Origin: Bacteroidia bacterium
GTDB taxonomy: Bacteria > Bacteroidota > Bacteroidia > Palsa-965
Direction of reading: 5' to 3'
DNA length: 48,080 bases
NCBI GenBank assembly: GCA_035496135.1
Contig: DATJEX010000040.1
Span: forward strand, 1-48,080
Shown: positions 1 through 48,080 of the stretch, piece after piece
Layout: every line of letters starts with the position of its first letter
Position numbering within the stretch: position 1 is the first letter of the stretch
The notes under the pieces: generated by a model
What the model was told of the DNA's origin: nothing
Database searches by the model: none
What the model saw: the letters and a program-made list of their open reading frames with translations, nothing else
Made by a program: the position numbers and the translations under genes

Positions 1-1
1 G

Positions 2-592
2 CGTCATCCTGCTTATTCCAACTACCCTTTGCTTTGCGTGAGTTACGGGCAGGCGGAGAATTTCTGCGCGTGGCTGACAAAAGCCTATAGCGCGATGCCT
101 GACGCCAAATACAAGAATGTCAATTTCGATCTGCCGACAAAAGATCAATGGATGAGCGCGGCACGAGGAGGCCAGACTTATCCAGTATTTCCGTGGGGCG
201 GATATACCATGATGGATAAAGCAGGCAAGTGGCGGGCGAATTTTGTCCCGATGGATGATGGGTCGGCGCACCGCGAATATTTTCCGAGGATCACTCCGCG
301 CGGCGATACGATCATTGACCGGTATTATGTGTGCGATCCGGGTGACATCACGGGTTCGTTGAATGATGACGCCGATTTTACCGCTCCTGCAAATGCATTC
401 GCGCCGAATGATTATGGTTTGTACAACATGGCCGGCAATGCAGAAGAAATGGTGAAGGAAAAAGGAATTTCAAAAGGAGGGAGCTGGAGAGATCCCGGAT
501 ATTATCTGCGTATCAAAACCGAAGAAAATTATCCAGACAGTATTCCCGCTTCCACGGAAAGAGGATTCCGCATCAGGATGACAGCGAATTAA
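2..592 (+). CDS. Formylglycine-generating-enzyme (SUMF1/FGE-sulfatase) domain protein, C-terminal part; the 5' end lies outside the window
   Basis: The frame is open from the window edge. The C-terminal motifs are typical of FGE-sulfatase domains: YGLYNMAGNAEEMV, GGSWRD, RGFRI. Stop codon is TAA at 590-592. Confidence 0.7.
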   Translation, partial: RHPAYSNYPLLCVSYGQAENFCAWLTKAYSAMPDAKYKNVNFDLPTKDQWMSAARGGQTYPVFPWGGYTMMDKAGKWRANFVPMDDGSAHREYFPRITPRGDTIIDRYYVCDPGDITGSLNDDADFTAPANAFAPNDYGLYNMAGNAEEMVKEKGISKGGSWRDPGYYLRIKTEENYPDSIPASTERGFRIRMTAN

Positions 593-758
593 TAATTAAT
601 ACTGCATAATTGATAATTGTATTCCCGGAGTGGACTGTGAGTACTTTCAAATTATTTCGCTAACAGGCGATGAAGATTTTTGACCGCCGGTACCTGCGCA
701 TTATTAATTATCAATTATTCATTGTTAATTGGATTGGTTTTTGATGCTTATTCCCGCT

Positions 759-766
759 TAACTTTG
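759..766 (+). promoter_or_regulatory. Bacteroidota -7 promoter box TAACTTTG
   Basis: Exact match to TAnnTTTG, 5 nt upstream of the ATG at 772. A possible -33 TTTG lies at 740-743. Confidence 0.45.
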
Positions 767-771
767 TTTTA

Positions 772-3700
772 ATGGCGGTATCCTTTTCGTTGAAGAAAAT
801 CCTTTCCGGGCGTTTCAGCCTGCTCATCATCGCATTACTTGCTTTCACATTCGCTTATCTTCTCACCTTTTCCTTCGCCGAAAAAAAATCCATTCCCACC
901 ATCGATGGATTTGAAACGACACTGCACCAGAAGGAAAAAGAGGTGCAGACCGAGATCGACACGCTCATCCGTTTCGCGCAGGGAAAAGATTATGAAACGG
1001 TTTTCCGTTTGCGCCCCGATCGCTATAATACACTCTTCAAGGAGCAGGGCCTCGTCCTCTACATTTACCAGGGCGATTCACTGAAATTCTGGAGCGACAA
1101 TTCCGTGGCGGTCGAGAATTACATGAAGGAGGTTTGTCTCGACGACCGGATCGTGGAATTGAAAAATGGTTGGTTCGAGACGATCCACAAGACAGATAAT
1201 TTCGGAAGGACGTACATCGGTTTGATCCTGCTCAAGAATAATTATTCGTATCAGAATCAATACCTCGTCAATTCCTTCCAGCAGGATTTTCAATTACCGC
1301 CCGAAACGGAAATCGAGATCAATAAACCGGGTTCGCCCAATGCGATCAAAGCTTCCGACGGCACTTATCTTTTTTCACTTGAGTTCAAATCTTCCGGTCC
1401 GCCCGAAACACCGATGTGGCAGACCACGCTGAATCTCATCCTGAACATCACCGGATTCATCCTGCTGTTGCTTTTCTTCAATGCGGAATGCAACGGGATC
1501 GCCGGGAATGTCGGGCGAAACTGGTCGCTTGTGATCTACATCGCTGTTGTTGTGCTGCTGCGATTCCTTTCCATTAAAATTCATTTCCCGTCCTCTTTCT
1601 ATGATCTCTCGCTCTTCGGCCCGAAGGATTACGGCGACGCCGATTCATTCTGGAATTCCAATCTCGGAGATTTTCTCATCAACAGTTTGCTGCTGATCAT
1701 TCTCGCGTGGAAGACCACACGTCATCTTCGCGAATGGAAAATTCCGGCCGAACTGAAAGTATGGAAACGCATCGGCGCGGGACTCATTCTCTTCCTTGTT
1801 CCTGCTTTGTGTACGTGGTCCATCAACAGCATGATCATCGGCCTCGTTAAGAATTCCGACATCTCGTTCAACGTGAATGACATTTTCGGCCTTTCACCTT
1901 ACAGTTATCTCGGATTCGTGATCATCGCATTGTTGCTCGCGGCGTTCTTTCTTGTAGCTGATCGCTGTGTGCGCATTTTCCAGCAGGTGGTTCCTTCGAA
2001 TGGGATGCGGTGGAACCTGCTCATCGCCGCCGGACTCATTCAAACCGGAATTCTGCATTTATTCGGTTACGTCGATCTCATCGCCGTACTCTGGCCACTC
2101 GCTGTTTTTCTCATCCTGATGGTTTGGAGAAATGATCCGAATGAAAAAACATATTCCTTCTCGCTCATTGTTTTTCTCGTTTTCGTTTTCGCGTTCTACA
2201 CCACGCACATGCTCCTGAAGCAAAGCCTGCATAAGGAACACGACAGCCGCGAATTGTTCGCCGAGAAAATGGCCGCTGAACAGGATCCGATCGCTGAACA
2301 TTTATTCACTGAATTCGAAAATAAATTACAGCACGATTCACTTTTGCTGCTTTGGTCCAAAACCGGAACTGCCGATTTCAGTGCGTTCGAGAAAAGAGTG
2401 CAGCAACAATACTTCAGTGGTTATTGGGACAAATATGAAACACGCGTCACCTACTTCGATACGATGTGTACGCCGATGCTCAAATCGAATTCGCCGAATT
2501 CCGATAACATCACGAAGTATGATGAACTCATCGAGCACGAAGGTGTTCCGACATTCAGCAATAATTTTTATTTCCTCAACAGCAACACCGGGCGTATCAG
2601 TTACCTGGTGAAACTCATTCTGCAGGATCCCGCGCATGAATCATTTCTCGGACAGGGTACGCTCATCGTGGAACTCGATTCGAAACTGCTCTCGGAAGAG
2701 ATCGGTTTTCCGGAATTACTGCTCGATCGTGAACTCGGCGTGAATCAGCAGCTCGTCAATTATTCCTACGCCAAATATTCAAATGGACAACTCGTGGGAC
2801 ATTCCGGAAAATTCCAGTACCCGCTTACGTCGCAACAATACGGGGCGAAAGGTCCGCAGAGTACATTCCTCGAAACAGGAAGCTGGTGTCACCTCATTTA
2901 TCGCCCCGATGATTCAACGATCGTGATCCTCAGTAAACCGGAAGAAGGATGGCTGAGCATGACGACGAGCTTCTCGTACATCTTTGCCATTTTCAGTCTG
3001 ATGCTCATTCTCGCTTTGTCCATCCGGCAGATCGTCATGGTCGGTTTCACTTTTTCGAATCTCAGTTTCAAATACCGGATCCAGCTCGTACTCGTGATCA
3101 TCGTTCTTGTTTCACTCGCGCTTTTCGGTGGCGGATCCATTTATTACATCCGGCAGCAATACCAGGCGAAGAACGTGGAGATCATTGATGAAAAAGGACA
3201 TTCGGTGGTGCTCGAAGTGATCGATGATCTGAAGGACAGCAAACTCACGCCGCCGTATCGTGATTATGCTACTTACGTTTTGAAAAAACTCTCGAATACA
3301 TTTTTCACCGATATCAACCTGTACGACGCTGAAGGAAATCTTTATGCTTCTTCGCGCCAGAAAATTTTTGACGAAGGACTGGTGAGCAGAAAAATGAACC
3401 CGGAATCCTATCTGCAACTCACGATACGCAAAGAATCGGAATACGTGCACGACGAGAACATCGGCAACCTTGCTTATCTCTCGGCGTATTTCCCGATGAA
3501 AGATCAGAACGGTGCGGTGGTCGCTTATGTCAATCTCCCGTATTTCGCGAAGCAAAGCGATCTGCAGAAAGAAATTTCTTCCTTCCTCGTGGCGCTCATC
3601 AATGTGTATGTGCTGCTCTTCGCATTATCTGTTCTCGCGGCGATCTTCATTTCCAATTATCTCACGCATCCATTGCGGTTGATCCAGGAAAAAATGCGCC

Positions 3701-4509
3701 AGGTGAAACTCGGAAGAAAGTCGGACCAGATCGAATGGAAAAGCAAGGATGAGATCGGAAGCCTCGTGGGCGAATACAACCGCATGATCACCGAACTCGC
3801 GGCGAGCGCGGAATTGCTGGCGCAGAGCGAGCGTGAGAGCGCGTGGAGGGAAATGGCGAAACAGGTCGCGCATGAAATTAAAAATCCGCTTACGCCAATG
3901 CGCCTGAGCATCCAGTTGCTTGAGCGCGCGTATCGCGACAAAGCGCCTGACATCGATCAGAAAGTGGAACGATTGACGAAGACGATGCTCGAACAGATCG
4001 ACACGCTGGCTTCCATCGCGAGTGCATTCTCCGATTTTGCAAAAATGCCGAAACCTTCGAATGAAGAAATGGATCTTCGTTCACTGATGAAAAATGCGAT
4101 CGATCTTTTTCACGAGACCACGGATACCTGCGATTTCAATTTCGAGGATAATAAGATCGACAAGGCGATCATCTTCGCCGATCGGGAACAATTGCTGCGT
4201 GTGTTCAATAATCTTTTCCGCAACGCGATCCAGGCGATCCCCGAAGACCGCAAAGGAAAGATCGATGTGACGCTGACGAAACAGGGAAGTAATTTCATCG
4301 TGGCAGTGAAAGACAACGGCGCGGGAATAGCGGACGAAGTGATCGATAAGATTTTTGTTCCGAATTTCACGACGAAGACAACCGGAATGGGACTCGGGCT
4401 TGCGATGGTGAAGAACATCGTGGAGAGTTGCAACGGAACGATCTGGTTCGAGACAGCGAAGGAAAAGGGAACGACGTTCTATGTGAGTTTTCCGGAATAC
4501 ATTAGTTAA
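772..4509 (+). CDS. Large multi-pass membrane sensor histidine kinase (HAMP-like linker, HisKA, HATPase_c)
   Basis: 1245-aa ORF with many hydrophobic segments in the N-terminal 950 aa. It carries an H-box (HEIKNPLTPM), N-box (NLFRNAIQA), G1 (DNGAGI) and G2 (GMGLGLAMV). Confidence 0.85.
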   Translation: MAVSFSLKKILSGRFSLLIIALLAFTFAYLLTFSFAEKKSIPTIDGFETTLHQKEKEVQTEIDTLIRFAQGKDYETVFRLRPDRYNTLFKEQGLVLYIYQGDSLKFWSDNSVAVENYMKEVCLDDRIVELKNGWFETIHKTDNFGRTYIGLILLKNNYSYQNQYLVNSFQQDFQLPPETEIEINKPGSPNAIKASDGTYLFSLEFKSSGPPETPMWQTTLNLILNITGFILLLLFFNAECNGIAGNVGRNWSLVIYIAVVVLLRFLSIKIHFPSSFYDLSLFGPKDYGDADSFWNSNLGDFLINSLLLIILAWKTTRHLREWKIPAELKVWKRIGAGLILFLVPALCTWSINSMIIGLVKNSDISFNVNDIFGLSPYSYLGFVIIALLLAAFFLVADRCVRIFQQVVPSNGMRWNLLIAAGLIQTGILHLFGYVDLIAVLWPLAVFLILMVWRNDPNEKTYSFSLIVFLVFVFAFYTTHMLLKQSLHKEHDSRELFAEKMAAEQDPIAEHLFTEFENKLQHDSLLLLWSKTGTADFSAFEKRVQQQYFSGYWDKYETRVTYFDTMCTPMLKSNSPNSDNITKYDELIEHEGVPTFSNNFYFLNSNTGRISYLVKLILQDPAHESFLGQGTLIVELDSKLLSEEIGFPELLLDRELGVNQQLVNYSYAKYSNGQLVGHSGKFQYPLTSQQYGAKGPQSTFLETGSWCHLIYRPDDSTIVILSKPEEGWLSMTTSFSYIFAIFSLMLILALSIRQIVMVGFTFSNLSFKYRIQLVLVIIVLVSLALFGGGSIYYIRQQYQAKNVEIIDEKGHSVVLEVIDDLKDSKLTPPYRDYATYVLKKLSNTFFTDINLYDAEGNLYASSRQKIFDEGLVSRKMNPESYLQLTIRKESEYVHDENIGNLAYLSAYFPMKDQNGAVVAYVNLPYFAKQSDLQKEISSFLVALINVYVLLFALSVLAAIFISNYLTHPLRLIQEKMRQVKLGRKSDQIEWKSKDEIGSLVGEYNRMITELAASAELLAQSERESAWREMAKQVAHEIKNPLTPMRLSIQLLERAYRDKAPDIDQKVERLTKTMLEQIDTLASIASAFSDFAKMPKPSNEEMDLRSLMKNAIDLFHETTDTCDFNFEDNKIDKAIIFADREQLLRVFNNLFRNAIQAIPEDRKGKIDVTLTKQGSNFIVAVKDNGAGIADEVIDKIFVPNFTTKTTGMGLGLAMVKNIVESCNGTIWFETAKEKGTTFYVSFPEYIS

Positions 4510-4559
4510 TAGTTAATGGCTAATAGTTAATAGTTAATGGCTAATAGTTAATAGTTGCC
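4504..4559. repeat. Tandem heptamer / 21-mer repeat (AGTTAAT AGTTAAT GGCTAAT)x2.6
   Basis: Read directly: agttaat agttaat ggctaat agttaat agttaat ggctaat agttaat agttgcc. It starts inside the stop codon region of the kinase gene. Confidence 0.8.
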
Positions 4560-4585
4560 CATTGCGGGAAATAAATATTCGATCG

Positions 4586-4924
4586 ATGAAAAACTATTTG
4601 TTGATCCTTGTATTATCTGTTGCGTCACTCCGAATTCACGCCCAATCCGACACGCTGAAATTCACGCGTGCAATGGCGGAACAGAAAGCCAAGCAGCATG
4701 GCTGTTATCACGACAATCCCGATTGGCACAATAAAGTTTACTACGATGTTCTGAAGAACAGCTGGAGAGTGATTTCTTACAAGACCTACTCTCCGCAATG
4801 GTGGAGATCAAGAAGCAAAAAGTCGCGGTTTGAATTCAAGATCCATTCCATCGAGATAGATGCTGCTACGGGAAAGATCCTTCATCACACACGGGTCAGA
4901 TCAGGCGCAATGCCGGATATGTAG
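4586..4924 (+). CDS. Hypothetical secreted protein
   Basis: ATG at 4586 gives a signal-peptide-like N-terminus (MKNYLLILVLSVASLRIHAQ). The upstream TTG at 4562 is less likely. Confidence 0.5.
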   Translation: MKNYLLILVLSVASLRIHAQSDTLKFTRAMAEQKAKQHGCYHDNPDWHNKVYYDVLKNSWRVISYKTYSPQWWRSRSKKSRFEFKIHSIEIDAATGKILHHTRVRSGAMPDM

Positions 4925-5125
4925 TAGAAAATCATTTGGTGATAAATAAAAAAAGAGACACATCGCTGCATCTCCTCTATGTTGTTTGGTTTCTTATGTT
5001 TCTTATTTCACCCGAGTCCAGGTGTTCATTGATGAAGAAACTCAAGCAACCAACAAACACAAGCAACCAATTTCCCGCCTACTGCCTCCTGCTTACCGCC
5101 TCCTGTGCGCCGGCATGTGCGAAGG

Positions 5126-5572
5126 TTAGCCTCTTCCGCCTGTAGCAGGAAAATATTTCGCTTTCAGCATATCATCATAATCATCGGCATAATAACCGAC
5201 ACGCTTAAACGTGTTCATCATCTCATTCTGATCGAGTCCGTCGAGTTCACGGATGGTTTTGATGTACGCTGCGTTTTCGAAAACCGTGAATCCTGTTCCG
5301 TACAGTTTGTGATTGATCGAAAGAAGTTCGTGGAAGAATTCTTCTTTTCGGTCAGCCGGAATATTCACCACCGGCGACATGATCTGCAGGTAGCCTGCTT
5401 CGATGAAATTCCCGTTCTGGTCTTTCGATTGGAATACGTCGATCCAGACATTCGCTGAACCAAGCATCATATTCCATTGTCCGGGCGCTTGCCCGCGGCA
5501 GAGTTTCGGATCCACTTTGAATTCAGTGATCACGCGTTCTACCATGTCGTAGTAGGTTTGTAAGTTGAACAT
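5126..5572 (-). CDS. YbjN-like (type III secretion chaperone-like fold) hypothetical protein
   Basis: ORF on the minus strand with an internal ATG at 5572 (MFNLQTYYDMVERV...). The overall pattern resembles the YbjN/DUF family, recalled from memory only. Confidence 0.45.
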   Translation of the reverse strand: MFNLQTYYDMVERVITEFKVDPKLCRGQAPGQWNMMLGSANVWIDVFQSKDQNGNFIEAGYLQIMSPVVNIPADRKEEFFHELLSINHKLYGTGFTVFENAAYIKTIRELDGLDQNEMMNTFKRVGYYADDYDDMLKAKYFPATGGRG

Positions 5573-5689
5573 GAGTTTGTGATTTTTTGTGTGAAGGAAC
5601 AAGGTAGAAAATTATCAGTAACTGGTAAATGCCCTTGGAGTTTTTAGGTAGTTTAGAAGAAGGATCCTTATCCCCGAAATCGATCATTC

Positions 5690-6889
5690 ATGATGCTGAA
5701 AAAGTGTGTTCTGCTGGCTTTCGTTGTGACGTCTGTTGTTTTGCGCTCACAGCCGCTGCCGGCTTTCGTCACCTCTGAGATCTCTGACGGAAAGAATGAA
5801 TTCATCTTGCGGGTGGCGATAGACAGTATGTCGGAAACGTGCGTTCTGGATTCCATCCTGGTTTCCCCTGTTGATCATCCTGAAAAAAAACAAAGCCTGA
5901 AAAATGCCGGTTCTTTTTTTTCAGATGACAGGGCATCCATGATGGAAGACAGTGATTACTTGCGATGGGGGAATAAATATTTTCTACAGGACATCAACAT
6001 GGATGGGCATGCAGATGTCTGCGCTGTTCATTACAGTTATGATGAAGAAGAACACCTGAATACGTTCCGTTACTATTGGGTTTATGATCCGCGGACGGGC
6101 ATTTTTTTGCCCGACACCCGGTTCTCCTCTCTTGTTAACCCGCTTATCGATGCAGGAAACAAAACCATTCTTGACCCGGTGTTTTACGATGACAGCTGTT
6201 CCATAGACAAGTATCTATTGGCCGATGATGTTCTTACCCTCAAAGCAACACGCTGCATTGGGCATACCGATTATTCTACGTTTGATTCTCTTCTGTTCAT
6301 CGTTCCTCATAACGATGGTGGCTGCAATGATGATCATCAATTCACTACAACGGATCACATCAATTATTTTCTTCCATACGATGATGCAGATCTCCTGGAT
6401 GGAGGTTTTACCATCATTCCGCAATTCCCATTTGAAAAAATAGTTATCACAGAAAATTTCACACTCGCTTATGGAGCAAAAGTTTCGGAAACCGAAGGCT
6501 GGCTGTTTTATGATACCGCGTTCAGTGACAGTGTGAATAAACACACCTGTTTCTCCTATTCACCAACGAAAACGCTGAAGAATGATGGGTGGTTCACTTA
6601 TGAAACAGGTCCGACTCCAACATCAGAAATTGCCACGCATTGCCCCAAACCAAAAGTCAACTACAAAACTGCGGACTATGCATTGCGCAAAGCGGCTCCT
6701 GATTTCTACGCCTTCGTTTATCAGCCGGATAATTATTCCGACGATGACCCGAAAAGAAAAAAACAGGAAGAACTGGATCACAGCACGCAATTGTATTATT
6801 ACATGGAGAATATCACGATCACTATTTACAGCAACGGGCAGGTGACAAGAAAGGTTCTTCATCTCTATGTCCGGCATGGGGAATGCTAA
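5690..6889 (+). CDS. Hypothetical secreted protein
   Basis: 399-aa ORF with an N-terminal signal-like segment (MMLKKCVLLAFVVTSVVL). It has an FG-GAP/VCBS-like DINMDGHADV motif. Confidence 0.5.
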   Translation: MMLKKCVLLAFVVTSVVLRSQPLPAFVTSEISDGKNEFILRVAIDSMSETCVLDSILVSPVDHPEKKQSLKNAGSFFSDDRASMMEDSDYLRWGNKYFLQDINMDGHADVCAVHYSYDEEEHLNTFRYYWVYDPRTGIFLPDTRFSSLVNPLIDAGNKTILDPVFYDDSCSIDKYLLADDVLTLKATRCIGHTDYSTFDSLLFIVPHNDGGCNDDHQFTTTDHINYFLPYDDADLLDGGFTIIPQFPFEKIVITENFTLAYGAKVSETEGWLFYDTAFSDSVNKHTCFSYSPTKTLKNDGWFTYETGPTPTSEIATHCPKPKVNYKTADYALRKAAPDFYAFVYQPDNYSDDDPKRKKQEELDHSTQLYYYMENITITIYSNGQVTRKVLHLYVRHGEC

Positions 6890-6895
6890 AAGGTG

Positions 6896-7015
6896 ATAAG
6901 GGATTGGGGGATTAAGGTGTTCAGACTGAACTTATGATCCTGATTCATGCATAATATTTTCGTGATTATCCTCTTACCCGAATACCTCAATACCTTAATA
7001 CCCCAAACCTCTTAT
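6896..7015. repeat. Imperfect inverted repeat (about 23-bp arms, about 73-nt spacer)
   Basis: Left arm ataagggattgggggattaaggt (6896-6918). Right arm accttaataccccaaacctcttat (6992-7015). The reverse complements match except for a few mismatches and one indel. Confidence 0.6.
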
Positions 7016-7046
7016 TTCGTAGTTTAGCCATTCGATAACACGACCC

Positions 7047-7973
7047 ATGATAGAAGTCCAGGATCTCAGAAAAACGTACGACAAGAACGTCGCGCTCAAC
7101 GGCATCAGTTTCTCCATCAAAGACGGGGAGTTCTACGGGCTGCTCGGTCCGAATGGCGCGGGAAAGACCACCACCATTTCCATCATCAGCACGATCCTCA
7201 AACCCGATTCGGGAAAGATCATGATCAATGGAATGGATCTCTCTTCGAACAATATCGCGAGTAAAAAAATAATCGGGGTCGTTCCTCAGGAGATCGCGTT
7301 GTATGACAAACTCACCGCGCAGCAGAATCTCGAATTCTGGGGATCGCTTTACAATGTTGAAAAATCATTGCTCAACAAACGCATCGACGAGACACTCGAT
7401 CTGCTCGGGCTCGCCGACCGGAAGAATGATAAGATCAAGGATTATTCGGGCGGAATGAAACGCCGCATCAATATCGCATCCGCATTACTGCACGAACCGA
7501 AAATTCTTTTCATGGACGAACCGACAGTCGGTATCGATCCGCAATCGAGAAATCTCATTTTCGAAGTAGTGGAAAAACTCCATAAGAAAGGGATGACGAT
7601 CGTGTACACCACGCACTACATGGAAGAAGCGGAACGTTTCTGTGACCGCATCGGCATCATTGATAAAGGAGAGATCATCGTGCAGGGAACACTCGGCGAA
7701 TTGCGCGAGTTCAGCAAGATGAAAGAATCCATTATGGTAAAACTGAATCAGAATGGTGCGGAAACGGAAGAGAAGATCAAAAAGAATTTCAAAGGCGATT
7801 ACACGCTCAACGGAACAGAACTCATGGTGACGAGCGATAACATCAGGGCCGATCTGCCGAAAGTCGTGATGCAGTGCGGCGAACTCGGGCTCGACCTTCA
7901 TTCCATCGACATTCAGAAAGTGAATCTCGAAACGATATTTTTAAAACTCACCGGGAAACAATTGAGGGATTAA
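7047..7973 (+). CDS. ABC transporter ATP-binding protein
   Basis: Walker A (GPNGAGKTT), ABC signature (SGGMKRR) and Walker B (ILFMDEPT). Confidence 0.9.
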   Translation: MIEVQDLRKTYDKNVALNGISFSIKDGEFYGLLGPNGAGKTTTISIISTILKPDSGKIMINGMDLSSNNIASKKIIGVVPQEIALYDKLTAQQNLEFWGSLYNVEKSLLNKRIDETLDLLGLADRKNDKIKDYSGGMKRRINIASALLHEPKILFMDEPTVGIDPQSRNLIFEVVEKLHKKGMTIVYTTHYMEEAERFCDRIGIIDKGEIIVQGTLGELREFSKMKESIMVKLNQNGAETEEKIKKNFKGDYTLNGTELMVTSDNIRADLPKVVMQCGELGLDLHSIDIQKVNLETIFLKLTGKQLRD

Positions 7974-8004
7974 TTGTCACGCTTCGACAGGCTCAGCATG
8001 ACAA
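7974..8004. repeat. Short palindromic repeat, TTGTCA..CTTCGACAnGCTCAG..TGACAA family (copy 1)
   Basis: ttgtcacgcttcgacaggctcagcatgacaa. Near-identical to 11007-11039, with a partial reverse copy at 32807-32820. Confidence 0.7.
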
Positions 8005-8020
8005 TCTCTGTAAATCTGTC

Positions 8021-8080
8021 TAAATCCGTAATCTGTATTCCCTGCCTACCGGCAGGCAGGTCCGTAGTAAATCCGTAATC
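8021..8080. repeat. 13-nt direct repeats TAAATCCGTAATC flanking the palindrome CCTGCC-TACC-GGCAGG
   Basis: Direct repeat copies at 8021-8033 and 8068-8080. The palindrome is at 8041-8056. Confidence 0.65.
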
Positions 8081-8102
8081 CTCCCGCTATAAAACAATCA
8101 TC

Positions 8103-9320
8103 ATGCTAAAAATAACGCTCAAAGACATCAAGCTTTTCATCACCGACCGCAGAGCGATGTTCTTCACCTTCTTCATGCCGATCATGCTCATTTCTATTTT
8201 CGCTATGGCATTCGGTGGCGTGAAAGAGATCAACGCAAAGCCAATGAATCTTCTGATCGCCGATTTGGACCAGAGCAGGGGAAGCATCGCGCTTGTGAAC
8301 CAGATCGACTCGCTGAAGAATATTGAAGTGACGAGAATTCCCCTCGACAGCGGCCTTCGTCTCGTGCGCACGGGTGAAGAAAGTGAAATGCTCGTTTTCA
8401 AAAAAGGTTTCGGCGATTCACTGGCGAACGCGACTTCCCTTCCGATCGAAATGAAATACGATCCTTCAAAGGCGGCGGAAACCGGGATGATGCAGCAGGC
8501 TTTGATGAGCAGCCTCATGCCGATGCTCGGAAAAGATTTCATGATGAAACGTGAATTGAAAAAAGCGGAACGGATCGCCGGGCCGATGGATTCCGTTTCG
8601 AAAGCATTCATGGAAAAACAGATCGCGGCGAATTACAGCGGAAGTAATGATGAGCAAAGTCCGGTCACGATACAAATGAGTTCGGTGGAAGAAGAAAAAC
8701 AGGAGAGCCCGGGACTCATCCAGGCCGTTGCAGGAACAGCAGTGATGATGCTGCTCTTCGGAATGGGAGCCATGAGCGCGGGATTGCTCGAGGAAAAAGA
8801 GAATGGCACACTCAAACGTCTGCTCTACTCACCGATCCGTCCGTCATCCATTCTCTTCGGAAAAATGACCGCTTCCGTTCTCGTGGCATTGCTCCAGCTT
8901 TCCGTTCTTTTCCTTTATGCATCGTATGCGTTTCATCTCGATCTCGGAAAAAATGTTCCCGGGCTCATCACGATGATGGTCGCCACTTCTTTCGCGTGCG
9001 CGGGATTCGGAATGCTCATCGCTTCATTTTCCAAGACCCGTCAGCAGTCGGAATTACTTTCCCGTATCATCGTGCTTTCCATGTCGGCGATCGGTGGCAG
9101 TATGATCCCGACATTCCTGATGCCTGCATTCATGCAGAAAATTTCCCTGCTCTCCATCAACTACTGGTCCATCCAGGGATTCTACGATATCTATTGGAGA
9201 GGTTTACTTTTCACCGATCCGGCATTCCTCATGCGCCCGTTGATCCTGGTAAGCATTGGTGTGGGAATGATGATCCTGAGCCAGGCGTTCTTTAAAAAGA
9301 ATGTGCTGAAATTGGCATAA
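8103..9320 (+). CDS. ABC-2 type transporter permease
   Basis: 405-aa ORF directly after the ATPase. It has an N-terminal TM segment, a large loop, and a C-terminal cluster of 5-6 TM segments typical of ABC-2 permeases. Confidence 0.8.
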   Translation: MLKITLKDIKLFITDRRAMFFTFFMPIMLISIFAMAFGGVKEINAKPMNLLIADLDQSRGSIALVNQIDSLKNIEVTRIPLDSGLRLVRTGEESEMLVFKKGFGDSLANATSLPIEMKYDPSKAAETGMMQQALMSSLMPMLGKDFMMKRELKKAERIAGPMDSVSKAFMEKQIAANYSGSNDEQSPVTIQMSSVEEEKQESPGLIQAVAGTAVMMLLFGMGAMSAGLLEEKENGTLKRLLYSPIRPSSILFGKMTASVLVALLQLSVLFLYASYAFHLDLGKNVPGLITMMVATSFACAGFGMLIASFSKTRQQSELLSRIIVLSMSAIGGSMIPTFLMPAFMQKISLLSINYWSIQGFYDIYWRGLLFTDPAFLMRPLILVSIGVGMMILSQAFFKKNVLKLA

Positions 9321-9335
9321 ACAGTTTTCGGTTTG

Positions 9336-9390
9336 CGGTTTTCTGTTTACAGATGCATTGCTTAACGGAAAACGAGTAAACAGAAAACCG
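9336..9390. repeat. Perfect 15-bp inverted repeat hairpin (25-nt loop)
   Basis: cggttttctgtttac (9336-9350) pairs with gtaaacagaaaaccg (9376-9390). No T-tract follows, so it is not a canonical terminator. Confidence 0.75.
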
Positions 9391-9391
9391 A

Positions 9392-9399
9392 TAACTTTG
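9392..9399 (+). promoter_or_regulatory. Bacteroidota -7 promoter box TAACTTTG
   Basis: Exact TAnnTTTG match, 4 nt upstream of the ATG at 9404. Confidence 0.45.
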
Positions 9400-9403
9400 A
9401 ATC

Positions 9404-9811
9404 ATGGATCGTCCAATTCGTGTTCTTGTTGCAAAAGTCGGCCTCGATGGCCATGATCGCGGCGCGAAAGTGATCGCTTCCTTTCTCCGTGATGCGGGAA
9501 TGGAAGTCATCTACACCGGCCTTCGTCAGACACCGGAGATGGTGGTGAACGCGGCGCTGCAGGAAGACGTGGATGTGATCGGTGTGAGCATTCTCTCCGG
9601 CGCACACATGACCGTTTTCCCGAAGATCATGAAACTGATGAAAGAAAAAGGCCTGAACGATGTGCTGCTCACCGGCGGCGGGATCATTCCCGATGCGGAT
9701 ATGAAAAAGCTGAATGAACTTGGTGTAGGAAAACTATTCCCTCCGGGAACGGATACGGGAAGTGTGGTGAGTTACATTTCTGAATTCGTGAAGGCGAATC
9801 GGAGAAATTAA
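9404..9811 (+). CDS. Cobalamin (B12)-binding domain protein, methylmalonyl-CoA mutase C-terminal-domain type
   Basis: [20 protein letters not shown] contains the DxHxxG B12-binding motif. The later SxL and GG motifs ([15 protein letters not shown]) are present. Confidence 0.85.
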
Positions 9812-10503
9812 AAATTGACGACTTCCATCTCCGCATACTTCGCAGGTTGCAGGATCAGGTAATGCTGCATCACTTCAGTCGCCATGAGTTCACTTTCTTC
9901 TTTGAGTTCCATCAGGTTCATCAGTTGATCCCGGTATGACTTGATGAGTGAGTAGCGATCATTGAAATCCTTCAAGTCACTTGCATCCGCTTTTCCCCAC
10001 TGCATTTCATCCGGATATTTTTTCCGGAACACCATCAATAGATTGGTAAGACTATCGCATTTTGCGTTAAGCAGGTCAATGCTGCGCTGTTGTACGATCT
10101 CATTTGTTCTGCCGATAGACCGGCGTTCATCGCTCATGACATCATTTATCGCCTGGAACAATGTATCTGTCATGGCCACAACCCGATCCTCTTCCGCGTC
10201 ATAAACCTTCATTCTATAAGCGGATGAATCGGGCAACAGATCAATGGAAATATATTTTCGGCACCGGTCAAGATCTGAACTGTCGTGGGGCAATTTCATT
10301 CGTTTCAATGCGAGTGTAAGTGTGCTGTCGCCAAATGCAATTCGTTTGAGGTAAAGAAAGTCTTCCGGGGAATAAACATCTGTCGTTAAGCTGTCGGGAG
10401 ACTGTATGAACGTCATTTCCGCAAAATACATGCGCCGCCCGCTGCATGAGATAATAAGGCTGATAAAACAGGCCAGGAAAATCCGGAAGCAGACTCTTTT
10501 CAT
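9808..10503 (-). CDS. Hypothetical lipoprotein
   Basis: 231-aa ORF with a lipobox-like N-terminus ([14 protein letters not shown]). Its stop overlaps the stop of the convergent gene. Confidence 0.5.
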
Positions 10504-10594
10504 AGTTCAGAACCGCCCCTAAAGTACAAAGTGGAACGATAGCGGTTCCTTTCATTGGTAAAACCTGCCATTCTCCAATTTATTTTCGCCAAAA

Positions 10595-10627
10595 TTTGCT
10601 TTGTACCGTTTTATGCAACTATATTTG
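10595..10627 (+). promoter_or_regulatory. Putative promoter: -33 TTTG (10595-10598) and -7 TATATTTG (10620-10627)
   Basis: Both Bacteroidota promoter elements are present with a 21-nt spacer. They lie 14 nt upstream of the first leader ATG. Confidence 0.5.
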
Positions 10628-10640
10628 TCCCCGGTAAACA

Positions 10641-10709
10641 ATGAACAATAACCAATTCCATACAACCAACGCGATGATGAACAGCATGTGCTGTATGATC
10701 GCGTATTGA
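10641..10709 (+). CDS. Putative leader peptide 1 (22 aa, MNNNQFHTTNAMMNSMCCMIAY)
   Basis: ATG..TGA mini-ORF. Six of the eight codons at 10674-10697 are Met or Cys. It is followed by the terminator at 10731-10766. Confidence 0.55.
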   Translation: MNNNQFHTTNAMMNSMCCMIAY

Positions 10710-10730
10710 CGGAATTGCCACTTGATAAAG

Positions 10731-10766
10731 AAGCTCTTCCGTTAACGCGGAGGAGCTTTTTTCTTT
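10731..10766 (+). terminator. Intrinsic terminator / attenuator 1
   Basis: 11-bp stem: aagctcttccg (10731-10741) pairs with cggaggagctt (10748-10758), with one G-U pair. Loop is 6 nt, followed by a TTTTTTCTTT tract. Confidence 0.7.
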
Positions 10767-10850
10767 GTCCGTCTTCGGTACACTTCGTTACTCAGCCTGA
10801 CAAAGAAAAAAACCAAACAAAGAATAACTGAAAAAGTAAAAGAGACCAAC

Positions 10851-10949
10851 ATGAGCATCCAAACAAACAACTTCCACTCTACTTCCATCTGTATGATGAT
10901 GTGTATGTGCTGCTGCATGAAAAGCGGCCCGGAGGTGAATTGTTGTTAG
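10851..10949 (+). CDS. Putative leader peptide 2 (32 aa, MSIQTNNFHSTSICMMMCMCCCMKSGPEVNCC)
   Basis: ATG..TAG mini-ORF with ten consecutive Cys/Met codons at 10890-10919 and two more Cys codons before the stop. Its N-terminus resembles leader 1 (NNFHSTS versus NQFHTTN). Confidence 0.6.
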   Translation: MSIQTNNFHSTSICMMMCMCCCMKSGPEVNCC

Positions 10950-10974
10950 CGTAAAATAAAATTGCGATGAACAA

Positions 10975-11006
10975 GTCCTCCAGGTAACACTCCGGAGGGC
11001 TTTTTT
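10975..11006 (+). terminator. Intrinsic terminator / attenuator 2
   Basis: Stem 10975-10984 pairs with 10992-11000 (7 bp, then 2 bp with one bulge). Loop is 7 nt, followed by TTTTTT at 11001-11006. Confidence 0.7.
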
Positions 11007-11039
11007 ATTGTCAGCCTTCGACAAGCTCAGTCTGACAAT
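11007..11039. repeat. Short palindromic repeat, TTGTCA..CTTCGACAnGCTCAG..TGACAA family (copy 2)
   Basis: attgtcagccttcgacaagctcagtctgacaat. Same family as 7974-8004. Confidence 0.7.
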
Positions 11040-11086
11040 AAAAAACAGAAGAAACCAAAAAACAAAGCAACATAAGCAACCAACCT

Positions 11087-13252
11087 ATGAACAGCTTCAG
11101 AACAGAATTGGAAAATACATCAACAGCAACTACGCTCGTTGAAAAAGATATCATCGACCTGGCTCAGAAGATCGAGCGCTATAAAAACGGAACCATCGAT
11201 CCGGAAAAATTCCGGAGCCTTCGATTGGCGCGCGGCGTTTACGGACAACGTCAGCAGGGTGTACAGATGGTGCGCATCAAAGTTCCGTATGGAAAGATCT
11301 CTGCCGATCAATTGCGCCGCATCGCGGATATCTCCGATGAATATTCGAACGGCAATCTTCATCTCACCACGCGGCAGGATATTCAGCTGCATCACATTCC
11401 GCTCGATGATACTCCCGCGTTGTGGGAAAAACTCGAAGCAGGATATGAGAACGACGGAATTACTTTGCGCGAAGCCTGCGGAAATACCGTGAGAAATGTC
11501 ACCGCATCTCCGCAAGCCGGGATCGATCCGGAAGAACCGTTCGATGTTACTCCGTATGCCGATGCGCTCTTCCGTTATTTTCTCCGTCACCCTGTAGGAC
11601 AGGACATGGGCCGCAAGATCAAGATCGCATTCTCTTCTTCGGAAAGTGATACGGCGTTTGTCTTCATTCACGACCTCGGATTTATTCCCCGTGTTGAGAT
11701 TGTGAATGGTAAAATTGTCCGCGGATTCAAAGTCGTTATCGGTGGTGGGCTCGGCGCGCAGCCCTTTCTTGCGCAAACCGCTTTTGAATTCCTGGGTGTG
11801 GATGAATTCATTCCGTTCACCGAATCCATCCTGCGAGTCTTCGATCGTCATGGAGAACGGAACAACCGTAACAAAGCGCGGCTGAAATATTTGCTGAATA
11901 AGATCGGGCTGGAAGAATTGTTGAAACTCGTCTCAGAAGAGCGTAAAGCCATTTCATACAAACCGGAATTTCCCGAACAGCCGTCAGCTTCACTCGAAAA
12001 ACAGGAGAATGTCTTCACCACTTTCCGCGTCACCGGAAGTGAAACGTATGATGCGTGGCTGAAAGCAAATGTGTACGAGCAGAAACAGAAAAACTGGTTT
12101 GCAGTAAATGTGAAGATCGCGCAGGGAAATATTTCTTCTGTCGACGCCCGCAAATTCGCGACTGTCGTTGAACGTTATTCCAAAGACGAATTGCGCATCA
12201 CCGCCGGTCAAAGTTTTTTCATCCGCTTCGTTCCGAGAAATGCTTTGCCTGCGCTCTTTCATGAATTGAAGAATATCGGCCTGGCGGAAACCGGCGCGAA
12301 TGCATTCGCAGATATTACGTCATGCCCGGGCACAGATACGTGCAATCTCGGGATCTCCAACAGCACCGGCGTTTCAGCCGAACTGGAAAAAGTGATCCGT
12401 AACGAATTTCCGGAATTGATCGCAGAGAAAAATATCGCTGTCAAAATTTCCGGCTGCATGAATTCCTGCGGACAACACGGACTCGCGCAGATCGGTTTTC
12501 ACGGTAGTTCGGTGAAGGCGGGAAACAATGTCGTTCCAGCGCTGCAACTTGTTCTTGGCGGCGGAGCAACAGGAAGTGGAAGTGGGCGGGTCGCCGAAAA
12601 AGTGATCAAGTTCCCGAGCAAACGTGCCCCGGCTATTCTTCGGTTCATTCTACTGGATTACAAAAATGCAGCGAATGAAAATGAATCGTTCAATGCTTAC
12701 TACGACCGCAAAGGGAAAAATCATTTTTATCAATTGCTCAAACCATTGGCCGACACGAACACGATCGAAGATCACGAGCTCATCGACTGGAACCAGGAAA
12801 CAAAATTCGAGACGGCGATCGGTGTGGGCGAATGCGCGGGCGTGAAAGTGGACCTGGTGTCCACCTTGCTCCTTGATGCGGAAGAAGCGTTGTCATTCGC
12901 GAAACAGAATTTCTCAGAAAAGAAATTCGGAGATGCCGCTTATAAAGCATACAACACGTTCATTCAGTCGGCGAAAGCATTGCTGTTGCTGAAAGAATTA
13001 CCCGTGAACACACAGCACACGCTCATCAGCGATTTTGATACGCATTTCGTTCAGACAGGATCATTCTATTTGCCGAACAGTTTCCGTGAACATGTTTTGC
13101 GCATCAATAAACAGGAAGCAGATGAATTATTCACGCTGAATTATCTCGCCGATGCAGAATCATTTTTCAGTCAATCCAAACATTATCATCAGCAACATCA
13201 TGAAAAACAAGAAGAAACTCCTGAGCTTGTCGAAGGGCTCATCCTCAACTAA
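11087..13252 (+). CDS. Assimilatory sulfite reductase, ferredoxin-type (NirA/Sir family) siroheme-[4Fe-4S] hemoprotein with a C-terminal extension
   Basis: Nitrite/sulfite reductase pattern with the cluster/siroheme cysteines CPGTDTC and CMNSC. It sits in an operon with cobA, siroheme synthase and cysH. Confidence 0.85.
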   Translation: MNSFRTELENTSTATTLVEKDIIDLAQKIERYKNGTIDPEKFRSLRLARGVYGQRQQGVQMVRIKVPYGKISADQLRRIADISDEYSNGNLHLTTRQDIQLHHIPLDDTPALWEKLEAGYENDGITLREACGNTVRNVTASPQAGIDPEEPFDVTPYADALFRYFLRHPVGQDMGRKIKIAFSSSESDTAFVFIHDLGFIPRVEIVNGKIVRGFKVVIGGGLGAQPFLAQTAFEFLGVDEFIPFTESILRVFDRHGERNNRNKARLKYLLNKIGLEELLKLVSEERKAISYKPEFPEQPSASLEKQENVFTTFRVTGSETYDAWLKANVYEQKQKNWFAVNVKIAQGNISSVDARKFATVVERYSKDELRITAGQSFFIRFVPRNALPALFHELKNIGLAETGANAFADITSCPGTDTCNLGISNSTGVSAELEKVIRNEFPELIAEKNIAVKISGCMNSCGQHGLAQIGFHGSSVKAGNNVVPALQLVLGGGATGSGSGRVAEKVIKFPSKRAPAILRFILLDYKNAANENESFNAYYDRKGKNHFYQLLKPLADTNTIEDHELIDWNQETKFETAIGVGECAGVKVDLVSTLLLDAEEALSFAKQNFSEKKFGDAAYKAYNTFIQSAKALLLLKELPVNTQHTLISDFDTHFVQTGSFYLPNSFREHVLRINKQEADELFTLNYLADAESFFSQSKHYHQQHHEKQEETPELVEGLILN

Positions 13253-13334
13253 CATCCCGACTCCCCTCGATGCGGCAAAGAGAGAAACCATCCAGGCCTT
13301 GTTCCGTCGATGTTGGTTACGACTGCGGGCGCGT

Positions 13335-13364
13335 GGTAGGGACACGAAGCTTCGTGTCCCTACC
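13335..13364. repeat. Perfect 30-nt palindrome GGTAGGGACACGAAGCTTCGTGTCCCTACC
   Basis: 13-bp stem with a 4-nt AGCT centre and no following T-tract. It lies between the sulfite reductase gene and cobA. Confidence 0.85.
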
Positions 13365-13431
13365 AATGCCTGGGACCGTTTCTGATCAACATTACCTATT
13401 TCTCACTACTCAATACTAACTACTCATTACC

Positions 13432-14199
13432 ATGAAAAATATACAACCAAGGATCACACTCGTCGGCGCAGGTCCCGGCGATGCAGAACTCATCACACTC
13501 AAAGGCATCAACGCGCTCGGTGAAGCGGATGTCATTCTTTACGACGCACTCGTGAATGAAGAATTGCTGAAATACGCTCCTTACGATTCGAAAAAAATAT
13601 TCGTCGGAAAAAGAGATGGCCAGCATTCTTTCACGCAGGAGCAGATCAACACACTGCTCGTCGACTACGCGTTCACGCACGGACACGTCGTGCGGCTGAA
13701 AGGCGGGGATCCGTTTGTCTTCGGCCGTGGACTCGAAGAACTGGAATTCGCCGAATCGTTCAACATTCCCGTGGGATGGATCCCGGGAATCTCCAGTTCC
13801 ATTGGTGTTCCGGCTTCGCAGGGAATTCCGGTCACACATCGCGGTATCAGCGAAAGTTTCTGGGTGCTCACCGGAAGAAATTCCGAAGGGAAAGTTCCGG
13901 AAGATGTGAAACTCGCTGCACAATCGGAAGCAACAGCTGTCATTCTCATGGGCCTGAAAAAACTTCCCGAGATCGTGAAGATCTACCAGCAACATGGAAA
14001 AGGAAATCTTCCTGTTGCCGTGATCCAGGATGGAACTTTGCCAACAGAAAATGCGGCCATCGGTTCCATCGACACGATCGAAGAAGCGGTGAAGCAGGAG
14101 AACATCAAAGCTCCGGCTGTGATCGTCATCGGAGAAGTCGTACGCAAAAATCCGAGGGCGGCATTCCTGCTCTCCCTCGAGAATCAATTGCTGAACTGA
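13432..14199 (+). CDS. cobA: Uroporphyrinogen-III C-methyltransferase (SUMT)
   Basis: N-terminal VGAGPGDAELITLKG and GGDPFVFGRG motifs of the tetrapyrrole methylase family. Length is 255 aa. Confidence 0.9.
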   Translation: MKNIQPRITLVGAGPGDAELITLKGINALGEADVILYDALVNEELLKYAPYDSKKIFVGKRDGQHSFTQEQINTLLVDYAFTHGHVVRLKGGDPFVFGRGLEELEFAESFNIPVGWIPGISSSIGVPASQGIPVTHRGISESFWVLTGRNSEGKVPEDVKLAAQSEATAVILMGLKKLPEIVKIYQQHGKGNLPVAVIQDGTLPTENAAIGSIDTIEEAVKQENIKAPAVIVIGEVVRKNPRAAFLLSLENQLLN

Positions 14200-14249
14200 T
14201 CAGGCAAAACGGTTTTGGCCTGTGTCAACAACGGAACTCCTGTCTCACG

Positions 14250-15827
14250 ATGGGAGTTCCGCTCACTGAAATAAACGTAATTCATAAGGGAAAAAAGGTG
14301 AATTTTGTACTCGAAAAAAACGGACTCCTGGAAACCAAGGAAACGGATACCGACAGCAATGAATTATTCCCGGTCTTTCTGAAACTGGATGAATTGCGCG
14401 TGCTTATTATCGGCGGAGGAAATGTGGCGCTCGAAAAACTGCAGGCGATACTTTCCAACAGTCCGTCCACCGAGATCACGCTCGTTGGTAAAGAGATCCG
14501 GAAAGAGATCGTTGATATTTCCCGTGAATTCACCAACCTCATTATTTTCGAACGCGAAGTTGCGCCGAATGATTTTGAAGAGATCGATGTCGTGTTCATC
14601 GCGGTGAATGATTTCGGTCTTTCGGAAGAACTGGCGGAAGAAGCGCACAGCAGGAACCTGCTCGTGAATGTGGCTGATACTCCCGCGTTGTGTGATTTCT
14701 ATCTTTCTTCCGTCGTACGTAAAGGAGATCTGAAGATCGCCATTTCCACCAATGGAAAATCGCCGACACTGGCGAAACGCCTGCGTGAAGTTCTGCAGGA
14801 AAGTATCCCGGAAGAAACGCAGGATTCCATTGAGCAACTGAATAAACTGAGAACTACGCTCAAAGGAGATTTCGCCGAAAAAGTGAAAGAGCTCAATAAA
14901 GCGACGGCGATCCTGCTCGAACGGAAAGACAAGAAAAAAGTTTTTCGCAAGAGAGTGCGCATGGCGATCCTGTATTCACTTTCCGTGCTCTCGCTTCTCG
15001 TGACAGGACACTTACTCTTCACGTACATTCCATTCCACACGATCGGCGATGCAACCACAACTTTTTTCACGCAATTCGATTCAAAGATCCTGCTGTGGAT
15101 CCTCGGCGGGTTCATCGCGCAGATGATCGACGGTGCGTTGGGAATGGCGTATGGTGTGAGTGCAAGTACTTTTCTCCTCGCTTTCGGAATTTCTCCCGCG
15201 ATCGCGAGTGCGAGCATGCACGCATCTGAAGTTTTCACCAGCGGAACATCTTCGCTTTATTACCTCCGTTATAAAAATATCAACCTGAAATTATTCCGGA
15301 ACCTATTTATTCCGGGAGCGATCGGCGCCGTGATCGGTGCGGTGACGTTGTCGTTATTGAAACAATACATGATCTACGTTAAACCATTCGTCGCGGCCTA
15401 CACGCTTATTCTTGGAGTGCTCATTCTCCGGAAAGCTTTGAAGAACCGAATCATCCGCAAAAAGAAATTCAACAACATCTGGCCACTCGCTGCAACAGGA
15501 GGATTTCTCGATGCGGCCGGCGGTGGCGGATGGGGACCGATCGTTACGTCAACACTGGTTGCAGGCGGAAGAGATCTTCGTTACACCATCGGCTCGGCAC
15601 ATGCCGCAAGAACATTCGTCGCGTTGATGGCAACATTGACGTACACTTTTCTTCTTGGCCTTTCTCATTGGGAAGTGATCGTCGGTTTGGTGATCGGCGC
15701 GATGATCGCTGCTCCGATCTCCGTCTGGCTTTCCACTAAGATTTCTGTCCGCAACGGATTGATCCTTGTCGGATTTCTTGTCATCATCATCAGTCTTAAA
15801 ATTATCATCGGAACTTTCATTCCATGA
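14250..15827 (+). CDS. Fusion protein: siroheme synthase N-terminal domain (precorrin-2 dehydrogenase / sirohydrochlorin ferrochelatase) fused to a TauE/SafE (TSUP, DUF81) anion permease
   Basis: N-terminal half has FPVFLKL..RVLIIGGGNVALEK and NVADTPALCDF..IAISTNGKSPTLAKRLR. C-terminal half has about 7-8 TM segments with Gly-rich DUF81-type motifs. Start set at the first ATG after the cobA stop; the ORF-track start at 13776 overlaps cobA out of frame. Confidence 0.75.
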   Translation: MGVPLTEINVIHKGKKVNFVLEKNGLLETKETDTDSNELFPVFLKLDELRVLIIGGGNVALEKLQAILSNSPSTEITLVGKEIRKEIVDISREFTNLIIFEREVAPNDFEEIDVVFIAVNDFGLSEELAEEAHSRNLLVNVADTPALCDFYLSSVVRKGDLKIAISTNGKSPTLAKRLREVLQESIPEETQDSIEQLNKLRTTLKGDFAEKVKELNKATAILLERKDKKKVFRKRVRMAILYSLSVLSLLVTGHLLFTYIPFHTIGDATTTFFTQFDSKILLWILGGFIAQMIDGALGMAYGVSASTFLLAFGISPAIASASMHASEVFTSGTSSLYYLRYKNINLKLFRNLFIPGAIGAVIGAVTLSLLKQYMIYVKPFVAAYTLILGVLILRKALKNRIIRKKKFNNIWPLAATGGFLDAAGGGGWGPIVTSTLVAGGRDLRYTIGSAHAARTFVALMATLTYTFLLGLSHWEVIVGLVIGAMIAAPISVWLSTKISVRNGLILVGFLVIIISLKIIIGTFIP

Positions 15828-16471
15828 ACATAGAAGAGCTGAACATAAAATATACTGCGTTGCGTCCGGAAGAACGGGTTAAGGAATTGTACAAAGATTT
15901 CAGCAAGATCCTTTTCACTTCTTCGTTCGGAACTACGTCTGCTATTCTCATTCATCTCTTCAGCAAAATAAATCCTGCGCAGAAAATATTCTTCCTCGAT
16001 ACCACTTATCATTTCGCCGAAACGATTCAATACAAGGATCAACTAACGGAATTATTTCACCTGAATGTGGAAACTGTTCTGCCGGAAGACTGGAAGAACA
16101 GTTTCACGCGCGAAGATCAAACCTGGTCGAAAGATCCTGATCTCTGCTGTTCCATCAATAAAGTGGAGCCGCTCGACAAAATAAAACCCGGTTACGGGAT
16201 CTGGGTTTCGGGCCTGATGCAATCGCAGAATTCGTACCGGAAGAAAATGAACATCTTCGAGGAAAAGGAAGGCATCATCAAATTCTACCCGATCATCGAC
16301 ATGACGTCCGAACAGGCGAGTGATTACATCAAGCAGAATAGTTTGCCCGCGCATCCGCTTCTCGCGCACGGATTCGCTTCGGTCGGTTGCATTCATTGCA
16401 CCGTGAAAGGAAGAGGCCGTGAAGGAAGATGGGTGAACAGGAATAAAACGGAGTGTGGATTACATCTTTAG
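15824..16471 (+). CDS. cysH: Adenylyl-sulfate / phosphoadenylyl-sulfate reductase (thioredoxin-dependent), Fe-S cluster type
   Basis: C-terminal catalytic ECGLH motif. The CC (DLCCSINK) and CxxC (GCIHC) pairs are characteristic of APS-type reductases. The start overlaps the upstream stop as ATGA. Confidence 0.88.
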   Translation: MNIEELNIKYTALRPEERVKELYKDFSKILFTSSFGTTSAILIHLFSKINPAQKIFFLDTTYHFAETIQYKDQLTELFHLNVETVLPEDWKNSFTREDQTWSKDPDLCCSINKVEPLDKIKPGYGIWVSGLMQSQNSYRKKMNIFEEKEGIIKFYPIIDMTSEQASDYIKQNSLPAHPLLAHGFASVGCIHCTVKGRGREGRWVNRNKTECGLHL

Positions 16472-16603
16472 TACGAACTACGAAATGGGCGAATATGCGA
16501 AATACAGATATACAAATGATGCGAAATGCGGAAGATCGACCAGTATCTTTGCGTCTCTTCGCGATTTCGTATTTAGCGTATTCGCCCATTTCGTAGTTCG
16601 TAC
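16471..16603. repeat. Long intergenic hairpin element, GTACGAACTACGAAAT-terminus family
   Basis: 35-nt arms at 16471-16505 and 16569-16603 are reverse-complementary: about 25 perfect bp plus imperfect pairs. Inner segments pair further. Confidence 0.8.
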
Positions 16604-16626
16604 AACAGCATTTACAAATATCAATT

Positions 16627-17850
16627 ATGAAAGACAATAAAATCAAAGTCGCGCTCTTCGGATTCGGATGTGTAGGACAAGGGCTGTACGATGTACTTAA
16701 TCATTCCGAAGTGCTGCAGGCGGATATCAGTAAGATCTGCGTGAAGGATCCGTCGAAGAAGAGAACGGTGGAAGCAGGACTCATCACGTTCGACAAGAAT
16801 GATATCCTGGACCGAAACGATCTGGATGTAGTAGTGGAAATGATCAACGACACCGAGGAAGCTTTCGCTATTGTGAAACGCGCGATGCAGAACAATACTT
16901 CCGTGGTGAGTGCGAGCAAAAAAATGCTGGCGACTTACTTCGAGGAATTGTATCATTTGCAACTTGAGCACAATGTCGCGCTGATCTACGAAGGTTCGGC
17001 CGGTGGAAGTATTCCGATCATCCGCACGCTCGAGGAATATTATGACAATGAGTTGCTCAGTTCTTTGCGCGGAATTCTGAACGGAACGACAAATTACATT
17101 CTCACGAGAATGGAACTGGAGAGCAAAGACTACAGTGAAATTCTGAAAGACGCACAGACGAATGGTTTCGCGGAAATAGATCCATGGCTCGACGTCGCCG
17201 GATTCGACACGCTTTATAAATTGTGTCTGCTCAGCGTTCACGCGTTCGGTGTGATCCTCAAACCGGATTCTGTGCTCACACTCGGAATTCAGAATGTGAC
17301 ATTCAACGACATTCGTTACGCGAGAGAAAAAGGATTGCGCATCAAACTCGTGGCGAGTGCTGCGAAAGTCGGAGACTCCGAAGGAGCGGGCAAATTCCGC
17401 GTTTATGTGATGCCGCGTTTTGTAAGTCCTAAAGATGAACTCTTCAAAGTGCTTTACGAATACAATGGCATCGAAGTAGAAGGAGCATTCTCCTGCACGC
17501 AGACGTTTACCGGCAAAGGCGCAGGAAGTCATCCAACCGGAAGCGCGGTGCTCTCCGATATTTCAGCACTCACGTACGATTACAAATATTCCTACAAGAA
17601 ACTGAAGAAGCTGAAGAATACGCTCGGTGCGAATTACAGCGGAGAAGCGTTGCTCGATACAGATTTCACCATCCGCGTTTACATCCGCTACAACACCGAA
17701 GCGGAGTTGAAGGATTTCGACATCAAACATGTGGTGGAAGAATACCGTTCACCGGGAATGAATTTCATCATTGCAGATGTGGCGTTTGCTTCGCTGTACA
17801 AACAGAAGGGGAATAAGGAGTCGAAGGTGTTTGTGTGTGAAGTAGAGTGA
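16627..17850 (+). CDS. hom: Homoserine dehydrogenase
   Basis: NAD-binding N-terminus (KVALFGFGCVGQG) and the GILNGTTNYILT motif. Length is 407 aa, with an ACT-like tail. Confidence 0.88.
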   Translation: MKDNKIKVALFGFGCVGQGLYDVLNHSEVLQADISKICVKDPSKKRTVEAGLITFDKNDILDRNDLDVVVEMINDTEEAFAIVKRAMQNNTSVVSASKKMLATYFEELYHLQLEHNVALIYEGSAGGSIPIIRTLEEYYDNELLSSLRGILNGTTNYILTRMELESKDYSEILKDAQTNGFAEIDPWLDVAGFDTLYKLCLLSVHAFGVILKPDSVLTLGIQNVTFNDIRYAREKGLRIKLVASAAKVGDSEGAGKFRVYVMPRFVSPKDELFKVLYEYNGIEVEGAFSCTQTFTGKGAGSHPTGSAVLSDISALTYDYKYSYKKLKKLKNTLGANYSGEALLDTDFTIRVYIRYNTEAELKDFDIKHVVEEYRSPGMNFIIADVAFASLYKQKGNKESKVFVCEVE

Positions 17851-17854
17851 TCGC

Positions 17855-17944
17855 GTACTAACTACGAACCAAACCCGAATGTACAAACCACTAACAGTTC
17901 GAAATTTCGTGGTTCGGAGTTTCGGTCTGGTTCGCTGTTAGTAC
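17855..17944. repeat. Long intergenic hairpin element related to the GTAC..ACGAAC family
   Basis: Arms gtactaactacgaaccaaacccgaa (17855-17879) and ttcggtctggttcgctgttagtac (17921-17944), plus an inner aaccac/gtggtt stem. It lies between convergent genes. Confidence 0.7.
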
Positions 17945-17948
17945 CCCA

Positions 17949-18320
17949 TTATTTACGCTGGTAGGTTCGCGTAAACTTCTTCGCCCACCAGATGAGGTAA
18001 AACTGCAGTGGGATTCTCGCCAGTGATATCCAGAACCATTTTGCGTTCGTTCCATAAAATGAGATCGTGTCGGGAATGTGAATGACAAAAAGAAAAACGA
18101 CCAGCATCGCGATGATCAGCCACGCCGATATTTTTCTTGTTTGGGGAAGATAAAGTGCGAGCCCGAGAAGGATTTCAATTATTCCACTCACAAGAATAAG
18201 CAAAGCATGCTGCGGGATCCACGATGGCATGAGCCGGTCGTAGAAAACCGGATCGATGAAATGATAAACTCCGGCGAGGCTGTATACCGGCGGCATCAGC
18301 CAGAAGAGGGCTTTTCTCAT
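17949..18320 (-). CDS. DoxX-like small membrane protein
   Basis: Four hydrophobic segments. ATG at 18320 is preferred over the TTG at 18329. The family call is from memory. Confidence 0.45.
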   Translation of the reverse strand: MRKALFWLMPPVYSLAGVYHFIDPVFYDRLMPSWIPQHALLILVSGIIEILLGLALYLPQTRKISAWLIIAMLVVFLFVIHIPDTISFYGTNAKWFWISLARIPLQFYLIWWAKKFTRTYQRK

Positions 18321-18338
18321 ATATACCAATGTTACTTT

Positions 18339-18469
18339 CTACTGTACGAACTACGAAATTGACGAAGTACCTAATACGAATTCGCTAAAAATACGAAGTA
18401 CGAAAGGTATACCCGGATCCGTATTCTTTCGTACTTCGTATTTCGTGCATTTCGTAATTCGTACAGTAG
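18339..18469. repeat. Long intergenic hairpin element, GTACGAACTACGAAAT-terminus family
   Basis: Outer arms ctactgtacgaactacgaaatt... and ...atttcgtaattcgtacagtag. There is an inner perfect 18-bp inverted repeat (18389-18406 with 18426-18443). It shares the 16-mer gtacgaactacgaaat with 16471-16486. Confidence 0.8.
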
Positions 18470-19189
18470 CTACGCAGTTTTGGATGAATCAGCTACCAGC
18501 TTATTGATCGTGTCCATCTCCGCTTTCGTGAAATCCCTCCACTCTCCTGTCTGCAGTCCGCCGAGTTTGATGTTCATGATGCGGACGCGTTTCAGTTTGG
18601 TCACTTCATATTCGAGGTAAGAACACATCCGGCGGATCTGGCGATTCAATCCCTGCGTGAGAATGATGCGGAACTGGTTTTTGCCGGTTTGCTCCACGAA
18701 ACATTTTTTGGTCACTGTTTCGAGAATGGGAATACCGTTCGACATTCTGTGGATGAAATCTTCCGTTACCGGGCGATCCACATTCACGATGTATTCTTTC
18801 TCGTGATTGTTTCCGGCGCGGAGGATTTTGTTCACGATGTCCCCGTCATTCGTGAGAAAGATCAAGCCTTCCGAATCCTTATCCAATCTGCCGATGGGAA
18901 ATATCCGCATCGGGTGATTGATGTAATCGATGATATTTCCTTTGATGTGACGTTCCGTTGTGCAAGTGATGCCGCGCGGTTTATTGAAGGCGATGTAATG
19001 TGCTTCTGCTTTTTCTTTGATCGGTTTTCCATCTACCCGCACATCATCCGCATCCGAAACTTTTGTTCCGAGTTCGGGAACCTTTCCATTCACCGTCACT
19101 CTTCCCTGCTCAATGAAAGAATCCGCTTCCCTGCGCGAACAGAATCCTGTCTGCGAAATGTATTTGTTCAGGCGGGTGAGTTCCTCCAC
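18470..19189 (-). CDS. rluF: Pseudouridine synthase, RsuA/RluF family (S4 domain plus catalytic domain)
   Basis: N-terminal S4 motif ([18 protein letters not shown]) and catalytic [10 protein letters not shown] motif. Confidence 0.85.
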
Positions 19190-19191
19190 GT

Positions 19192-19719
19192 TCAGAGTTT
19201 TGAATCGATCCTTCGCAACATCACCCAGTCTTCCTGCACATCTTTCCCGAGCATGAAGGTGGTGGTGCCAACGATCTCAAAATTCCATTTCACATAAAAC
19301 TCAATCGCGCCGCTGTTCTTCTGCCAGACATCGAGATGGATCGCATCACATTTATTTTCCTTCGCGAACGAGATCACTTTTTCCATCAGCATTTTCCCTA
19401 TGCCTTTGCCGATGTGATCGACTCCGGCGTAAAAGCGGAGAATTTCAACCGGCCGGTGCATTTTTGTTTTTTCCTTCGGCGGATCCAATCCCAATTTCAC
19501 ATAACCGATCAGTTCTCCTTCTTCCTCCGCGACAAAGAAAAGCGAATCCTCATCCTGCAATTCAGCGCTGATCTGCTCCTCGGAAAATTTTTCACCGAGA
19601 TACTGCTGCATATTTTCTTCTGTATTGAAGGGAGCATAGGCATGATGAAAAGTGGAAATGCACAACTCCCTCAACGCGTGAAGATCATTCTCGTCGGCCT
19701 GGCGGATCTTAATTTGCAT
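19192..19719 (-). CDS. GNAT family N-acetyltransferase
   Basis: Acetyl-CoA binding pattern ([12 protein letters not shown]) within a 175-aa GNAT-sized ORF. Confidence 0.75.
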
Positions 19720-20317
19720 TGTCGGCCCGCCTCTCCGGGATTTCTGATTCGACAGGTGACTGGAAATATTGCGGATAATTATTCCTGTTCACGAATCGTC
19801 CGTAATTCTCCGTGTGATAAACTCTTGATGATCGCCATCCGAGCTGATCGAAAAGTTTTTCCATTTTCATGCAGCATTCCACGTCCGCCGGCGTCACTTT
19901 CCACCACTCACCCGATTTGATCGTGTTGCTCACCGCGATCCAGAAATATCCTTCACCAATGAACACGTAAACATTCACGCCGAGAATATTCTGGAATTTC
20001 GGTTGCGCGAGTTCCGGAAATGAAACGATCGGATCGGGAAGCGTCACCGCATTCTCCTTACTCACATTTACTTTACGATCGAATGTCTTTTCCCCGGGCA
20101 CTATCGCTTTCAATTCTATTCCGAGTGCTTTCATTTTTTCAAGCAGATCCTCTTTCCCGTCAAAAGAAAATGAAACGACAAATTCATCACCATCGGTCAC
20201 AAATTCATTCAGTCCGCCTCGTGCAAAAGTGAAATAACGGAAGTCGTTGATCCACTTCAGCACATCAGCACGCTCGTAGTTGCCGAAAATTATTTTATCA
20301 GGATATCTCTCAGTCAT
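19709..20317 (-). CDS. Hypothetical protein
   Basis: 202-aa ORF, co-directional with the GNAT start and overlapping it by 11 nt. No recognisable motif. Confidence 0.45.
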   Translation of the reverse strand: MTERYPDKIIFGNYERADVLKWINDFRYFTFARGGLNEFVTDGDEFVVSFSFDGKEDLLEKMKALGIELKAIVPGEKTFDRKVNVSKENAVTLPDPIVSFPELAQPKFQNILGVNVYVFIGEGYFWIAVSNTIKSGEWWKVTPADVECCMKMEKLFDQLGWRSSRVYHTENYGRFVNRNNYPQYFQSPVESEIPERRADNAN

Positions 20318-20352
20318 GTGTTCTATACAAAATTACGCAATCGCTTCATTCA

Positions 20353-23300
20353 CTAAACCCTCACCCCGATCACCAGCATATCATCCACCTGTTCATACGT
20401 TCCTTTCCACGTTTCGATCGTCTGGTCAAGAATACGATGCTGGTCGATCATTTCCTGGTCCTGCATGTTCAGCAACAGCGCTTTCATCTGCGAGAGTTTG
20501 AATTTCTTTCCCTGTGGCCCACCGAACTGATCGGCATAACCGTCGGAGAAAAGATAAATGGTGTCGCCGCTCTGCAATTGCACGGTGGTGTCGGAATAGG
20601 ATTTTGCATTCTCTTCCTTGAATCCGCCAATGGAAATTTTATCCGCTTTGTATTCCGTGAACTGTTTTCCGCGGAACATATAGATCGGGTTGAATGCGCC
20701 TGAATATTTCATCTCGAGTGTATCCAGGTCAAGAGAAACGAGTGCGATATCCACACCATCCCGCACCTGGATATCGTCAATCGTATGGCGCATCTTGTCG
20801 CTCATCTCTTTGTTCAACCGGTCGAGTAATTGCGCAGGCGTTTCGGATTCATGTCCGTTCAGCGCGGCCACGATCATGTCGTTGGTGAGAATGCTCATGA
20901 AAGCGCCCGGAACACCGTGACCGGTACAATCGACCGCCGCGATGAAAACTTTTCTTTTTCCATTCACATTCGCCGGGCGATAGAAATAAAAATCACCGCT
21001 CACGATGTCTTTCGGTTTGTAGAGAATGAAAGAATCCGGGATGGCTTTTCTCATTTCGCGGCTTGGCAACAGCATCGTGTCCTGCAACCGTTTCGCGTAA
21101 CGGATACTGTCCATCACTTCTTTGTTGCGAAGTGCGAGTTCTTCGTTCTTCAACGCGAGTTCAAGCGTACGCTCTTCCACTTTTTCTTCGAGCACCCGTT
21201 TCTGTTTTTTCAGATTACTCGTGCGCCATTTGTCAAATCCGTAAATGAGGAAGATCACCACGAGTACCATGATCACGTAGAACGTCGCGGTTTGCCAGAA
21301 TGGTGGACGGATGTAGAATTTATATTCGACGGCGGCCTTGTTCCATTCACCATCGTTGTTGCAGGCTTTCACCATGAAGGTGTATTCACCGGGAGAAAGA
21401 TTCGAATACACGGCTTCGTTCAGGTGCGTTGGAACAGGAGACCAATCCTTGTCGAAACCTTCGAGCATGTATTGGTATTTCACTTTTTCCGGATTCGTCA
21501 ATGAAACGCCTGCGAAAACGAACGTGAGGTGATTCTGGTCGTAACTGAATTTTCCTTCATCGGGAAAATCAGCATCACGCATGAAGATCTTCAGTCCGCT
21601 GATCGCTGTGACCGGCTCCACTTTATTCCGGATGTTCTGTTTCGGATCGAATTTCACCGCGCCCATGATCGTTCCGAACCACAAACTTCCGTCACGATTC
21701 AATGACGCTGCATTCGGATTCACTTCCACACCGAGGAATCCTTCGCTTCTTCCGTAATGCGAGAACGTGCTGTCTTTCCTGTCGAAAAGATCGAGTCCGC
21801 GGCTGTTTCCTACCCAGATATTATTGTCGTTATCGCAAATGATCGCATAAGGAGATTCTGTCGACAGGCCATTCTTCATGGTGTAATTCGTGAAGACTCT
21901 TCCATCGTATTCGTAAACGCCGCCGCCATAAGCACCGAACCAGATGTTGTGTTCGTTGTCTTCGTCAATGGCGAGGATGAAACGATGAACGATCCCGCTC
22001 GACTCATCGTACTTGGTGAATCCCTGTCCGTCGTAAACGGAGAGATATCCGCCGAGCGCACCGAACCAGATATTGTCGCGGCTGTCACGGAAGATCCGGT
22101 ACACGTTATTTCCACCGAGTCCGTCTTCCACGGTATAATTCCGGAACGTCTTCAACACCGGATCGAAACGTGAAGCGCCTTCTTTTGTTCCGAACCAGAG
22201 ATTGCCATGCGCATCTGAATTGATCGCGTACACGACATCACTCGCAAGTCCATCTTTCGTGGAATACGTTTCAAATTTTGTTTCTCCATTCGCGAGCTTA
22301 CTCACTCCGCCGAATCCTGTTCCCACCCACATGTTGTGCTGATCATCTTCATAAAGCGAAAGAATGACGTTGCTTCCGAGTCCATCTGCCGTGGAATAAT
22401 TCTTCGCGCTGAATTTTCTTTCGCCTGTTCCTTCTACAGTGAAAAATGTAAGCTTGGTCAAACCATCATTCGTTCCCAGCCAGACATTTCCTTCATGATC
22501 ACTGAGTGTGGCCCAGACGATATCGTTGTTGAGTCCGTCCTGGCGATCGAACAACTGAAACCGTTCTCCGCGATATTGATTCAATCCCACATCAGTACCG
22601 ATCCAGACATTTCCTTCGCGGTCTTCGAGGATCGCATTCACGTTGAAATAATTCAGTCCCTGTTTCGTATTGTAATTTTTCACGATCGCATGATCGAGCG
22701 CGTCGAGACGGTTTTTTGCCGTGGGTGAAGGAGTGATCTTCGAAGCGCCGCCACCCGTCGTTCCGATCCAGATATTTCCTTTCGAATCCATTTTGATCGC
22801 TTCGATGAAATCGGATCCTGTTCCCTGCGCGCTCGCGTACGAGCGCATCGCCGGCACAAGCGTGGGCGCATTGCGATTCACAAACCCGGCAGGCAATTGC
22901 AGCACGATCACACCTTTGTCGCCCGTTCCCACCCACATTTCCGTTCCGTCGTTCGAAAGTTCAAGTGAGGTGATGACATCACTCACAAATCCGCGTGCCG
23001 AATTGAAATCGACGAACGATGCCGGTGAACTGATATCTCCTTTTGTATCGCAGATGGTGATGCCATGATCAGTAGCGATCCACATGTTCCCGCTTTTGTC
23101 GAGCGCGAGATCATACACATTCGCACTTGCGAGTCCGTCCTTCACGTTGAGCGCGAACTTTTTATTCTTGACCGGATCGTAAATGAAAATTCCGGAACCT
23201 TCTGTCGCGATCCACACGAATCCCTGTTCATCTTCCGTGATCGCGGTTACGGTGTGAAAGCGTGTGTATTCCTCGAGATTGAGGCTTTCGAATTTTTTGG

Positions 23301-23619
23301 TCTTGATGCTGTACCGGCTCACACTTCCTGCCCAATGGCCGAACCAGATGTCTCCTTTCGAATCCTTGTAGGAAGTCGTCACCCAGTCTTCTGCGAGTCC
23401 ATCCTTCTTGGAAAAATTCTCGAAGGTCAATCCATTGTAGCGTGATAATCCGGCAAGTGTTCCGATCCACAGATTACCATCATCATCCTGCACGAGTGAT
23501 TGCACCTGCGATTGAACGAGTCCCTGCTCAACGCCGTAGGTAATGAAACTGGTTGTCTGGGCGACCGCGGAAAGAGAAAGAAAAAGGAATAGAAAAAGAG
23601 AAGCGTATTTTCTGAGCAT
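20353..23619 (-). CDS. Sensor protein: periplasmic two-component-regulator beta-propeller repeats plus Y_Y_Y domain, one TM segment, and a cytoplasmic PP2C/SpoIIE phosphatase
   Basis: Signal peptide, then many repeats of the form ..D..GN.WIGT..GL. It has a Y_Y_Y-like segment (YQYMLEGFDKDWS), a TM segment (FYVIMVLVVIFLIYGF), and a C-terminal SpoIIE-type domain (SGDFYF.., DCTGHGVPGA, LFSDGYADQ). Confidence 0.85.
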   Translation of the reverse strand: MLRKYASLFLFLFLSLSAVAQTTSFITYGVEQGLVQSQVQSLVQDDDGNLWIGTLAGLSRYNGLTFENFSKKDGLAEDWVTTSYKDSKGDIWFGHWAGSVSRYSIKTKKFESLNLEEYTRFHTVTAITEDEQGFVWIATEGSGIFIYDPVKNKKFALNVKDGLASANVYDLALDKSGNMWIATDHGITICDTKGDISSPASFVDFNSARGFVSDVITSLELSNDGTEMWVGTGDKGVIVLQLPAGFVNRNAPTLVPAMRSYASAQGTGSDFIEAIKMDSKGNIWIGTTGGGASKITPSPTAKNRLDALDHAIVKNYNTKQGLNYFNVNAILEDREGNVWIGTDVGLNQYRGERFQLFDRQDGLNNDIVWATLSDHEGNVWLGTNDGLTKLTFFTVEGTGERKFSAKNYSTADGLGSNVILSLYEDDQHNMWVGTGFGGVSKLANGETKFETYSTKDGLASDVVYAINSDAHGNLWFGTKEGASRFDPVLKTFRNYTVEDGLGGNNVYRIFRDSRDNIWFGALGGYLSVYDGQGFTKYDESSGIVHRFILAIDEDNEHNIWFGAYGGGVYEYDGRVFTNYTMKNGLSTESPYAIICDNDNNIWVGNSRGLDLFDRKDSTFSHYGRSEGFLGVEVNPNAASLNRDGSLWFGTIMGAVKFDPKQNIRNKVEPVTAISGLKIFMRDADFPDEGKFSYDQNHLTFVFAGVSLTNPEKVKYQYMLEGFDKDWSPVPTHLNEAVYSNLSPGEYTFMVKACNNDGEWNKAAVEYKFYIRPPFWQTATFYVIMVLVVIFLIYGFDKWRTSNLKKQKRVLEEKVEERTLELALKNEELALRNKEVMDSIRYAKRLQDTMLLPSREMRKAIPDSFILYKPKDIVSGDFYFYRPANVNGKRKVFIAAVDCTGHGVPGAFMSILTNDMIVAALNGHESETPAQLLDRLNKEMSDKMRHTIDDIQVRDGVDIALVSLDLDTLEMKYSGAFNPIYMFRGKQFTEYKADKISIGGFKEENAKSYSDTTVQLQSGDTIYLFSDGYADQFGGPQGKKFKLSQMKALLLNMQDQEMIDQHRILDQTIETWKGTYEQVDDMLVIGVRV

Positions 23620-23625
23620 AAAAAG

Positions 23626-24906
23626 TTAACTGCGTTTGTGCTTGAAGAGTTCTGCTTCGTATGTTTTGATATCTATTTCCACATTATCATGATAATAGTA
23701 GCAGCTTCCCCACCAGTATTGTTCCATCCGGAAGATCGTGCGTATTCCTCCCGGCCAGCTGATGACCGTAGATTTCACATCGCGGAAAAATCCATCATCC
23801 GTTGTTTCCACGATATTCGGTGACGGTGCGTAACTCATATTGGTGTATGCGATCACGGGTTTCAGCTGGCTTGCACGGATGTCTCGTTCAACAAGTGCGG
23901 CAGTGGTGATGAGATCTTTGATCGCTGATTCTTTCACTTGTTTGTTCGCGAGCGTCTGTCGTGCTCTTTCTTTCTGCTGTTCGATCAGGAATGCGCTGAG
24001 TGCTTTTACTTCGGCTTCGCGACGCAGGATGGTGACGACGGTGTTCCCTTCCGCGTCTTCCTTCAGCTTGTTGTATTTCTTGATGTTGGTGGCGCGTTCA
24101 CTTTCCGCCACGAGTTTGAGCAGGTTATTCTCATACTCCGCGCGGATATTCTTGTTCTGCTTCTCCCGCGTAAGGCGATCCTGTTTTTCCTTTTCCAGCT
24201 GAATGGCGTCGGTGGTCACGACAGGTTGTGCATCGTCGGTTGTGGAGGTAGTGGTAGCGCTCTGGTCATTGGCTTTGTTTCTCGCGTCTTCGGCTGCGCG
24301 CGCACGGTCATCCGCTTCCTGCTGCAAACGCAAACGTTCCGCTTCGTCTATTCTCGCCTGCTCTTCGGCCTGCAACCTCGCTTTGTCTTCGGCCAGTTTT
24401 CTCGCTGCTTCCTGCTGCTTGAGCAATTCATCATTCGGATCCTTGAAGATCTCGTCTATGAAACGGTACGTTGGATCGTCGTGAAATCCTTTACTTCCGT
24501 CAAAAACAACTTTGATGAATGGTTTCTGCGAGAAAAGCTGCGTATTCACTTTCGGATCGGCCGAAGTGAAAAAAGGGATCTCGGCAACATAATCGGGATA
24601 GATCCAGGCTTTATCCGCTGGCACGTTCAGGTCCATGGTCATATACATCGGCACACATCCGAGCGCTGAATAATTGATCGTGTACGTGTGTCCAAGATCG
24701 ATGGTGAATTTGAATTTGCCGTTCTTGCCCGTTGTGAGATTGATGATCTGCTTCCCGTCCATGAGCACGCTCACATTCGCTCCGGAAAGCGGGCTGCCGT
24801 TGAAAGTGGCGGTGCCGAAAAAGCGCATGTCGCCCTGTGCCCTTGCAATGAAAGTTGCCAGGCCAAGGATTAAAACCAGGATATTTTTCCGGAATAACGG
24901 GCTCAT
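23626..24906 (-). CDS. Hypothetical secreted protein with a carboxypeptidase-regulatory-like N-domain and a Q/E/A/R-rich coiled coil
   Basis: Start set at the ATG at 24906, which gives a signal peptide (MSPLFRKNILVLILGLATFIARAQG). The GTG at 25026 would overlap marC. Confidence 0.55.
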   Translation of the reverse strand: MSPLFRKNILVLILGLATFIARAQGDMRFFGTATFNGSPLSGANVSVLMDGKQIINLTTGKNGKFKFTIDLGHTYTINYSALGCVPMYMTMDLNVPADKAWIYPDYVAEIPFFTSADPKVNTQLFSQKPFIKVVFDGSKGFHDDPTYRFIDEIFKDPNDELLKQQEAARKLAEDKARLQAEEQARIDEAERLRLQQEADDRARAAEDARNKANDQSATTTSTTDDAQPVVTTDAIQLEKEKQDRLTREKQNKNIRAEYENNLLKLVAESERATNIKKYNKLKEDAEGNTVVTILRREAEVKALSAFLIEQQKERARQTLANKQVKESAIKDLITTAALVERDIRASQLKPVIAYTNMSYAPSPNIVETTDDGFFRDVKSTVISWPGGIRTIFRMEQYWWGSCYYYHDNVEIDIKTYEAELFKHKRS

Positions 24907-25002
24907 TTCGTCTCCTATAAAAATAGTGATTTTCCGTTCAGGAAATTGCTTCGGCGTGAATGATTTTTCATTTGTAAAATCGCTGCCGTTCCTAATTACA
25001 TT

Positions 25003-25010
25003 TACCTTTG
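25003..25010 (+). promoter_or_regulatory. Bacteroidota -7 promoter box TACCTTTG
   Basis: Exact TAnnTTTG match, 18 nt upstream of the marC ATG. Confidence 0.4.
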
Positions 25011-25028
25011 TTTTCGCCTTATTCACCG

Positions 25029-25625
25029 ATGATCCTGAAATTCGATATCAAAGAAATAGCCACGGCAACCATGGTGTTGTTTGCCGTGATCGACGTGGTC
25101 GGTTCCATCCCTGTCATCATTGGCCTGCGGCAGAAAGTGGGCGAACTCAATTCGGAGAAAGCTTCGGTCGTTTCTTTCTTCATCATGATCGGTTTCCTTT
25201 TCATCGGTAAACCCATGCTCAATCTTATCGGCATCGAAGTTTCCGATTTCGCGATCGCGGGATCGTTCGTGCTTTTCTTTCTTTCGCTGGAGATGATCCT
25301 TGGTATCCGCCTGTACAAGGACGAAGTTCCTTCCACAGCTTCGGTCATGCCGCTTGCCTTTCCGCTCATTGCCGGAACAGGAACACTCACCACGCTGCTT
25401 TCACTCCGCGCCGATTATAATATTCTCAGTATCGTGATCGCTATCTGCATTAACGTGATCATCGTTTATTTCACGCTGAAGAATATTTCACGGCTCGAAA
25501 AATTCCTGGGCGTTGGAGGTGTTGCCATTCTCCGCAAAGTATTCGGCATTGTATTGCTGGCCATCGCGGTAAAACTTTTCCGCACCAATCTCATTGAGCA
25601 TATGCATATGCTTCCGGCGAAATAG
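25029..25625 (+). CDS. marC: MarC family (UPF0056) integral membrane protein
   Basis: About 198 aa with six hydrophobic segments. The N-terminal pattern FAVIDVVGSIPVI is typical of MarC. Confidence 0.7.
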   Translation: MILKFDIKEIATATMVLFAVIDVVGSIPVIIGLRQKVGELNSEKASVVSFFIMIGFLFIGKPMLNLIGIEVSDFAIAGSFVLFFLSLEMILGIRLYKDEVPSTASVMPLAFPLIAGTGTLTTLLSLRADYNILSIVIAICINVIIVYFTLKNISRLEKFLGVGGVAILRKVFGIVLLAIAVKLFRTNLIEHMHMLPAK

Positions 25626-25685
25626 GGAAGTTCCCGGGACTAATTCTCTTCCGCTCCATTCGTTCTCATTAAACGCAGCGTTGTT

Positions 25686-28193
25686 ATGGATTGCGCTTCT
25701 GATCAGCTGGAACAACTGTATCGTGAACTCCGGAGTTCCCCTTCGGGACTGACGACTTCGGAAGCGAATGAACGATTGCGGGAACTCAGCGGAAAAAAAC
25801 ACACACGGGGAAGACGGACACGGGAATTTCATCTGCTCATCCGCCAGTTCAGGAGTCCGCTCGTTCTGCTTTTACTGGTCGCGGTACTGCTCTCCGGCAT
25901 CATGGGCGAAACGACCGACATGTTCATCATTCTCGGAATTCTCATCACGACGGGCTTATTGAGTTTCATCCAGGAATTGAATGCGGGACGATCGGTGGAG
26001 AAACTGCAGCAGATGCTTGCCGTTACGGTTGATGTAATGCGTGATGGAAGGATCAAAAAACTGAAGAGCGACGATGTCGTTCCGGGAGACATTCTCGAGT
26101 TGAATGCAGGTGATCTCATTCCCGCCGATTGCAGGATCATCAGCAGTAAAGAACTGCACGTGAATGAAAGTTCGCTCACCGGTGAATCATTTGCCGTGGA
26201 AAAAAGTGAAGGTGAAGTGAAACACAGTGCTTCCATCGCTGAAAAAACGAACAGCCTCTGGAAAGGAACGCACGTCATCAGCGGGACAGCTAACGCGATC
26301 TGTGTTTTTACCGGCGACAAAACCATTTTCGGGCAAATGAAAAGTTCGCTCGAAACCGAAGAGGAAACTGTTTTTGAAAAAGGCATCCGGCATTTCGGAA
26401 TGTTCCTGCTCAAGATCACACTCGTGCTCTCCGTTTGTATTCTCATCATCAATATTATTTTTCATAAACCGATCGCGGATTCCATTCTCTTTTCACTCGC
26501 GGTAGCCGTAGGAATGGCCCCGGAATTATTGCCCGCGATCATGACACTCTCCATGACCGCCGGGGCAAAACGGATGCTGCGGAAGAAAGTGATCGTCAAA
26601 AAACTCACATCCATCATCAACTTCGGTGAAGTAACCGTGTTGTGCACCGATAAAACCGGAACGCTCACAGAAGGAATTTCACACGTGAGTAAGATCGTGG
26701 ATGCCGATGGAAAAGAAGATCCCGAAATGTACCGGATGGCGAAACTGAATGCGACGCTTCAGAATGGTTTCAACAACCCGATCGACGATGCATTGCAGAA
26801 ACTCGGTGAAGATATTTCCGGCTACACTAAATGCGGAGAGATCCCTTATGATTTCAAGCGAAAACGGTTAAGTATCCTGGCGGAGAAAGGTTCCTCCTAC
26901 ACGATGATCACCAAGGGAGCGGTCATCAATGTGCTGGAGGTCTGCACGAGTTATTTTTCGGCGAAAGAGATCCGCACACTGGGAAAAGATGATGTGGAAC
27001 GCATCAACAACCGTTTCCGCGAATACAGTGAGAAAGGTTTTCGGGTGCTCGGGCTCGCGTACAGGAATTTCCCGGCCGGGAAAATGACAAAGGCGGATGA
27101 AAAAGAAATGATCTTCCTCGGTTTCATTCTCCTCGAGGATCCGCTGAAGGAAGGAGTACTTCATTCGCTCGAGCGTTTGAATAAACTGAATACTTCGCTC
27201 AAGATCATCACCGGCGACAACCGCCATGTGGCCGCTTACACTGCAGCTGAACTCGGATTCCATACCGGGGAGATCCTGCTCGGAAGTGAGATCGCCGCGC
27301 TGTCACCCGAAGCGCTGAAGGTGAAAGTAAAACAGATCCAGGTTTTCGCCGAAGTGGAACCGCAGCAGAAAGAACATATCATACGCGCGTTGCAGCAATC
27401 GGGCGAAGCGGTCGCGTACATGGGCGATGGCATCAATGATGTCGCCGCGATTCATGCTGCGGACACCGGCATTTCGGTGAATGACGCGGTGGATGTGGCG
27501 AAAGAAGCCGCCGATTTTGTGCTGCTCGAAAAAGATCTTTCCGTTCTGGCCGATTGAATCACAGAATGAAGAAAAACTTTTGCGAATTCACTCAAGTACA
27601 TTTTCATCAGTACCGGCGCGACATTCGGTAATATGTTCAGCGTGGCAGGTGCTTCACTGCTCATTCCGTTTCTGCCCATGCTGCCGAAACAGATCCTGCT
27701 CACGAATTTCATCACCGATTTTCCATACCTCGCAGTATCGGACGACAACGTGGATGAAGCTCAACTGCGAAGGCCGAGTCGATGGGATCTGAAAATGGTC
27801 CGTCGCTTCATGCTTGTTTTTGGTCTGCACAGCTCCATTTTCGATCTGCTCACTTTCTTCTATCTTTTTTTCGTACTTCATCTGAAAGAAGCAGCTTTCC
27901 AGACCGGCTGGTTCCTCGAATCGGTGATCACCGAACTCATCATTTTATTCGTGATCCGTTCGGCACGCACATTCCTGAAAAGCAAACCTTCTCTTTTCCT
28001 TGTGCTCTCCGCGACATTAATGACCGCGTTCACACTCCTGCTCATCTATTCCCCGCTTGCCGGAATGTTCGGTCTGCAGCAATTGCCTTTGATGCAATTC
28101 CTGGTCATTACCGGAATACTTGTGTTGTATCTGATCACCGCAGATATACTGAAAATATTTTTCTTCCGTTACATGGCCAAACAGACTACCTGA
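25686..28193 (+). pseudogene. mgtA: MgtA-type Mg2+-transporting P-type ATPase interrupted by two in-frame TGA codons (27555-27557 and 27567-27569)
   Basis: P-type motifs TGES, DKTGTLT and GDGINDVAA are present. ORFs 25686-27557 and 27633-28193 are in the same frame. The bridging sequence reads D*ITE*RKTFANSLKYI, which is colinear with MgtA EEGVIEGRRTFANMLKYI (recalled from memory). Confidence 0.8.
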
Positions 28194-28197
28194 AAGG

Positions 28198-28324
28198 GGG
28201 AACGAACTGCTAATCCGTCAGCATAGCTGCCGTACGAATATGCGTAGTGCGTACGGCGAACATGCTGAATCAAATAATCCGAAATCCGTACTTCGCATAT
28301 TCGATCGATTCGTAATTCGTTCCC
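28198..28324. repeat. Long intergenic hairpin element, GGGAACGAA...TTCGTTCCC-terminus family
   Basis: Termini gggaacgaactgctaatccg (28198-28217) and cgattcgtaattcgttccc (28306-28324). Inner inverted repeats are cagcat/atgctg, gccgtacg/cgtacggc and cgaatatgcg/cgcatattcg. Confidence 0.75.
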
Positions 28325-28346
28325 GCCGTATACTATCTTTACACCA

Positions 28347-29894
28347 GTGAATATCTACTCACGCAAACAACAATGGAAACTGTTACTGCTCGTAACAGCG
28401 CTCGTCATTGTAGGCCTTTCACTCTGGTATTCCAGTGGGCTCGTACATAAGATCTCGGTGAGTGAAAAACGCAATGTGGAATTGTGGGCCGACGCCGTGC
28501 GGAGAAAAGCGATGATGCGTGAAGCGACGAATCAGTTGTACGCACGCATCGCATCTGAAGAACGGAAGAAAATGGAAGTGTGGGCCGAAGCTACCGGACT
28601 CATGTCCGACCCGGTGATCATTGGCAATAACAACGCATTCACACTCGTGCTCGATGTGATCAAGAACAACGAAACGGTCCCGGTGATCGTGCTCGATGAT
28701 AAAGGGAATTATTTCACTTCGCGGAATCTCGATTCGGCACTGCAGAAAGACAAGAGTTATATCAGGGCCGAACTGGAAGTGATGCGCAAACAGCATGATT
28801 CCATTCCGATCGATGTGAGCAACCGCATGAACGATCCGCACGCACCGGCGCAATTCTACTATCTCTTCTACCGCGACTCAAAAGTTTTTGATGACATCCG
28901 CGAATCGTATGTGGAGAATGAACGTTCGTTCATCCGCGAGGTTGCTTCGAATCCCGCTTCTGCTCCCGCCATCTTCGCCGATTCCTACGCCGACACCGCT
29001 CACATCATCGCGTTCGGAAATCTTGATTCGGTACGATTGAAAAGAGATTCGCTGAATTACCTGCGCGAAGAATTGAAATACCTCAAGGAGAACGGCGACA
29101 CGATCATCATCACGTTCAACAACAGGAACAGCAATGTGATCTATTATATGGAATCGCCGCAACTGCAGAAGCTGCGTTACTTCCCCATCTTTCAATTTGT
29201 CATTGTGGGAATGTTCCTCATCGTCGCGTATTTATTATTCAGTACATCGCGCCGCGCCGAACAGAATAATGTGTGGGTGGGAATGGCGAAGGAGACTGCA
29301 CATCAGTTGGGAACTCCGCTTTCATCACTCATCGCCTGGCTGGAATACATGAAACTGAAAGGTGCGAATGACGAGATGACGAAAGAGATCGCGCACGATG
29401 TGAAGCGACTTGAGATGATCACCGAACGTTTTTCAAAGATCGGTTCGCAACCGAAACTTGATTACACCGACATTGTTGAAGCGCTCCGTAATTCGGTGGA
29501 ATATATCCAGACCCGTTCACCGAAGACCGTGAAATTCCATATGAAAGCGGAAGGAAAAATCGAAGTGCCTTTGAATTTCCCGCTCTTCGCATGGGTGATC
29601 GAAAATCTTTGCCGCAATGCGGTGGATGCGATGGACGGAAGCGGAGAGATCACCGTCGAGATCACCGATCTCTACCAGTTCGTTTACATCGACATCACCG
29701 ATACCGGCAAAGGAATTCCACGCTCAAAACAGAAAACAATTTTCGAACCGGGATTCACCACGAAACAACGCGGCTGGGGACTCGGCCTTTCATTGTGCAG
29801 GAGGATCATCGAGCAATATCACAATGGAAAAATTTTCGTGAAAAGATCGGAACCGGGAAAAGGAACAACGTTCAGGATCGTGCTGAATAAATAG
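28347..29894 (+). CDS. Sensor histidine kinase (two TM segments, HisKA, HATPase_c)
   Basis: H-box (AHQLGTPLSSLIAWLEY), N-box (ENLCRNAVDAM), G1 (DTGKGIP) and G2 (GWGLGLSLC). GTG start at 28347. Confidence 0.85.
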   Translation: MNIYSRKQQWKLLLLVTALVIVGLSLWYSSGLVHKISVSEKRNVELWADAVRRKAMMREATNQLYARIASEERKKMEVWAEATGLMSDPVIIGNNNAFTLVLDVIKNNETVPVIVLDDKGNYFTSRNLDSALQKDKSYIRAELEVMRKQHDSIPIDVSNRMNDPHAPAQFYYLFYRDSKVFDDIRESYVENERSFIREVASNPASAPAIFADSYADTAHIIAFGNLDSVRLKRDSLNYLREELKYLKENGDTIIITFNNRNSNVIYYMESPQLQKLRYFPIFQFVIVGMFLIVAYLLFSTSRRAEQNNVWVGMAKETAHQLGTPLSSLIAWLEYMKLKGANDEMTKEIAHDVKRLEMITERFSKIGSQPKLDYTDIVEALRNSVEYIQTRSPKTVKFHMKAEGKIEVPLNFPLFAWVIENLCRNAVDAMDGSGEITVEITDLYQFVYIDITDTGKGIPRSKQKTIFEPGFTTKQRGWGLGLSLCRRIIEQYHNGKIFVKRSEPGKGTTFRIVLNK

Positions 29895-29975
29895 ACGTGA
29901 GACGTGAGAAAAATATTTTCTCAATTAGCACAAAATAAAAATGGGACACGAGATTTTTCTCATGTCCCATGTCTC
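29894..29975. repeat. Imperfect inverted repeat built from the duplicated word GACGTGA
   Basis: gacgtgagacgtgagaaaaat (29894-29914) against atttttctcatgtcccatgtctc (29953-29975). It lies between convergent genes and may act as a bidirectional terminator. Confidence 0.55.
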
Positions 29976-29989
29976 TTAATCCCAAGTCT

Positions 29990-30424
29990 CTAATGATGCC
30001 AAACAGAAATGATGATGCTCATCAACGTGATCGCGATCGTATGATAAGCACCATCGATGAACCACAAACTCATTTTTTTCATGGTGTACATGTGTCCCAT
30101 GCACATTGGAACTGCAGCGAAAACACTCAGGAGTAATCCCCATTTGATTCCGTGCACGCAGTCGTGAGTGGAAGTTGCATAAATAACCAGTCCGACTCCG
30201 AGGGCCACCACAATGTTCATGAGCAATGTGACGACCATTAGTTTGGGCATCTGCTTTCTCATTTTTGCTTTGTCTGCATCGTTGATCGGCATTTGTATGC
30301 CATGAGCAGCTGCCCACGGTTTGCCGAAGAGAACGGAGAACCACAATGCACCGAGTGCGTAGTAACTGAGAGCGGCCACACCGATCGCTAACCAGTTGGC
30401 GTGAGAGAAGAATTGTTGTAGCAT
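29990..30424 (-). CDS. DUF1761-like membrane protein
   Basis: 144 aa with four hydrophobic segments. The N-terminal pattern NWLAIGVAALSYYALGALWFSVLFGKPW resembles DUF1761, recalled from memory. Confidence 0.5.
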   Translation of the reverse strand: MLQQFFSHANWLAIGVAALSYYALGALWFSVLFGKPWAAAHGIQMPINDADKAKMRKQMPKLMVVTLLMNIVVALGVGLVIYATSTHDCVHGIKWGLLLSVFAAVPMCMGHMYTMKKMSLWFIDGAYHTIAITLMSIIISVWHH

Positions 30425-30530
30425 GTTTTTAGCGGATTTGTTTCAAGAAAGGTAGGAAAATGGAGCAAGGAGGATGGAAGATGGAAGACGGACTTATTAA
30501 AACGTTGCTGTGAATTACCTGAGAGTGAGC

Positions 30531-30582
30531 GTGAATGTGAACGTGAAAGGGCTGTTTTGTCTTGAATCCTGTTCACATTCAC
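30531..30582. repeat. Perfect 12-bp inverted repeat gtgaatgtgaac / gttcacattcac
   Basis: Arms at 30531-30542 and 30571-30582. The right arm overlaps the stop codon of the aldehyde dehydrogenase gene. Confidence 0.65.
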
Positions 30583-32021
30583 AACTTAATGCACACATTC
30601 TTCGCCTCCGTAAAGAATCTGAACCCTTCAAATCCTCCTTCTCTTCCAACACCGCTTCCCTTCATTCCGCCGAATGGTGTACGCAGATCGCGGAACAACC
30701 AGCAGTTGATCCAGATGATCCCGCTCTGTACATTCGCTGCTACGCGGTTCGCGCGCGTGATGTCCTGCGTCCAGATGGAAGCTGCCAGTCCGTACGTGGT
30801 GCTGTTCGCCATTTTCAGAACTTCTTCTTCTGTATCGAACGGCATGATCGTCACTACGGGTCCGAAAATTTCTTCCATGTTCGTGCGGCAATTGTAAGCG
30901 AGTCCTTCGATGATCGTCGGTTCGATGAAATATCCGTCTTTCAATTCTCCGCTCATGTGTACTTGTTTTCCCCCTGCGAGAATTTTTCCGCCTTCCTTCT
31001 GCGCGAGATCGATGTACGAGAGAATTTTTTCCATGTGCGGTTTCGAAACGATCGCTCCCATTCTTGTTTTCGGATCGGATGGGTCGCCCGGTTTCATTTC
31101 CGCGGCTTTCTTCACGAATTCCGTTTTGAATTTTTCATAGAGCGGACGTTCGACAAAAATTCTCGATCCGCATAGACAAATTTCACCTTGATTTGCAAAT
31201 GAACTCTGTAATGTTGTTTTGATCATCGCGTCAAAATCACAATCGGCGAAAATGATGTTCGGATTTTTTCCGCCGAGCTCGAGCGAAAGTTTCTTGAATT
31301 TCGGTGCGGCGCTTGCAGCAATGTGCGCTCCTGTTTTTGTTCCGCCCGTGAATGAAATGGCTTTTATTCCCGCGTGATCGATGATCGCCTGTCCGGCTTT
31401 TGTTCCGAGTCCGTGAACAATGTTCAACACACCGGCTGGCAATCCTGCTTCGATACAGGCTTTGGAAAATAACCACGCGGTGTAAGGAGTGATCTCCGAC
31501 GGTTTCGCGATCACACAATTTCCGGTAGCGATGGCTGGGCCGATCTTCCAGGTGAAAAGATAGAGCGGAAGATTCCACGGAGAAATACATCCGACCACTC
31601 CGATCGGTTGACGAATCGTATAATTCACAGCGCGGTCTTCGGTGATGTGCGATTCTGCCGAATAATGCATGATGCCGGTGGCGAAGAATTCTATGTTGGA
31701 AATAGCACGCGGGATATCAATGAGTGATGCGGTGTGAATGGATTTCCCATTGTCCTTCGATTCTGCTTTCACATACGCATCCGTATCGCGGCGAATGATG
31801 TCTGCAATTTTCATCATGATGCGGCAGCGTTCTTCGACGGGCGTAACAGACCATTTCGGAAATGCCGCCTGTGCCGCTTTCACGGCTTCGTTCACATCCG
31901 CTTCATCCGAATCCGGAATGAGGGAATATACTTTCCCCGTTGCCGGCTGATAATTGTCAATGTATTTTCCCGAAGTCGGCGCGACCAGTTTGCCGTTGAT
32001 GTAATTCTCTAATTTTTCCAT
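30579..32021 (-). CDS. NAD(P)-dependent aldehyde dehydrogenase
   Basis: ALDH motifs ELGGKNP and catalytic Cys context (GEICLCGSR). Length is 480 aa. Confidence 0.88.
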   Translation of the reverse strand: MEKLENYINGKLVAPTSGKYIDNYQPATGKVYSLIPDSDEADVNEAVKAAQAAFPKWSVTPVEERCRIMMKIADIIRRDTDAYVKAESKDNGKSIHTASLIDIPRAISNIEFFATGIMHYSAESHITEDRAVNYTIRQPIGVVGCISPWNLPLYLFTWKIGPAIATGNCVIAKPSEITPYTAWLFSKACIEAGLPAGVLNIVHGLGTKAGQAIIDHAGIKAISFTGGTKTGAHIAASAAPKFKKLSLELGGKNPNIIFADCDFDAMIKTTLQSSFANQGEICLCGSRIFVERPLYEKFKTEFVKKAAEMKPGDPSDPKTRMGAIVSKPHMEKILSYIDLAQKEGGKILAGGKQVHMSGELKDGYFIEPTIIEGLAYNCRTNMEEIFGPVVTIMPFDTEEEVLKMANSTTYGLAASIWTQDITRANRVAANVQSGIIWINCWLFRDLRTPFGGMKGSGVGREGGFEGFRFFTEAKNVCIKL

Positions 32022-32038
32022 GATGAATTTCTTGAATA

Positions 32039-32046
32039 CAAAATTA
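32039..32046 (-). promoter_or_regulatory. Bacteroidota -7 promoter box TAATTTTG (minus strand)
   Basis: The reverse complement of caaaatta matches TAnnTTTG, 17 nt upstream of the ALDH ATG. Confidence 0.45.
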
Positions 32047-32134
32047 GGTGTAATTCAGGAGAATTCTTCTGCCGGAATTGGCTGCAGATTGGCGCAGATT
32101 CTTTTTCCTAAATTGGCAGATAATTTTTTTTAAA

Positions 32135-32713
32135 ATGAAAAAACTCCTGCTTCCTGCGCTCATCGTCGCCACCATTTTCACCGGCGCGATCATCCTCAAC
32201 GTTAACGCACAACAACAGCATCACCAGGATGTGAAAACATTGTGGTCGGTGGATTCCTCTTCGAACAAACCAAATCCCGCTCCGAAAAATGCGGTGGTGA
32301 CGAAGAACGACACGATCGAAGTGCACGTGGGCGATGTACAGAGTTACAGTTATGGCGGATACATCGTGCGACTCGAACCGAAATATGAAATGACGGACAA
32401 ATATCTTCCGGTTGTGATCGGCGATTGTGAAGCAAGCAGCATTCAGTCGTACAAAAGCGGAACACAATCGACGCGACCGATGACTTATGATCTTTTCACC
32501 AACATCCTGATGACCGAGCAACTGAAGATCCAGAAAGTGATCATCACCAAACTGGAGAATAACACCTATTACGCCGTCGTCGCGATCAACAACAGCGGAA
32601 AGATCTCTTATGTCGATTCACGCCCGAGTGACGCGATCAATCTCGCACTGCGTTCCAATGCAACCGTGTACGTGATGCGGAAAGTGCTGGAAGACGCGGG
32701 GGAAGCGAGATAA
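32135..32713 (+). CDS. Bifunctional-nuclease (DUF151/BFN) domain protein with a signal/TM N-terminus
   Basis: ATG at 32135 (MKKLLLPALIVATIF). Motifs LPVVIGDCEASSI, RPMTYDLF and VDSRPSDAINLALR are typical of DUF151. Confidence 0.6.
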   Translation: MKKLLLPALIVATIFTGAIILNVNAQQQHHQDVKTLWSVDSSSNKPNPAPKNAVVTKNDTIEVHVGDVQSYSYGGYIVRLEPKYEMTDKYLPVVIGDCEASSIQSYKSGTQSTRPMTYDLFTNILMTEQLKIQKVIITKLENNTYYAVVAINNSGKISYVDSRPSDAINLALRSNATVYVMRKVLEDAGEAR

Positions 32714-32738
32714 TTTCTGAAATAAATTCGTGATCAGT

Positions 32739-32840
32739 CGCGGTTCGAATGCCCTGAACTTGCCTATAGGTAGCTCGTAGTTTCCGCGGTTCGCCTGCCC
32801 TGAGTCCTGAGCTTGTCGAATGGATCGATGGGTAGTTTCG
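32739..32840. repeat. Two tandem imperfect repeat units of about 46-55 nt (CGCGGTTCGnnTGCCCTGA ... GGTAG..TTTC)
   Basis: The 19-mer at 32739-32757 matches 32785-32803 with 2 mismatches. Each is followed by a ggtag..tttc word. The second unit contains a reverse partial copy of the TTCGACAAGCTCAG repeat (32807-32820). Confidence 0.6.
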
Positions 32841-33097
32841 TACCGATTCGTTTTTAGTACACCCCCGGCACGCCCTCCCTTCTCAATTTCAAACCTCCTT
32901 TCGACCAATAGCAAAAGTTCTTCGATTACCGGCCATTTTAACCGCTTTTTTTCGGTCGGAATTTTGTAATTTTTGTAAGCGAAAAAACGATAATTTTACC
33001 TGCCTTGAACGAAACACTCCTGCGCCGTGTTGTTCACCCCATCACCCACAACATTTCTGCAGGATCTTACCAGGCACATTAACCAAAAGATCAGACT

Positions 33098-34891
33098 GTG
33101 GAGCCAACCAACATCAAAGACCCGGAGTATTTCCATAAAGTAGTGGATTGCCAGTACGCTTGTCCTGCGCATACGCCAGTGCCGGAATACATCCGTCTCA
33201 TCGCCCAGGGAAAATATTCCGAAGCGTATATGATCAACTGGGAATCGAATGTATTTCCCGGAATTCTCGGACGTACCTGCGATCGCCCCTGCGAACCTGC
33301 TTGCCGCCGCGGACGTGTGGAAGAAGAACCTGTTGCGATCTGCCGCCTCAAACGCGTTGCAGCCGACAATAAGGACGACGTAAAAAAATTCATGCCGCAT
33401 GGCCCATTCAAACCGAATGGAAAGAAGATCGCGCTCATCGGTGCTGGTCCGGCTTCACTCACCGTAGCGCGCGATCTTGCTCCGCTCGGATATGAAATTC
33501 ATTTGTACGATGAACAAAAGGGCGGCGGCGGATTCATGCGCAGCCAGATCCCTTCGTTCCGTTTGCCGGAAACTGTTCTGGATGAAGAAGTGAATTACAT
33601 TCTCGATCTCGGCATCAAGCAGCATTTCAATCATTATGTGAAATCGCTGAAAGAATTATTGAATTCAGAACAGAAATATGATGCGGTCTTCGTTGGATCA
33701 GGCGCACCGAAAGGCCGTGACCTGGATGTTCCCGGAAGAAAAGAAGCAGCAGCGAATATTCACATTGGTATCAACTGGCTGGCGAATGTCGCATTCGAAC
33801 ATACTTCCAAGATCGGCAAGAATGTGATCGTACTCGGCGGTGGAAATACCGCGATGGATTGCTGCCGTACTTCACGCCGCCTCGGTGGTGAAAATGTAAA
33901 AGTCGTTGTACGTTCTCCTTTCGCCGAGATGAAAGCATCTCCGTGGGAAAAGGAAGACGCGATGCATGAAGATATTCCGATCATTGACAATCACGTTCCG
34001 AAAGCGGTGATCCATGAGAATGGAAAACTCAAAGGAATGACCTTCGATAAAGTACAGGCAGTTTGGGAAAACGGAAAACGCAAACTCGTTTCTACCGGCG
34101 AACCGGAAGTTTTCATTGAAGCGGATGATGTACTCGTTGCGATCGGACAGGAAAATTCTTTCCCGTGGATCGAACGCGATCTCGGGCTCGAATTCGACAA
34201 ATGGGATATGCCGGTTGTGAATGAAACCACATTCCAGTCAACGAATAAAAAAGTGTTCTTCGGTGGCGATGCAGCGTTCGGGCCAAAGAACGTTATCACT
34301 GCGGTAGCACACGGACACCAGGCTGCAATTTCCATTCACCTCGCTTGCGAAGGAATGGATGTATCACAACGTCCTGCTCCGGGAGTGACGATGTATTCCA
34401 CCAAAATGGGAATTCACGAATGGAGTTACGACAACGACGTGACTTCCGATCTCCGTTACCTTGTTCCGCAAGCCGACAAAAAAGTAACACTGAAAGACCG
34501 CAAGAAAGAAGTCGAACTTGGTTTCGATCTTCCGACGGGTTTCAAAGAAGCGCAGCGCTGCCTGAATTGCGATGTGCAGACGGTCTTCACCGAAAATAAA
34601 TGTATCGAGTGTGATGCTTGTGTGGACGTTTGTCCTACATCCTGTATCACATTTACAACGAACGGCGACGAAGATGATCTTCGCTCACGATTGAAAGCTC
34701 CGGCGCATGAAAAAACGCAGGATCTCTATGTGTCCGATATTCTTCCGACCAAACGCGTGATGGTGAAAGACGAGAATGTTTGTCTCCACTGCGGCTTGTG
34801 CGCGGAACGTTGTCCAACCTCTGCATGGGATATGCAGGAATTCTTTTATAAAGTAACTAAAGCAGAAAACGCATGTCAGCCAGTAGCGTAA
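33098..34891 (+). CDS. GltD-like NAD(P)H-dependent FAD oxidoreductase with a C-terminal 2x[4Fe-4S] ferredoxin domain
   Basis: N-terminal Cys cluster (CQYACPAHTPVPEY..CDRPCEPAC), dinucleotide fold (KIALIGAGPASL) and C-terminal CIECDACVDVCP / CLHCGLCAERCP. GTG start. Confidence 0.8.
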   Translation: MEPTNIKDPEYFHKVVDCQYACPAHTPVPEYIRLIAQGKYSEAYMINWESNVFPGILGRTCDRPCEPACRRGRVEEEPVAICRLKRVAADNKDDVKKFMPHGPFKPNGKKIALIGAGPASLTVARDLAPLGYEIHLYDEQKGGGGFMRSQIPSFRLPETVLDEEVNYILDLGIKQHFNHYVKSLKELLNSEQKYDAVFVGSGAPKGRDLDVPGRKEAAANIHIGINWLANVAFEHTSKIGKNVIVLGGGNTAMDCCRTSRRLGGENVKVVVRSPFAEMKASPWEKEDAMHEDIPIIDNHVPKAVIHENGKLKGMTFDKVQAVWENGKRKLVSTGEPEVFIEADDVLVAIGQENSFPWIERDLGLEFDKWDMPVVNETTFQSTNKKVFFGGDAAFGPKNVITAVAHGHQAAISIHLACEGMDVSQRPAPGVTMYSTKMGIHEWSYDNDVTSDLRYLVPQADKKVTLKDRKKEVELGFDLPTGFKEAQRCLNCDVQTVFTENKCIECDACVDVCPTSCITFTTNGDEDDLRSRLKAPAHEKTQDLYVSDILPTKRVMVKDENVCLHCGLCAERCPTSAWDMQEFFYKVTKAENACQPVA

Positions 34892-36705
34892 GGGTGAATG
34901 ATTTTGTAGTGCGCTTTGCCAATGTGAACGGAACAGGTTCGGCAAGTGCGAATTTCCTTTTTGCAAAATCCATTTTCAGAATGGGCGTTCCCGTTTCGCC
35001 TAAGAATATTTTTCCTTCAAACATCCAGGGATTGCCAACGTGGTACGAAGTACGCGTGAGTGAAAAAGGATATCTCGGAAGAAGAGAAGGCATCGACATG
35101 ATGGTGGCGATGAATCCGCAGAGTATGAAAGCCGATGTGGCATCCGTGAAACCGGGAGGATATTTCCTTTACGATTCAACAAAGAAGCTGCATCCCGAAT
35201 TCATTCGCCAGGATATCACTTACATCGGAATTCCATTGATGGAAATTTCCAACCGTGAATTCTCCGACCCGCGTCAACGCCAGCTTTTCAAGAACATCAT
35301 TTACGTAGGAGCGCTTTCTTATTTCCTGAATATCGAATTCGCTGTTCTCGAAAAATTGCTCGCTGAACAATTCGCGGGAAAAGAAAAACTCATTGCACCG
35401 AACGTAAAAGCGCTGAATCTCGGCGTGGCTTACGCAAAAGAGAATTTCAAATTCGAAATGAATATCCGCATGGAACGCCGCGATCTCGTTGGCGATGCGA
35501 TCATGATCGACGGAAATGCCGCTTGCGGACTCGGAGCAGTTTATGCAGGAGCAACTGTTGCTGCCTGGTACCCGATCACGCCTTCCACTTCTGTAGTCGA
35601 AGCATTTCACGCTTACTGTGATGAACTCCGTGTTGACAAAGCAACCGGCAAGAAAAATTTCGCGATCGTCCAGGCTGAAGATGAACTGGCTGCCATCGGA
35701 ATGGTGATCGGTGCAAACTGGAACGGCGCACGTTCTTTCACCGCGACTTCCGGTCCGGGAGTTTCGCTGATGAATGAATTCCTCGGCCTCGCTTATTACG
35801 CTGAAGTTCCAACCGTATTGATCGACGTACAACGTACCGGCCCTTCAACAGGAATGCCGACACGCGTACAACAGAGTGATATCATGGAAGCTGCTTATGC
35901 GTCGCATGGCGACACGAAACATATCCTGCTCTTTCCTTCCACTCCGAAAGAATGTTTTGATCTCACGATAGATGCATTCGATCTCGCGGAAGAATTGCAG
36001 ACACCTGTGATCGTGATGACCGATCTTGACCTGGGAATGAATGATCACATGTCGGCTCCTTTCAAATGGGACGAGAAGCGCAAATACAAACGCGGAAAAG
36101 TCCTCACAGCAGAACAACTGGACAAACTCGAACGCTACGGCCGTTATCTCGATGTGGATAATGACGGCATCACATACAGAACCATTCCCGGAACTCATCC
36201 ATCGAAAGGCGCATTCGTGACACGCGGCACTTCGCGCGATGAATATGCCGTTTACACGGAAGAAGCTGCTCCGTATGTACGCAACATGGATCGACTGATC
36301 AAAAAATTCAACACTGCGAAAACATACGTTCCTAAACCACAGTTGTATCAGAAGAAAAATATATCTGATACAGCGATGATTTTCTTCGGAACTTCAACGC
36401 ATGCCGCGGTCGAAGCGAATGAACTGATGAAAGAGGTTGGCATCAACATCGATGCGCTTCGTCTCACTTCCTTCCCGTTCACAGCAGAAGTGGAAGAGTT
36501 CGTGAATTCACATGAGCGCATTTTCGTGATCGAACAGAATCGTGACGCGCAGATGCGCAGCCTGATGATGATCGAGATGAATGTGGATCCGAAGAAACTC
36601 ATTCCTGTTCTGAATTACGACGGAACGCCGATCACCGCTGATAACATCGCGAAACAGATCGAGCAGCACGTCAAAGTAAAATCCAAAACGAAACAAGTAA
36701 GCTGA
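34873..36705 (+). CDS. korA: 2-oxoglutarate/2-oxoacid:ferredoxin oxidoreductase alpha subunit (fused gamma-alpha)
   Basis: 610 aa. The N-terminal gamma-like domain (RFANVNGTGSASAN) is followed by a pyruvate-flavodoxin oxidoreductase core (DGNAACGLGAVYAG). The start overlaps the upstream gene by 19 nt. Confidence 0.85.
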   Translation: MSASSVRVNDFVVRFANVNGTGSASANFLFAKSIFRMGVPVSPKNIFPSNIQGLPTWYEVRVSEKGYLGRREGIDMMVAMNPQSMKADVASVKPGGYFLYDSTKKLHPEFIRQDITYIGIPLMEISNREFSDPRQRQLFKNIIYVGALSYFLNIEFAVLEKLLAEQFAGKEKLIAPNVKALNLGVAYAKENFKFEMNIRMERRDLVGDAIMIDGNAACGLGAVYAGATVAAWYPITPSTSVVEAFHAYCDELRVDKATGKKNFAIVQAEDELAAIGMVIGANWNGARSFTATSGPGVSLMNEFLGLAYYAEVPTVLIDVQRTGPSTGMPTRVQQSDIMEAAYASHGDTKHILLFPSTPKECFDLTIDAFDLAEELQTPVIVMTDLDLGMNDHMSAPFKWDEKRKYKRGKVLTAEQLDKLERYGRYLDVDNDGITYRTIPGTHPSKGAFVTRGTSRDEYAVYTEEAAPYVRNMDRLIKKFNTAKTYVPKPQLYQKKNISDTAMIFFGTSTHAAVEANELMKEVGINIDALRLTSFPFTAEVEEFVNSHERIFVIEQNRDAQMRSLMMIEMNVDPKKLIPVLNYDGTPITADNIAKQIEQHVKVKSKTKQVS

Positions 36706-36706
36706 T

Positions 36707-37672
36707 ATGTCATACATCCGTCCGAAATTCCGTCACCCTGAATTGCCGAAGAATAAACTCGGCTATACAGTGGACAAATACGAAGGTTCGCTCTCTACAC
36801 TCTGTGCAGGATGCGGACACGATTCGATCAGTGCGGCGATCGTGCAGGCTTGCTTTGAATCGAATATTGAACCACACCGTCTCGCAAAAATGTCGGGCAT
36901 CGGTTGTTCTTCCAAAACTCCTGCGTACTTCCTGAATAATTCACACGGATTCAATTCTGTTCACGGACGTATGCCTTCCGTGGCGACAGGTGCGAATCTC
37001 GCGAATCGTGATCTCATTTACTTCGGAGTTTCCGGTGACGGAGATACCGCGTCTATCGGCATGGGACAATTCGTTCACGCCGTTCGCCGTAACCTGAACA
37101 TGGTTTACATCGTGATGAACAACGGTTGCTACGGTTTGACCAAAGGGCAGGATTCTGCAACAGCCGATGCAGGTTCTAAAAGCAAAGCCGGATCTGTCAA
37201 TGAATTCCAGCCGATCGATCTCGCAAGTCTTGCACTTGAACTTGGTGCTTCGTTTGTCGGCCAGAGTTTTTCCGGCGACAAAACACAACTCGTTCCGCTC
37301 ATCAAAGCAGCGATCAAGCATAATGGATTTGCGTTCCTGAATGTGATCTCTCCGTGCGTAACGTTCAACAACAACGTTGGTTCAACAAAGTCATACGATT
37401 ACGTTCGCGAACACATCGAAGCGACAGGCACAGTAGATTTTGTTCCGGATGCAAAGACGATCACCGCGAAATACGATGAAGGAACAGTTGCGAATGTCAC
37501 CATGCACGACGGTACGATCCTCCAGCTGCACAAACTTGCAAAAGGTTGGGATCCATTCGATCGTCTTTCGGCGATCAACGCTGTACAGACCGCACGTTCG
37601 AAGGGAGAAATTCTTACCGGCCTTCTTTATGTGAATGAAGAATCAACGGAGTTGCATCAGCTGCTCGGTTAA
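36707..37672 (+). CDS. korB: 2-oxoglutarate/2-oxoacid:ferredoxin oxidoreductase beta subunit (TPP-binding); possibly truncated by a TAA at 37670-37672
   Basis: CAGCGHDSI and the TPP motif GVSGDGDTASIG. It begins 1 nt after the korA stop. Confidence 0.85.
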   Translation: MSYIRPKFRHPELPKNKLGYTVDKYEGSLSTLCAGCGHDSISAAIVQACFESNIEPHRLAKMSGIGCSSKTPAYFLNNSHGFNSVHGRMPSVATGANLANRDLIYFGVSGDGDTASIGMGQFVHAVRRNLNMVYIVMNNGCYGLTKGQDSATADAGSKSKAGSVNEFQPIDLASLALELGASFVGQSFSGDKTQLVPLIKAAIKHNGFAFLNVISPCVTFNNNVGSTKSYDYVREHIEATGTVDFVPDAKTITAKYDEGTVANVTMHDGTILQLHKLAKGWDPFDRLSAINAVQTARSKGEILTGLLYVNEESTELHQLLG

Positions 37673-37824
37673 AGCGAGAAACCTTTGAATTCACTTCAGC
37701 AGGAAATTCTGTGCCCCGGCTCCGCTGCACTCGCGGAGATCAACGCTTCACAGGCTTAATTGATAATTATCATTCCGGTCCCGCTCTCCGCATCCTAACT
37801 TAGCGGGCAGCGGGATCTTCATTT

Positions 37825-39180
37825 ATGGAACACAAAAAAAGAATTCTGATCGTCGGTGGTGGATTATCGGGCACACTCGTGTCGCTCGCACTCGCACGCC
37901 TGAACAAAACGACTGAATTCCTCCTCGTGGAAAAGAACCCGGGCATGATCGGAAGAGGGATCGCCTACAATCACGATTTCACACATCAGCCCCTCAACGT
38001 CATGGCAACGGGAATGAGTTTATTCTCCGATGAACCGAATCATTTTCTCGATTGGCTGACCGAAAATAAATTCCGCTATCGTCATCTTCTACCCGATGTG
38101 AATCCGAAAGTATTCGCGCCAAGAAAAGTTTTCGGCGATTATATTGTTGAACATCTCGACCGCATTCATCATATCGCGCCGGGCAGATTCCAGATCCGGA
38201 TTGATGAAGTGGTTTCACTCCGCAGAAAAGAAAATAAATTCCGCGCGAAAATGGAATCCGGAACGGAGATCGAAGCGGATCATGTGGTGCTCGCACTCGG
38301 GAATTTTCCGCCCGGCGATCTTTTCCCGGAGAATGATCCTGTGAATTCCGATCCGAGATATTTTTCCAATCCGTGGACCGATCGTATTTACAGTAATCTT
38401 GGTGGAGAAGAACATATTCTGCTCGTTGGAACCGGTTTGACTGCTGTTGATGTGGTACTCGGATTGAAGACCCGCGGATTCAAAGGGAAAGTTTCCATGA
38501 TATCGCGGCGCGGAAGATTACCATTGCCGCATGATGTGAATACGATTCCGGTGAAACTCGAATATCCGGGCCATCTTCATCCGCGTGAAGCATGGCAATG
38601 GCTGAAGAATAAAATTGAAAGTGATAAGAATAATTCCTGGGTCGCTTATCTCGACGGATTGCGGCCGCTCACACAGGAATTCTGGAAATCGTGGAGCATA
38701 GAAGAGCGGAAATATTTCATGAAGCGCCTTCGCCCGTTCTGGGAAGTGTTCCGTCACCGTATTCCGCTTGCATCACATACGTTGTTAAGCGAAATGGAAA
38801 AATCGGGACAACTGCTCATTGCCAAAGCAAATATTTCCGAAGCGAAATTATCTGCGGCAGGAATTGAAGTGGTGTTCGATAAGAAAAGCGGATTGAAGAA
38901 TGATGTCTTCAGCAAAATCATCAATTGCACAGGCCCTGAATCCAATTACCGCAAAGTGAAATTTCCGATCATCGTCAATCTCATGAACCAGGGACTGGTG
39001 ACAGCGGATGAACTCGGTTTGGGAATAAAATGTACGGCCGACGGAAAGATCATTGACAAAAACAATTCTACTGTAGAAGGATTGTGGTGCATCGGACCAA
39101 TGCGGAAATCTGCATTGTGGGAAACGACAGCGATCCGTGAGTTGAGAGAACAGGCGGAGGAATTTGCGAAACGGTTCTGA
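37825..39180 (+). CDS. FAD/NAD(P)-binding oxidoreductase of unknown specificity
   Basis: Rossmann motifs ILIVGGGLSGT and ILLVGTGLTAVD. Length is 451 aa. Confidence 0.65.
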   Translation: MEHKKRILIVGGGLSGTLVSLALARLNKTTEFLLVEKNPGMIGRGIAYNHDFTHQPLNVMATGMSLFSDEPNHFLDWLTENKFRYRHLLPDVNPKVFAPRKVFGDYIVEHLDRIHHIAPGRFQIRIDEVVSLRRKENKFRAKMESGTEIEADHVVLALGNFPPGDLFPENDPVNSDPRYFSNPWTDRIYSNLGGEEHILLVGTGLTAVDVVLGLKTRGFKGKVSMISRRGRLPLPHDVNTIPVKLEYPGHLHPREAWQWLKNKIESDKNNSWVAYLDGLRPLTQEFWKSWSIEERKYFMKRLRPFWEVFRHRIPLASHTLLSEMEKSGQLLIAKANISEAKLSAAGIEVVFDKKSGLKNDVFSKIINCTGPESNYRKVKFPIIVNLMNQGLVTADELGLGIKCTADGKIIDKNNSTVEGLWCIGPMRKSALWETTAIRELREQAEEFAKRF

Positions 39181-39195
39181 GAACCCGATGTTTTA

Positions 39196-39456
39196 TTATT
39201 CTGAATCCGGATTTATTCCTTCTTCTTTCAGGACAGATTCCCTTCCGGTCGTATTTCTTTTTCCATCGCCCGGCAATGCACAACCATTCACTCCACAACA
39301 ACCGGTATTGGTAAGCGCCTGCAGCAAAAAGAAAGCCGCCACAAATCCCGACAGCATATCATGCGTCTGAATGGTTTGGATCGTGAGCAGAAGCCCGAAA
39401 CCCAAACGGATCCAGCGCATGAAATGCCAACCGGTAAAAAGCCGCTGCCTGATCAT
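39196..39456 (-). CDS. YgaP-like / DUF2892 small membrane protein
   Basis: 86 aa with two hydrophobic helices followed by a Cys-rich tail (GCCGVNGC). It is co-oriented with the rhodanese genes and overlaps one of them. The family call is from memory. Confidence 0.5.
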   Translation of the reverse strand: MIRQRLFTGWHFMRWIRLGFGLLLTIQTIQTHDMLSGFVAAFFLLQALTNTGCCGVNGCALPGDGKRNTTGRESVLKEEGINPDSE

Positions 39457-39770
39457 CGTATCTTATTCTGTAAACTCATCCAGCCGCCACCGTTGTGAAC
39501 CTGCGTGTAGCCGCTCGACTTCAGGATACTTTTTGCCGAAGCACTCCGCATTCCCGATGCACAACACGTAATGATCGGTTTGTTCTTGTCCTTCAATTTA
39601 CCGAGATTTTCACCCAGCGCATTGACGGGAATATTGATGGAGCCTTTAATGTGTCCGCTGGCAAATTCTCCTTTGCTGCGTACATCCAGGATGATCGCTC
39701 CCTGTTTTACAAGTTCAGCGTAATTTACTTTCGGGCCTAATCCGAATAATTCTTTTAGTGCATTTATCAT
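39453..39770 (-). CDS. Single-domain rhodanese (sulfurtransferase)
   Basis: Active-site loop CCASGMRS and DVRSKGEFASGHI. Confidence 0.85.
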   Translation of the reverse strand: MINALKELFGLGPKVNYAELVKQGAIILDVRSKGEFASGHIKGSINIPVNALGENLGKLKDKNKPIITCCASGMRSASAKSILKSSGYTQVHNGGGWMSLQNKIR

Positions 39771-39780
39771 TTTTCTGTTT

Positions 39781-40056
39781 TTAAGATTGATAATTATTAA
39801 CGTCGAGCCAGGATCCGCCGTTGTAGCATTCCACTCCGTGCTGGCTAAGATAACGATGTGCCTGTCCGCTTCGGTTTCCCGATGCGCAACACAGCACGAG
39901 CGGTGATCCCAGGTTCTTCAGTTCTTCCATCCGCTGCGGAATTTCATTGAGCGGAATATTCACAGATCCTGCGACATTTCCCCCGCTGAATTCTTCGCGT
40001 GTACGCACATCCACGATGGTGGCGTTCTTTTCTTTGATTATTTTTTCGATGTTCAT
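39781..40056 (-). CDS. Single-domain rhodanese (sulfurtransferase)
   Basis: ATG at 40056 (MNIEKIIKEKNATIVDVRTREEF). Active-site loop CCASGNRS. Confidence 0.8.
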   Translation of the reverse strand: MNIEKIIKEKNATIVDVRTREEFSGGNVAGSVNIPLNEIPQRMEELKNLGSPLVLCCASGNRSGQAHRYLSQHGVECYNGGSWLDVNNYQS

Positions 40057-40058
40057 GA

Positions 40059-40262
40059 CTATTCTGTTTTTGTTTTTTCTTTTCTGAATAAATTGAATAT
40101 TAACCCGCCCATCACCATTCCATACAACGTGCTGTTCAGCGGTTTTGATGTGATCGGGCAGGTACCGCTCGCACAACCCACAAAATGATAGTAGAAATAT
40201 CCGCCGATCGCGCCCAGGATCATTCCTGCCAGTATTAATTTATGACGTATGATAAAATTCAT
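40059..40262 (-). CDS. Small membrane protein with a CxxGxC motif
   Basis: 67 aa with two hydrophobic helices flanking GCASGTC. It overlaps the upstream stop by 4 nt. Confidence 0.5.
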   Translation of the reverse strand: MNFIIRHKLILAGMILGAIGGYFYYHFVGCASGTCPITSKPLNSTLYGMVMGGLIFNLFRKEKTKTE

Positions 40263-41614
40263 TGCTGGAATTTTTTTATTTCCGTGCTCAAGTCATACAC
40301 CACTGAATTCCCATTCAGTTTCGATTTGATGATGCTGCTTCCTGCTGCGCTGCGGTAACCGCCTGCACAATGCACCACGATCGGTTTGTGAACCGGTATC
40401 TCGCCGGTACGTTCCCTTAGTTCATGCAGGGGAATATGAATTGCATTCCTGAATATTTTCTTTGTTTTCACTTCGGAATGATTCCGGATGTCGAGAATGG
40501 TAAAAGCTTCTTCATTTTCCGACAACTGTGCGCTGTCAAATAATTTCGTTTCCGAATTTCCGTAGTCAGAGCTGAAAGCAGATACGATCTGTTCCTCGTA
40601 ACCGATCTTCGCTATCCGCCTGATCAGTTGCTGCAATTCCTCTTCCTGCGCTGCAACGAGGTAAAATTTTTCACCCGGGTCGACAATGCTGCCCATCCAT
40701 GTTTCAAATTTCACATCATTCATCAGGTTGATGGCATTTTTCAAATGCGCTTTTTTGAATTGTTCCTGCGGACGTGTATCGATCACTGTGATGCCGGGAT
40801 CAAGTGAATTGGCGCAACCCTGGCAGGAGATCGGTTCTCTCCTGTTCACTTGTTCAATGCTCATCGCAAATCCTGCGGCACCTTTTTTATTGATCGCCAC
40901 ATCGAACGGAAAATATTTCGGAATGAAGGGCTGATCGGCGAGTAATTCTTTTACGAAATCTGTTTCGCTCATGCGCTGCAAACTCCAGTTACTGACTTTT
41001 TCCGCGCCGATCGTGCTGCTGTTCTGTTCACTCATTCCTTTTCCGCACAAACTGCCTGCACCGTGCGCCGGAAATACGGCTACATCATCCGGCAGAACCA
41101 TCAGTTTTTCCCGAAGGGAATGATACATCTGTTTCGCCAGTTCTGTTCTTGTTGCCATGATCGCTCCTGCTGCTTCTCTCAGGTCAGGCCTTCCGCAATC
41201 GCCGATGAATAACGTATCACCGGTGAAAACAGCTTTGGATTTACCGTTCTCATCAATGGCGACAATACTGATACTGTCGGGAGAATGTCCCGGCGTATTC
41301 AGTGATTTCAATGTGATTCCACCAAGTACGATCGCGTCGCCGTCATCAAATGACTCGTGCGGATATTCTGCACCCAGTAATCTGCTCACGTAAATGGTCG
41401 CTCCGGTGGTTTGATATATTTCAAGATGGCTGCTTACAAAATCGGCATGCGGATGCGTTTCGATCACCGCTGTGATCTTTGCGTTATGTTCCTTTGCATA
41501 CTTGTAATAAGGTTCCGGATCTCTTGCCGGATCTATCAGCGCAATTTCTCCTTTGCTCATGATCGCGTAGGAATAGTGCGCAAGGTTTTTATCTTCGAAT
41601 TGCTGGATCTTCAT
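40259..41614 (-). CDS. MBL-fold persulfide-dioxygenase-like hydrolase fused to rhodanese domains
   Basis: Metal motif THPHADF, downstream TPGHSP and FPAHGAGS, and a C-terminal rhodanese with active-site loop HCAGGYRS. Start chosen at MKIQQF (41614); ATG 41635 or 41713 are alternatives. Confidence 0.8.
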   Translation of the reverse strand: MKIQQFEDKNLAHYSYAIMSKGEIALIDPARDPEPYYKYAKEHNAKITAVIETHPHADFVSSHLEIYQTTGATIYVSRLLGAEYPHESFDDGDAIVLGGITLKSLNTPGHSPDSISIVAIDENGKSKAVFTGDTLFIGDCGRPDLREAAGAIMATRTELAKQMYHSLREKLMVLPDDVAVFPAHGAGSLCGKGMSEQNSSTIGAEKVSNWSLQRMSETDFVKELLADQPFIPKYFPFDVAINKKGAAGFAMSIEQVNRREPISCQGCANSLDPGITVIDTRPQEQFKKAHLKNAINLMNDVKFETWMGSIVDPGEKFYLVAAQEEELQQLIRRIAKIGYEEQIVSAFSSDYGNSETKLFDSAQLSENEEAFTILDIRNHSEVKTKKIFRNAIHIPLHELRERTGEIPVHKPIVVHCAGGYRSAAGSSIIKSKLNGNSVVYDLSTEIKKFQQ

Positions 41615-41699
41615 TTTTCCGGGTTTTAAATTCATAGTATAAAGGTCGGCGTTGATCATTCCGTGCACAGCTACTTTTGTTACACAGCAGCTTTTATTC

Positions 41700-42074
41700 T
41701 CAGTGTTTATCAACGAAGAGCATTTTCACCGCGATCAACATCAACATGATGGCGAAAGTGTTTTTCAATACCTGGCGTGGGATCTGCGTGGCGAACTTTG
41801 CGCCGAAATATCCGCCGACAAAAAAGAAAACAGCCATGAGGAGTGCGGCCTTCATGTCCACGAATCCTTTCTGGTAATAATGGAAAGCGGCCATTGCTCC
41901 AACCGGTAGTACCATCATCATCAATGCGGTTCCCTGTGCCATTTGCTGCGAATATCCCAGCAACATCACCAGCGCAGGAATGATGACGATCGCGCCGCCC
42001 AGGCCCAGCATTCCGCTGAGGATTCCGGCAATTGTTCCGATAAGTGCAACTATGATTGAGCTGTTCATGTCCAT
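41700..42074 (-). CDS. TauE/SafE (TSUP) family half-size membrane protein
   Basis: 124 aa with four hydrophobic helices. The Gly-rich motif GMLGLGGAIVIIPAL is typical of DUF81. Confidence 0.7.
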   Translation of the reverse strand: MDMNSSIIVALIGTIAGILSGMLGLGGAIVIIPALVMLLGYSQQMAQGTALMMMVLPVGAMAAFHYYQKGFVDMKAALLMAVFFFVGGYFGAKFATQIPRQVLKNTFAIMLMLIAVKMLFVDKH

Positions 42075-42135
42075 TTTGCTTCAGGTTTACTTCTGCAAAG
42101 GTTGGACAATAAAAAGTGCTGGTCAGTTACTTTTG

Positions 42136-42756
42136 TTACAGAAGCCTGATCTTGTTGCGGCCCAGCTCCACGAGTTTTTCCTCCTCCATCTGTTTGAGCA
42201 GCCTTGAAATGACCACGCGAGCGGTTCCCAGTTCATTGGCCAGTTGCTCGTGTGTGACATAAAGCGTATGGCTGCCGGTGAGCTCACATTTTTTCCGGAT
42301 ATAATTCAACAGCCGCTCGTCCATTTTCTTGAACGCAACCGCATTCACCACTTCCAGCAGTTCCTCGAAACGTTTGTGATAAAGCCGGAAAATATAATCG
42401 AGCCATTCGGGATATTCCTTTATGAGCAGGCTCACTTTGTCAATGGGAATAAAAAGAATTTCTGTTTCTTCTTCTGCGATCGCTTTTACTTTGCTGGTGT
42501 CGTGATGCATTCCGCCGAGAAAAGACATGATACAGCTTTCACCTGCTTTGATGTAATAAAGCAGAATTTCCCGCCCGTCTTCGTCCGTGCGCATCACGCG
42601 GATACTTCCTTTCGTCACAATGGGAATATCGCGGATGTAAGCATTCTCATTCAGAATTACATCTCCTTCTTTGAACGTACGCGCGACGCCATAAGCAGAA
42701 AGTTTTTGCCTGATCTCCGGTGATGATTTGAATTCGGCGAGATTATCCAGTTCCAT
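42136..42756 (-). CDS. Crp/Fnr family transcriptional regulator
   Basis: cNMP-binding-like N-domain and a C-terminal HTH (THEQLANELGTARVVISRLL). The ATG at 42756 is preferred over the TTG at 42762. Confidence 0.85.
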   Translation of the reverse strand: MELDNLAEFKSSPEIRQKLSAYGVARTFKEGDVILNENAYIRDIPIVTKGSIRVMRTDEDGREILLYYIKAGESCIMSFLGGMHHDTSKVKAIAEEETEILFIPIDKVSLLIKEYPEWLDYIFRLYHKRFEELLEVVNAVAFKKMDERLLNYIRKKCELTGSHTLYVTHEQLANELGTARVVISRLLKQMEEEKLVELGRNKIRLL

Positions 42757-42759
42757 ATA

Positions 42760-42767
42760 CAAAGCTA
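42760..42767 (-). promoter_or_regulatory. Bacteroidota -7 promoter box TAGCTTTG (minus strand)
   Basis: The reverse complement of caaagcta matches TAnnTTTG, 3 nt upstream of the crp-like ATG. Confidence 0.4.
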
Positions 42768-42818
42768 CGATTCGACCACTGCTAAAATCCGTTCATTGAC
42801 GAAAATCAGAAAATATGA

Positions 42819-42918
42819 ATTGTGGCGTGCCGGACCAATACGGAAATCGGCATTGTGGGAAACAGCGGCGGTACGCGAACTGAGAGAGCAGGCGGAGGTA
42901 TTTGCCAGGCGGTTCGGA
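42819..42918 (+). pseudogene. Relic copy of the last 33 codons of the FAD oxidoreductase gene (homologous to 39081-39180)
   Basis: Gap-free 100-nt alignment at about 80 percent identity. Translation WRAGPIRKSALWETAAVRELREQAEVFARRFG versus WCIGPMRKSALWETTAIRELREQAEEFAKRF*. Many differences are synonymous. Confidence 0.8.
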
Positions 42919-42948
42919 GTGTTTGGTACAAATATGGCATATATATGC

Positions 42949-42956
42949 TATTTTTG
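42949..42956 (+). promoter_or_regulatory. Bacteroidota -7 promoter box TATTTTTG, with a possible -33 TTTG at 42922-42925
   Basis: Exact TAnnTTTG match, 15 nt upstream of the ATG at 42972. Confidence 0.45.
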
Positions 42957-42971
42957 TACTACCTTTATGCC

Positions 42972-44135
42972 ATGATCCAGAGGGAAGCCGCCGGTTTGAT
43001 CCGCAGATATGCACGCTCGTTCCGTGCCGTAGCGGTTGTCGGGCCCCGCCAAAGCGGGAAAAGCACACTCGTAAAAACACTTTTTAAAGACAAGCCGTAC
43101 ATCTCACTGGAAAACCCGGATGAGCGGGAATTTGCAGAAACAGATGCGAGAGGGTTCCTGGCGCGTTTCCCGAAAGGTGCGATCATTGACGAAGCGCAAC
43201 GCGTTCCCCATCTTTTCAATTATCTGCAGCAGATCATTGACGATGCCGATAAACCGGGAATGTTCATTCTTACAGGTAGTAATAATTTTCTTCTTCAACA
43301 ATCCATCACGCAATCGCTCGCCGGAAGGATCGGTTATATTGATCTTCTCCCGCTGACGATCGGTGAGATCAAACTGTTTGGCAGGAAGAAGATCGGCTTG
43401 AACGATCGGCTTCTCAAAGGAGCATACCCGGAGATCTACCAGAAGAAGATCGATCCGGGAATATGGTTCCCATCTTACATCAGAACATATGTTGAAAGAG
43501 ACTTCAAACAGCTGAGGAATATCGAGAGCACAACTCAATTCACTCGATTTCTCCAGTTATGCGCAGGAAGGATAGGGCAACAACTATCCATGAATTCGCT
43601 TTGTAACGATTGTGGTATTGACGTGCGGACAGGAAATGCTTGGATGAGTATTTTGCAGAGCAGCTATATCATTCATCTGCTTCAGCCTCATCATAAGAAT
43701 TTCCGGAAACGGGTAGTAAAATCTCCGAAGCTGTACTTTATTGACACTGGCCTTGCTTGTAGTCTTCTTGGAATACATACCACCACTGAACTTGATACCA
43801 CTCATTTCCGTGGTGCGTTATTTGAAAATTTTGTTGTCTCGGAATTCCTGAAAAACAAATTCAACGCGGCACATTTCTCAAATTTTTATTACTGGCGCGA
43901 CAACAAGGGCGTGGAAGTGGATCTGCTCATTGACGATGGAAAAAAACTAACGCCGGTCGAAATAAAATCAGGCGCCACTTTCAGCGATGATCAACTACGT
44001 TCTCTCAGGCAATGGAACAGTTTCAGTGGAAATAAAGGAGGTTACCTGATCTACAACGGAAAACTGGAAATGAAAACCAAAGACGGTATTGAAGTGATGA
44101 ATTGGGAAAAGATCGGAGAGATGAAAATCAGGTAA
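42972..44135 (+). CDS. AAA+ ATPase with a DUF4143 C-terminal domain
   Basis: Walker A (VVGPRQSGKST) and Walker B-like (GAIIDEAQ). The ATG at 42972 is preferred because the upstream part of the ORF-track ORF is the relic region read in another frame. Confidence 0.75.
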   Translation: MIQREAAGLIRRYARSFRAVAVVGPRQSGKSTLVKTLFKDKPYISLENPDEREFAETDARGFLARFPKGAIIDEAQRVPHLFNYLQQIIDDADKPGMFILTGSNNFLLQQSITQSLAGRIGYIDLLPLTIGEIKLFGRKKIGLNDRLLKGAYPEIYQKKIDPGIWFPSYIRTYVERDFKQLRNIESTTQFTRFLQLCAGRIGQQLSMNSLCNDCGIDVRTGNAWMSILQSSYIIHLLQPHHKNFRKRVVKSPKLYFIDTGLACSLLGIHTTTELDTTHFRGALFENFVVSEFLKNKFNAAHFSNFYYWRDNKGVEVDLLIDDGKKLTPVEIKSGATFSDDQLRSLRQWNSFSGNKGGYLIYNGKLEMKTKDGIEVMNWEKIGEMKIR

Positions 44136-44209
44136 TCTCTGCGATGAGAATTCCTTCAGGTCATTCTTCCTCTCCGTGATTCGTACATCCTTAAAATCAG
44201 TAATCCTCC

Positions 44210-45952
44210 CTATTGAGCGTTCACCTTCTGCTTCGAGCTCACGATCTCCACCGCTTTCTGAATATGCGCCACGACTTCTTTTTTCAAATACGCAGGATCT
44301 GTATTCGTGTGCGCTCCCATTAAGTACGCCTTCAACGCGCAAACCGGTTTGCCGTATTCTGTCGTGCGGAATTTTGTGGTGATGCTCAGGGCCGGTGCGG
44401 GAATTCCATCCTGTTCATGCATTTCGCAAAGTGTGTTGTACACATCCTGCTGGAACTGGTTGAACTTCATCAGCTCGTCGTCGTATTTCTCCTTGAAGAA
44501 TTCATTCTGGTATTGCAATCCTCCGTCCATCCATTTCGGATAAACACGGAAGAGCGTCACTGCACCATAACTGTCTTTGTTCACGACCACAATGTTCTGG
44601 TGGAATTCCAGTTCATCGCGCAAAGCCTGCTGCATTTCGATCAAATGTCCGATCATTACCTGGTAACCTTCGTAACCGAAATATTTTAAGTGTGTCCACG
44701 CGATAAGCGCAGGTCCGCAGGCGCGTGAAACTTCGAGCGTGAATTTTCCGGGATAATAAATGTCTTTCACCGAATGGAAGAGATAGGAAACGCCACCGCC
44801 TGGATTTTTCAGCAGATCGAACATGCGTTCATCTTTCAGACAGAAAGCGGAAGATGCATAAGCAGCAAATCCTGTTTTGTGAAAGTCGACACCAACGGCA
44901 TCCACATCTTCCATTCCGCTTGCTTTGAGAATGGAATCGGAAATGAGCTTCATCGCGCGCGTAGAGAATTCCAGCGGATTATTCGTGAAATCATAATCGC
45001 GGAATGCCATCCACGCCCAGCCGATCACGGCATCGGCATAAACGAACGGACGCGTATCCGTGAAAAATTCTTTCGGGATCATTTTGCAGAGATGCGCGAT
45101 CTCGCGGATATTGTCAATGGCGAATGCATCTGTTGTTCCTGCAGTAGCAACGACCATTGCTACAGGAATTCCCTGTTTGTAGAGTGAACGCAGCACTTCT
45201 TCGAGATGATCGACGTTCATCGTTCCGTCAGGATTCACATCGATCTCCACCACATTCTTTCTTCCCAAACCTGTCCAGTCGGCTGTATTGTATTTCGCGT
45301 AATGCGATCCTTTCGACGCAAGCACTTTCACGTCCTGGCGGATTCCATTATGGCGCGAAGAATAACCAAGGCATTGTGTCAATGCAATTTTTGTAGCGTA
45401 GAGATAATTGTTCGTTCCGCCGGTGGTACAAATTCCTCCCGCTTTCACTTTATTCCAGCCGAACATTTCCGCCAGCATGGAAATTACTTCCACTTCAGCA
45501 GCCGCGATATCAGAAGAAAGTTCCGATTCCACGAGATTGGCATTCACCATTGCTCCAAGCATGGCAGCAGCAACAGAAAGTTCTGATGATTGCGGCACGA
45601 CGTTGATCAATGTCTTCGTATGTCCCCAATGCGGAACACCATTGAAACGTGTGAGCAATTCTTCCATCACATGATCACGATCGCCGATCTCCTGCGGCAT
45701 ATGAATATCATTCTTGATCCCGGTAAGGATTTCCTTCGCAGGAGCATTCGGTTTGGAGATCATTTTACGCTTGGAAATATCACCCCAGAACCATTTCTGT
45801 TCTTCCGGATCGTGCTTCATCGCATTCAAAGCAACGATCGTCTGCTTGAGGAATTCCTCCAGCTTCGAATCTTTTTCTTTATCGCGATCGGGTTGGGGAT
45901 AAACTGAACGGACTTTGTCATTCAGTAATGTTTTCCATTTTGGTGTAGGCAT
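44210..45952 (-). CDS. PLP-dependent decarboxylase-like enzyme (group II fold-type I)
   Basis: 580 aa. It has a PLP-lysine context VDFHKTG and a Gly-rich segment GGICTTGGTNNYLYA typical of group II decarboxylases. Confidence 0.6.
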   Translation of the reverse strand: MPTPKWKTLLNDKVRSVYPQPDRDKEKDSKLEEFLKQTIVALNAMKHDPEEQKWFWGDISKRKMISKPNAPAKEILTGIKNDIHMPQEIGDRDHVMEELLTRFNGVPHWGHTKTLINVVPQSSELSVAAAMLGAMVNANLVESELSSDIAAAEVEVISMLAEMFGWNKVKAGGICTTGGTNNYLYATKIALTQCLGYSSRHNGIRQDVKVLASKGSHYAKYNTADWTGLGRKNVVEIDVNPDGTMNVDHLEEVLRSLYKQGIPVAMVVATAGTTDAFAIDNIREIAHLCKMIPKEFFTDTRPFVYADAVIGWAWMAFRDYDFTNNPLEFSTRAMKLISDSILKASGMEDVDAVGVDFHKTGFAAYASSAFCLKDERMFDLLKNPGGGVSYLFHSVKDIYYPGKFTLEVSRACGPALIAWTHLKYFGYEGYQVMIGHLIEMQQALRDELEFHQNIVVVNKDSYGAVTLFRVYPKWMDGGLQYQNEFFKEKYDDELMKFNQFQQDVYNTLCEMHEQDGIPAPALSITTKFRTTEYGKPVCALKAYLMGAHTNTDPAYLKKEVVAHIQKAVEIVSSKQKVNAQ

Positions 45953-45971
45953 GGGTGCGATTTTAGGAGAC

Positions 45972-45979
45972 CAAAGTTA
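45972..45979 (-). promoter_or_regulatory. Bacteroidota -7 promoter box TAACTTTG (minus strand)
   Basis: The reverse complement of caaagtta matches TAnnTTTG, 19 nt upstream of the decarboxylase ATG. Confidence 0.45.
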
Positions 45980-46002
45980 GCCAAATTCACACAGGAGATT
46001 TC

Positions 46003-46153
46003 AGTCCCGTAGGGACGGCATTCCGGTAATAAAAGCAGCTCTTCCCTTCTCATCGGGCGGCGCGACCTTGATTCACTTTCGATCAAAGACGCGCCGCCCG
46101 CCGTAAATAGAGCTGGGTGATTTCTCTTACCGAAATGCCGTCCCTACGGGACT
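46003..46153. repeat. 151-nt nested palindromic (MITE-like) element with 27-bp terminal inverted repeats
   Basis: Termini agtcccgtagggacggcattccggtaa (46003-46029) and ttaccgaaatgccgtccctacgggact (46127-46153), with 1 mismatch. Inner stems are cagctct/agagctg, cgggcggcgcg/cgcgccgcccg (46054-46064 with 46090-46100) and ttgat/atcaa. Confidence 0.8.
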
Positions 46154-46185
46154 AATTCGCAGCTTTGTACCTTAATTGAAATAAA

Positions 46186-46737
46186 ATGGCCAGTTCCTAT
46201 TGCGAAGCAGTTTCCACGATGGAAAAAGGTAATGTGCACATTCATTACCACGACAAAGAATATGGTTTTCCCATTCACAACGACAATGAATTATTCGCAC
46301 GATTGGTGCTCGAGATCAATCAAGCCGGACTGAGCTGGACGACCATTCTGAAGAAGAAAGAGAATTTCTTCAAGGCGTTTCATGATTTTGAAATAAAGAA
46401 AGTAGCGAAATACGGAAAGAAGGATTTTGATCGCCTGATGAAGAATGAAGGGATCATCCGGAACCGTTTGAAGATCGAAGCGGCTATTCACAACGCGAAT
46501 GTCATTCTCGGTTTGCAGAAAGAATACGGCTCGTTCAAGAAATGGATCGATCATCATCATCCTTTGACGAAAGATGAATGGGTGAAAGTTTTCAAGAAGA
46601 ACTTCCGTTTCACAGGAGGAGAGATCGTGAATGAATTTCTCATGAGCACCGGCTATCTTCCCGGCGCACATGTTCCTTCCTGCCCGATCCATAAAAAAGT
46701 GCTTAGCAAGAATCCCGCATGGAAAAAAGAAAAATAG
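46186..46737 (+). CDS. tag: DNA-3-methyladenine glycosylase I
   Basis: YHDKEYGFP and LEINQAGLSWTTILKK motifs, colinear with E. coli Tag (recalled from memory). Length is 183 aa. Confidence 0.88.
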   Translation: MASSYCEAVSTMEKGNVHIHYHDKEYGFPIHNDNELFARLVLEINQAGLSWTTILKKKENFFKAFHDFEIKKVAKYGKKDFDRLMKNEGIIRNRLKIEAAIHNANVILGLQKEYGSFKKWIDHHHPLTKDEWVKVFKKNFRFTGGEIVNEFLMSTGYLPGAHVPSCPIHKKVLSKNPAWKKEK

Positions 46738-47918
46738 TCGTCATCGGTTCCGGCCCGGCGGCATTGATGCTGGCAGCTCATCTCGATGAGACGAAATTCG
46801 ACATTCACATTTACGAGAAGAACAATGCAGCCGGAAGAAAATTCCTTGTGGCGGGCGACGGAGGATTCAATCTCACGCATTCCGAAGACATTGAGACTTT
46901 CATCACGCGTTACACACCGCAATATTTTCTGAAAGATGCGTTGCTGAAATTCACGAATGAAGATCTCCGGAAATGGTTGCGCTCTATTGGAATTGAAACG
47001 TTCGTTGGGTCGAGCAAAAGAGTTTTTCCGATCGAAGGGATAAAACCGATCGACGTGCTCAATGCAATTCTTGCTGTGTTGAAAAAGAAAAACGTTCACT
47101 TTCATTTCCAGCATGAATGGTGCGGATGGAAAGATGGAAAATTACTTTTCAAAACTCCAACTGAACAACTGATGACTGATACTGACAACTGCATTTTTTC
47201 TCTCGGTGGTGGCAGCTGGAAAGTGACGGGAAGTGAGGGAGGCTGGACAAAATATTTTGCTGAAAAGAAGATCGGCATCATTCCGTTTCAACCTTCTAAT
47301 TGTGTGATGAATGTAACGTGGCCTGCTAATTTCATTTCACAGCACGAAGGAAAGGTGCTGAAGAATATTTCCGTGAAATGCGGCGATGCTGAAAAGAAAG
47401 GAGAACTCGTCATCACGAAGTCAGGACTGGAAGGCGGAGCCATTTATTTTCATTCGCCGGCAATAAGGAAACAGCTGAATGAAAATAAAAATGCCCTGAT
47501 CAATATCGATCTCAGACCCGATTCTACACTTGAAGAGATCTGCAAAAAAATAAAGAATGGTGGGAAAGAAAACCGCACTACTTTTCTCCGCAGCGAATTG
47601 AATCTCGACAATACACAAGTTGCCTTTCTGAAATCCGCACTTTCAAAAGAAGAATTTCTTTCTGATGAAAAATTGAGTACTACGATAAAAAATGTTCAGG
47701 TCACCATCACCGGGCTCGCGCCGATCGATGAAGCGATCTCCACCGTTGGGGGAATTGCACTGGAGGAGATCAATGAGAATTTCGAACTGAAAAAACTTCC
47801 GCATCATTTTGTCATTGGAGAAATGCTCGACTGGGACGCGCCGACGGGTGGATATCTGTTGCAGGGATGTTTTTCAATGGGAGTGGCGGTGGCTCACTTC
47901 ATCAACAGTAATTCATAG
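46719..47918 (+). CDS. HI0933/BaiN-like NAD(P)/FAD-dependent flavoprotein
   Basis: N-terminal VVIGSGPAALMLA, an internal FLVAGDGGFNLTH segment and C-terminal GEMLDWDAPTGGYLLQ, all typical of the HI0933 family. Confidence 0.7.
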   Translation: MEKRKIVVIGSGPAALMLAAHLDETKFDIHIYEKNNAAGRKFLVAGDGGFNLTHSEDIETFITRYTPQYFLKDALLKFTNEDLRKWLRSIGIETFVGSSKRVFPIEGIKPIDVLNAILAVLKKKNVHFHFQHEWCGWKDGKLLFKTPTEQLMTDTDNCIFSLGGGSWKVTGSEGGWTKYFAEKKIGIIPFQPSNCVMNVTWPANFISQHEGKVLKNISVKCGDAEKKGELVITKSGLEGGAIYFHSPAIRKQLNENKNALINIDLRPDSTLEEICKKIKNGGKENRTTFLRSELNLDNTQVAFLKSALSKEEFLSDEKLSTTIKNVQVTITGLAPIDEAISTVGGIALEEINENFELKKLPHHFVIGEMLDWDAPTGGYLLQGCFSMGVAVAHFINSNS

Positions 47919-47919
47919 C

Positions 47920-48009
47920 GGGAACAAATTCCGAATGGCTCGAATATCCGAATGGAGAATACGCAACGCGCACATATATGCATTTTCGCGCGATTGGTAA
48001 TTCGTTCCC
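47920..48009. repeat. Long intergenic hairpin element, GGGAAC...TTCGTTCCC-terminus family
   Basis: Termini gggaacaaattccgaatgg (47920-47938) and cgattggtaattcgttccc (47991-48009). The right terminus differs at 2 positions from 28306-28324. Confidence 0.7.
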
Positions 48010-48080
48010 TCTTTAGTAACTGTTGTTTTCATTTTCCTTCCTTCATCTTCTGTTGCGCCATGTAAACTGCGTCTTTATGG

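Follow-up and report, generated by a model that had tools for sequence, protein, structure and literature searches.

Two serial Cys/Met-codon leader ORFs with terminators, probable ribosome-mediated attenuators, precede a sulfate-assimilation operon and recur in Bacteroidota

The window, i.e. the whole 48,080-nt stretch of DNA analyzed here, belongs to a contig of an uncultured Bacteroidia bacterium (JGI metagenome 3300045391), and all features described below lie on its forward strand. Searches against Pfam and NCBIfam recovered the gene series proposed in a first-pass annotation of the sequence: a sulfite reductase-family protein, cobA, a siroheme synthase::TauE fusion, cysH, and then homoserine dehydrogenase. 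The first structural gene (11087-13252) encodes a siroheme-[4Fe-4S] reductase of the NirA/Sir family (Pfam NIR_SIR, NIR_SIR_ferr). Its best NCBIfam score was obtained for 'NirA family', with matches below the curated cut-offs; from its context, it was taken as the assimilatory sulfite reductase (sir). Domain searches identified the following genes as encoding (i) uroporphyrinogen-III C-methyltransferase (cobA/cysG C-terminal domain; 13432-14199); (ii) a fusion of a siroheme synthase N-terminal domain with a TauE/SafE membrane domain (14250-15827); (iii) phosphoadenylyl-sulfate (PAPS/APS) reductase, cysH (15824-16471); and (iv) homoserine dehydrogenase (16627-17850). Together, they belong to the pathway that supplies Cys and Met synthesis with sulfide and siroheme. 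The gap between cysH and the homoserine dehydrogenase gene measures 155 nt and contains a 40-nt inverted repeat, and operon membership of the latter gene is only putative. A third leader, present in the sir-cobA spacer of relatives, is absent from the window, where this spacer holds only a palindrome.

Upstream of sir, a Bacteroidota-type promoter can be read in the sequence exactly where it had been annotated, with the -33 element TTTG (10595-10598) and, after a gap of 21 nt, the -7 element TATATTTG (TAnnTTTG; 10620-10627). Between the -7 box and the ATG of the first of two leader ORFs lie 13 nt (4 nt in Pedobacter), which places the predicted start site very close to this ORF. The same TTTG-(21 nt)-TAnnTTTG arrangement also precedes the first leader ORF in the related loci L001, L006, L023, L033, L084, L094, and L095. 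In the 45 nt preceding the ATG, an exact TAnnTTTG was found for 46 of 72 first or single units, for none of 16 second units, and in 1.9% of random windows. The conserved motif is thus located before the first unit only, both in relatives and in the window, where no promoter motif was detected upstream of ORF2.

Unit 1 (U1) starts with ORF1 (10641-10709; 22 codons), which encodes MNNNQFHTTNAMMNSMCCMIAY and has homologs among the U1 peptides of relatives, e.g. MNNNFTYTLSTINSPMMCCMMCI. Translation and ribosome-mask folds point to Met12, Met13, and Met16-Cys17-Cys18-Met19 (10674-10697) as its regulatory codons. The antiterminator 5′ strand TTGACGGAA (10706-10714) covers the TGA stop and has its partner TTCCGTTAA (10737-10745) in the 5′ arm of the intrinsic terminator. 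The latter was identified by folding as a stem-loop (10733-10756) followed by a T-tract (10757-10762), and its sequence GCTCTTCCGTTAACGCGGAGGAGC-TTTTTT yielded -15.7 kcal/mol. The CGGAA noted after ORF1 is indeed complementary to TTCCG of the terminator 5′ arm, but it lies at 10710-10714, directly after the TGA and not 1 nt later. With a ribosome placed on the Cys/Met codons, the U1 antiterminator reached -14.5 kcal/mol in the mask fold, and its duplex differed from shuffles with p = 0.025. In addition, minimum free energy folds of the untranslated RNA predict that CAATTCC (10653-10659) pairs with GGAATTG (10711-10717) and so may act as a '1:2'-like anti-antiterminator.

In unit 2 (U2), ORF2 (10851-10949; 32 codons) encodes MSIQTNNFHSTSICMMMCMCCCMKSGPEVNCC and contains ten consecutive Cys/Met codons (10890-10919; codons 14-23). 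Its antiterminator 5′ strand GCCCGGAGGT (10927-10936) lies within the ORF and pairs with GTCCTCCAGG (10975-10984), extended by an inner helix of TTGTT (10940-10944) with AACAA (10970-10974). The heptamer CCGGAGG occurs both at 10929-10935 and at 10992-10998, with its complement CCTCCAGG at 10977-10984. The intrinsic terminator GTCCTCCAGGTAACACTCCGGAGGGC-TTTTTT (10975-11006; stem-loop 10975-11000, T-tract 11001-11006) was identified by folding, with -12.6 kcal/mol, and its helix covaries in an alignment of relatives (A1, see below). Mask folds gave -19.5 kcal/mol for the U2 antiterminator with a stalled ribosome and lost it with a ribosome at the stop; compared with shuffles, the duplex had p = 0.115. 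As this antiterminator also formed in folds of naked RNA whose 3′ arm was still to be transcribed, the 'no translation' state of U2 is not clearly terminating. Apart from the CGGAA spacing, all features of the first-pass annotation (i.e. both mini-ORFs with their peptides, a stem-loop plus T-tract after each, the complementary segments, and the promoter) were found base for base.

Folding of the whole leader (10634-11010) gave z = -5.3 against shuffles. When ribosome masks were imposed, antiterminator and terminator behaved in both units as the mutually exclusive folds that had been claimed and that an attenuator model needs. Readthrough RNA of the window folds such that an A-tract further downstream pairs with each T-tract, at 10757-10811 (TTTTTTCTTTGTC / GACAAAGAAAAAA; z = -3.8, an outlier peculiar to the window and not conserved in relatives) and at 11001-11045 (TTTTTTATTGTCAG / CTGACAATAAAAAA; z = -5.9). 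As their mean z in relatives was -0.4, these post-terminator U:A hairpins were not counted among the conserved elements of the device.

Mini-ORFs with at least five Cys/Met in eight residues occur only three times on both strands of the 48-kb window, and in only two of them, ORF1 and ORF2, a T-run lies downstream (best 8-residue windows 6/8 and 8/8 Cys/Met, respectively). A control sequence of 1.45 Mb contained about two such ORFs per 100 kb, most of which proved to be further leaders. In the annotation of the source contig, a spurious antisense ORF is called in place of the leader ORFs.

For comparison, 160 related Bacteroidota loci were assembled. Scans of genomes and metagenomes yielded no closer relative than 62% Sir identity, so that near-identical leaders for a fine-scale alignment were not available. 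By the same criterion, 44 Cys/Met-rich mini-ORFs were located in 71 kb upstream of sir, against 29 in the remaining 1447 kb of 80 genome loci, i.e. an enrichment of about 30-fold; most of these 29 are further leaders before other genes of the same operons. A terminator 5-85 nt past the stop was detected for 93 of 123 Cys/Met-rich mini-ORFs (76%) vs 58 of 1121 others (5%). Mini-ORFs and hairpins hence both recur upstream of orthologous operons, with examples spanning Pedobacter, Chitinophaga, and many MAGs, although strict criteria assigned a leader plus terminator upstream of sir to only 75 of the 160 loci. The tandem two-unit layout was observed at 17 loci besides the window.

Profiles built without the window picked out its two units specifically: the U1 nhmmer profile matched 10636-10762 (E = 4.3e-9) and the U2 profile 10845-11008 (E = 1.4e-17). 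The similar N-termini of both peptides had been read as a sign of duplication. A recent local tandem duplication was rejected, since the window-free profiles tell U1 and U2 apart and both types are paired at the 17 other loci; judged by their sequences, U1 and U2 are two distinct, anciently paired unit types. Also rejected was an assignment of one unit to Cys and the other to Met, because both units mix the codons in all tandem loci.

The run-to-terminator stretch paired more strongly with the terminator 5′ arm than its own shuffles did (mean z = -2.33; 97% below 0; 88 distinct units). When pairing was re-optimized for each combination, units preferred their own arm over unrelated arms (median rank 0.047), and for arm classes sharing no 6-mer all 13 of 13 ranked below 0.5 (p = 1.2e-4). 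With own-arm ranks of 0.18 (U1) and 0.14 (U2), the window antiterminators taken alone are moderately distinctive. These own-arm vs unrelated-arm comparisons are the unbiased tests of the antiterminator. Compensatory pairs in relatives include GGAAAGCC/GGCTTTCC, GGAAAAGCC/GGCTTTTC, GGAAGAG/CTCTTCC, and TGAAAGAC/GTCTTTCA, as well as AACGGA/TCCGTT vs CACGGA/TCCGTG. In alignment A1, whose counts lean towards structure because it was anchored on segments chosen by duplexfold, both helices covaried: six of eight antiterminator pairs changed on both sides (covariation score 0.199 vs 0.142; 0 of 500 shuffles), and the terminator helix scored 0.331 vs 0.206 and was 90% paired. In a MAFFT alignment of U1-type units (A2), the antiterminators were out of register, and energy-based tests were used instead.

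The stop codon is placed accordingly. Antiterminators start at a median of 12 nt after the codon run, and in 57% of units within 0-9 nt past the first base of the stop in the Cys/Met frame, compared with 2% in each other frame. A ribosome at the stop would overlap the antiterminator and spare the terminator in 76 of 88 units vs 23 and 41 in the other frames. In computed geometry, the proposal that a ribosome at the stop masks the antiterminator, while one on the Cys/Met codons frees it, is borne out by the U1 folds and by these 76 units; for U2 the mask is partial, as roughly half of the CCGGAGG strand would stay outside the ribosome. Each structural prediction of attenuation that can be checked in silico is thus supported in the window and, independently, in relatives.

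Would the same helices serve a switch that needs no translation? A metabolite or an RNA-binding protein could toggle them, with the UGY/AUG repeats as a binding motif and not as codons. The alternative helices are real, variation of UGY against UGY cannot by itself tell coding from motif constraint, and nine Pontibacter-type relatives do carry a riboswitch (SAM-I) in the same leader, directly before a pure poly-Cys ORF. However, the window leader has no SAM aptamer (RF00162), and neither Rfam 15 at gathering thresholds nor the T-box covariance model matched in the window. At E ≤ 10, the region 10400-11200 gave only noise (best miRNA models and an antisense Phe_leader, 21 bits), and the curated Rfam leader families reached at best 15-21 bits on the window vs thresholds of 49-55; these families also did not match the leaders of Pedobacter, Chitinophaga, or MAGs. 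Moreover, the runs consist of ATG/TGY triplets only and in one frame, the stop is placed in that frame alone, and beyond run and helices no conserved leader part could form an aptamer. We therefore regard such a switch as improbable.

The region 10595-11086 is very probably the transcribed leader of a sulfate-assimilation operon, with two classical ribosome-mediated transcription attenuators in series. According to this attenuator model, the RNA started at the single promoter would have a very short 5′ UTR, and a ribosome would translate ORF1 while RNA polymerase advances. With ample Cys-tRNA and Met-tRNA, it would reach the stop and cover the antiterminator strand (10706-10714), whereupon the terminator (10733-10762) would form and transcription end. 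When charged tRNA-Cys or tRNA-Met is scarce, it would stall on the Met/Cys codons (10674-10697), a position in which it would also keep CAATTCC from pairing with GGAATTG and thereby sequestering the antiterminator. The free strand would then capture the terminator 5′ arm and allow readthrough. A second test would follow at U2 (run 10890-10919, antiterminator 10927-10936, terminator 10975-11006), and only transcripts passing both checkpoints would extend into the sulfite reductase, siroheme-enzyme, and cysH genes. Three points are inferred: the leader ORFs would be translated, Cys and Met codons alike would cause stalling, and the response would be steeper because the effects of both units multiply. 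Met makes up 45% of the runs in the 88 terminator-type units vs 8% in the nine Pontibacter-type loci, and Met status appears to be read through the Met codons of the terminator-type units. On sequence grounds, the ribosome itself most likely reports Cys/Met supply and switches the sulfur-assimilation operon on.

Ribosome sensing could also be real with another output. Stalling might affect the stability of the mRNA, its accessibility to Rho, or, like the poly-Cys sORFs of mycobacteria, the start of translation at the next gene, the hairpins being leaky pause or processing sites. Translational Cys attenuation does exist (bioRxiv 10.1101/834739), Cys ORFs that lack a terminator occur in relatives, both as the Pontibacter type and within the sir-cobA spacer, and the T-tract:A-tract pairing of window readthrough RNA could be taken in the same sense. 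We consider these outputs slightly less probable again than a translation-independent switch: the window hairpins are canonical intrinsic terminators (G+C-rich stem, six T's), both terminator and antiterminator helices covary, and the hairpins lie at least 81 nt upstream of the next start codon and thus cannot occlude it. A functional Cys-rich peptide (metal- or redox-binding, or a RiPP precursor) followed by ordinary gene-end terminators is the least credible alternative, because, although ORF position is conserved and some clades keep N-terminal motifs (e.g. MNNNFTYT, MNFNFIP), the sequence outside the Cys/Met run diverges freely between clades, residues past the run track the bases that the antiterminator requires (e.g. 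ATGCGGAAG giving M-R-K), lengths range from 10 to about 50 residues, Pfam and NCBIfam hold no matching family, modification or export genes do not adjoin the leaders, and a gene-end terminator needs no covarying antiterminator.

Ribosome-mediated attenuation may extend beyond this operon. We see roughly even odds that Bacteroidota run a phylum-wide, unannotated, ribosome-read sulfur regulon, in which mixed Cys/Met leaders with terminators, often serial in two stages, stand before sir, an aldo/keto-reductase gene, and cysD-like genes, and between sir and cobA, and in which Hymenobacteraceae have replaced them by a SAM-I riboswitch whose P1 stem adjoins the beginning of a leader ORF of the pure poly-Cys kind. 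In that case, the regulon would include a leader-peptide attenuator that reads methionine codons and a leader peptide gated by a riboswitch, each the first of its kind. To our knowledge, control of sulfate assimilation in Bacteroidota is essentially uncharacterized; CysB/CymR-type proteins and S-box and T-box RNAs have been described in other phyla. The present analysis provides a concrete candidate mechanism, carriers of which can be cultured (among them Pedobacter and Chitinophaga). Through it, leader-peptide attenuation would come to include Cys codons and, as it seems for the first time, Met codons. The analysis further points to two serial attenuators as a conserved design, flags about 90 distinct unannotated small ORFs overlooked by gene callers, and indicates a natural composite of riboswitch and leader peptide in relatives.

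The first-pass annotation knew of no Cys/Met-codon leader for a sulfur-assimilation operon, and none was found in Rfam 15, NCBIfam, Pfam, or full-text literature searches. Nine leader peptides searched against NCBIfam and Pfam at E ≤ 10 gave nothing, and a full-text search, which covered papers outside subscription-only journals, revealed no Bacteroidota Cys/Met leader. The family is real, conserved, apparently undescribed, and very probably composed of classical ribosome-mediated attenuators. Classical leader-peptide attenuators comprise trp, his, leu, thr, ilv, and phe of Proteobacteria and the Bacteroid-trp motif of Bacteroidota. With these, the window shares short ORFs with clustered end-product codons, intrinsic terminators, mutually exclusive antiterminators, and a stop placed such that the terminating ribosome masks the antiterminator. 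Like thr (Thr/Ile) and ilv (Ile/Leu/Val), its leaders would sense several amino acids at once. Unlike them, it uses Cys and Met codons (no other terminator-type leader with Met codons was found), controls sulfate/sulfite assimilation and siroheme synthesis, places two complete attenuators of distinct types serially behind one promoter, has a predicted very short 5′ UTR and no Shine-Dalgarno sequence, and resembles no Rfam leader family in sequence or covariance model. SAM-I (S-box) control likewise involves transcripts of Met/Cys genes that terminate prematurely in the leader.

Since Cys-codon leaders are known outside Bacteroidota (PMC1262725; bioRxiv 10.1101/834739; PMC8632094), the attenuation principle is not new, only the family, the mixed Cys and Met codons, and the operon. 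In the polycysteine leaderless sORFs of mycobacteria and other actinobacterial Cys leaders, pausing at the Cys run reports cysteine supply; terminators are absent, and the stalled ribosome opens a structure sequestering the following gene's ribosome-binding site (bioRxiv 10.1101/834739; PMC1262725). Similar to these, the window has unannotated sORFs before sulfur/cysteine genes, in which pausing would likewise report cysteine supply and the first of which lies at or very near the predicted mRNA 5′ end, and both kinds of leader occur at several loci per genome (the 'ribulon' idea). The window ORFs differ in that each is coupled to a covarying terminator/antiterminator pair and mixes Met with Cys, and in belonging to a different phylum with no sequence relationship. 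In Rhodobacterales, the uORFC-8-2 motif upstream of cysS, a Cys-codon uORF followed by an intrinsic terminator, was proposed as a ribosome-mediated attenuator (PMC8632094); this motif has no match in the window, and it differs in having two Cys codons and a single unit, in controlling a tRNA synthetase, and in its occurrence in Alphaproteobacteria. Of the known cases, the cysS uORF of Rhodobacterales and the poly-Cys sORFs of Actinobacteria come nearest to the tandem leaders described here.

Upstream of the operon (sir, cobA, siroheme synthase::TauE and cysH), the + strand of the window carries all elements listed in the first-pass annotation, i.e. a promoter with TTTG at -33 (10595-10598), a 21-nt gap and the -7 element TATATTTG (10620-10627); two mini-ORFs, ORF1 (10641-10709, product MNNNQFHTTNAMMNSMCCMIAY) and ORF2 (10851-10949, product MSIQTNNFHSTSICMMMCMCCCMKSGPEVNCC), the second with ten consecutive Cys/Met codons (10890-10919); and a terminator behind each, consisting of a G+C-rich stem-loop and a stretch of six T's (10733-10762, -15.7 kcal/mol, in the first leader unit, U1; 10975-11006, -12.6 kcal/mol, in the second, U2). 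The entire leader had a folding z of -5.3 versus shuffled controls, and, apart from ORF1 and ORF2, no Cys/Met-rich mini-ORF on either strand of the 48-kb window had a T-run behind it. Both ORFs were missed by the assembly's gene caller in the source contig (JGI metagenome 3300045391), where a 58-codon antisense ORF (10742-10918, - strand) was called across the leader; the related loci yielded about 90 distinct leader ORFs, likewise of a length that gene callers pass over.

The comparison with orthologous operons proposed in the first-pass annotation was run on 80 genome and 80 metagenome loci (L handles below) from scans with the reductase protein, all of Bacteroidota type (reductase identity 54-62%), and Cys/Met mini-ORFs and hairpins upstream of sir were found to recur. 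Requiring at least 5 Cys/Met per 8-residue window, we detected 44 such mini-ORFs in 71 kb of upstream region (900 nt before the reductase gene) versus 29 in 1447 kb elsewhere (first 80 loci). Most of these 29 were additional leaders on the operon strand, located in the sir-cobA interval, in front of a CysD-like gene, or in front of an aldo/keto-reductase gene immediately upstream of sir. A hairpin plus T-run followed 5-85 nt past the stop in 93 of 123 Cys/Met-rich mini-ORFs versus 58 of 1121 others. Examples are Pedobacter (peptide MNFNFIPKQLTAKQMMCCCCKTQ; terminator TGCTTCTC...GAGAAGCA-TTTTTT) and Chitinophaga (peptide MGYKVSMMMNMCMCCWEHSTD; terminator GCCTCCG...CGGGGGC-TTTT); many Flavobacteriales/Bacteroidia MAGs have a tandem pair of units, each with its own terminator.

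Where an aldo/keto-reductase (PF00248) or CysD-like gene lies ahead of sir, the leaders precede that gene instead (L001 2710-2996; L004 2233-2331; L014 2838-2906; L010 695-968; also L019, L020, L026, L028, L057 and L062, about 2940-3030). Their peptides frequently end in ...QRCC or ...RRCC before the stop, adjoining the antiterminator ACGGAAGG. A third kind of Cys-rich mini-ORF, absent from the window, lies between sir and cobA (e.g. MKIIMCLHKACCCCCCCWLIHN and MKKYIVHRKYCCCFCMCMR; L013 2577-2642; L021 6120-6179; L023 6096-6164; L024 6134-6202; L027 6135-6206; L031 6121-6192; L034 6120-6176; L044 4970-5041; L085, L110, L138). These mostly have no T-run terminator; they are followed by alternative hairpins that extend into A-rich sequence preceding the cobA ATG and may exert translational control.

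Pairing of the stretch from run end to terminator with the terminator 5′ arm was analyzed in 88 distinct units. In 97% of them, the native stretch paired better than shuffled versions of itself (mean z = -2.33). After all stretches had been re-paired with all arms, with arm stickiness corrected for, the own arm had a median rank of 0.047 among unrelated arms, and 13 of 13 arm classes sharing no 6-mer ranked below 0.5 (p = 1.2e-4). The pairing is kept through visibly compensatory changes, as in GGAAAGCC/GGCTTTCC (L001, L084, L087), GGAAAAGCC/GGCTTTTC (L083), GGAAGAG/CTCTTCC (L088), TGAAAGAC/GTCTTTCA (L152), CCGAAGGG/CCCTTCGG (L066), and AACGGA/TCCGTT (L031) versus CACGGA/TCCGTG (L079). In a MAFFT alignment of 31 units, which leans towards structure because sequences were cut where duplexfold placed the segments, the antiterminator helix was 75.6% paired with both-sided changes in 6 of 8 pairs (covariation score 0.199 versus 0.142 in shuffles, 0/500), and the terminator helix was 90.3% paired (0.331 versus 0.206, 0/500); every slid control was lower. 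The unbiased test is the all-versus-all re-pairing.

The position of the helix points to the ribosome as sensor. The antiterminator starts a median of 12 nt past the last run codon (IQR 9-13), a position just outside the forward footprint of a ribosome stalled at that codon. Its start fell 0-9 nt past the first base of the stop in 57% for the Cys/Met frame (frames +1 and +2, 2% each), and a ribosome at the stop overlapped the antiterminator, not the terminator, in 76/88 units (+1, 23/88; +2, 41/88). That the leader ORFs encode a functional peptide is argued against by the post-run residues, which track the nucleotides needed by the helix (e.g. ATGCGGAAG, read as M-R-K).

For ribosome-mediated attenuation, the first-pass annotation had proposed that stalling frees the antiterminator strand and a ribosome at the stop masks it. 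Masked folding bore this out for U1: with a ribosome on Met16-Met19 and the 3′ arm not yet made, TTGACGGAA (10706-10714) and TTCCGTTAA (10737-10745) form a hairpin of -14.5 kcal/mol, and with a ribosome at the stop the terminator alone can form (-22 kcal/mol). In naked U1 RNA, CAATTCC (10653-10659) pairs with GGAATTG (10711-10717), removing the antiterminator as does the 1:2 pairing of classical attenuators. In U2, CCGGAGG (10929-10935) pairs with CCTCC.GG (10977-10984), extended by TTGTT (10940-10944), the two C-terminal Cys codons of ORF2, with AACAA (10970-10974; total -19.5 kcal/mol). Here the proposal held in part: the terminator is the only remaining fold with a ribosome at the stop, but that ribosome covers only half of the antiterminator, which also forms in naked RNA. 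Taken alone, the window's duplexes are modest (U1 p = 0.025, U2 p = 0.115; own-arm ranks 0.18 and 0.14).

Towards their C-terminus, U2-type peptides frequently carry one or two additional Cys codons (NCC, KCCY, HYCK, LKC or MCS before the stop; L006 3826-3909; L001 2886-2996; L084 1425-1532; L088 2289-2399; L095 2261-2368); in the window, these codons (10941-10946) supply the UUGUU side of the antiterminator's inner helix. In both window units, the T-tract and following bases also form 13-14-bp stems with an A-tract further downstream (10757-10811, -15.5 kcal/mol, z = -3.8; 11001-11045, -13.9 kcal/mol, z = -5.9), the strongest such pairings of 88 units and generally not conserved (mean z = -0.4). 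Speculatively, they might prevent the U-tract of readthrough RNA from pairing with the A-rich initiation region of the following ORF.

Tandem units upstream of the operon were found at 17 loci besides the window. U1-type peptides stop right past the run (...MMCCMMC[AI]), with the antiterminator after the stop; U2-type peptides are longer and contain it within the ORF. Profiles built from relatives only matched the corresponding window unit (nhmmer; U1, 10636-10762, E = 4.3e-9; U2, 10845-11008, E = 1.4e-17), with much weaker cross-hits. The pair is therefore old, and the local duplication suggested earlier from the similar N-termini was rejected. Division into one Cys and one Met sensor was likewise rejected, since each unit mixes both codons. 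Within 45 nt of the ATG, an exact TAnnTTTG was present for 46 of 72 units that stand first or alone and for none of 16 second units (random windows, 1.9%), indicating that U2 is reached only by U1 readthrough; the window's 21-nt gap from TTTG to this box recurs in relatives. In Pedobacter, the end of the box is exactly 4 nt upstream of the leader ATG in 18 units (L041, L043, L049, L054, L073 and others, about 3825-3845). This leader mRNA would be leaderless or nearly so and, judged on the Pedobacter side by box position, recalls the leaderless poly-Cys sORFs of mycobacteria.

Runs in the 88 terminator-type units are 45% Met. Nine loci of the Pontibacter/Botryobacter type carry a SAM-I aptamer (RF00162, 60-75 bits), the end of which is 8-10 nt upstream of the leader ATG; there, the runs are almost pure Cys (8% Met). 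The loss of Met codons where a riboswitch reads SAM supports the inference that window-type leaders sense both Cys and Met. These composites (L007 3498-3731; L012 3425-3642; L015 3373-3596; L016 3394-3611; L025 3465-3687; L029 3522-3747; L037 3390-3608; L047 3320-3552; L129 1838-2066) have leader ORFs of 35-39 codons ending in ...CCCCCC(SC). The P1 3′ strand UAUAAAUU lies within an A/U-rich stretch just before the start codon, and the stop is contained in a small hairpin, UUCCUGUUAAGGAA. No simple terminator comes after it, and the distance on to sir is 250-450 nt. Possibly, this arrangement is a riboswitch-gated leader peptide.

Downstream, the window encodes (i) the NirA/Sir-family siroheme reductase (11087-13252), whose C-terminal extension of ~130 residues (about 590-721; marginal HEPN Pfam match, E = 1e-4, 22.9 bits) is common to Bacteroidota homologues, with matches reaching residue about 700; (ii) uroporphyrinogen-III methyltransferase (13432-14199); (iii) a siroheme-synthase N-domain joined to a TauE/SafE membrane domain (14250-15827); (iv) PAPS reductase (15824-16471); and, after a 155-nt gap, (v) homoserine dehydrogenase (16627-17850). 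A perfect 16+16-nt palindrome, TGGTAGGGACACGAAG/CTTCGTGTCCCTACCA (13334-13365), with no T-run after it, lies between sir and cobA. The cysH-hom gap is filled by a 40-nt inverted repeat (16466-16505/16569-16608; 90% complementary, 63-nt spacer), with a TAnnTTTG-like -7 box, TATCTTTG (16544-16551, + strand), in the spacer; this repeat might form a large RNA hairpin or represent a small element carrying a promoter for hom.

The leader had no match in Rfam 15 at gathering thresholds or at E <= 10, and NCBIfam and Pfam hold no model for its peptides; it belongs to no curated family. The first-pass annotation knew of no Cys/Met leader for this operon, and the openly accessible literature yielded none for Bacteroidota, sulfite reductase operons or Met-codon leaders. 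Cys-codon leaders as such are known in Actinobacteria, where they lack terminators and act on translation (PMC1262725; bioRxiv 10.1101/834739), and in Rhodobacterales upstream of cysS, where two Cys codons are combined with a terminator (PMC8632094). The finding is real, and the attenuator model, to which the comparative evidence lends good support, is very probably correct. Its importance would lie mainly in giving sulfur assimilation in Bacteroidota a first concrete regulatory mechanism; it would also open the way to a larger ribosome-read regulon. It is distinguished by codon runs that mix Cys with Met, by the serial arrangement of two attenuators, by the sulfate-assimilation operon that it would control, and by a leader with no SD and a very short predicted 5′ UTR. 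The leader represents a new family in sequence and, in mechanism, a modest variation on the textbook scheme; the proposed mechanism agrees with classical leader-peptide attenuation on every criterion testable in silico.

Follow-up and report, generated by a model that had tools for sequence, protein, structure and literature searches.

Two TGA codons, 12 nt apart, interrupt the reading frame of a gene for an MgtA-type Mg2+ P-type ATPase in a GenBank MAG (3.75 Mb, 437 contigs, 89.6% complete), and both stand where homologues have glycine. The tmRNA tag GESNYALAA and the names of the best protein hits place the MAG in an uncultured Bacteroidota (Bacteroidia) bacterium. The locus raises the question of whether UGA is read as sense in this organism, whether the gene has just been lost, or whether the two bases were introduced with the assembly. 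A sequence-only reading of the window, which is the whole 48,080-bp contig (C40) analysed here, had left these three explanations side by side. We compared the locus with the nearest relatives, with a second assembly from JGI/IMG and with the rest of the MAG, and we weigh the explanations below in the order in which they survive.

Two in-frame TGA codons in an otherwise intact mgtA

The mgtA frame and its immediate neighbours on the window are as follows, where G012 denotes the sister species that carries the nearest orthologue.

25008..25625, + strand: MarC-family membrane protein, upstream neighbour; context marker common to the JGI contig and G012
25686..28193, + strand: full frame of the MgtA-type Mg2+ P-type ATPase, 835 codons if both internal TGA are sense; identified by TIGR01524, Pfam and the syntenic G012 orthologue
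25686..27557, + strand: N-terminal piece, 623 aa; PF00690, PF00122, PF00702 and PF13246
27555..27557, + strand: first in-frame TGA, at the site of invariant Gly624; GGG in G012, Gly in the JGI/IMG protein
27567..27569, + strand: second in-frame TGA, at the site of invariant Gly628 in the EGR motif; GGA in G012, Gly in the JGI/IMG protein
27633..28193, + strand: C-terminal piece, 186 aa, cation-ATPase C-terminal membrane domain; PF00689, 86 bits
28191-28193, + strand: terminator of mgtA itself, TGA
28347..29894, + strand: histidine kinase, downstream neighbour; context marker common to the JGI contig and G012

The two pieces belong to one gene. As first described, ORFs 25686-27557 and 27633-28193 (623 and 186 aa) share one frame, and the bridge between them is gat TGA atc aca gaa TGA aga aaa act ttt gcg aat, or D-stop-ITE-stop-RKTFAN in translation. 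The 835-aa read-through scores 719.3 bits against TIGR01524 (Mg-translocating P-type ATPase, type IIIB), for which the curated cut-off is 610.75 bits. The P-type motifs CTDKTGTLT, ITGDN and GDGINDVAA are present in the translation and all fall on invariant columns of an alignment of 65 homologues. In the same alignment both TGA codons fall on glycine columns, G624 and G628, which are Gly in 65/65 sequences, so that the correspondence of both stops with glycine is borne out. The 623-aa piece covers the membrane segments before TM5 together with the actuator, phosphorylation and nucleotide-binding domains, and the ATG of the 186-aa piece lies within a conserved membrane region just past the stops and is therefore not a natural start. 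No M-box or other riboswitch was found 5' of mgtA (25626-25685), and the window has no Rfam hits.

Relatives carry glycine codons at both sites. The G012 gene, which is syntenic, shares 82% amino acid and 76% nucleotide identity with the MAG gene. The suggestion that a close relative might show GGA at both positions holds for the second site only, as the G012 codons are GGG and GGA, although both encode glycine. A further relative, G022, also has Gly codons where the MAG gene has TGA, and within the MAG gene itself 21 other GGA codons are unaltered.

A second assembly of the same strain

The uninterrupted single-polypeptide frame, absent from mgtA of the GenBank MAG, is present in a JGI/IMG assembly. 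By exact-sequence look-up, the 623- and 186-aa pieces, which NCBI alone contributes to the protein collection, fall in a cluster with a single other protein, an 835-aa JGI/IMG product that is letter-identical to the mgtA read-through with TGA translated as Gly at both sites. Its gene lies on a 49,835-bp contig of JGI sample 3300045391, and the neighbours on that contig match the window in order and family around mgtA (MarC, 198 aa; SpoIIE-type regulator, 1088 aa; a 466-aa protein; histidine kinase, 478 aa; DUF1761 protein, 144 aa; aldehyde dehydrogenase, 480 aa). The 1088-, 466-, 144- and 480-aa products equal the corresponding window ORFs in size, whereas MarC and the kinase are 205 and 515 aa in the window ORF list, where different starts were called. 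The 466-aa window ORF has a GTG start.

The neighbouring genes of the JGI contig end where table 11 ends them, which requires GGN at both sites; the codons are deduced from the called protein, and the comparison is made at protein level. A further 11 window proteins, with 5,453 aa in total, match letter for letter between NCBI and JGI, and the two are therefore assemblies of one strain. The sequence-only reading had held that reads with GGA at both sites would indicate an assembly error, and the glycines of the JGI product come close to this, although they are taken from a called protein. The double TGA is thus private to the GenBank MAG, and the JGI product shows that at least one assembly of the strain has an intact mgtA. 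A search with a 29-nt pattern, in which both TGA sites were given as N, gave no match in genome and metagenome contig collections, where near relatives may be absent.

Linkage of the two stops and absence of decay

The two mgtA changes are unlikely to be independent. There are 256 single-base paths to a nonsense codon in the gene and only two of them lie within four codons of codon 624, so that chance alone would place an independent second nonsense change this near the first in about 0.8% of cases. We conclude that the two are linked, through one event or one source.

The remainder of mgtA shows no decay, as had been noted from the sequence. The gene is free of frameshifts, and dN/dS against G012 is low on both sides of the stops (0.057 before and 0.045 after, with synonymous sites saturated). 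Lineage-specific residue changes number 28 in the MAG and 21 in G012; past the stops there are 6 and 5, respectively, all conservative. A decaying pseudogene is rejected on these grounds.

Other differences private to the MAG

Interrupted genes are rare in this genome. We compared the MAG genome (G000) with 1.97 Mb of G012 over 861 orthologue pairs and 346,122 aligned residues. Only three genes in this set, namely mgtA, an M16-family peptidase and korB, have a stop within the gene and conserved sequence beyond it. No convincing frameshift-split gene was found in the same set, the five candidates being short ORFs of ~200 aa with low identity, and the few defects of the MAG in this comparison are substitutions only. 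A genome-wide flood of errors or pseudogenes is rejected by the same counts. The remaining stop-bearing candidates of the G012 comparison are 5' extensions or shadow frames without Pfam matches. In intrinsic split-gene scans, nearly all other candidates resemble abutting genes, a few are single-stop cases with a distant ATG, and mgtA is a clear outlier among double stops.

The TAA of the M16-family peptidase at G000:C208:3574-3576 stands opposite GAA in G012 and is followed by 76 intact codons, and the JGI protein P0125 equals the MAG frame but has Glu at the stop site and runs to full length. This TAA is thus a second G-to-T nonsense change that only the MAG has. In korB, which encodes the 2-oxoacid:ferredoxin oxidoreductase beta subunit, TAA at 37670 stands opposite ACA in G012 and is followed by 28 G012-like codons up to 37758; it could be a third recent nonsense change, or the gene may naturally end earlier here. 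The JGI copy of korB was looked up with each of the six possible residues at the TAA and none matched, the likely reason being a break of the JGI contig somewhere in the region of about 32 to 38 kb of the window.

Differences between the two assemblies are few and one-sided. In a 1245-aa sensor kinase, Tyr561 (TAC, 2452-2454) of the MAG is Phe in both JGI and G012, and this is the only missense difference between NCBI and JGI in ~7,500 compared residues. All four comparable differences between the assemblies are transversions derived in the MAG, and none is derived in JGI. Three of the four are nonsense and are G-to-T on the coding strand, and the Phe-to-Tyr change is T-to-A.

A third TGA/GGA correspondence, which had been placed beside the mgtA stops, proved to be unrelated to them. 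The 3' end of the FAD-oxidoreductase gene (to 39180) is 84% identical to a displaced copy near 42916, with the live TGA opposite GGA. The live gene ends in KRF and a stop like its G012 orthologue, which places the GGA in the decaying displaced copy, where it is a decayed stop codon, one of many substitutions in a relic gene end, and no sign of glycine decoding. Separately, the segment 39181-44216, which holds a sulfur-handling module and a DUF4143/AAA_14 ATPase gene, is missing from the G012 contig, which is otherwise collinear, and is thus an insertion relative to that species; it includes the relic gene end (~42815-42918).

Consensus error or recent allele

A double nonsense mutation and a sequencing or assembly artefact are the two explanations of the sequence-only reading that survive, and it is very probable that one of them accounts for the locus. 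Its third option, readthrough or recoding, fails against regular TGA terminators, the presence of prfB, the uniqueness of the double TGA and the sequences of relatives. The two TGA codons are G-to-T substitutions private to the MAG, and we infer, at a probability of about 0.5, that they are most likely a consensus error, having arisen in sequencing or assembly rather than in cells. The mgtA of the organism would then be an ordinary intact 835-codon gene with Gly codons at both sites. TGA acts as an ordinary terminator in this bacterium, with no special decoding. G-to-T is the signature of 8-oxoguanine damage, and where coverage was thin, reads of a single template that was oxidatively damaged or duplicated could have put both T's on the same molecules.

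A consensus error is favoured because the differences between the assemblies are one-sided, all of them derived in the MAG, because all are transversions and rich in G-to-T, because two changes of the same type are clustered, as expected from one template strand, and because the nonsense hits fall in perfectly conserved genes, with no decay in mgtA. The locus is also similar in kind to the residual substitution errors and strain-variant paths of MAGs, in which an isolated stop likewise interrupts a constrained gene in one assembly only, is contradicted by another assembly and arises by G-to-T. Unlike the typical internal-stop error of a MAG, mgtA has two stops 12 nt apart, and a true minority allele is possible. 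Three further points weigh against a consensus error. A De Bruijn k-mer path needs several reads, so that linked errors would require duplicated or systematically miscalled reads. The Phe-to-Tyr change (T-to-A) is not of the 8-oxoguanine type. In addition, the hits fall in two dispensable genes, mgtA and the M16 peptidase, and spare every essential gene among the 861, a pattern that real knockouts would also show.

A real and very recent loss-of-function allele is the strongest rival, and we rate it a serious possibility at somewhat under even odds. One multi-nucleotide event would have changed both GGA624 and GGA628 to TGA in the subpopulation or sample behind the MAG, for example through error-prone synthesis past two oxidised guanines on one strand, and other cells of the strain, represented by JGI, would keep the intact gene. 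The 623-aa stump lacks PF00689, which is part of the ion pathway in P-type ATPases, and would therefore be non-functional. Both changes fit within one k-mer and would thus be linked on several assembled reads, which favours a real allele. The mgtA gene is dispensable here, and the genome also encodes intact CorA (230 bits) and MgtE (372 bits). The gene is also patchy in the genus, where MgtA-like relatives (E below 1e-100; 82, 55, 38 and 45-52% identity) were found in about 4 of the 24 other members searched. Unpurged nonsense and missense differences are known between very close strains, and the M16 peptidase would be a second private nonsense allele, again in a dispensable gene. Against a real allele stand the Gly residues at both sites in the only other assembly of the strain and the fact that every private difference is derived in the MAG. 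A set of differences that are all transversions and three-quarters nonsense is unusual for natural polymorphism, and multi-nucleotide events are a small minority of spontaneous mutations.

Young nonsense pseudogenes or loss-of-function alleles of accessory transporters in bacteria offer a close biological parallel. They too arise by a single-base route from GGA to TGA, affect dispensable genes with backups such as CorA and MgtE, and are often absent in congeners. Unlike them, mgtA is free of any decay, its two hits are linked, and an intact allele exists elsewhere in the same strain.

The state of oxidative repair in the genus bears on the real allele as well. No match to Fpg/MutM (TIGR00577) was found in the six genus genomes G000, G002, G004, G006, G012 and G022, five of which are 97-100% complete. 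An absence of Fpg could raise in vivo G-to-T rates and so speaks for a real allele; 8-oxoguanine may be repaired by other means in the genus. A mutator state through loss of fpg was considered and rejected, because Fpg was found in none of the six genomes and its apparent absence is thus not specific to the MAG. The mutY gene of G000 is present but cut by a contig end (C430:4-615). Gene conversion, template switching and a quasi-palindrome were likewise rejected, as the genome holds no donor and the local hairpin does not predict the T's.

Termination at UGA in this genome

Local recoding or programmed readthrough is very improbable. UGA would be decoded as Gly, as in genetic code 25, or would be read through at a useful rate to give the full-length pump, perhaps as an expression brake. 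What recommends such decoding is that both stops replace glycine and that the downstream frame is intact. Termination in the MAG speaks against it. The 1,027 ORFs of at least 400 codons comprise 388 that end in TGA, 390 in TAA, 173 in TAG and 76 that run off contig ends, so that TGA closes 388 of the 951 that reach a stop; it also terminates 243 of the 619 MAG genes whose ends coincide with those of their G012 orthologue, and mgtA itself. At 24,629 aligned Gly positions of G012, the MAG has TGA at five, two of which are the mgtA sites; the other three fall at the normal end of a gene or in 5' extensions that are not translated. This scarcity and the unaltered GGA codons of mgtA both argue against UGA as a glycine codon. 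Release factor RF2 (prfB) is present and stop-free (485.5 bits against a 370-bit cut-off).

Comparative searches gave no further instance of the double stop. It was not found in G012, G022, other relatives or the JGI assembly, all three of the named sequences having glycine instead, and the degenerate pattern DFVL..E..L.V...[TGA]..E[TGA]R occurred in none of the genomes of 185,579 species. Conserved programmed readthrough is rejected on this evidence. Local RNA structure at the stops did not exceed shuffled controls (z = 0.45), no SECIS-like hairpin was found there, and the best match to the SelB model reached 95 bits against a cut-off of 242; selenocysteine is rejected by these results and by homologues that have Gly rather than Cys or Sec. 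Near-cognate readthrough of UGA in bacteria inserts Trp at low rates, and Trp would not be tolerable at two invariant Gly positions.

The tRNA inventory of the MAG comprises 19 tRNA genes and one tmRNA (tag GESNYALAA). No tRNA with anticodon UCA was found among these 19, a set that is without any tRNA-Gly and without tRNA-Trp. So small an assembled set leaves room for a tRNA with anticodon UCA, which is a point in favour of recoding, and it renders tRNA-based decoding arguments uninformative for this MAG.

The mgtA locus lacks each assessable hallmark of genetic code 25, of selenoproteins and of conserved tolerated stops. Genetic code 25, in which UGA is Gly, is found in Gracilibacteria and Absconditabacteria (PMC4032931, PMC8629427), and the lineages with UGA as Gly are without RF2 (PMC8629427). 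The likeness is that UGA stands where homologues have glycine. Code 25 lineages have lost RF2, do not terminate at UGA and carry in-frame UGA throughout their genes, whereas in the MAG RF2 is present, UGA is a common stop and only two codons are affected. A global change of UGA to Gly is rejected for the MAG because TGA is a regular terminator, prfB is present and the genome has no other double TGA of this kind. Belinky et al. 2021 (PMC7918605) propose that readthrough allows prokaryotes to tolerate certain in-frame stops in genes that are otherwise intact, and base this on stops conserved across related genomes. Their proposal lends recoding some support, and their interrupted genes share low dN/dS with mgtA. 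Unlike their conserved stops, the mgtA pair occurs neither in G012 nor in the JGI assembly.

As the cause of the two stops, a peculiarity of how this organism translates is excluded by these results. The faintest chance is left to a single subpopulation that decodes both UGA as Gly or reads through them, for example by means of an unassembled and possibly phage-borne suppressor tRNA-Gly(UCA), with the pump throttled as a result. If true, this would be UGA-to-Gly decoding confined to particular sites, in a lineage outside the Candidate Phyla Radiation.

Implications for the magnesium-uptake repertoire

The mgtA locus is a caution against reading a new decoding rule from one assembly. Two UGA codons on invariant glycines in a gene with no decay form a recoding-like pattern, and this pattern vanishes with a second assembly of the same strain. 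At least one further private G-to-T nonsense change is found in the MAG, and isolated internal stops in this genome are therefore best treated as unverified. If the allele is real, it would be a minor case of an accessory transporter knocked out by clustered G-to-T changes. The mgtA stops are a base error or a private knockout variant, ordinary in kind, and not a new reading of the code. Annotation pipelines would call mgtA a pseudogene or two genes, and would thereby understate the magnesium-uptake repertoire of the species representative.

Follow-up and report, generated by a model that had tools for sequence, protein, structure and literature searches.

Two copies of an oxidoreductase gene end flank a minus-strand operon

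The window, that is, the whole 48,080-nt stretch of DNA analysed here, carries an oxidoreductase gene whose 3' end recurs further downstream, and the interval between the two copies (copy A, at the end of the gene, and copy B) holds minus-strand genes only. The features of the locus are as follows.

37825-39180, plus strand: intact gene for a YdhS-like FAD/NAD(P)-binding oxidoreductase, 451 aa (Pfam PF13454/PF07992, the former being NAD_binding_9, 'YdhS' type)
39081-39181, plus strand: copy A, the working gene 3' end, comprising the last 33 codons, the stop and 1 base
39182-39195, no strand: left junction, a 14-nt spacer from the end of A/B similarity (39181) to the stop of the module's last gene (39196)
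39196-39456, minus strand: small Cys-rich protein, 86 aa, last module gene (no Pfam hit)
39453-39770, minus strand: single-domain rhodanese, 105 aa, active-site loop CASGMR (PF00581)
39781-40056, minus strand: single-domain rhodanese, 91 aa, loop CASGNR (PF00581)
40059-40262, minus strand: DUF6132 small membrane protein, 67 aa (PF19628, E 1e-9)
40259-41614, minus strand: MBL-fold persulfide-dioxygenase-like enzyme fused to rhodanese, 451 aa (Pfam Lactamase_B and Rhodanese)
41664-41686, minus strand: operator-like motif TGTGTAACAAAAGTAGCTGTGCA upstream of the MBL-rhodanese gene
41700-42074, minus strand: half-size TauE/SafE-family membrane protein, 124 aa (PF01925, profile positions 126-237)
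42136-42756, minus strand: Crp/Fnr-family regulator, 206 aa, first module gene (Pfam cNMP_binding and HTH_Crp_2)
42773-42818, no strand: right junction, a 46-nt spacer from module homology to copy B
42819-42919, plus strand: copy B, the native end of the oxidoreductase gene in displaced position and now a decaying relic, with no 5' gene body
42926-42959, no strand: 34-nt hairpin palindrome (15/17 Watson-Crick pairs), native to the end of the oxidoreductase gene, a probable terminator, displaced along with copy B
42972-44135, plus strand: AAA_14/DUF4143 ATPase, 387 aa, second accessory gene missing from the relative (PF13173 and PF13635)
44210-45952, minus strand: PLP-dependent decarboxylase, right-hand synteny anchor (94.6% amino-acid identity to the syntenic locus L003)

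A repeat search of the window found 39081-39181 and 42819-42919 to be a gapless direct repeat (81/101 identical), which is unique in the window and the strongest direct repeat of its 48 kb (BLASTN within the window, E = 6.7e-22; binomial expectation of about 5e-20 over all position pairs). The repeat is real, and the first-pass annotation, which had described a gapless 100-nt duplicate of about 80 percent identity (39081-39180 and 42819-42918), is confirmed at 80/100. Similarity starts abruptly at 39081/42819 and ends 1 base past the stop codon, with a longest exact run of 14 nt. The 20 differences fall on third (11), first (6) and second (3) codon positions and affect 15 codons, with 7 synonymous changes, 7 amino-acid replacements and one stop loss.

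The oxidoreductase gene remained whole because copy A provides its end, and copy A retains the LWCIGPMRK..WETTA residues common to the 60 homologues inspected. An identical protein, named FAD/NAD(P)-binding protein, is encoded in an NCBI Bacteroidia MAG. The closest relative is P0002 (83% identical); in clustering, these two sequences group together, with the orthologue from the syntenic locus L011 as their sister.

A syntenic relative carries an empty site

Three loci (L003, L004 and L011) are syntenic with the window across the shared locus, from an aldehyde dehydrogenase to an HI0933-like gene. In the relative (L003/L011), a single YdhS copy is followed after 95 nt by the PLP decarboxylase, and neither the module nor the DUF4143 ATPase is found. 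Homology between window and relative ends at 39180 and restarts at 44217, so 5.0 kb of the window is missing from the relative. An empty site is thus present, and the earlier proposal of a module inserted with one junction inside the oxidoreductase 3' end is supported by this relative and by the occurrence of the module in other contexts. The form of the empty site differed from that predicted: the oxidoreductase was expected to be followed directly by the ATPase, whereas the PLP decarboxylase comes next and the ATPase is missing too. Only one empty-site species and no syntenic outgroup were found, so a gain in the window's lineage is not strictly polarised against a loss in the sister lineage.

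The ATPase itself has a match to a candidate defence gene (PADLOC PDC-S01, E 6.5e-103). A longer, 437-aa JGI call for this gene starts at a GTG at 42822 and crosses copy B in another frame.

Copy B is an orphan relic followed by a hairpin

Copy B reads LWRAGPIRKSALWETAAVRELREQAEVFARRFG, as previously noted, and its stop TGA is now GGA. Differences between A and B were polarised with the syntenic relative as outgroup. This assigned 9 changes to the B branch, distributed 4:2:3 across codon positions, and 5 to the A branch, 4 of them at third positions; the third-position excess among the A/B differences comes from the A branch and from ambiguous sites. Furthermore, the B-branch changes C->R, I->A, M->I and T->A all lie at positions that are invariant among the 60 homologues inspected. 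Change along the B branch looks neutral, and copy B is an orphan relic that has lost its stop and altered conserved residues; the earlier view of two functional orthologues rather than a decaying duplicate is not supported. Among the 60 homologues compared, the POR-linked clade of A, P0002 and P0048 is nearest to B; only A and B have the complete tail AE[EV]FA[KR]RF, and only P0002 and P0048 have near variants of it.

The surroundings of copy B indicate which gene end is native. The 48-kb window and the 21.7-kb L011 locus were scanned without bias for 34-nt palindromes in which 14 or more of the 17 possible pairs form; the scan found only two in the window, one of them 7 nt past B's former stop (RNA fold z = -3.85), and a single one in the L011 locus, 22 nt after the YdhS stop. 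Both hairpins have the same length, share the outer arms GTACAA/TTGTAC and differ by 5 compensatory pair changes; judged by these features they are homologous. No comparable hairpin is found behind copy A. The presence of a homologous hairpin behind B and behind the relative's YdhS stop indicates that B and its hairpin represent the native gene end, moved 3.7 kb downstream. The annotation's suggestion that one copy is a displaced gene end therefore stands, and the native end, which it had left undecided, is now assigned to B.

The idea that B is what is left of a second gene copy appears very improbable. Two paralogues, tandem or flanking, would once have stood here, and the downstream one would have been deleted to its last 100 nt. 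In this segment A differs from B (20%) nearly as much as it does from the sister species (23%), and the sharp 5' edge of B is compatible with a deletion end point. However, only one copy stands at this locus in the sister genome, the native hairpin lies behind B and not behind A, which places B where the single ancestral copy ended, and the position of the module exactly between the copies is left unexplained.

The cargo resembles a widespread Bacteroidota operon

The 3.6-kb cargo is predicted to be a sulfur-detoxification operon, apparently spliced into the gene's last 100 bases. It is a trimmed version of a Crp/TauE/persulfide-dioxygenase-rhodanese operon that is widespread in Bacteroidota. 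A fuller form of this operon adjoins MacB/aconitase genes in L016 and L020, and in L018 a cation ATPase and a desaturase, but never YdhS. Missing from the window copy are the YgaP-like, TPMT, HMA and thioredoxin genes of related Bacteroidota copies, in which the thioredoxin gene comes after the small Cys-rich gene. The MBL-rhodanese protein has hundreds of Bacteroidota homologues at 75-80% identity and PDB relatives 3tp9, 3r2u, ETHE1 (4chl) and BpPRF (5ve3); the motif upstream of its gene is conserved in L016, L018 and L020, where it is identical or nearly so and occupies the corresponding position. The 124-aa TauE-family gene is also present in L016 and L020. The 86-aa protein is 59-60% identical, and aligned to its end, to 82-aa genes at the same position in these two loci, and 30% identical to its L018 counterpart. 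Of the cluster named in the first-pass annotation (Crp, TauE, MBL-rhodanese, rhodanese and DUF2892), the first four were recovered; the DUF2892 label is unconfirmed, as the 86-aa protein has no Pfam hit, and the DUF6132 gene and second rhodanese had been omitted.

DNA homology to the other copies covers 39278-42772, reaching 17 nt upstream of the Crp start codons of L016 and L020, and by the Crp-family gene the minus strand has a TAnnTTTG box at 42767. The 46-nt spacer beyond had no significant match in the fetched loci or the rest of the window. GC content and codon usage of the module, which the annotation had proposed to compare with the flanks, showed no difference from them.

These observations also bear on an integrase-mediated island of the e14/icd type, in which the insert would have brought a surrogate 3' end, A and B would be attL and attR, and the mobility genes would later have been deleted. 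The topology matches, e14 having a 163-bp pseudo-icd' at its far end (PMC6379469), with an intact gene at one end, an orphan fragment at the other and an empty site in a relative. However, no integrase, excisionase or transposase was found in the interval or the 48-kb window, nor was a tRNA gene, and the operon fills the interval, leaving only 14 and 46 nt spare at its ends. In its three other contexts the operon has no flanking repeats, recombinase or oxidoreductase fragment beside it, and no such fragment was found in viral contigs. A and B also lack a long identical core. The likeness to an attL/attR pair is thus not sustained: the locus is not a demonstrable pair of this kind, and we consider such an island improbable.

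Displacement of the gene's 3' end as the best explanation

On balance, the locus is probably the scar of a 3'-end displacement without a resident recombinase, by a homology-facilitated event or a single crossover, a scar of a recognisable, known and fairly ordinary kind. The ancestral layout would have been that of the sister genome: POR, TPP subunit, YdhS-like oxidoreductase, 34-nt hairpin and convergent PLP decarboxylase. In the window's lineage, a 3.74-kb stretch (39081-42818) would have arrived at a point exactly 100 nt ahead of the native stop, made up of copy A, the 14-nt spacer, the trimmed opposite-strand operon and the 46-nt spacer. The native last 100 nt (B) and the hairpin now lie 3.7 kb further downstream, and B has since decayed free of constraint. 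Most likely, the incoming DNA already bore an oxidoreductase 3' end adjoining the module and entered by ordinary recombination, a route favoured because integrase, transposase and tRNA gene are absent and the module occurs elsewhere without such ends. It could have been homology-facilitated illegitimate recombination, with a homologous anchor within the gene or upstream of it and illegitimate joining at 42818/42819, or a single crossover involving a circular intermediate. The DUF4143 ATPase would be a separate accessory gene, gained in the window's lineage or lost in the sister's. The repeat, the empty site in the relative, the relic state of B and the homology of the hairpins are shown; how the DNA recombined and which event (module or ATPase) came first are inferred.

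Copy A would be foreign in origin. Several observations offer no direct sign of this: the 3' end of the relative's gene matches A slightly better than B (77/100 versus 73/100), identity to P0002 along the window protein shows no mosaic step, composition is uniform, and an in-situ duplication would account for the substitution counts just as well. Displacement also requires a separate event for the ATPase, and the donor that it calls for, with an oxidoreductase end 14 nt from the module, was not seen.

A less likely account is a duplication in situ, in which module insertion by illegitimate recombination or repair would have duplicated a target of about 101 bp, comparable to an unusually long target-site duplication or to a template switch, so that both copies are native, A being kept by selection while B decayed. 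One event would suffice, no donor with a prior oxidoreductase-module junction is needed, and the composition carries no foreign signal. B is expected in its native context, as found, and its changes look neutral whereas those of A look selected. The codon-position counts (11/20 differences at third positions) reject neither duplication followed by decay (p = 0.21) nor a mixed history. However, target duplications of 100 bp are not routine for any known bacterial insertion route, and a block ending 1 base past the stop would be a coincidence for a random staggered break, while it is expected for a surrogate end. Third-position change is at least as high on the A branch as on the B branch, opposite to expectation, a difference that is not significant. 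Moreover, at codon 27 B has Val like the outgroup while A and P0002 both have Glu, which places the A/B split at or before the A/P0002 split.

Comparison with known systems

Displacement of a gene's 3' end, as preferred here, has precedents. C-terminal displacement with retention of old 3' ends has been described for Rhs genes (Jackson et al. 2009, PMC2935791), and displaced 3' ends occur in T6SS effector-immunity arrays (Kirchberger et al. 2017, PMC5361080); the mechanisms put forward are homologous recombination by way of circular intermediates or, as for the T6SS arrays, homology-facilitated illegitimate recombination (PMC2935791, PMC5361080). As in these systems, a new 3' end would have come in with downstream cargo, the old end lies as an orphan further downstream and no dedicated recombinase is present. 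Unlike them, the replacement end in the window encodes essentially the same C-terminus and no new toxin tip, the cargo is an opposite-strand metabolic operon with no immunity gene, and there is one displaced end rather than an array.

Homology-facilitated illegitimate recombination is reported from bacteria capable of natural transformation (de Vries and Wackernagel 2002; Prudhomme et al. 2002; Meier and Wackernagel 2003, as cited in PMC5361080; also PMC3240628) and is known mainly from laboratory selections. One homologous anchor and one illegitimate join would yield exactly the layout of the window, namely gene, foreign cargo and partly duplicated recipient segment.

The e14 prophage in E. 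coli icd likewise provides a surrogate 3' end and leaves pseudo-icd' (reviewed in PMC6379469). In both cases the gene 3' end stands on both sides of the insert, the insert-side copy keeps the gene intact, and the copies are similar and non-identical. In contrast, e14 has an integrase and excises, while the window insert is a single operon with no recombinase, other copies of which lack such ends.

As for the cargo, its predicted products resemble those of CstB/PRF-type sulfide-detoxification operons (PDB 3r2u and 5ve3; ETHE1 4chl), the central enzyme having an MBL-fold dioxygenase-like domain together with rhodanese domains that carry a CxxGxR loop. The window enzyme is similarly grouped with a TauE-family membrane protein, more rhodaneses and a regulator, which, unlike in those operons, belongs to the Crp/Fnr family.

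A gene 3′ end is repeated on both sides of a minus-strand operon

The first-pass annotation had noticed that the 3′ end of an oxidoreductase gene recurs, ungapped and at about 80% identity, beyond an intervening module, and this repeat was confirmed. The two copies match at 80 of 100 positions, or at 81 of 101 when extended to 39081-39181 (copy A) and 42819-42919 (copy B). They form the strongest direct repeat of the 48-kb window (BLASTN within the window, E = 6.7e-22), and the same search found no third copy of the 3′ end. The likeness begins abruptly at 39081 and 42819 and ends one base past the stop codon. Copy A closes an intact 451-aa gene (37825-39180) for an FAD/NAD(P)-binding protein of the YdhS type (Pfam PF13454), and copy B is an orphan without a gene body in which the stop TGA has become GGA; both encode the same C-terminus. 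An intact gene on one side of the insert and an orphan fragment on the other constitute a direct 3′-end repeat, and the arrangement seen in the window, a contig of an uncultured Bacteroidia MAG, is also present on a JGI metagenome contig. The longest exact run shared by the copies (14 nt, 39112-39125) lies within the most conserved codons, and a divergence of 20% would mask any original core. A transposon or IS element with target-site duplication was rejected, as there are no transposase and no terminal inverted repeats and the duplication is 101 nt long and 20% diverged.

Between the copies, 39196-42756 is entirely occupied by one operon.

Genes of the operon within 39196-42756, all on the minus strand
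Crp/Fnr-family regulator
TauE-family protein, 124 aa
MBL-fold persulfide-dioxygenase-like enzyme fused to rhodanese, 451 aa (Pfam Lactamase_B + Rhodanese)
DUF6132 protein
Two single-domain rhodaneses with CxxGxR loops
Cys-rich protein, 86 aa, last gene of the operon

The MBL-rhodanese protein matches PDB entry 3tp9 (E = 1e-69), 3r2u, ETHE1 and BpPRF, and bears a CAGGYR loop and an HPHAD motif. With an MBL-fold dioxygenase-like domain and a rhodanese carrying an active-site Cys loop, the cargo resembles CstB/PRF-like operons, and persulfide dioxygenase and sulfurtransferase activities are predicted for it. Homologues of this protein number in the hundreds in Bacteroidota, at 75-80% identity. 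The nearest homologous operons are fuller, adding YgaP-like, TPMT, HMA and thioredoxin genes, and the DNA homology of other module copies to the window covers 39278-42772; the module studied here is thus a trimmed copy in a non-canonical place. In other Bacteroidota, it adjoins MacB/FtsX, aconitase and DUF4421 genes (loci L016 and L020) or is flanked by genes for a cation ATPase and a fatty-acid desaturase (locus L018), and no recombinase, flanking direct repeat or oxidoreductase fragment was found at these three loci. Conversely, YdhS homologues at 63-66% identity lie in O-antigen/polysaccharide, ABC-transporter and sulfotransferase loci and never with rhodanese genes, so that the oxidoreductase does not belong to the sulfur module.

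The motif TGTGTAACAAAAGTAGCTGTGCA occurs on the minus strand upstream of the MBL-rhodanese gene (41664-41686) and again after the Crp gene (approximately 42120-42140). It is kept in all module copies (L016 at 1967, L018 at 6917 and 7922, L020 at 3200) and is a likely operator for the Crp-family regulator.

The insertion site is unoccupied in a syntenic relative

Syntenic comparators came from one related species, represented by loci L003/L004 (SRR12113409/10) and L011 (GCA_016194975.1). The shared gene order comprises genes for an aldehyde dehydrogenase, a BFN-domain protein, a Fer4/Pyr_redox protein, POR, its TPP subunit, YdhS, a PLP decarboxylase, an adenine glycosylase and an HI0933-like protein. 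At all three loci, YdhS is followed by 95 nt and then by the PLP decarboxylase gene, with neither the module nor the DUF4143 ATPase that stands behind copy B in the window. The expected absence of the module from this site in a related genome was thus borne out, although the form predicted for the empty site, with the oxidoreductase directly followed by the ATPase, was not: the decarboxylase takes that position and the ATPase is missing as well. Nucleotide homology between the relative and the window stops at 39180 and restarts at 44217, so that the window holds 5.0 kb absent from the relative, comprising the module, copy B, a hairpin and the ATPase gene. Secondary loss of the insert in the sister lineage is possible, the comparison resting on a single comparator and no syntenic outgroup. 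Scanning genome contigs with YdhS for further syntenic relatives returned only relatives at 50% and 33% identity, in O-antigen loci, and a metagenome scan with the decarboxylase returned the same strain and non-syntenic loci; decarboxylase homologues at 81% and 72% identity were not syntenic.

Amino-acid identity of the flanking genes to the relative is 79% for POR, 85% for the TPP subunit and 95% for the decarboxylase. YdhS itself (window 37825-39180, L011 11836-13185) reaches only 59-60%, against 79-95% for its neighbors, with a long branch on the L011 side. In a neighbor-joining tree, the relative's YdhS is sister, on this long branch, to the sequences of the window and of P0002, a homologue 83% identical to the window's protein whose contig carries TPP, YdhS and an abutting minus-strand gene. 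This placement led us to reject a xenologous replacement of the entire gene, and the low identity points to fast vertical evolution, as judged from the tree, rather than gene replacement. A mosaic breakpoint inside YdhS was also rejected, identity to P0002 showing no step along the protein.

A conserved hairpin marks copy B as the native gene end

Loop-less palindromes of 34 nt in which 14 or more of the 17 possible pairs are Watson-Crick were sought, without prior choice of site, in the window and in the 21.7-kb L011 locus. The window contains two such palindromes, one of which (42926-42959) lies 7 nt past the former stop of copy B. The L011 locus contains exactly one (11780-11813; 4386-4419 in L003), 22 nt past the YdhS stop. 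The two are equal in length, have the same outer arms (GTACAA/TTGTAC) and are distinguished by five compensatory pair changes; the window palindrome folds far better than its shuffles (z = -3.85), and no comparable palindrome follows copy A. By our own arithmetic from the scan counts, the chance of finding both palindromes at these places is about 1e-5. This homology emerged only from the structure-aware search, since the relative's 95-nt intergenic region gave no local alignment above shuffles with the stretches that follow A, B and the ATPase gene or with that upstream of the Crp gene.

A hairpin that follows both copy B and the relative's YdhS stop indicates that B and the hairpin are the ancestral gene end, moved 3.7 kb downstream, and that the junction between A and the module is the new one. 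The first-pass annotation had proposed that one copy was the displaced native end and left open which; the hairpin homologous to that of L003 and L011 identifies it as B. Copy A may be a foreign, laterally acquired end. The hairpin is probably the terminator of the oxidoreductase gene. In the relative, YdhS and the decarboxylase gene converge on the palindrome, which may therefore act as a bidirectional terminator. In the window, the hairpin's right arm includes a TAnnTTTG box that precedes the ATPase start codon by 15 nt.

Another 34-nt palindrome of the window (13333-13366) is near-perfect and GC-rich, with 16 of 17 pairs, and lies just after a sulfite reductase gene in a sulfate-assimilation cluster at 11-16.5 kb (NIR_SIR, siroheme synthase-TauE fusion, PAPS reductase).

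The displaced copy has evolved without constraint

The 20 differences between the copies fall 11 at third, 6 at first and 3 at second codon positions, and the 15 codons that differ include 7 synonymous changes, 7 replacements and 1 stop loss. With the relative as outgroup, 9 of the 20 differences were assigned to the B branch (codon positions 4:2:3), 5 to the A branch and 6 remained ambiguous. The B-branch changes comprise, among others, the stop loss and the replacements C->R, I->A, M->I and T->A at positions invariant across the 60 inspected homologues; those on the A branch are four third-position changes and one in the variable tail. These spectra indicate unconstrained evolution of B and purifying selection on A.

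The third-position changes had been read as the mark of two functional orthologues, to the exclusion of a decaying duplicate, and this argument fails. The excess departs from a uniform spread (p = 0.04); the count is marginally incompatible with both copies staying functional (p = 0.04) and compatible with duplication in situ followed by decay (p = 0.21). The latter figure speaks for a rival account, in which about 101 bp were duplicated on the spot during an illegitimate insertion; we regard this account as rather unlikely. Distances per 100 positions are 20 between A and B, 23 between A and L003, and 27 between B and L003; these values and the two amino-acid sites that are informative give conflicting answers on finer placement. 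In the comparison with 60 homologues, the sequences nearest to the B peptide are those of A, P0002 and P0048, which together make up the POR-linked clade. That B is instead the relic of a second paralogue is barely credible.

A second accessory gene lies behind copy B

The AAA_14/DUF4143 ATPase gene follows the hairpin (42972-44135) and matches the PADLOC candidate defence family PDC-S01 (E = 6.5e-103). In the JGI annotation, it is called as 437 aa from a GTG at 42822, an open reading frame (42822-44135) that crosses copy B. A reading of B in frame with this ATPase was rejected, because the open reading frame passes through B in a different frame. Members of the family align from the Met codon at 42972 onward, so that this ATG is the probable start, giving a product of 387 aa. 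The displaced end thus makes annotation pipelines over-extend the ATPase gene (437 aa versus a probable 387 aa). Lacking in the syntenic relative, the ATPase gene counts as a second accessory gene at this spot, separate from the module.

Other features of the window

A P-type cation ATPase gene (25686-28193) is split by two in-frame TGA at codons 624 and 628 (near 27555-27570, ..LAD*ITE*RKTF..), the second of which aligns with a Gly in the distant paralogue of L018. Both sites are presumably Gly positions in MgtA-type ATPases. Among 33 genes of the window, 9 use TGA as their ordinary stop. The split gene looks like a pseudogene or a sequence error rather than a case of recoding, odd as a double G-to-T change at Gly codons is. 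An intergenic family of REP-like palindromes with a TTCGTAGTTCGTAC-type core occurs at 16466-16608, 18339-18469, 28284-28324 and 47980-48009, comprising two inverted-repeat pairs of 40 nt and, at other places, single arms. The intergenic region that separates the decarboxylase gene from the adenine glycosylase gene holds a 32-nt inverted repeat (46003-46034 and 46122-46153; 91% complementary, with 87 nt between its arms). Locus L005 (Ga0310810_10243119), from another metagenome, is 100% identical to 44020-46070 save that it lacks, in frame, 60 nt (45153-45212) within the PLP decarboxylase gene, which looks like a 20-codon indel polymorphism.

Proposed displacement of the gene end and comparison with known systems

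The junctions leave little room for additional sequence. Copy A lies just 14 nt from the stop of the operon's last gene, and module homology, which ends at 42772, stops only 46 nt short of copy B; searches for the origin of the 46-nt and 74-nt junction stretches gave no matches. Pfam searches of all open reading frames of 39181-42818 and of 30 large ones covering most of the window revealed no integrase, recombinase or transposase, and the window contains neither tRNA genes nor an inverted repeat pairing the ends of the insert. The module, the ATPase and YdhS could not be told apart from the flanks by GC, GC3 or relative codon usage, so the proposed compositional check of 39181-42818 brought out no difference and the event is either old or involved a similar donor. 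No YdhS, ATPase or 3′-end motif was detected in viral contigs.

The locus has the topology of a 3′-end displacement: an intact gene with a replacement end, the cargo, and then the old end, still followed by its native sequence. We lean, with moderate confidence, toward a displacement by a route without resident recombinase, which is favored by the lack of any recombinase, by the near absence of spare sequence in the interval and by other module copies that carry no such ends. In such a scheme, the replacement end and the operon would have been inserted together within the gene, pushing the old end and hairpin 3.7 kb downstream, possibly by recombination via circular intermediates or by homology-facilitated illegitimate recombination. 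An integrase-borne island that later lost its mobility genes would likewise leave a direct 3′-end repeat and an unoccupied site in the relative; however, no integrase is present and the other module copies lack att fragments and mobility genes, and we consider it quite improbable. The proposed insertion inside the oxidoreductase 3′ end therefore stands as regards the displaced end and the empty site, and is not supported as regards the functional-orthologue argument and the resemblance to an attL/attR pair, for which neither a recombinase, nor the same fragment or mobility genes at L016, L018 and L020, nor anything in viral contigs was found.

Footprints of this kind have been documented many times at toxin loci and in prophages, and tip displacement has so far been described for polymorphic toxin loci; we know of no documented footprint with metabolic cargo in Bacteroidota. 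The locus adds an example to a familiar type of recombination scar: a chromosome gained a whole operon inside a gene that stays intact, without mobile-element machinery, and the displaced end with its hairpin is a built-in record of the site before insertion. As a single case from one uncultured lineage it is of modest interest, and 3′-end footprints could serve as searchable markers of recombination-driven gene gain. It is very doubtful that the operon spreads among Bacteroidota as a recombinase-less cassette entering via surrogate host-gene ends, with tip displacement general for metabolic operons; if it did, homology-facilitated illegitimate recombination would have left a natural and datable footprint here, and the locus would reveal a route for operons into housekeeping loci.

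Two known systems offer a comparison. Prophage e14 enters icd by an integrase-mediated event that leaves a 163-bp pseudo-icd′ (PMC6379469). As in that system, the gene 3′ end is repeated on both sides of the insert, here as A and B, but e14 encodes an integrase and the present insert does not. In Rhs genes and T6SS effector-immunity arrays, C-terminal displacement has been proposed to proceed by circular intermediates or homology-facilitated illegitimate recombination (PMC2935791, PMC5361080). Displacement of this type is expected to leave the old 3′ end, with the sequence that natively follows it, beyond the new end and cargo, as copy B is left here with the hairpin, and to let the displaced end decay without function, as copy B has done. 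In contrast, these loci carry arrays of tips and tips of new function, whereas the locus described here holds two copies only, both encoding the same C-terminus.
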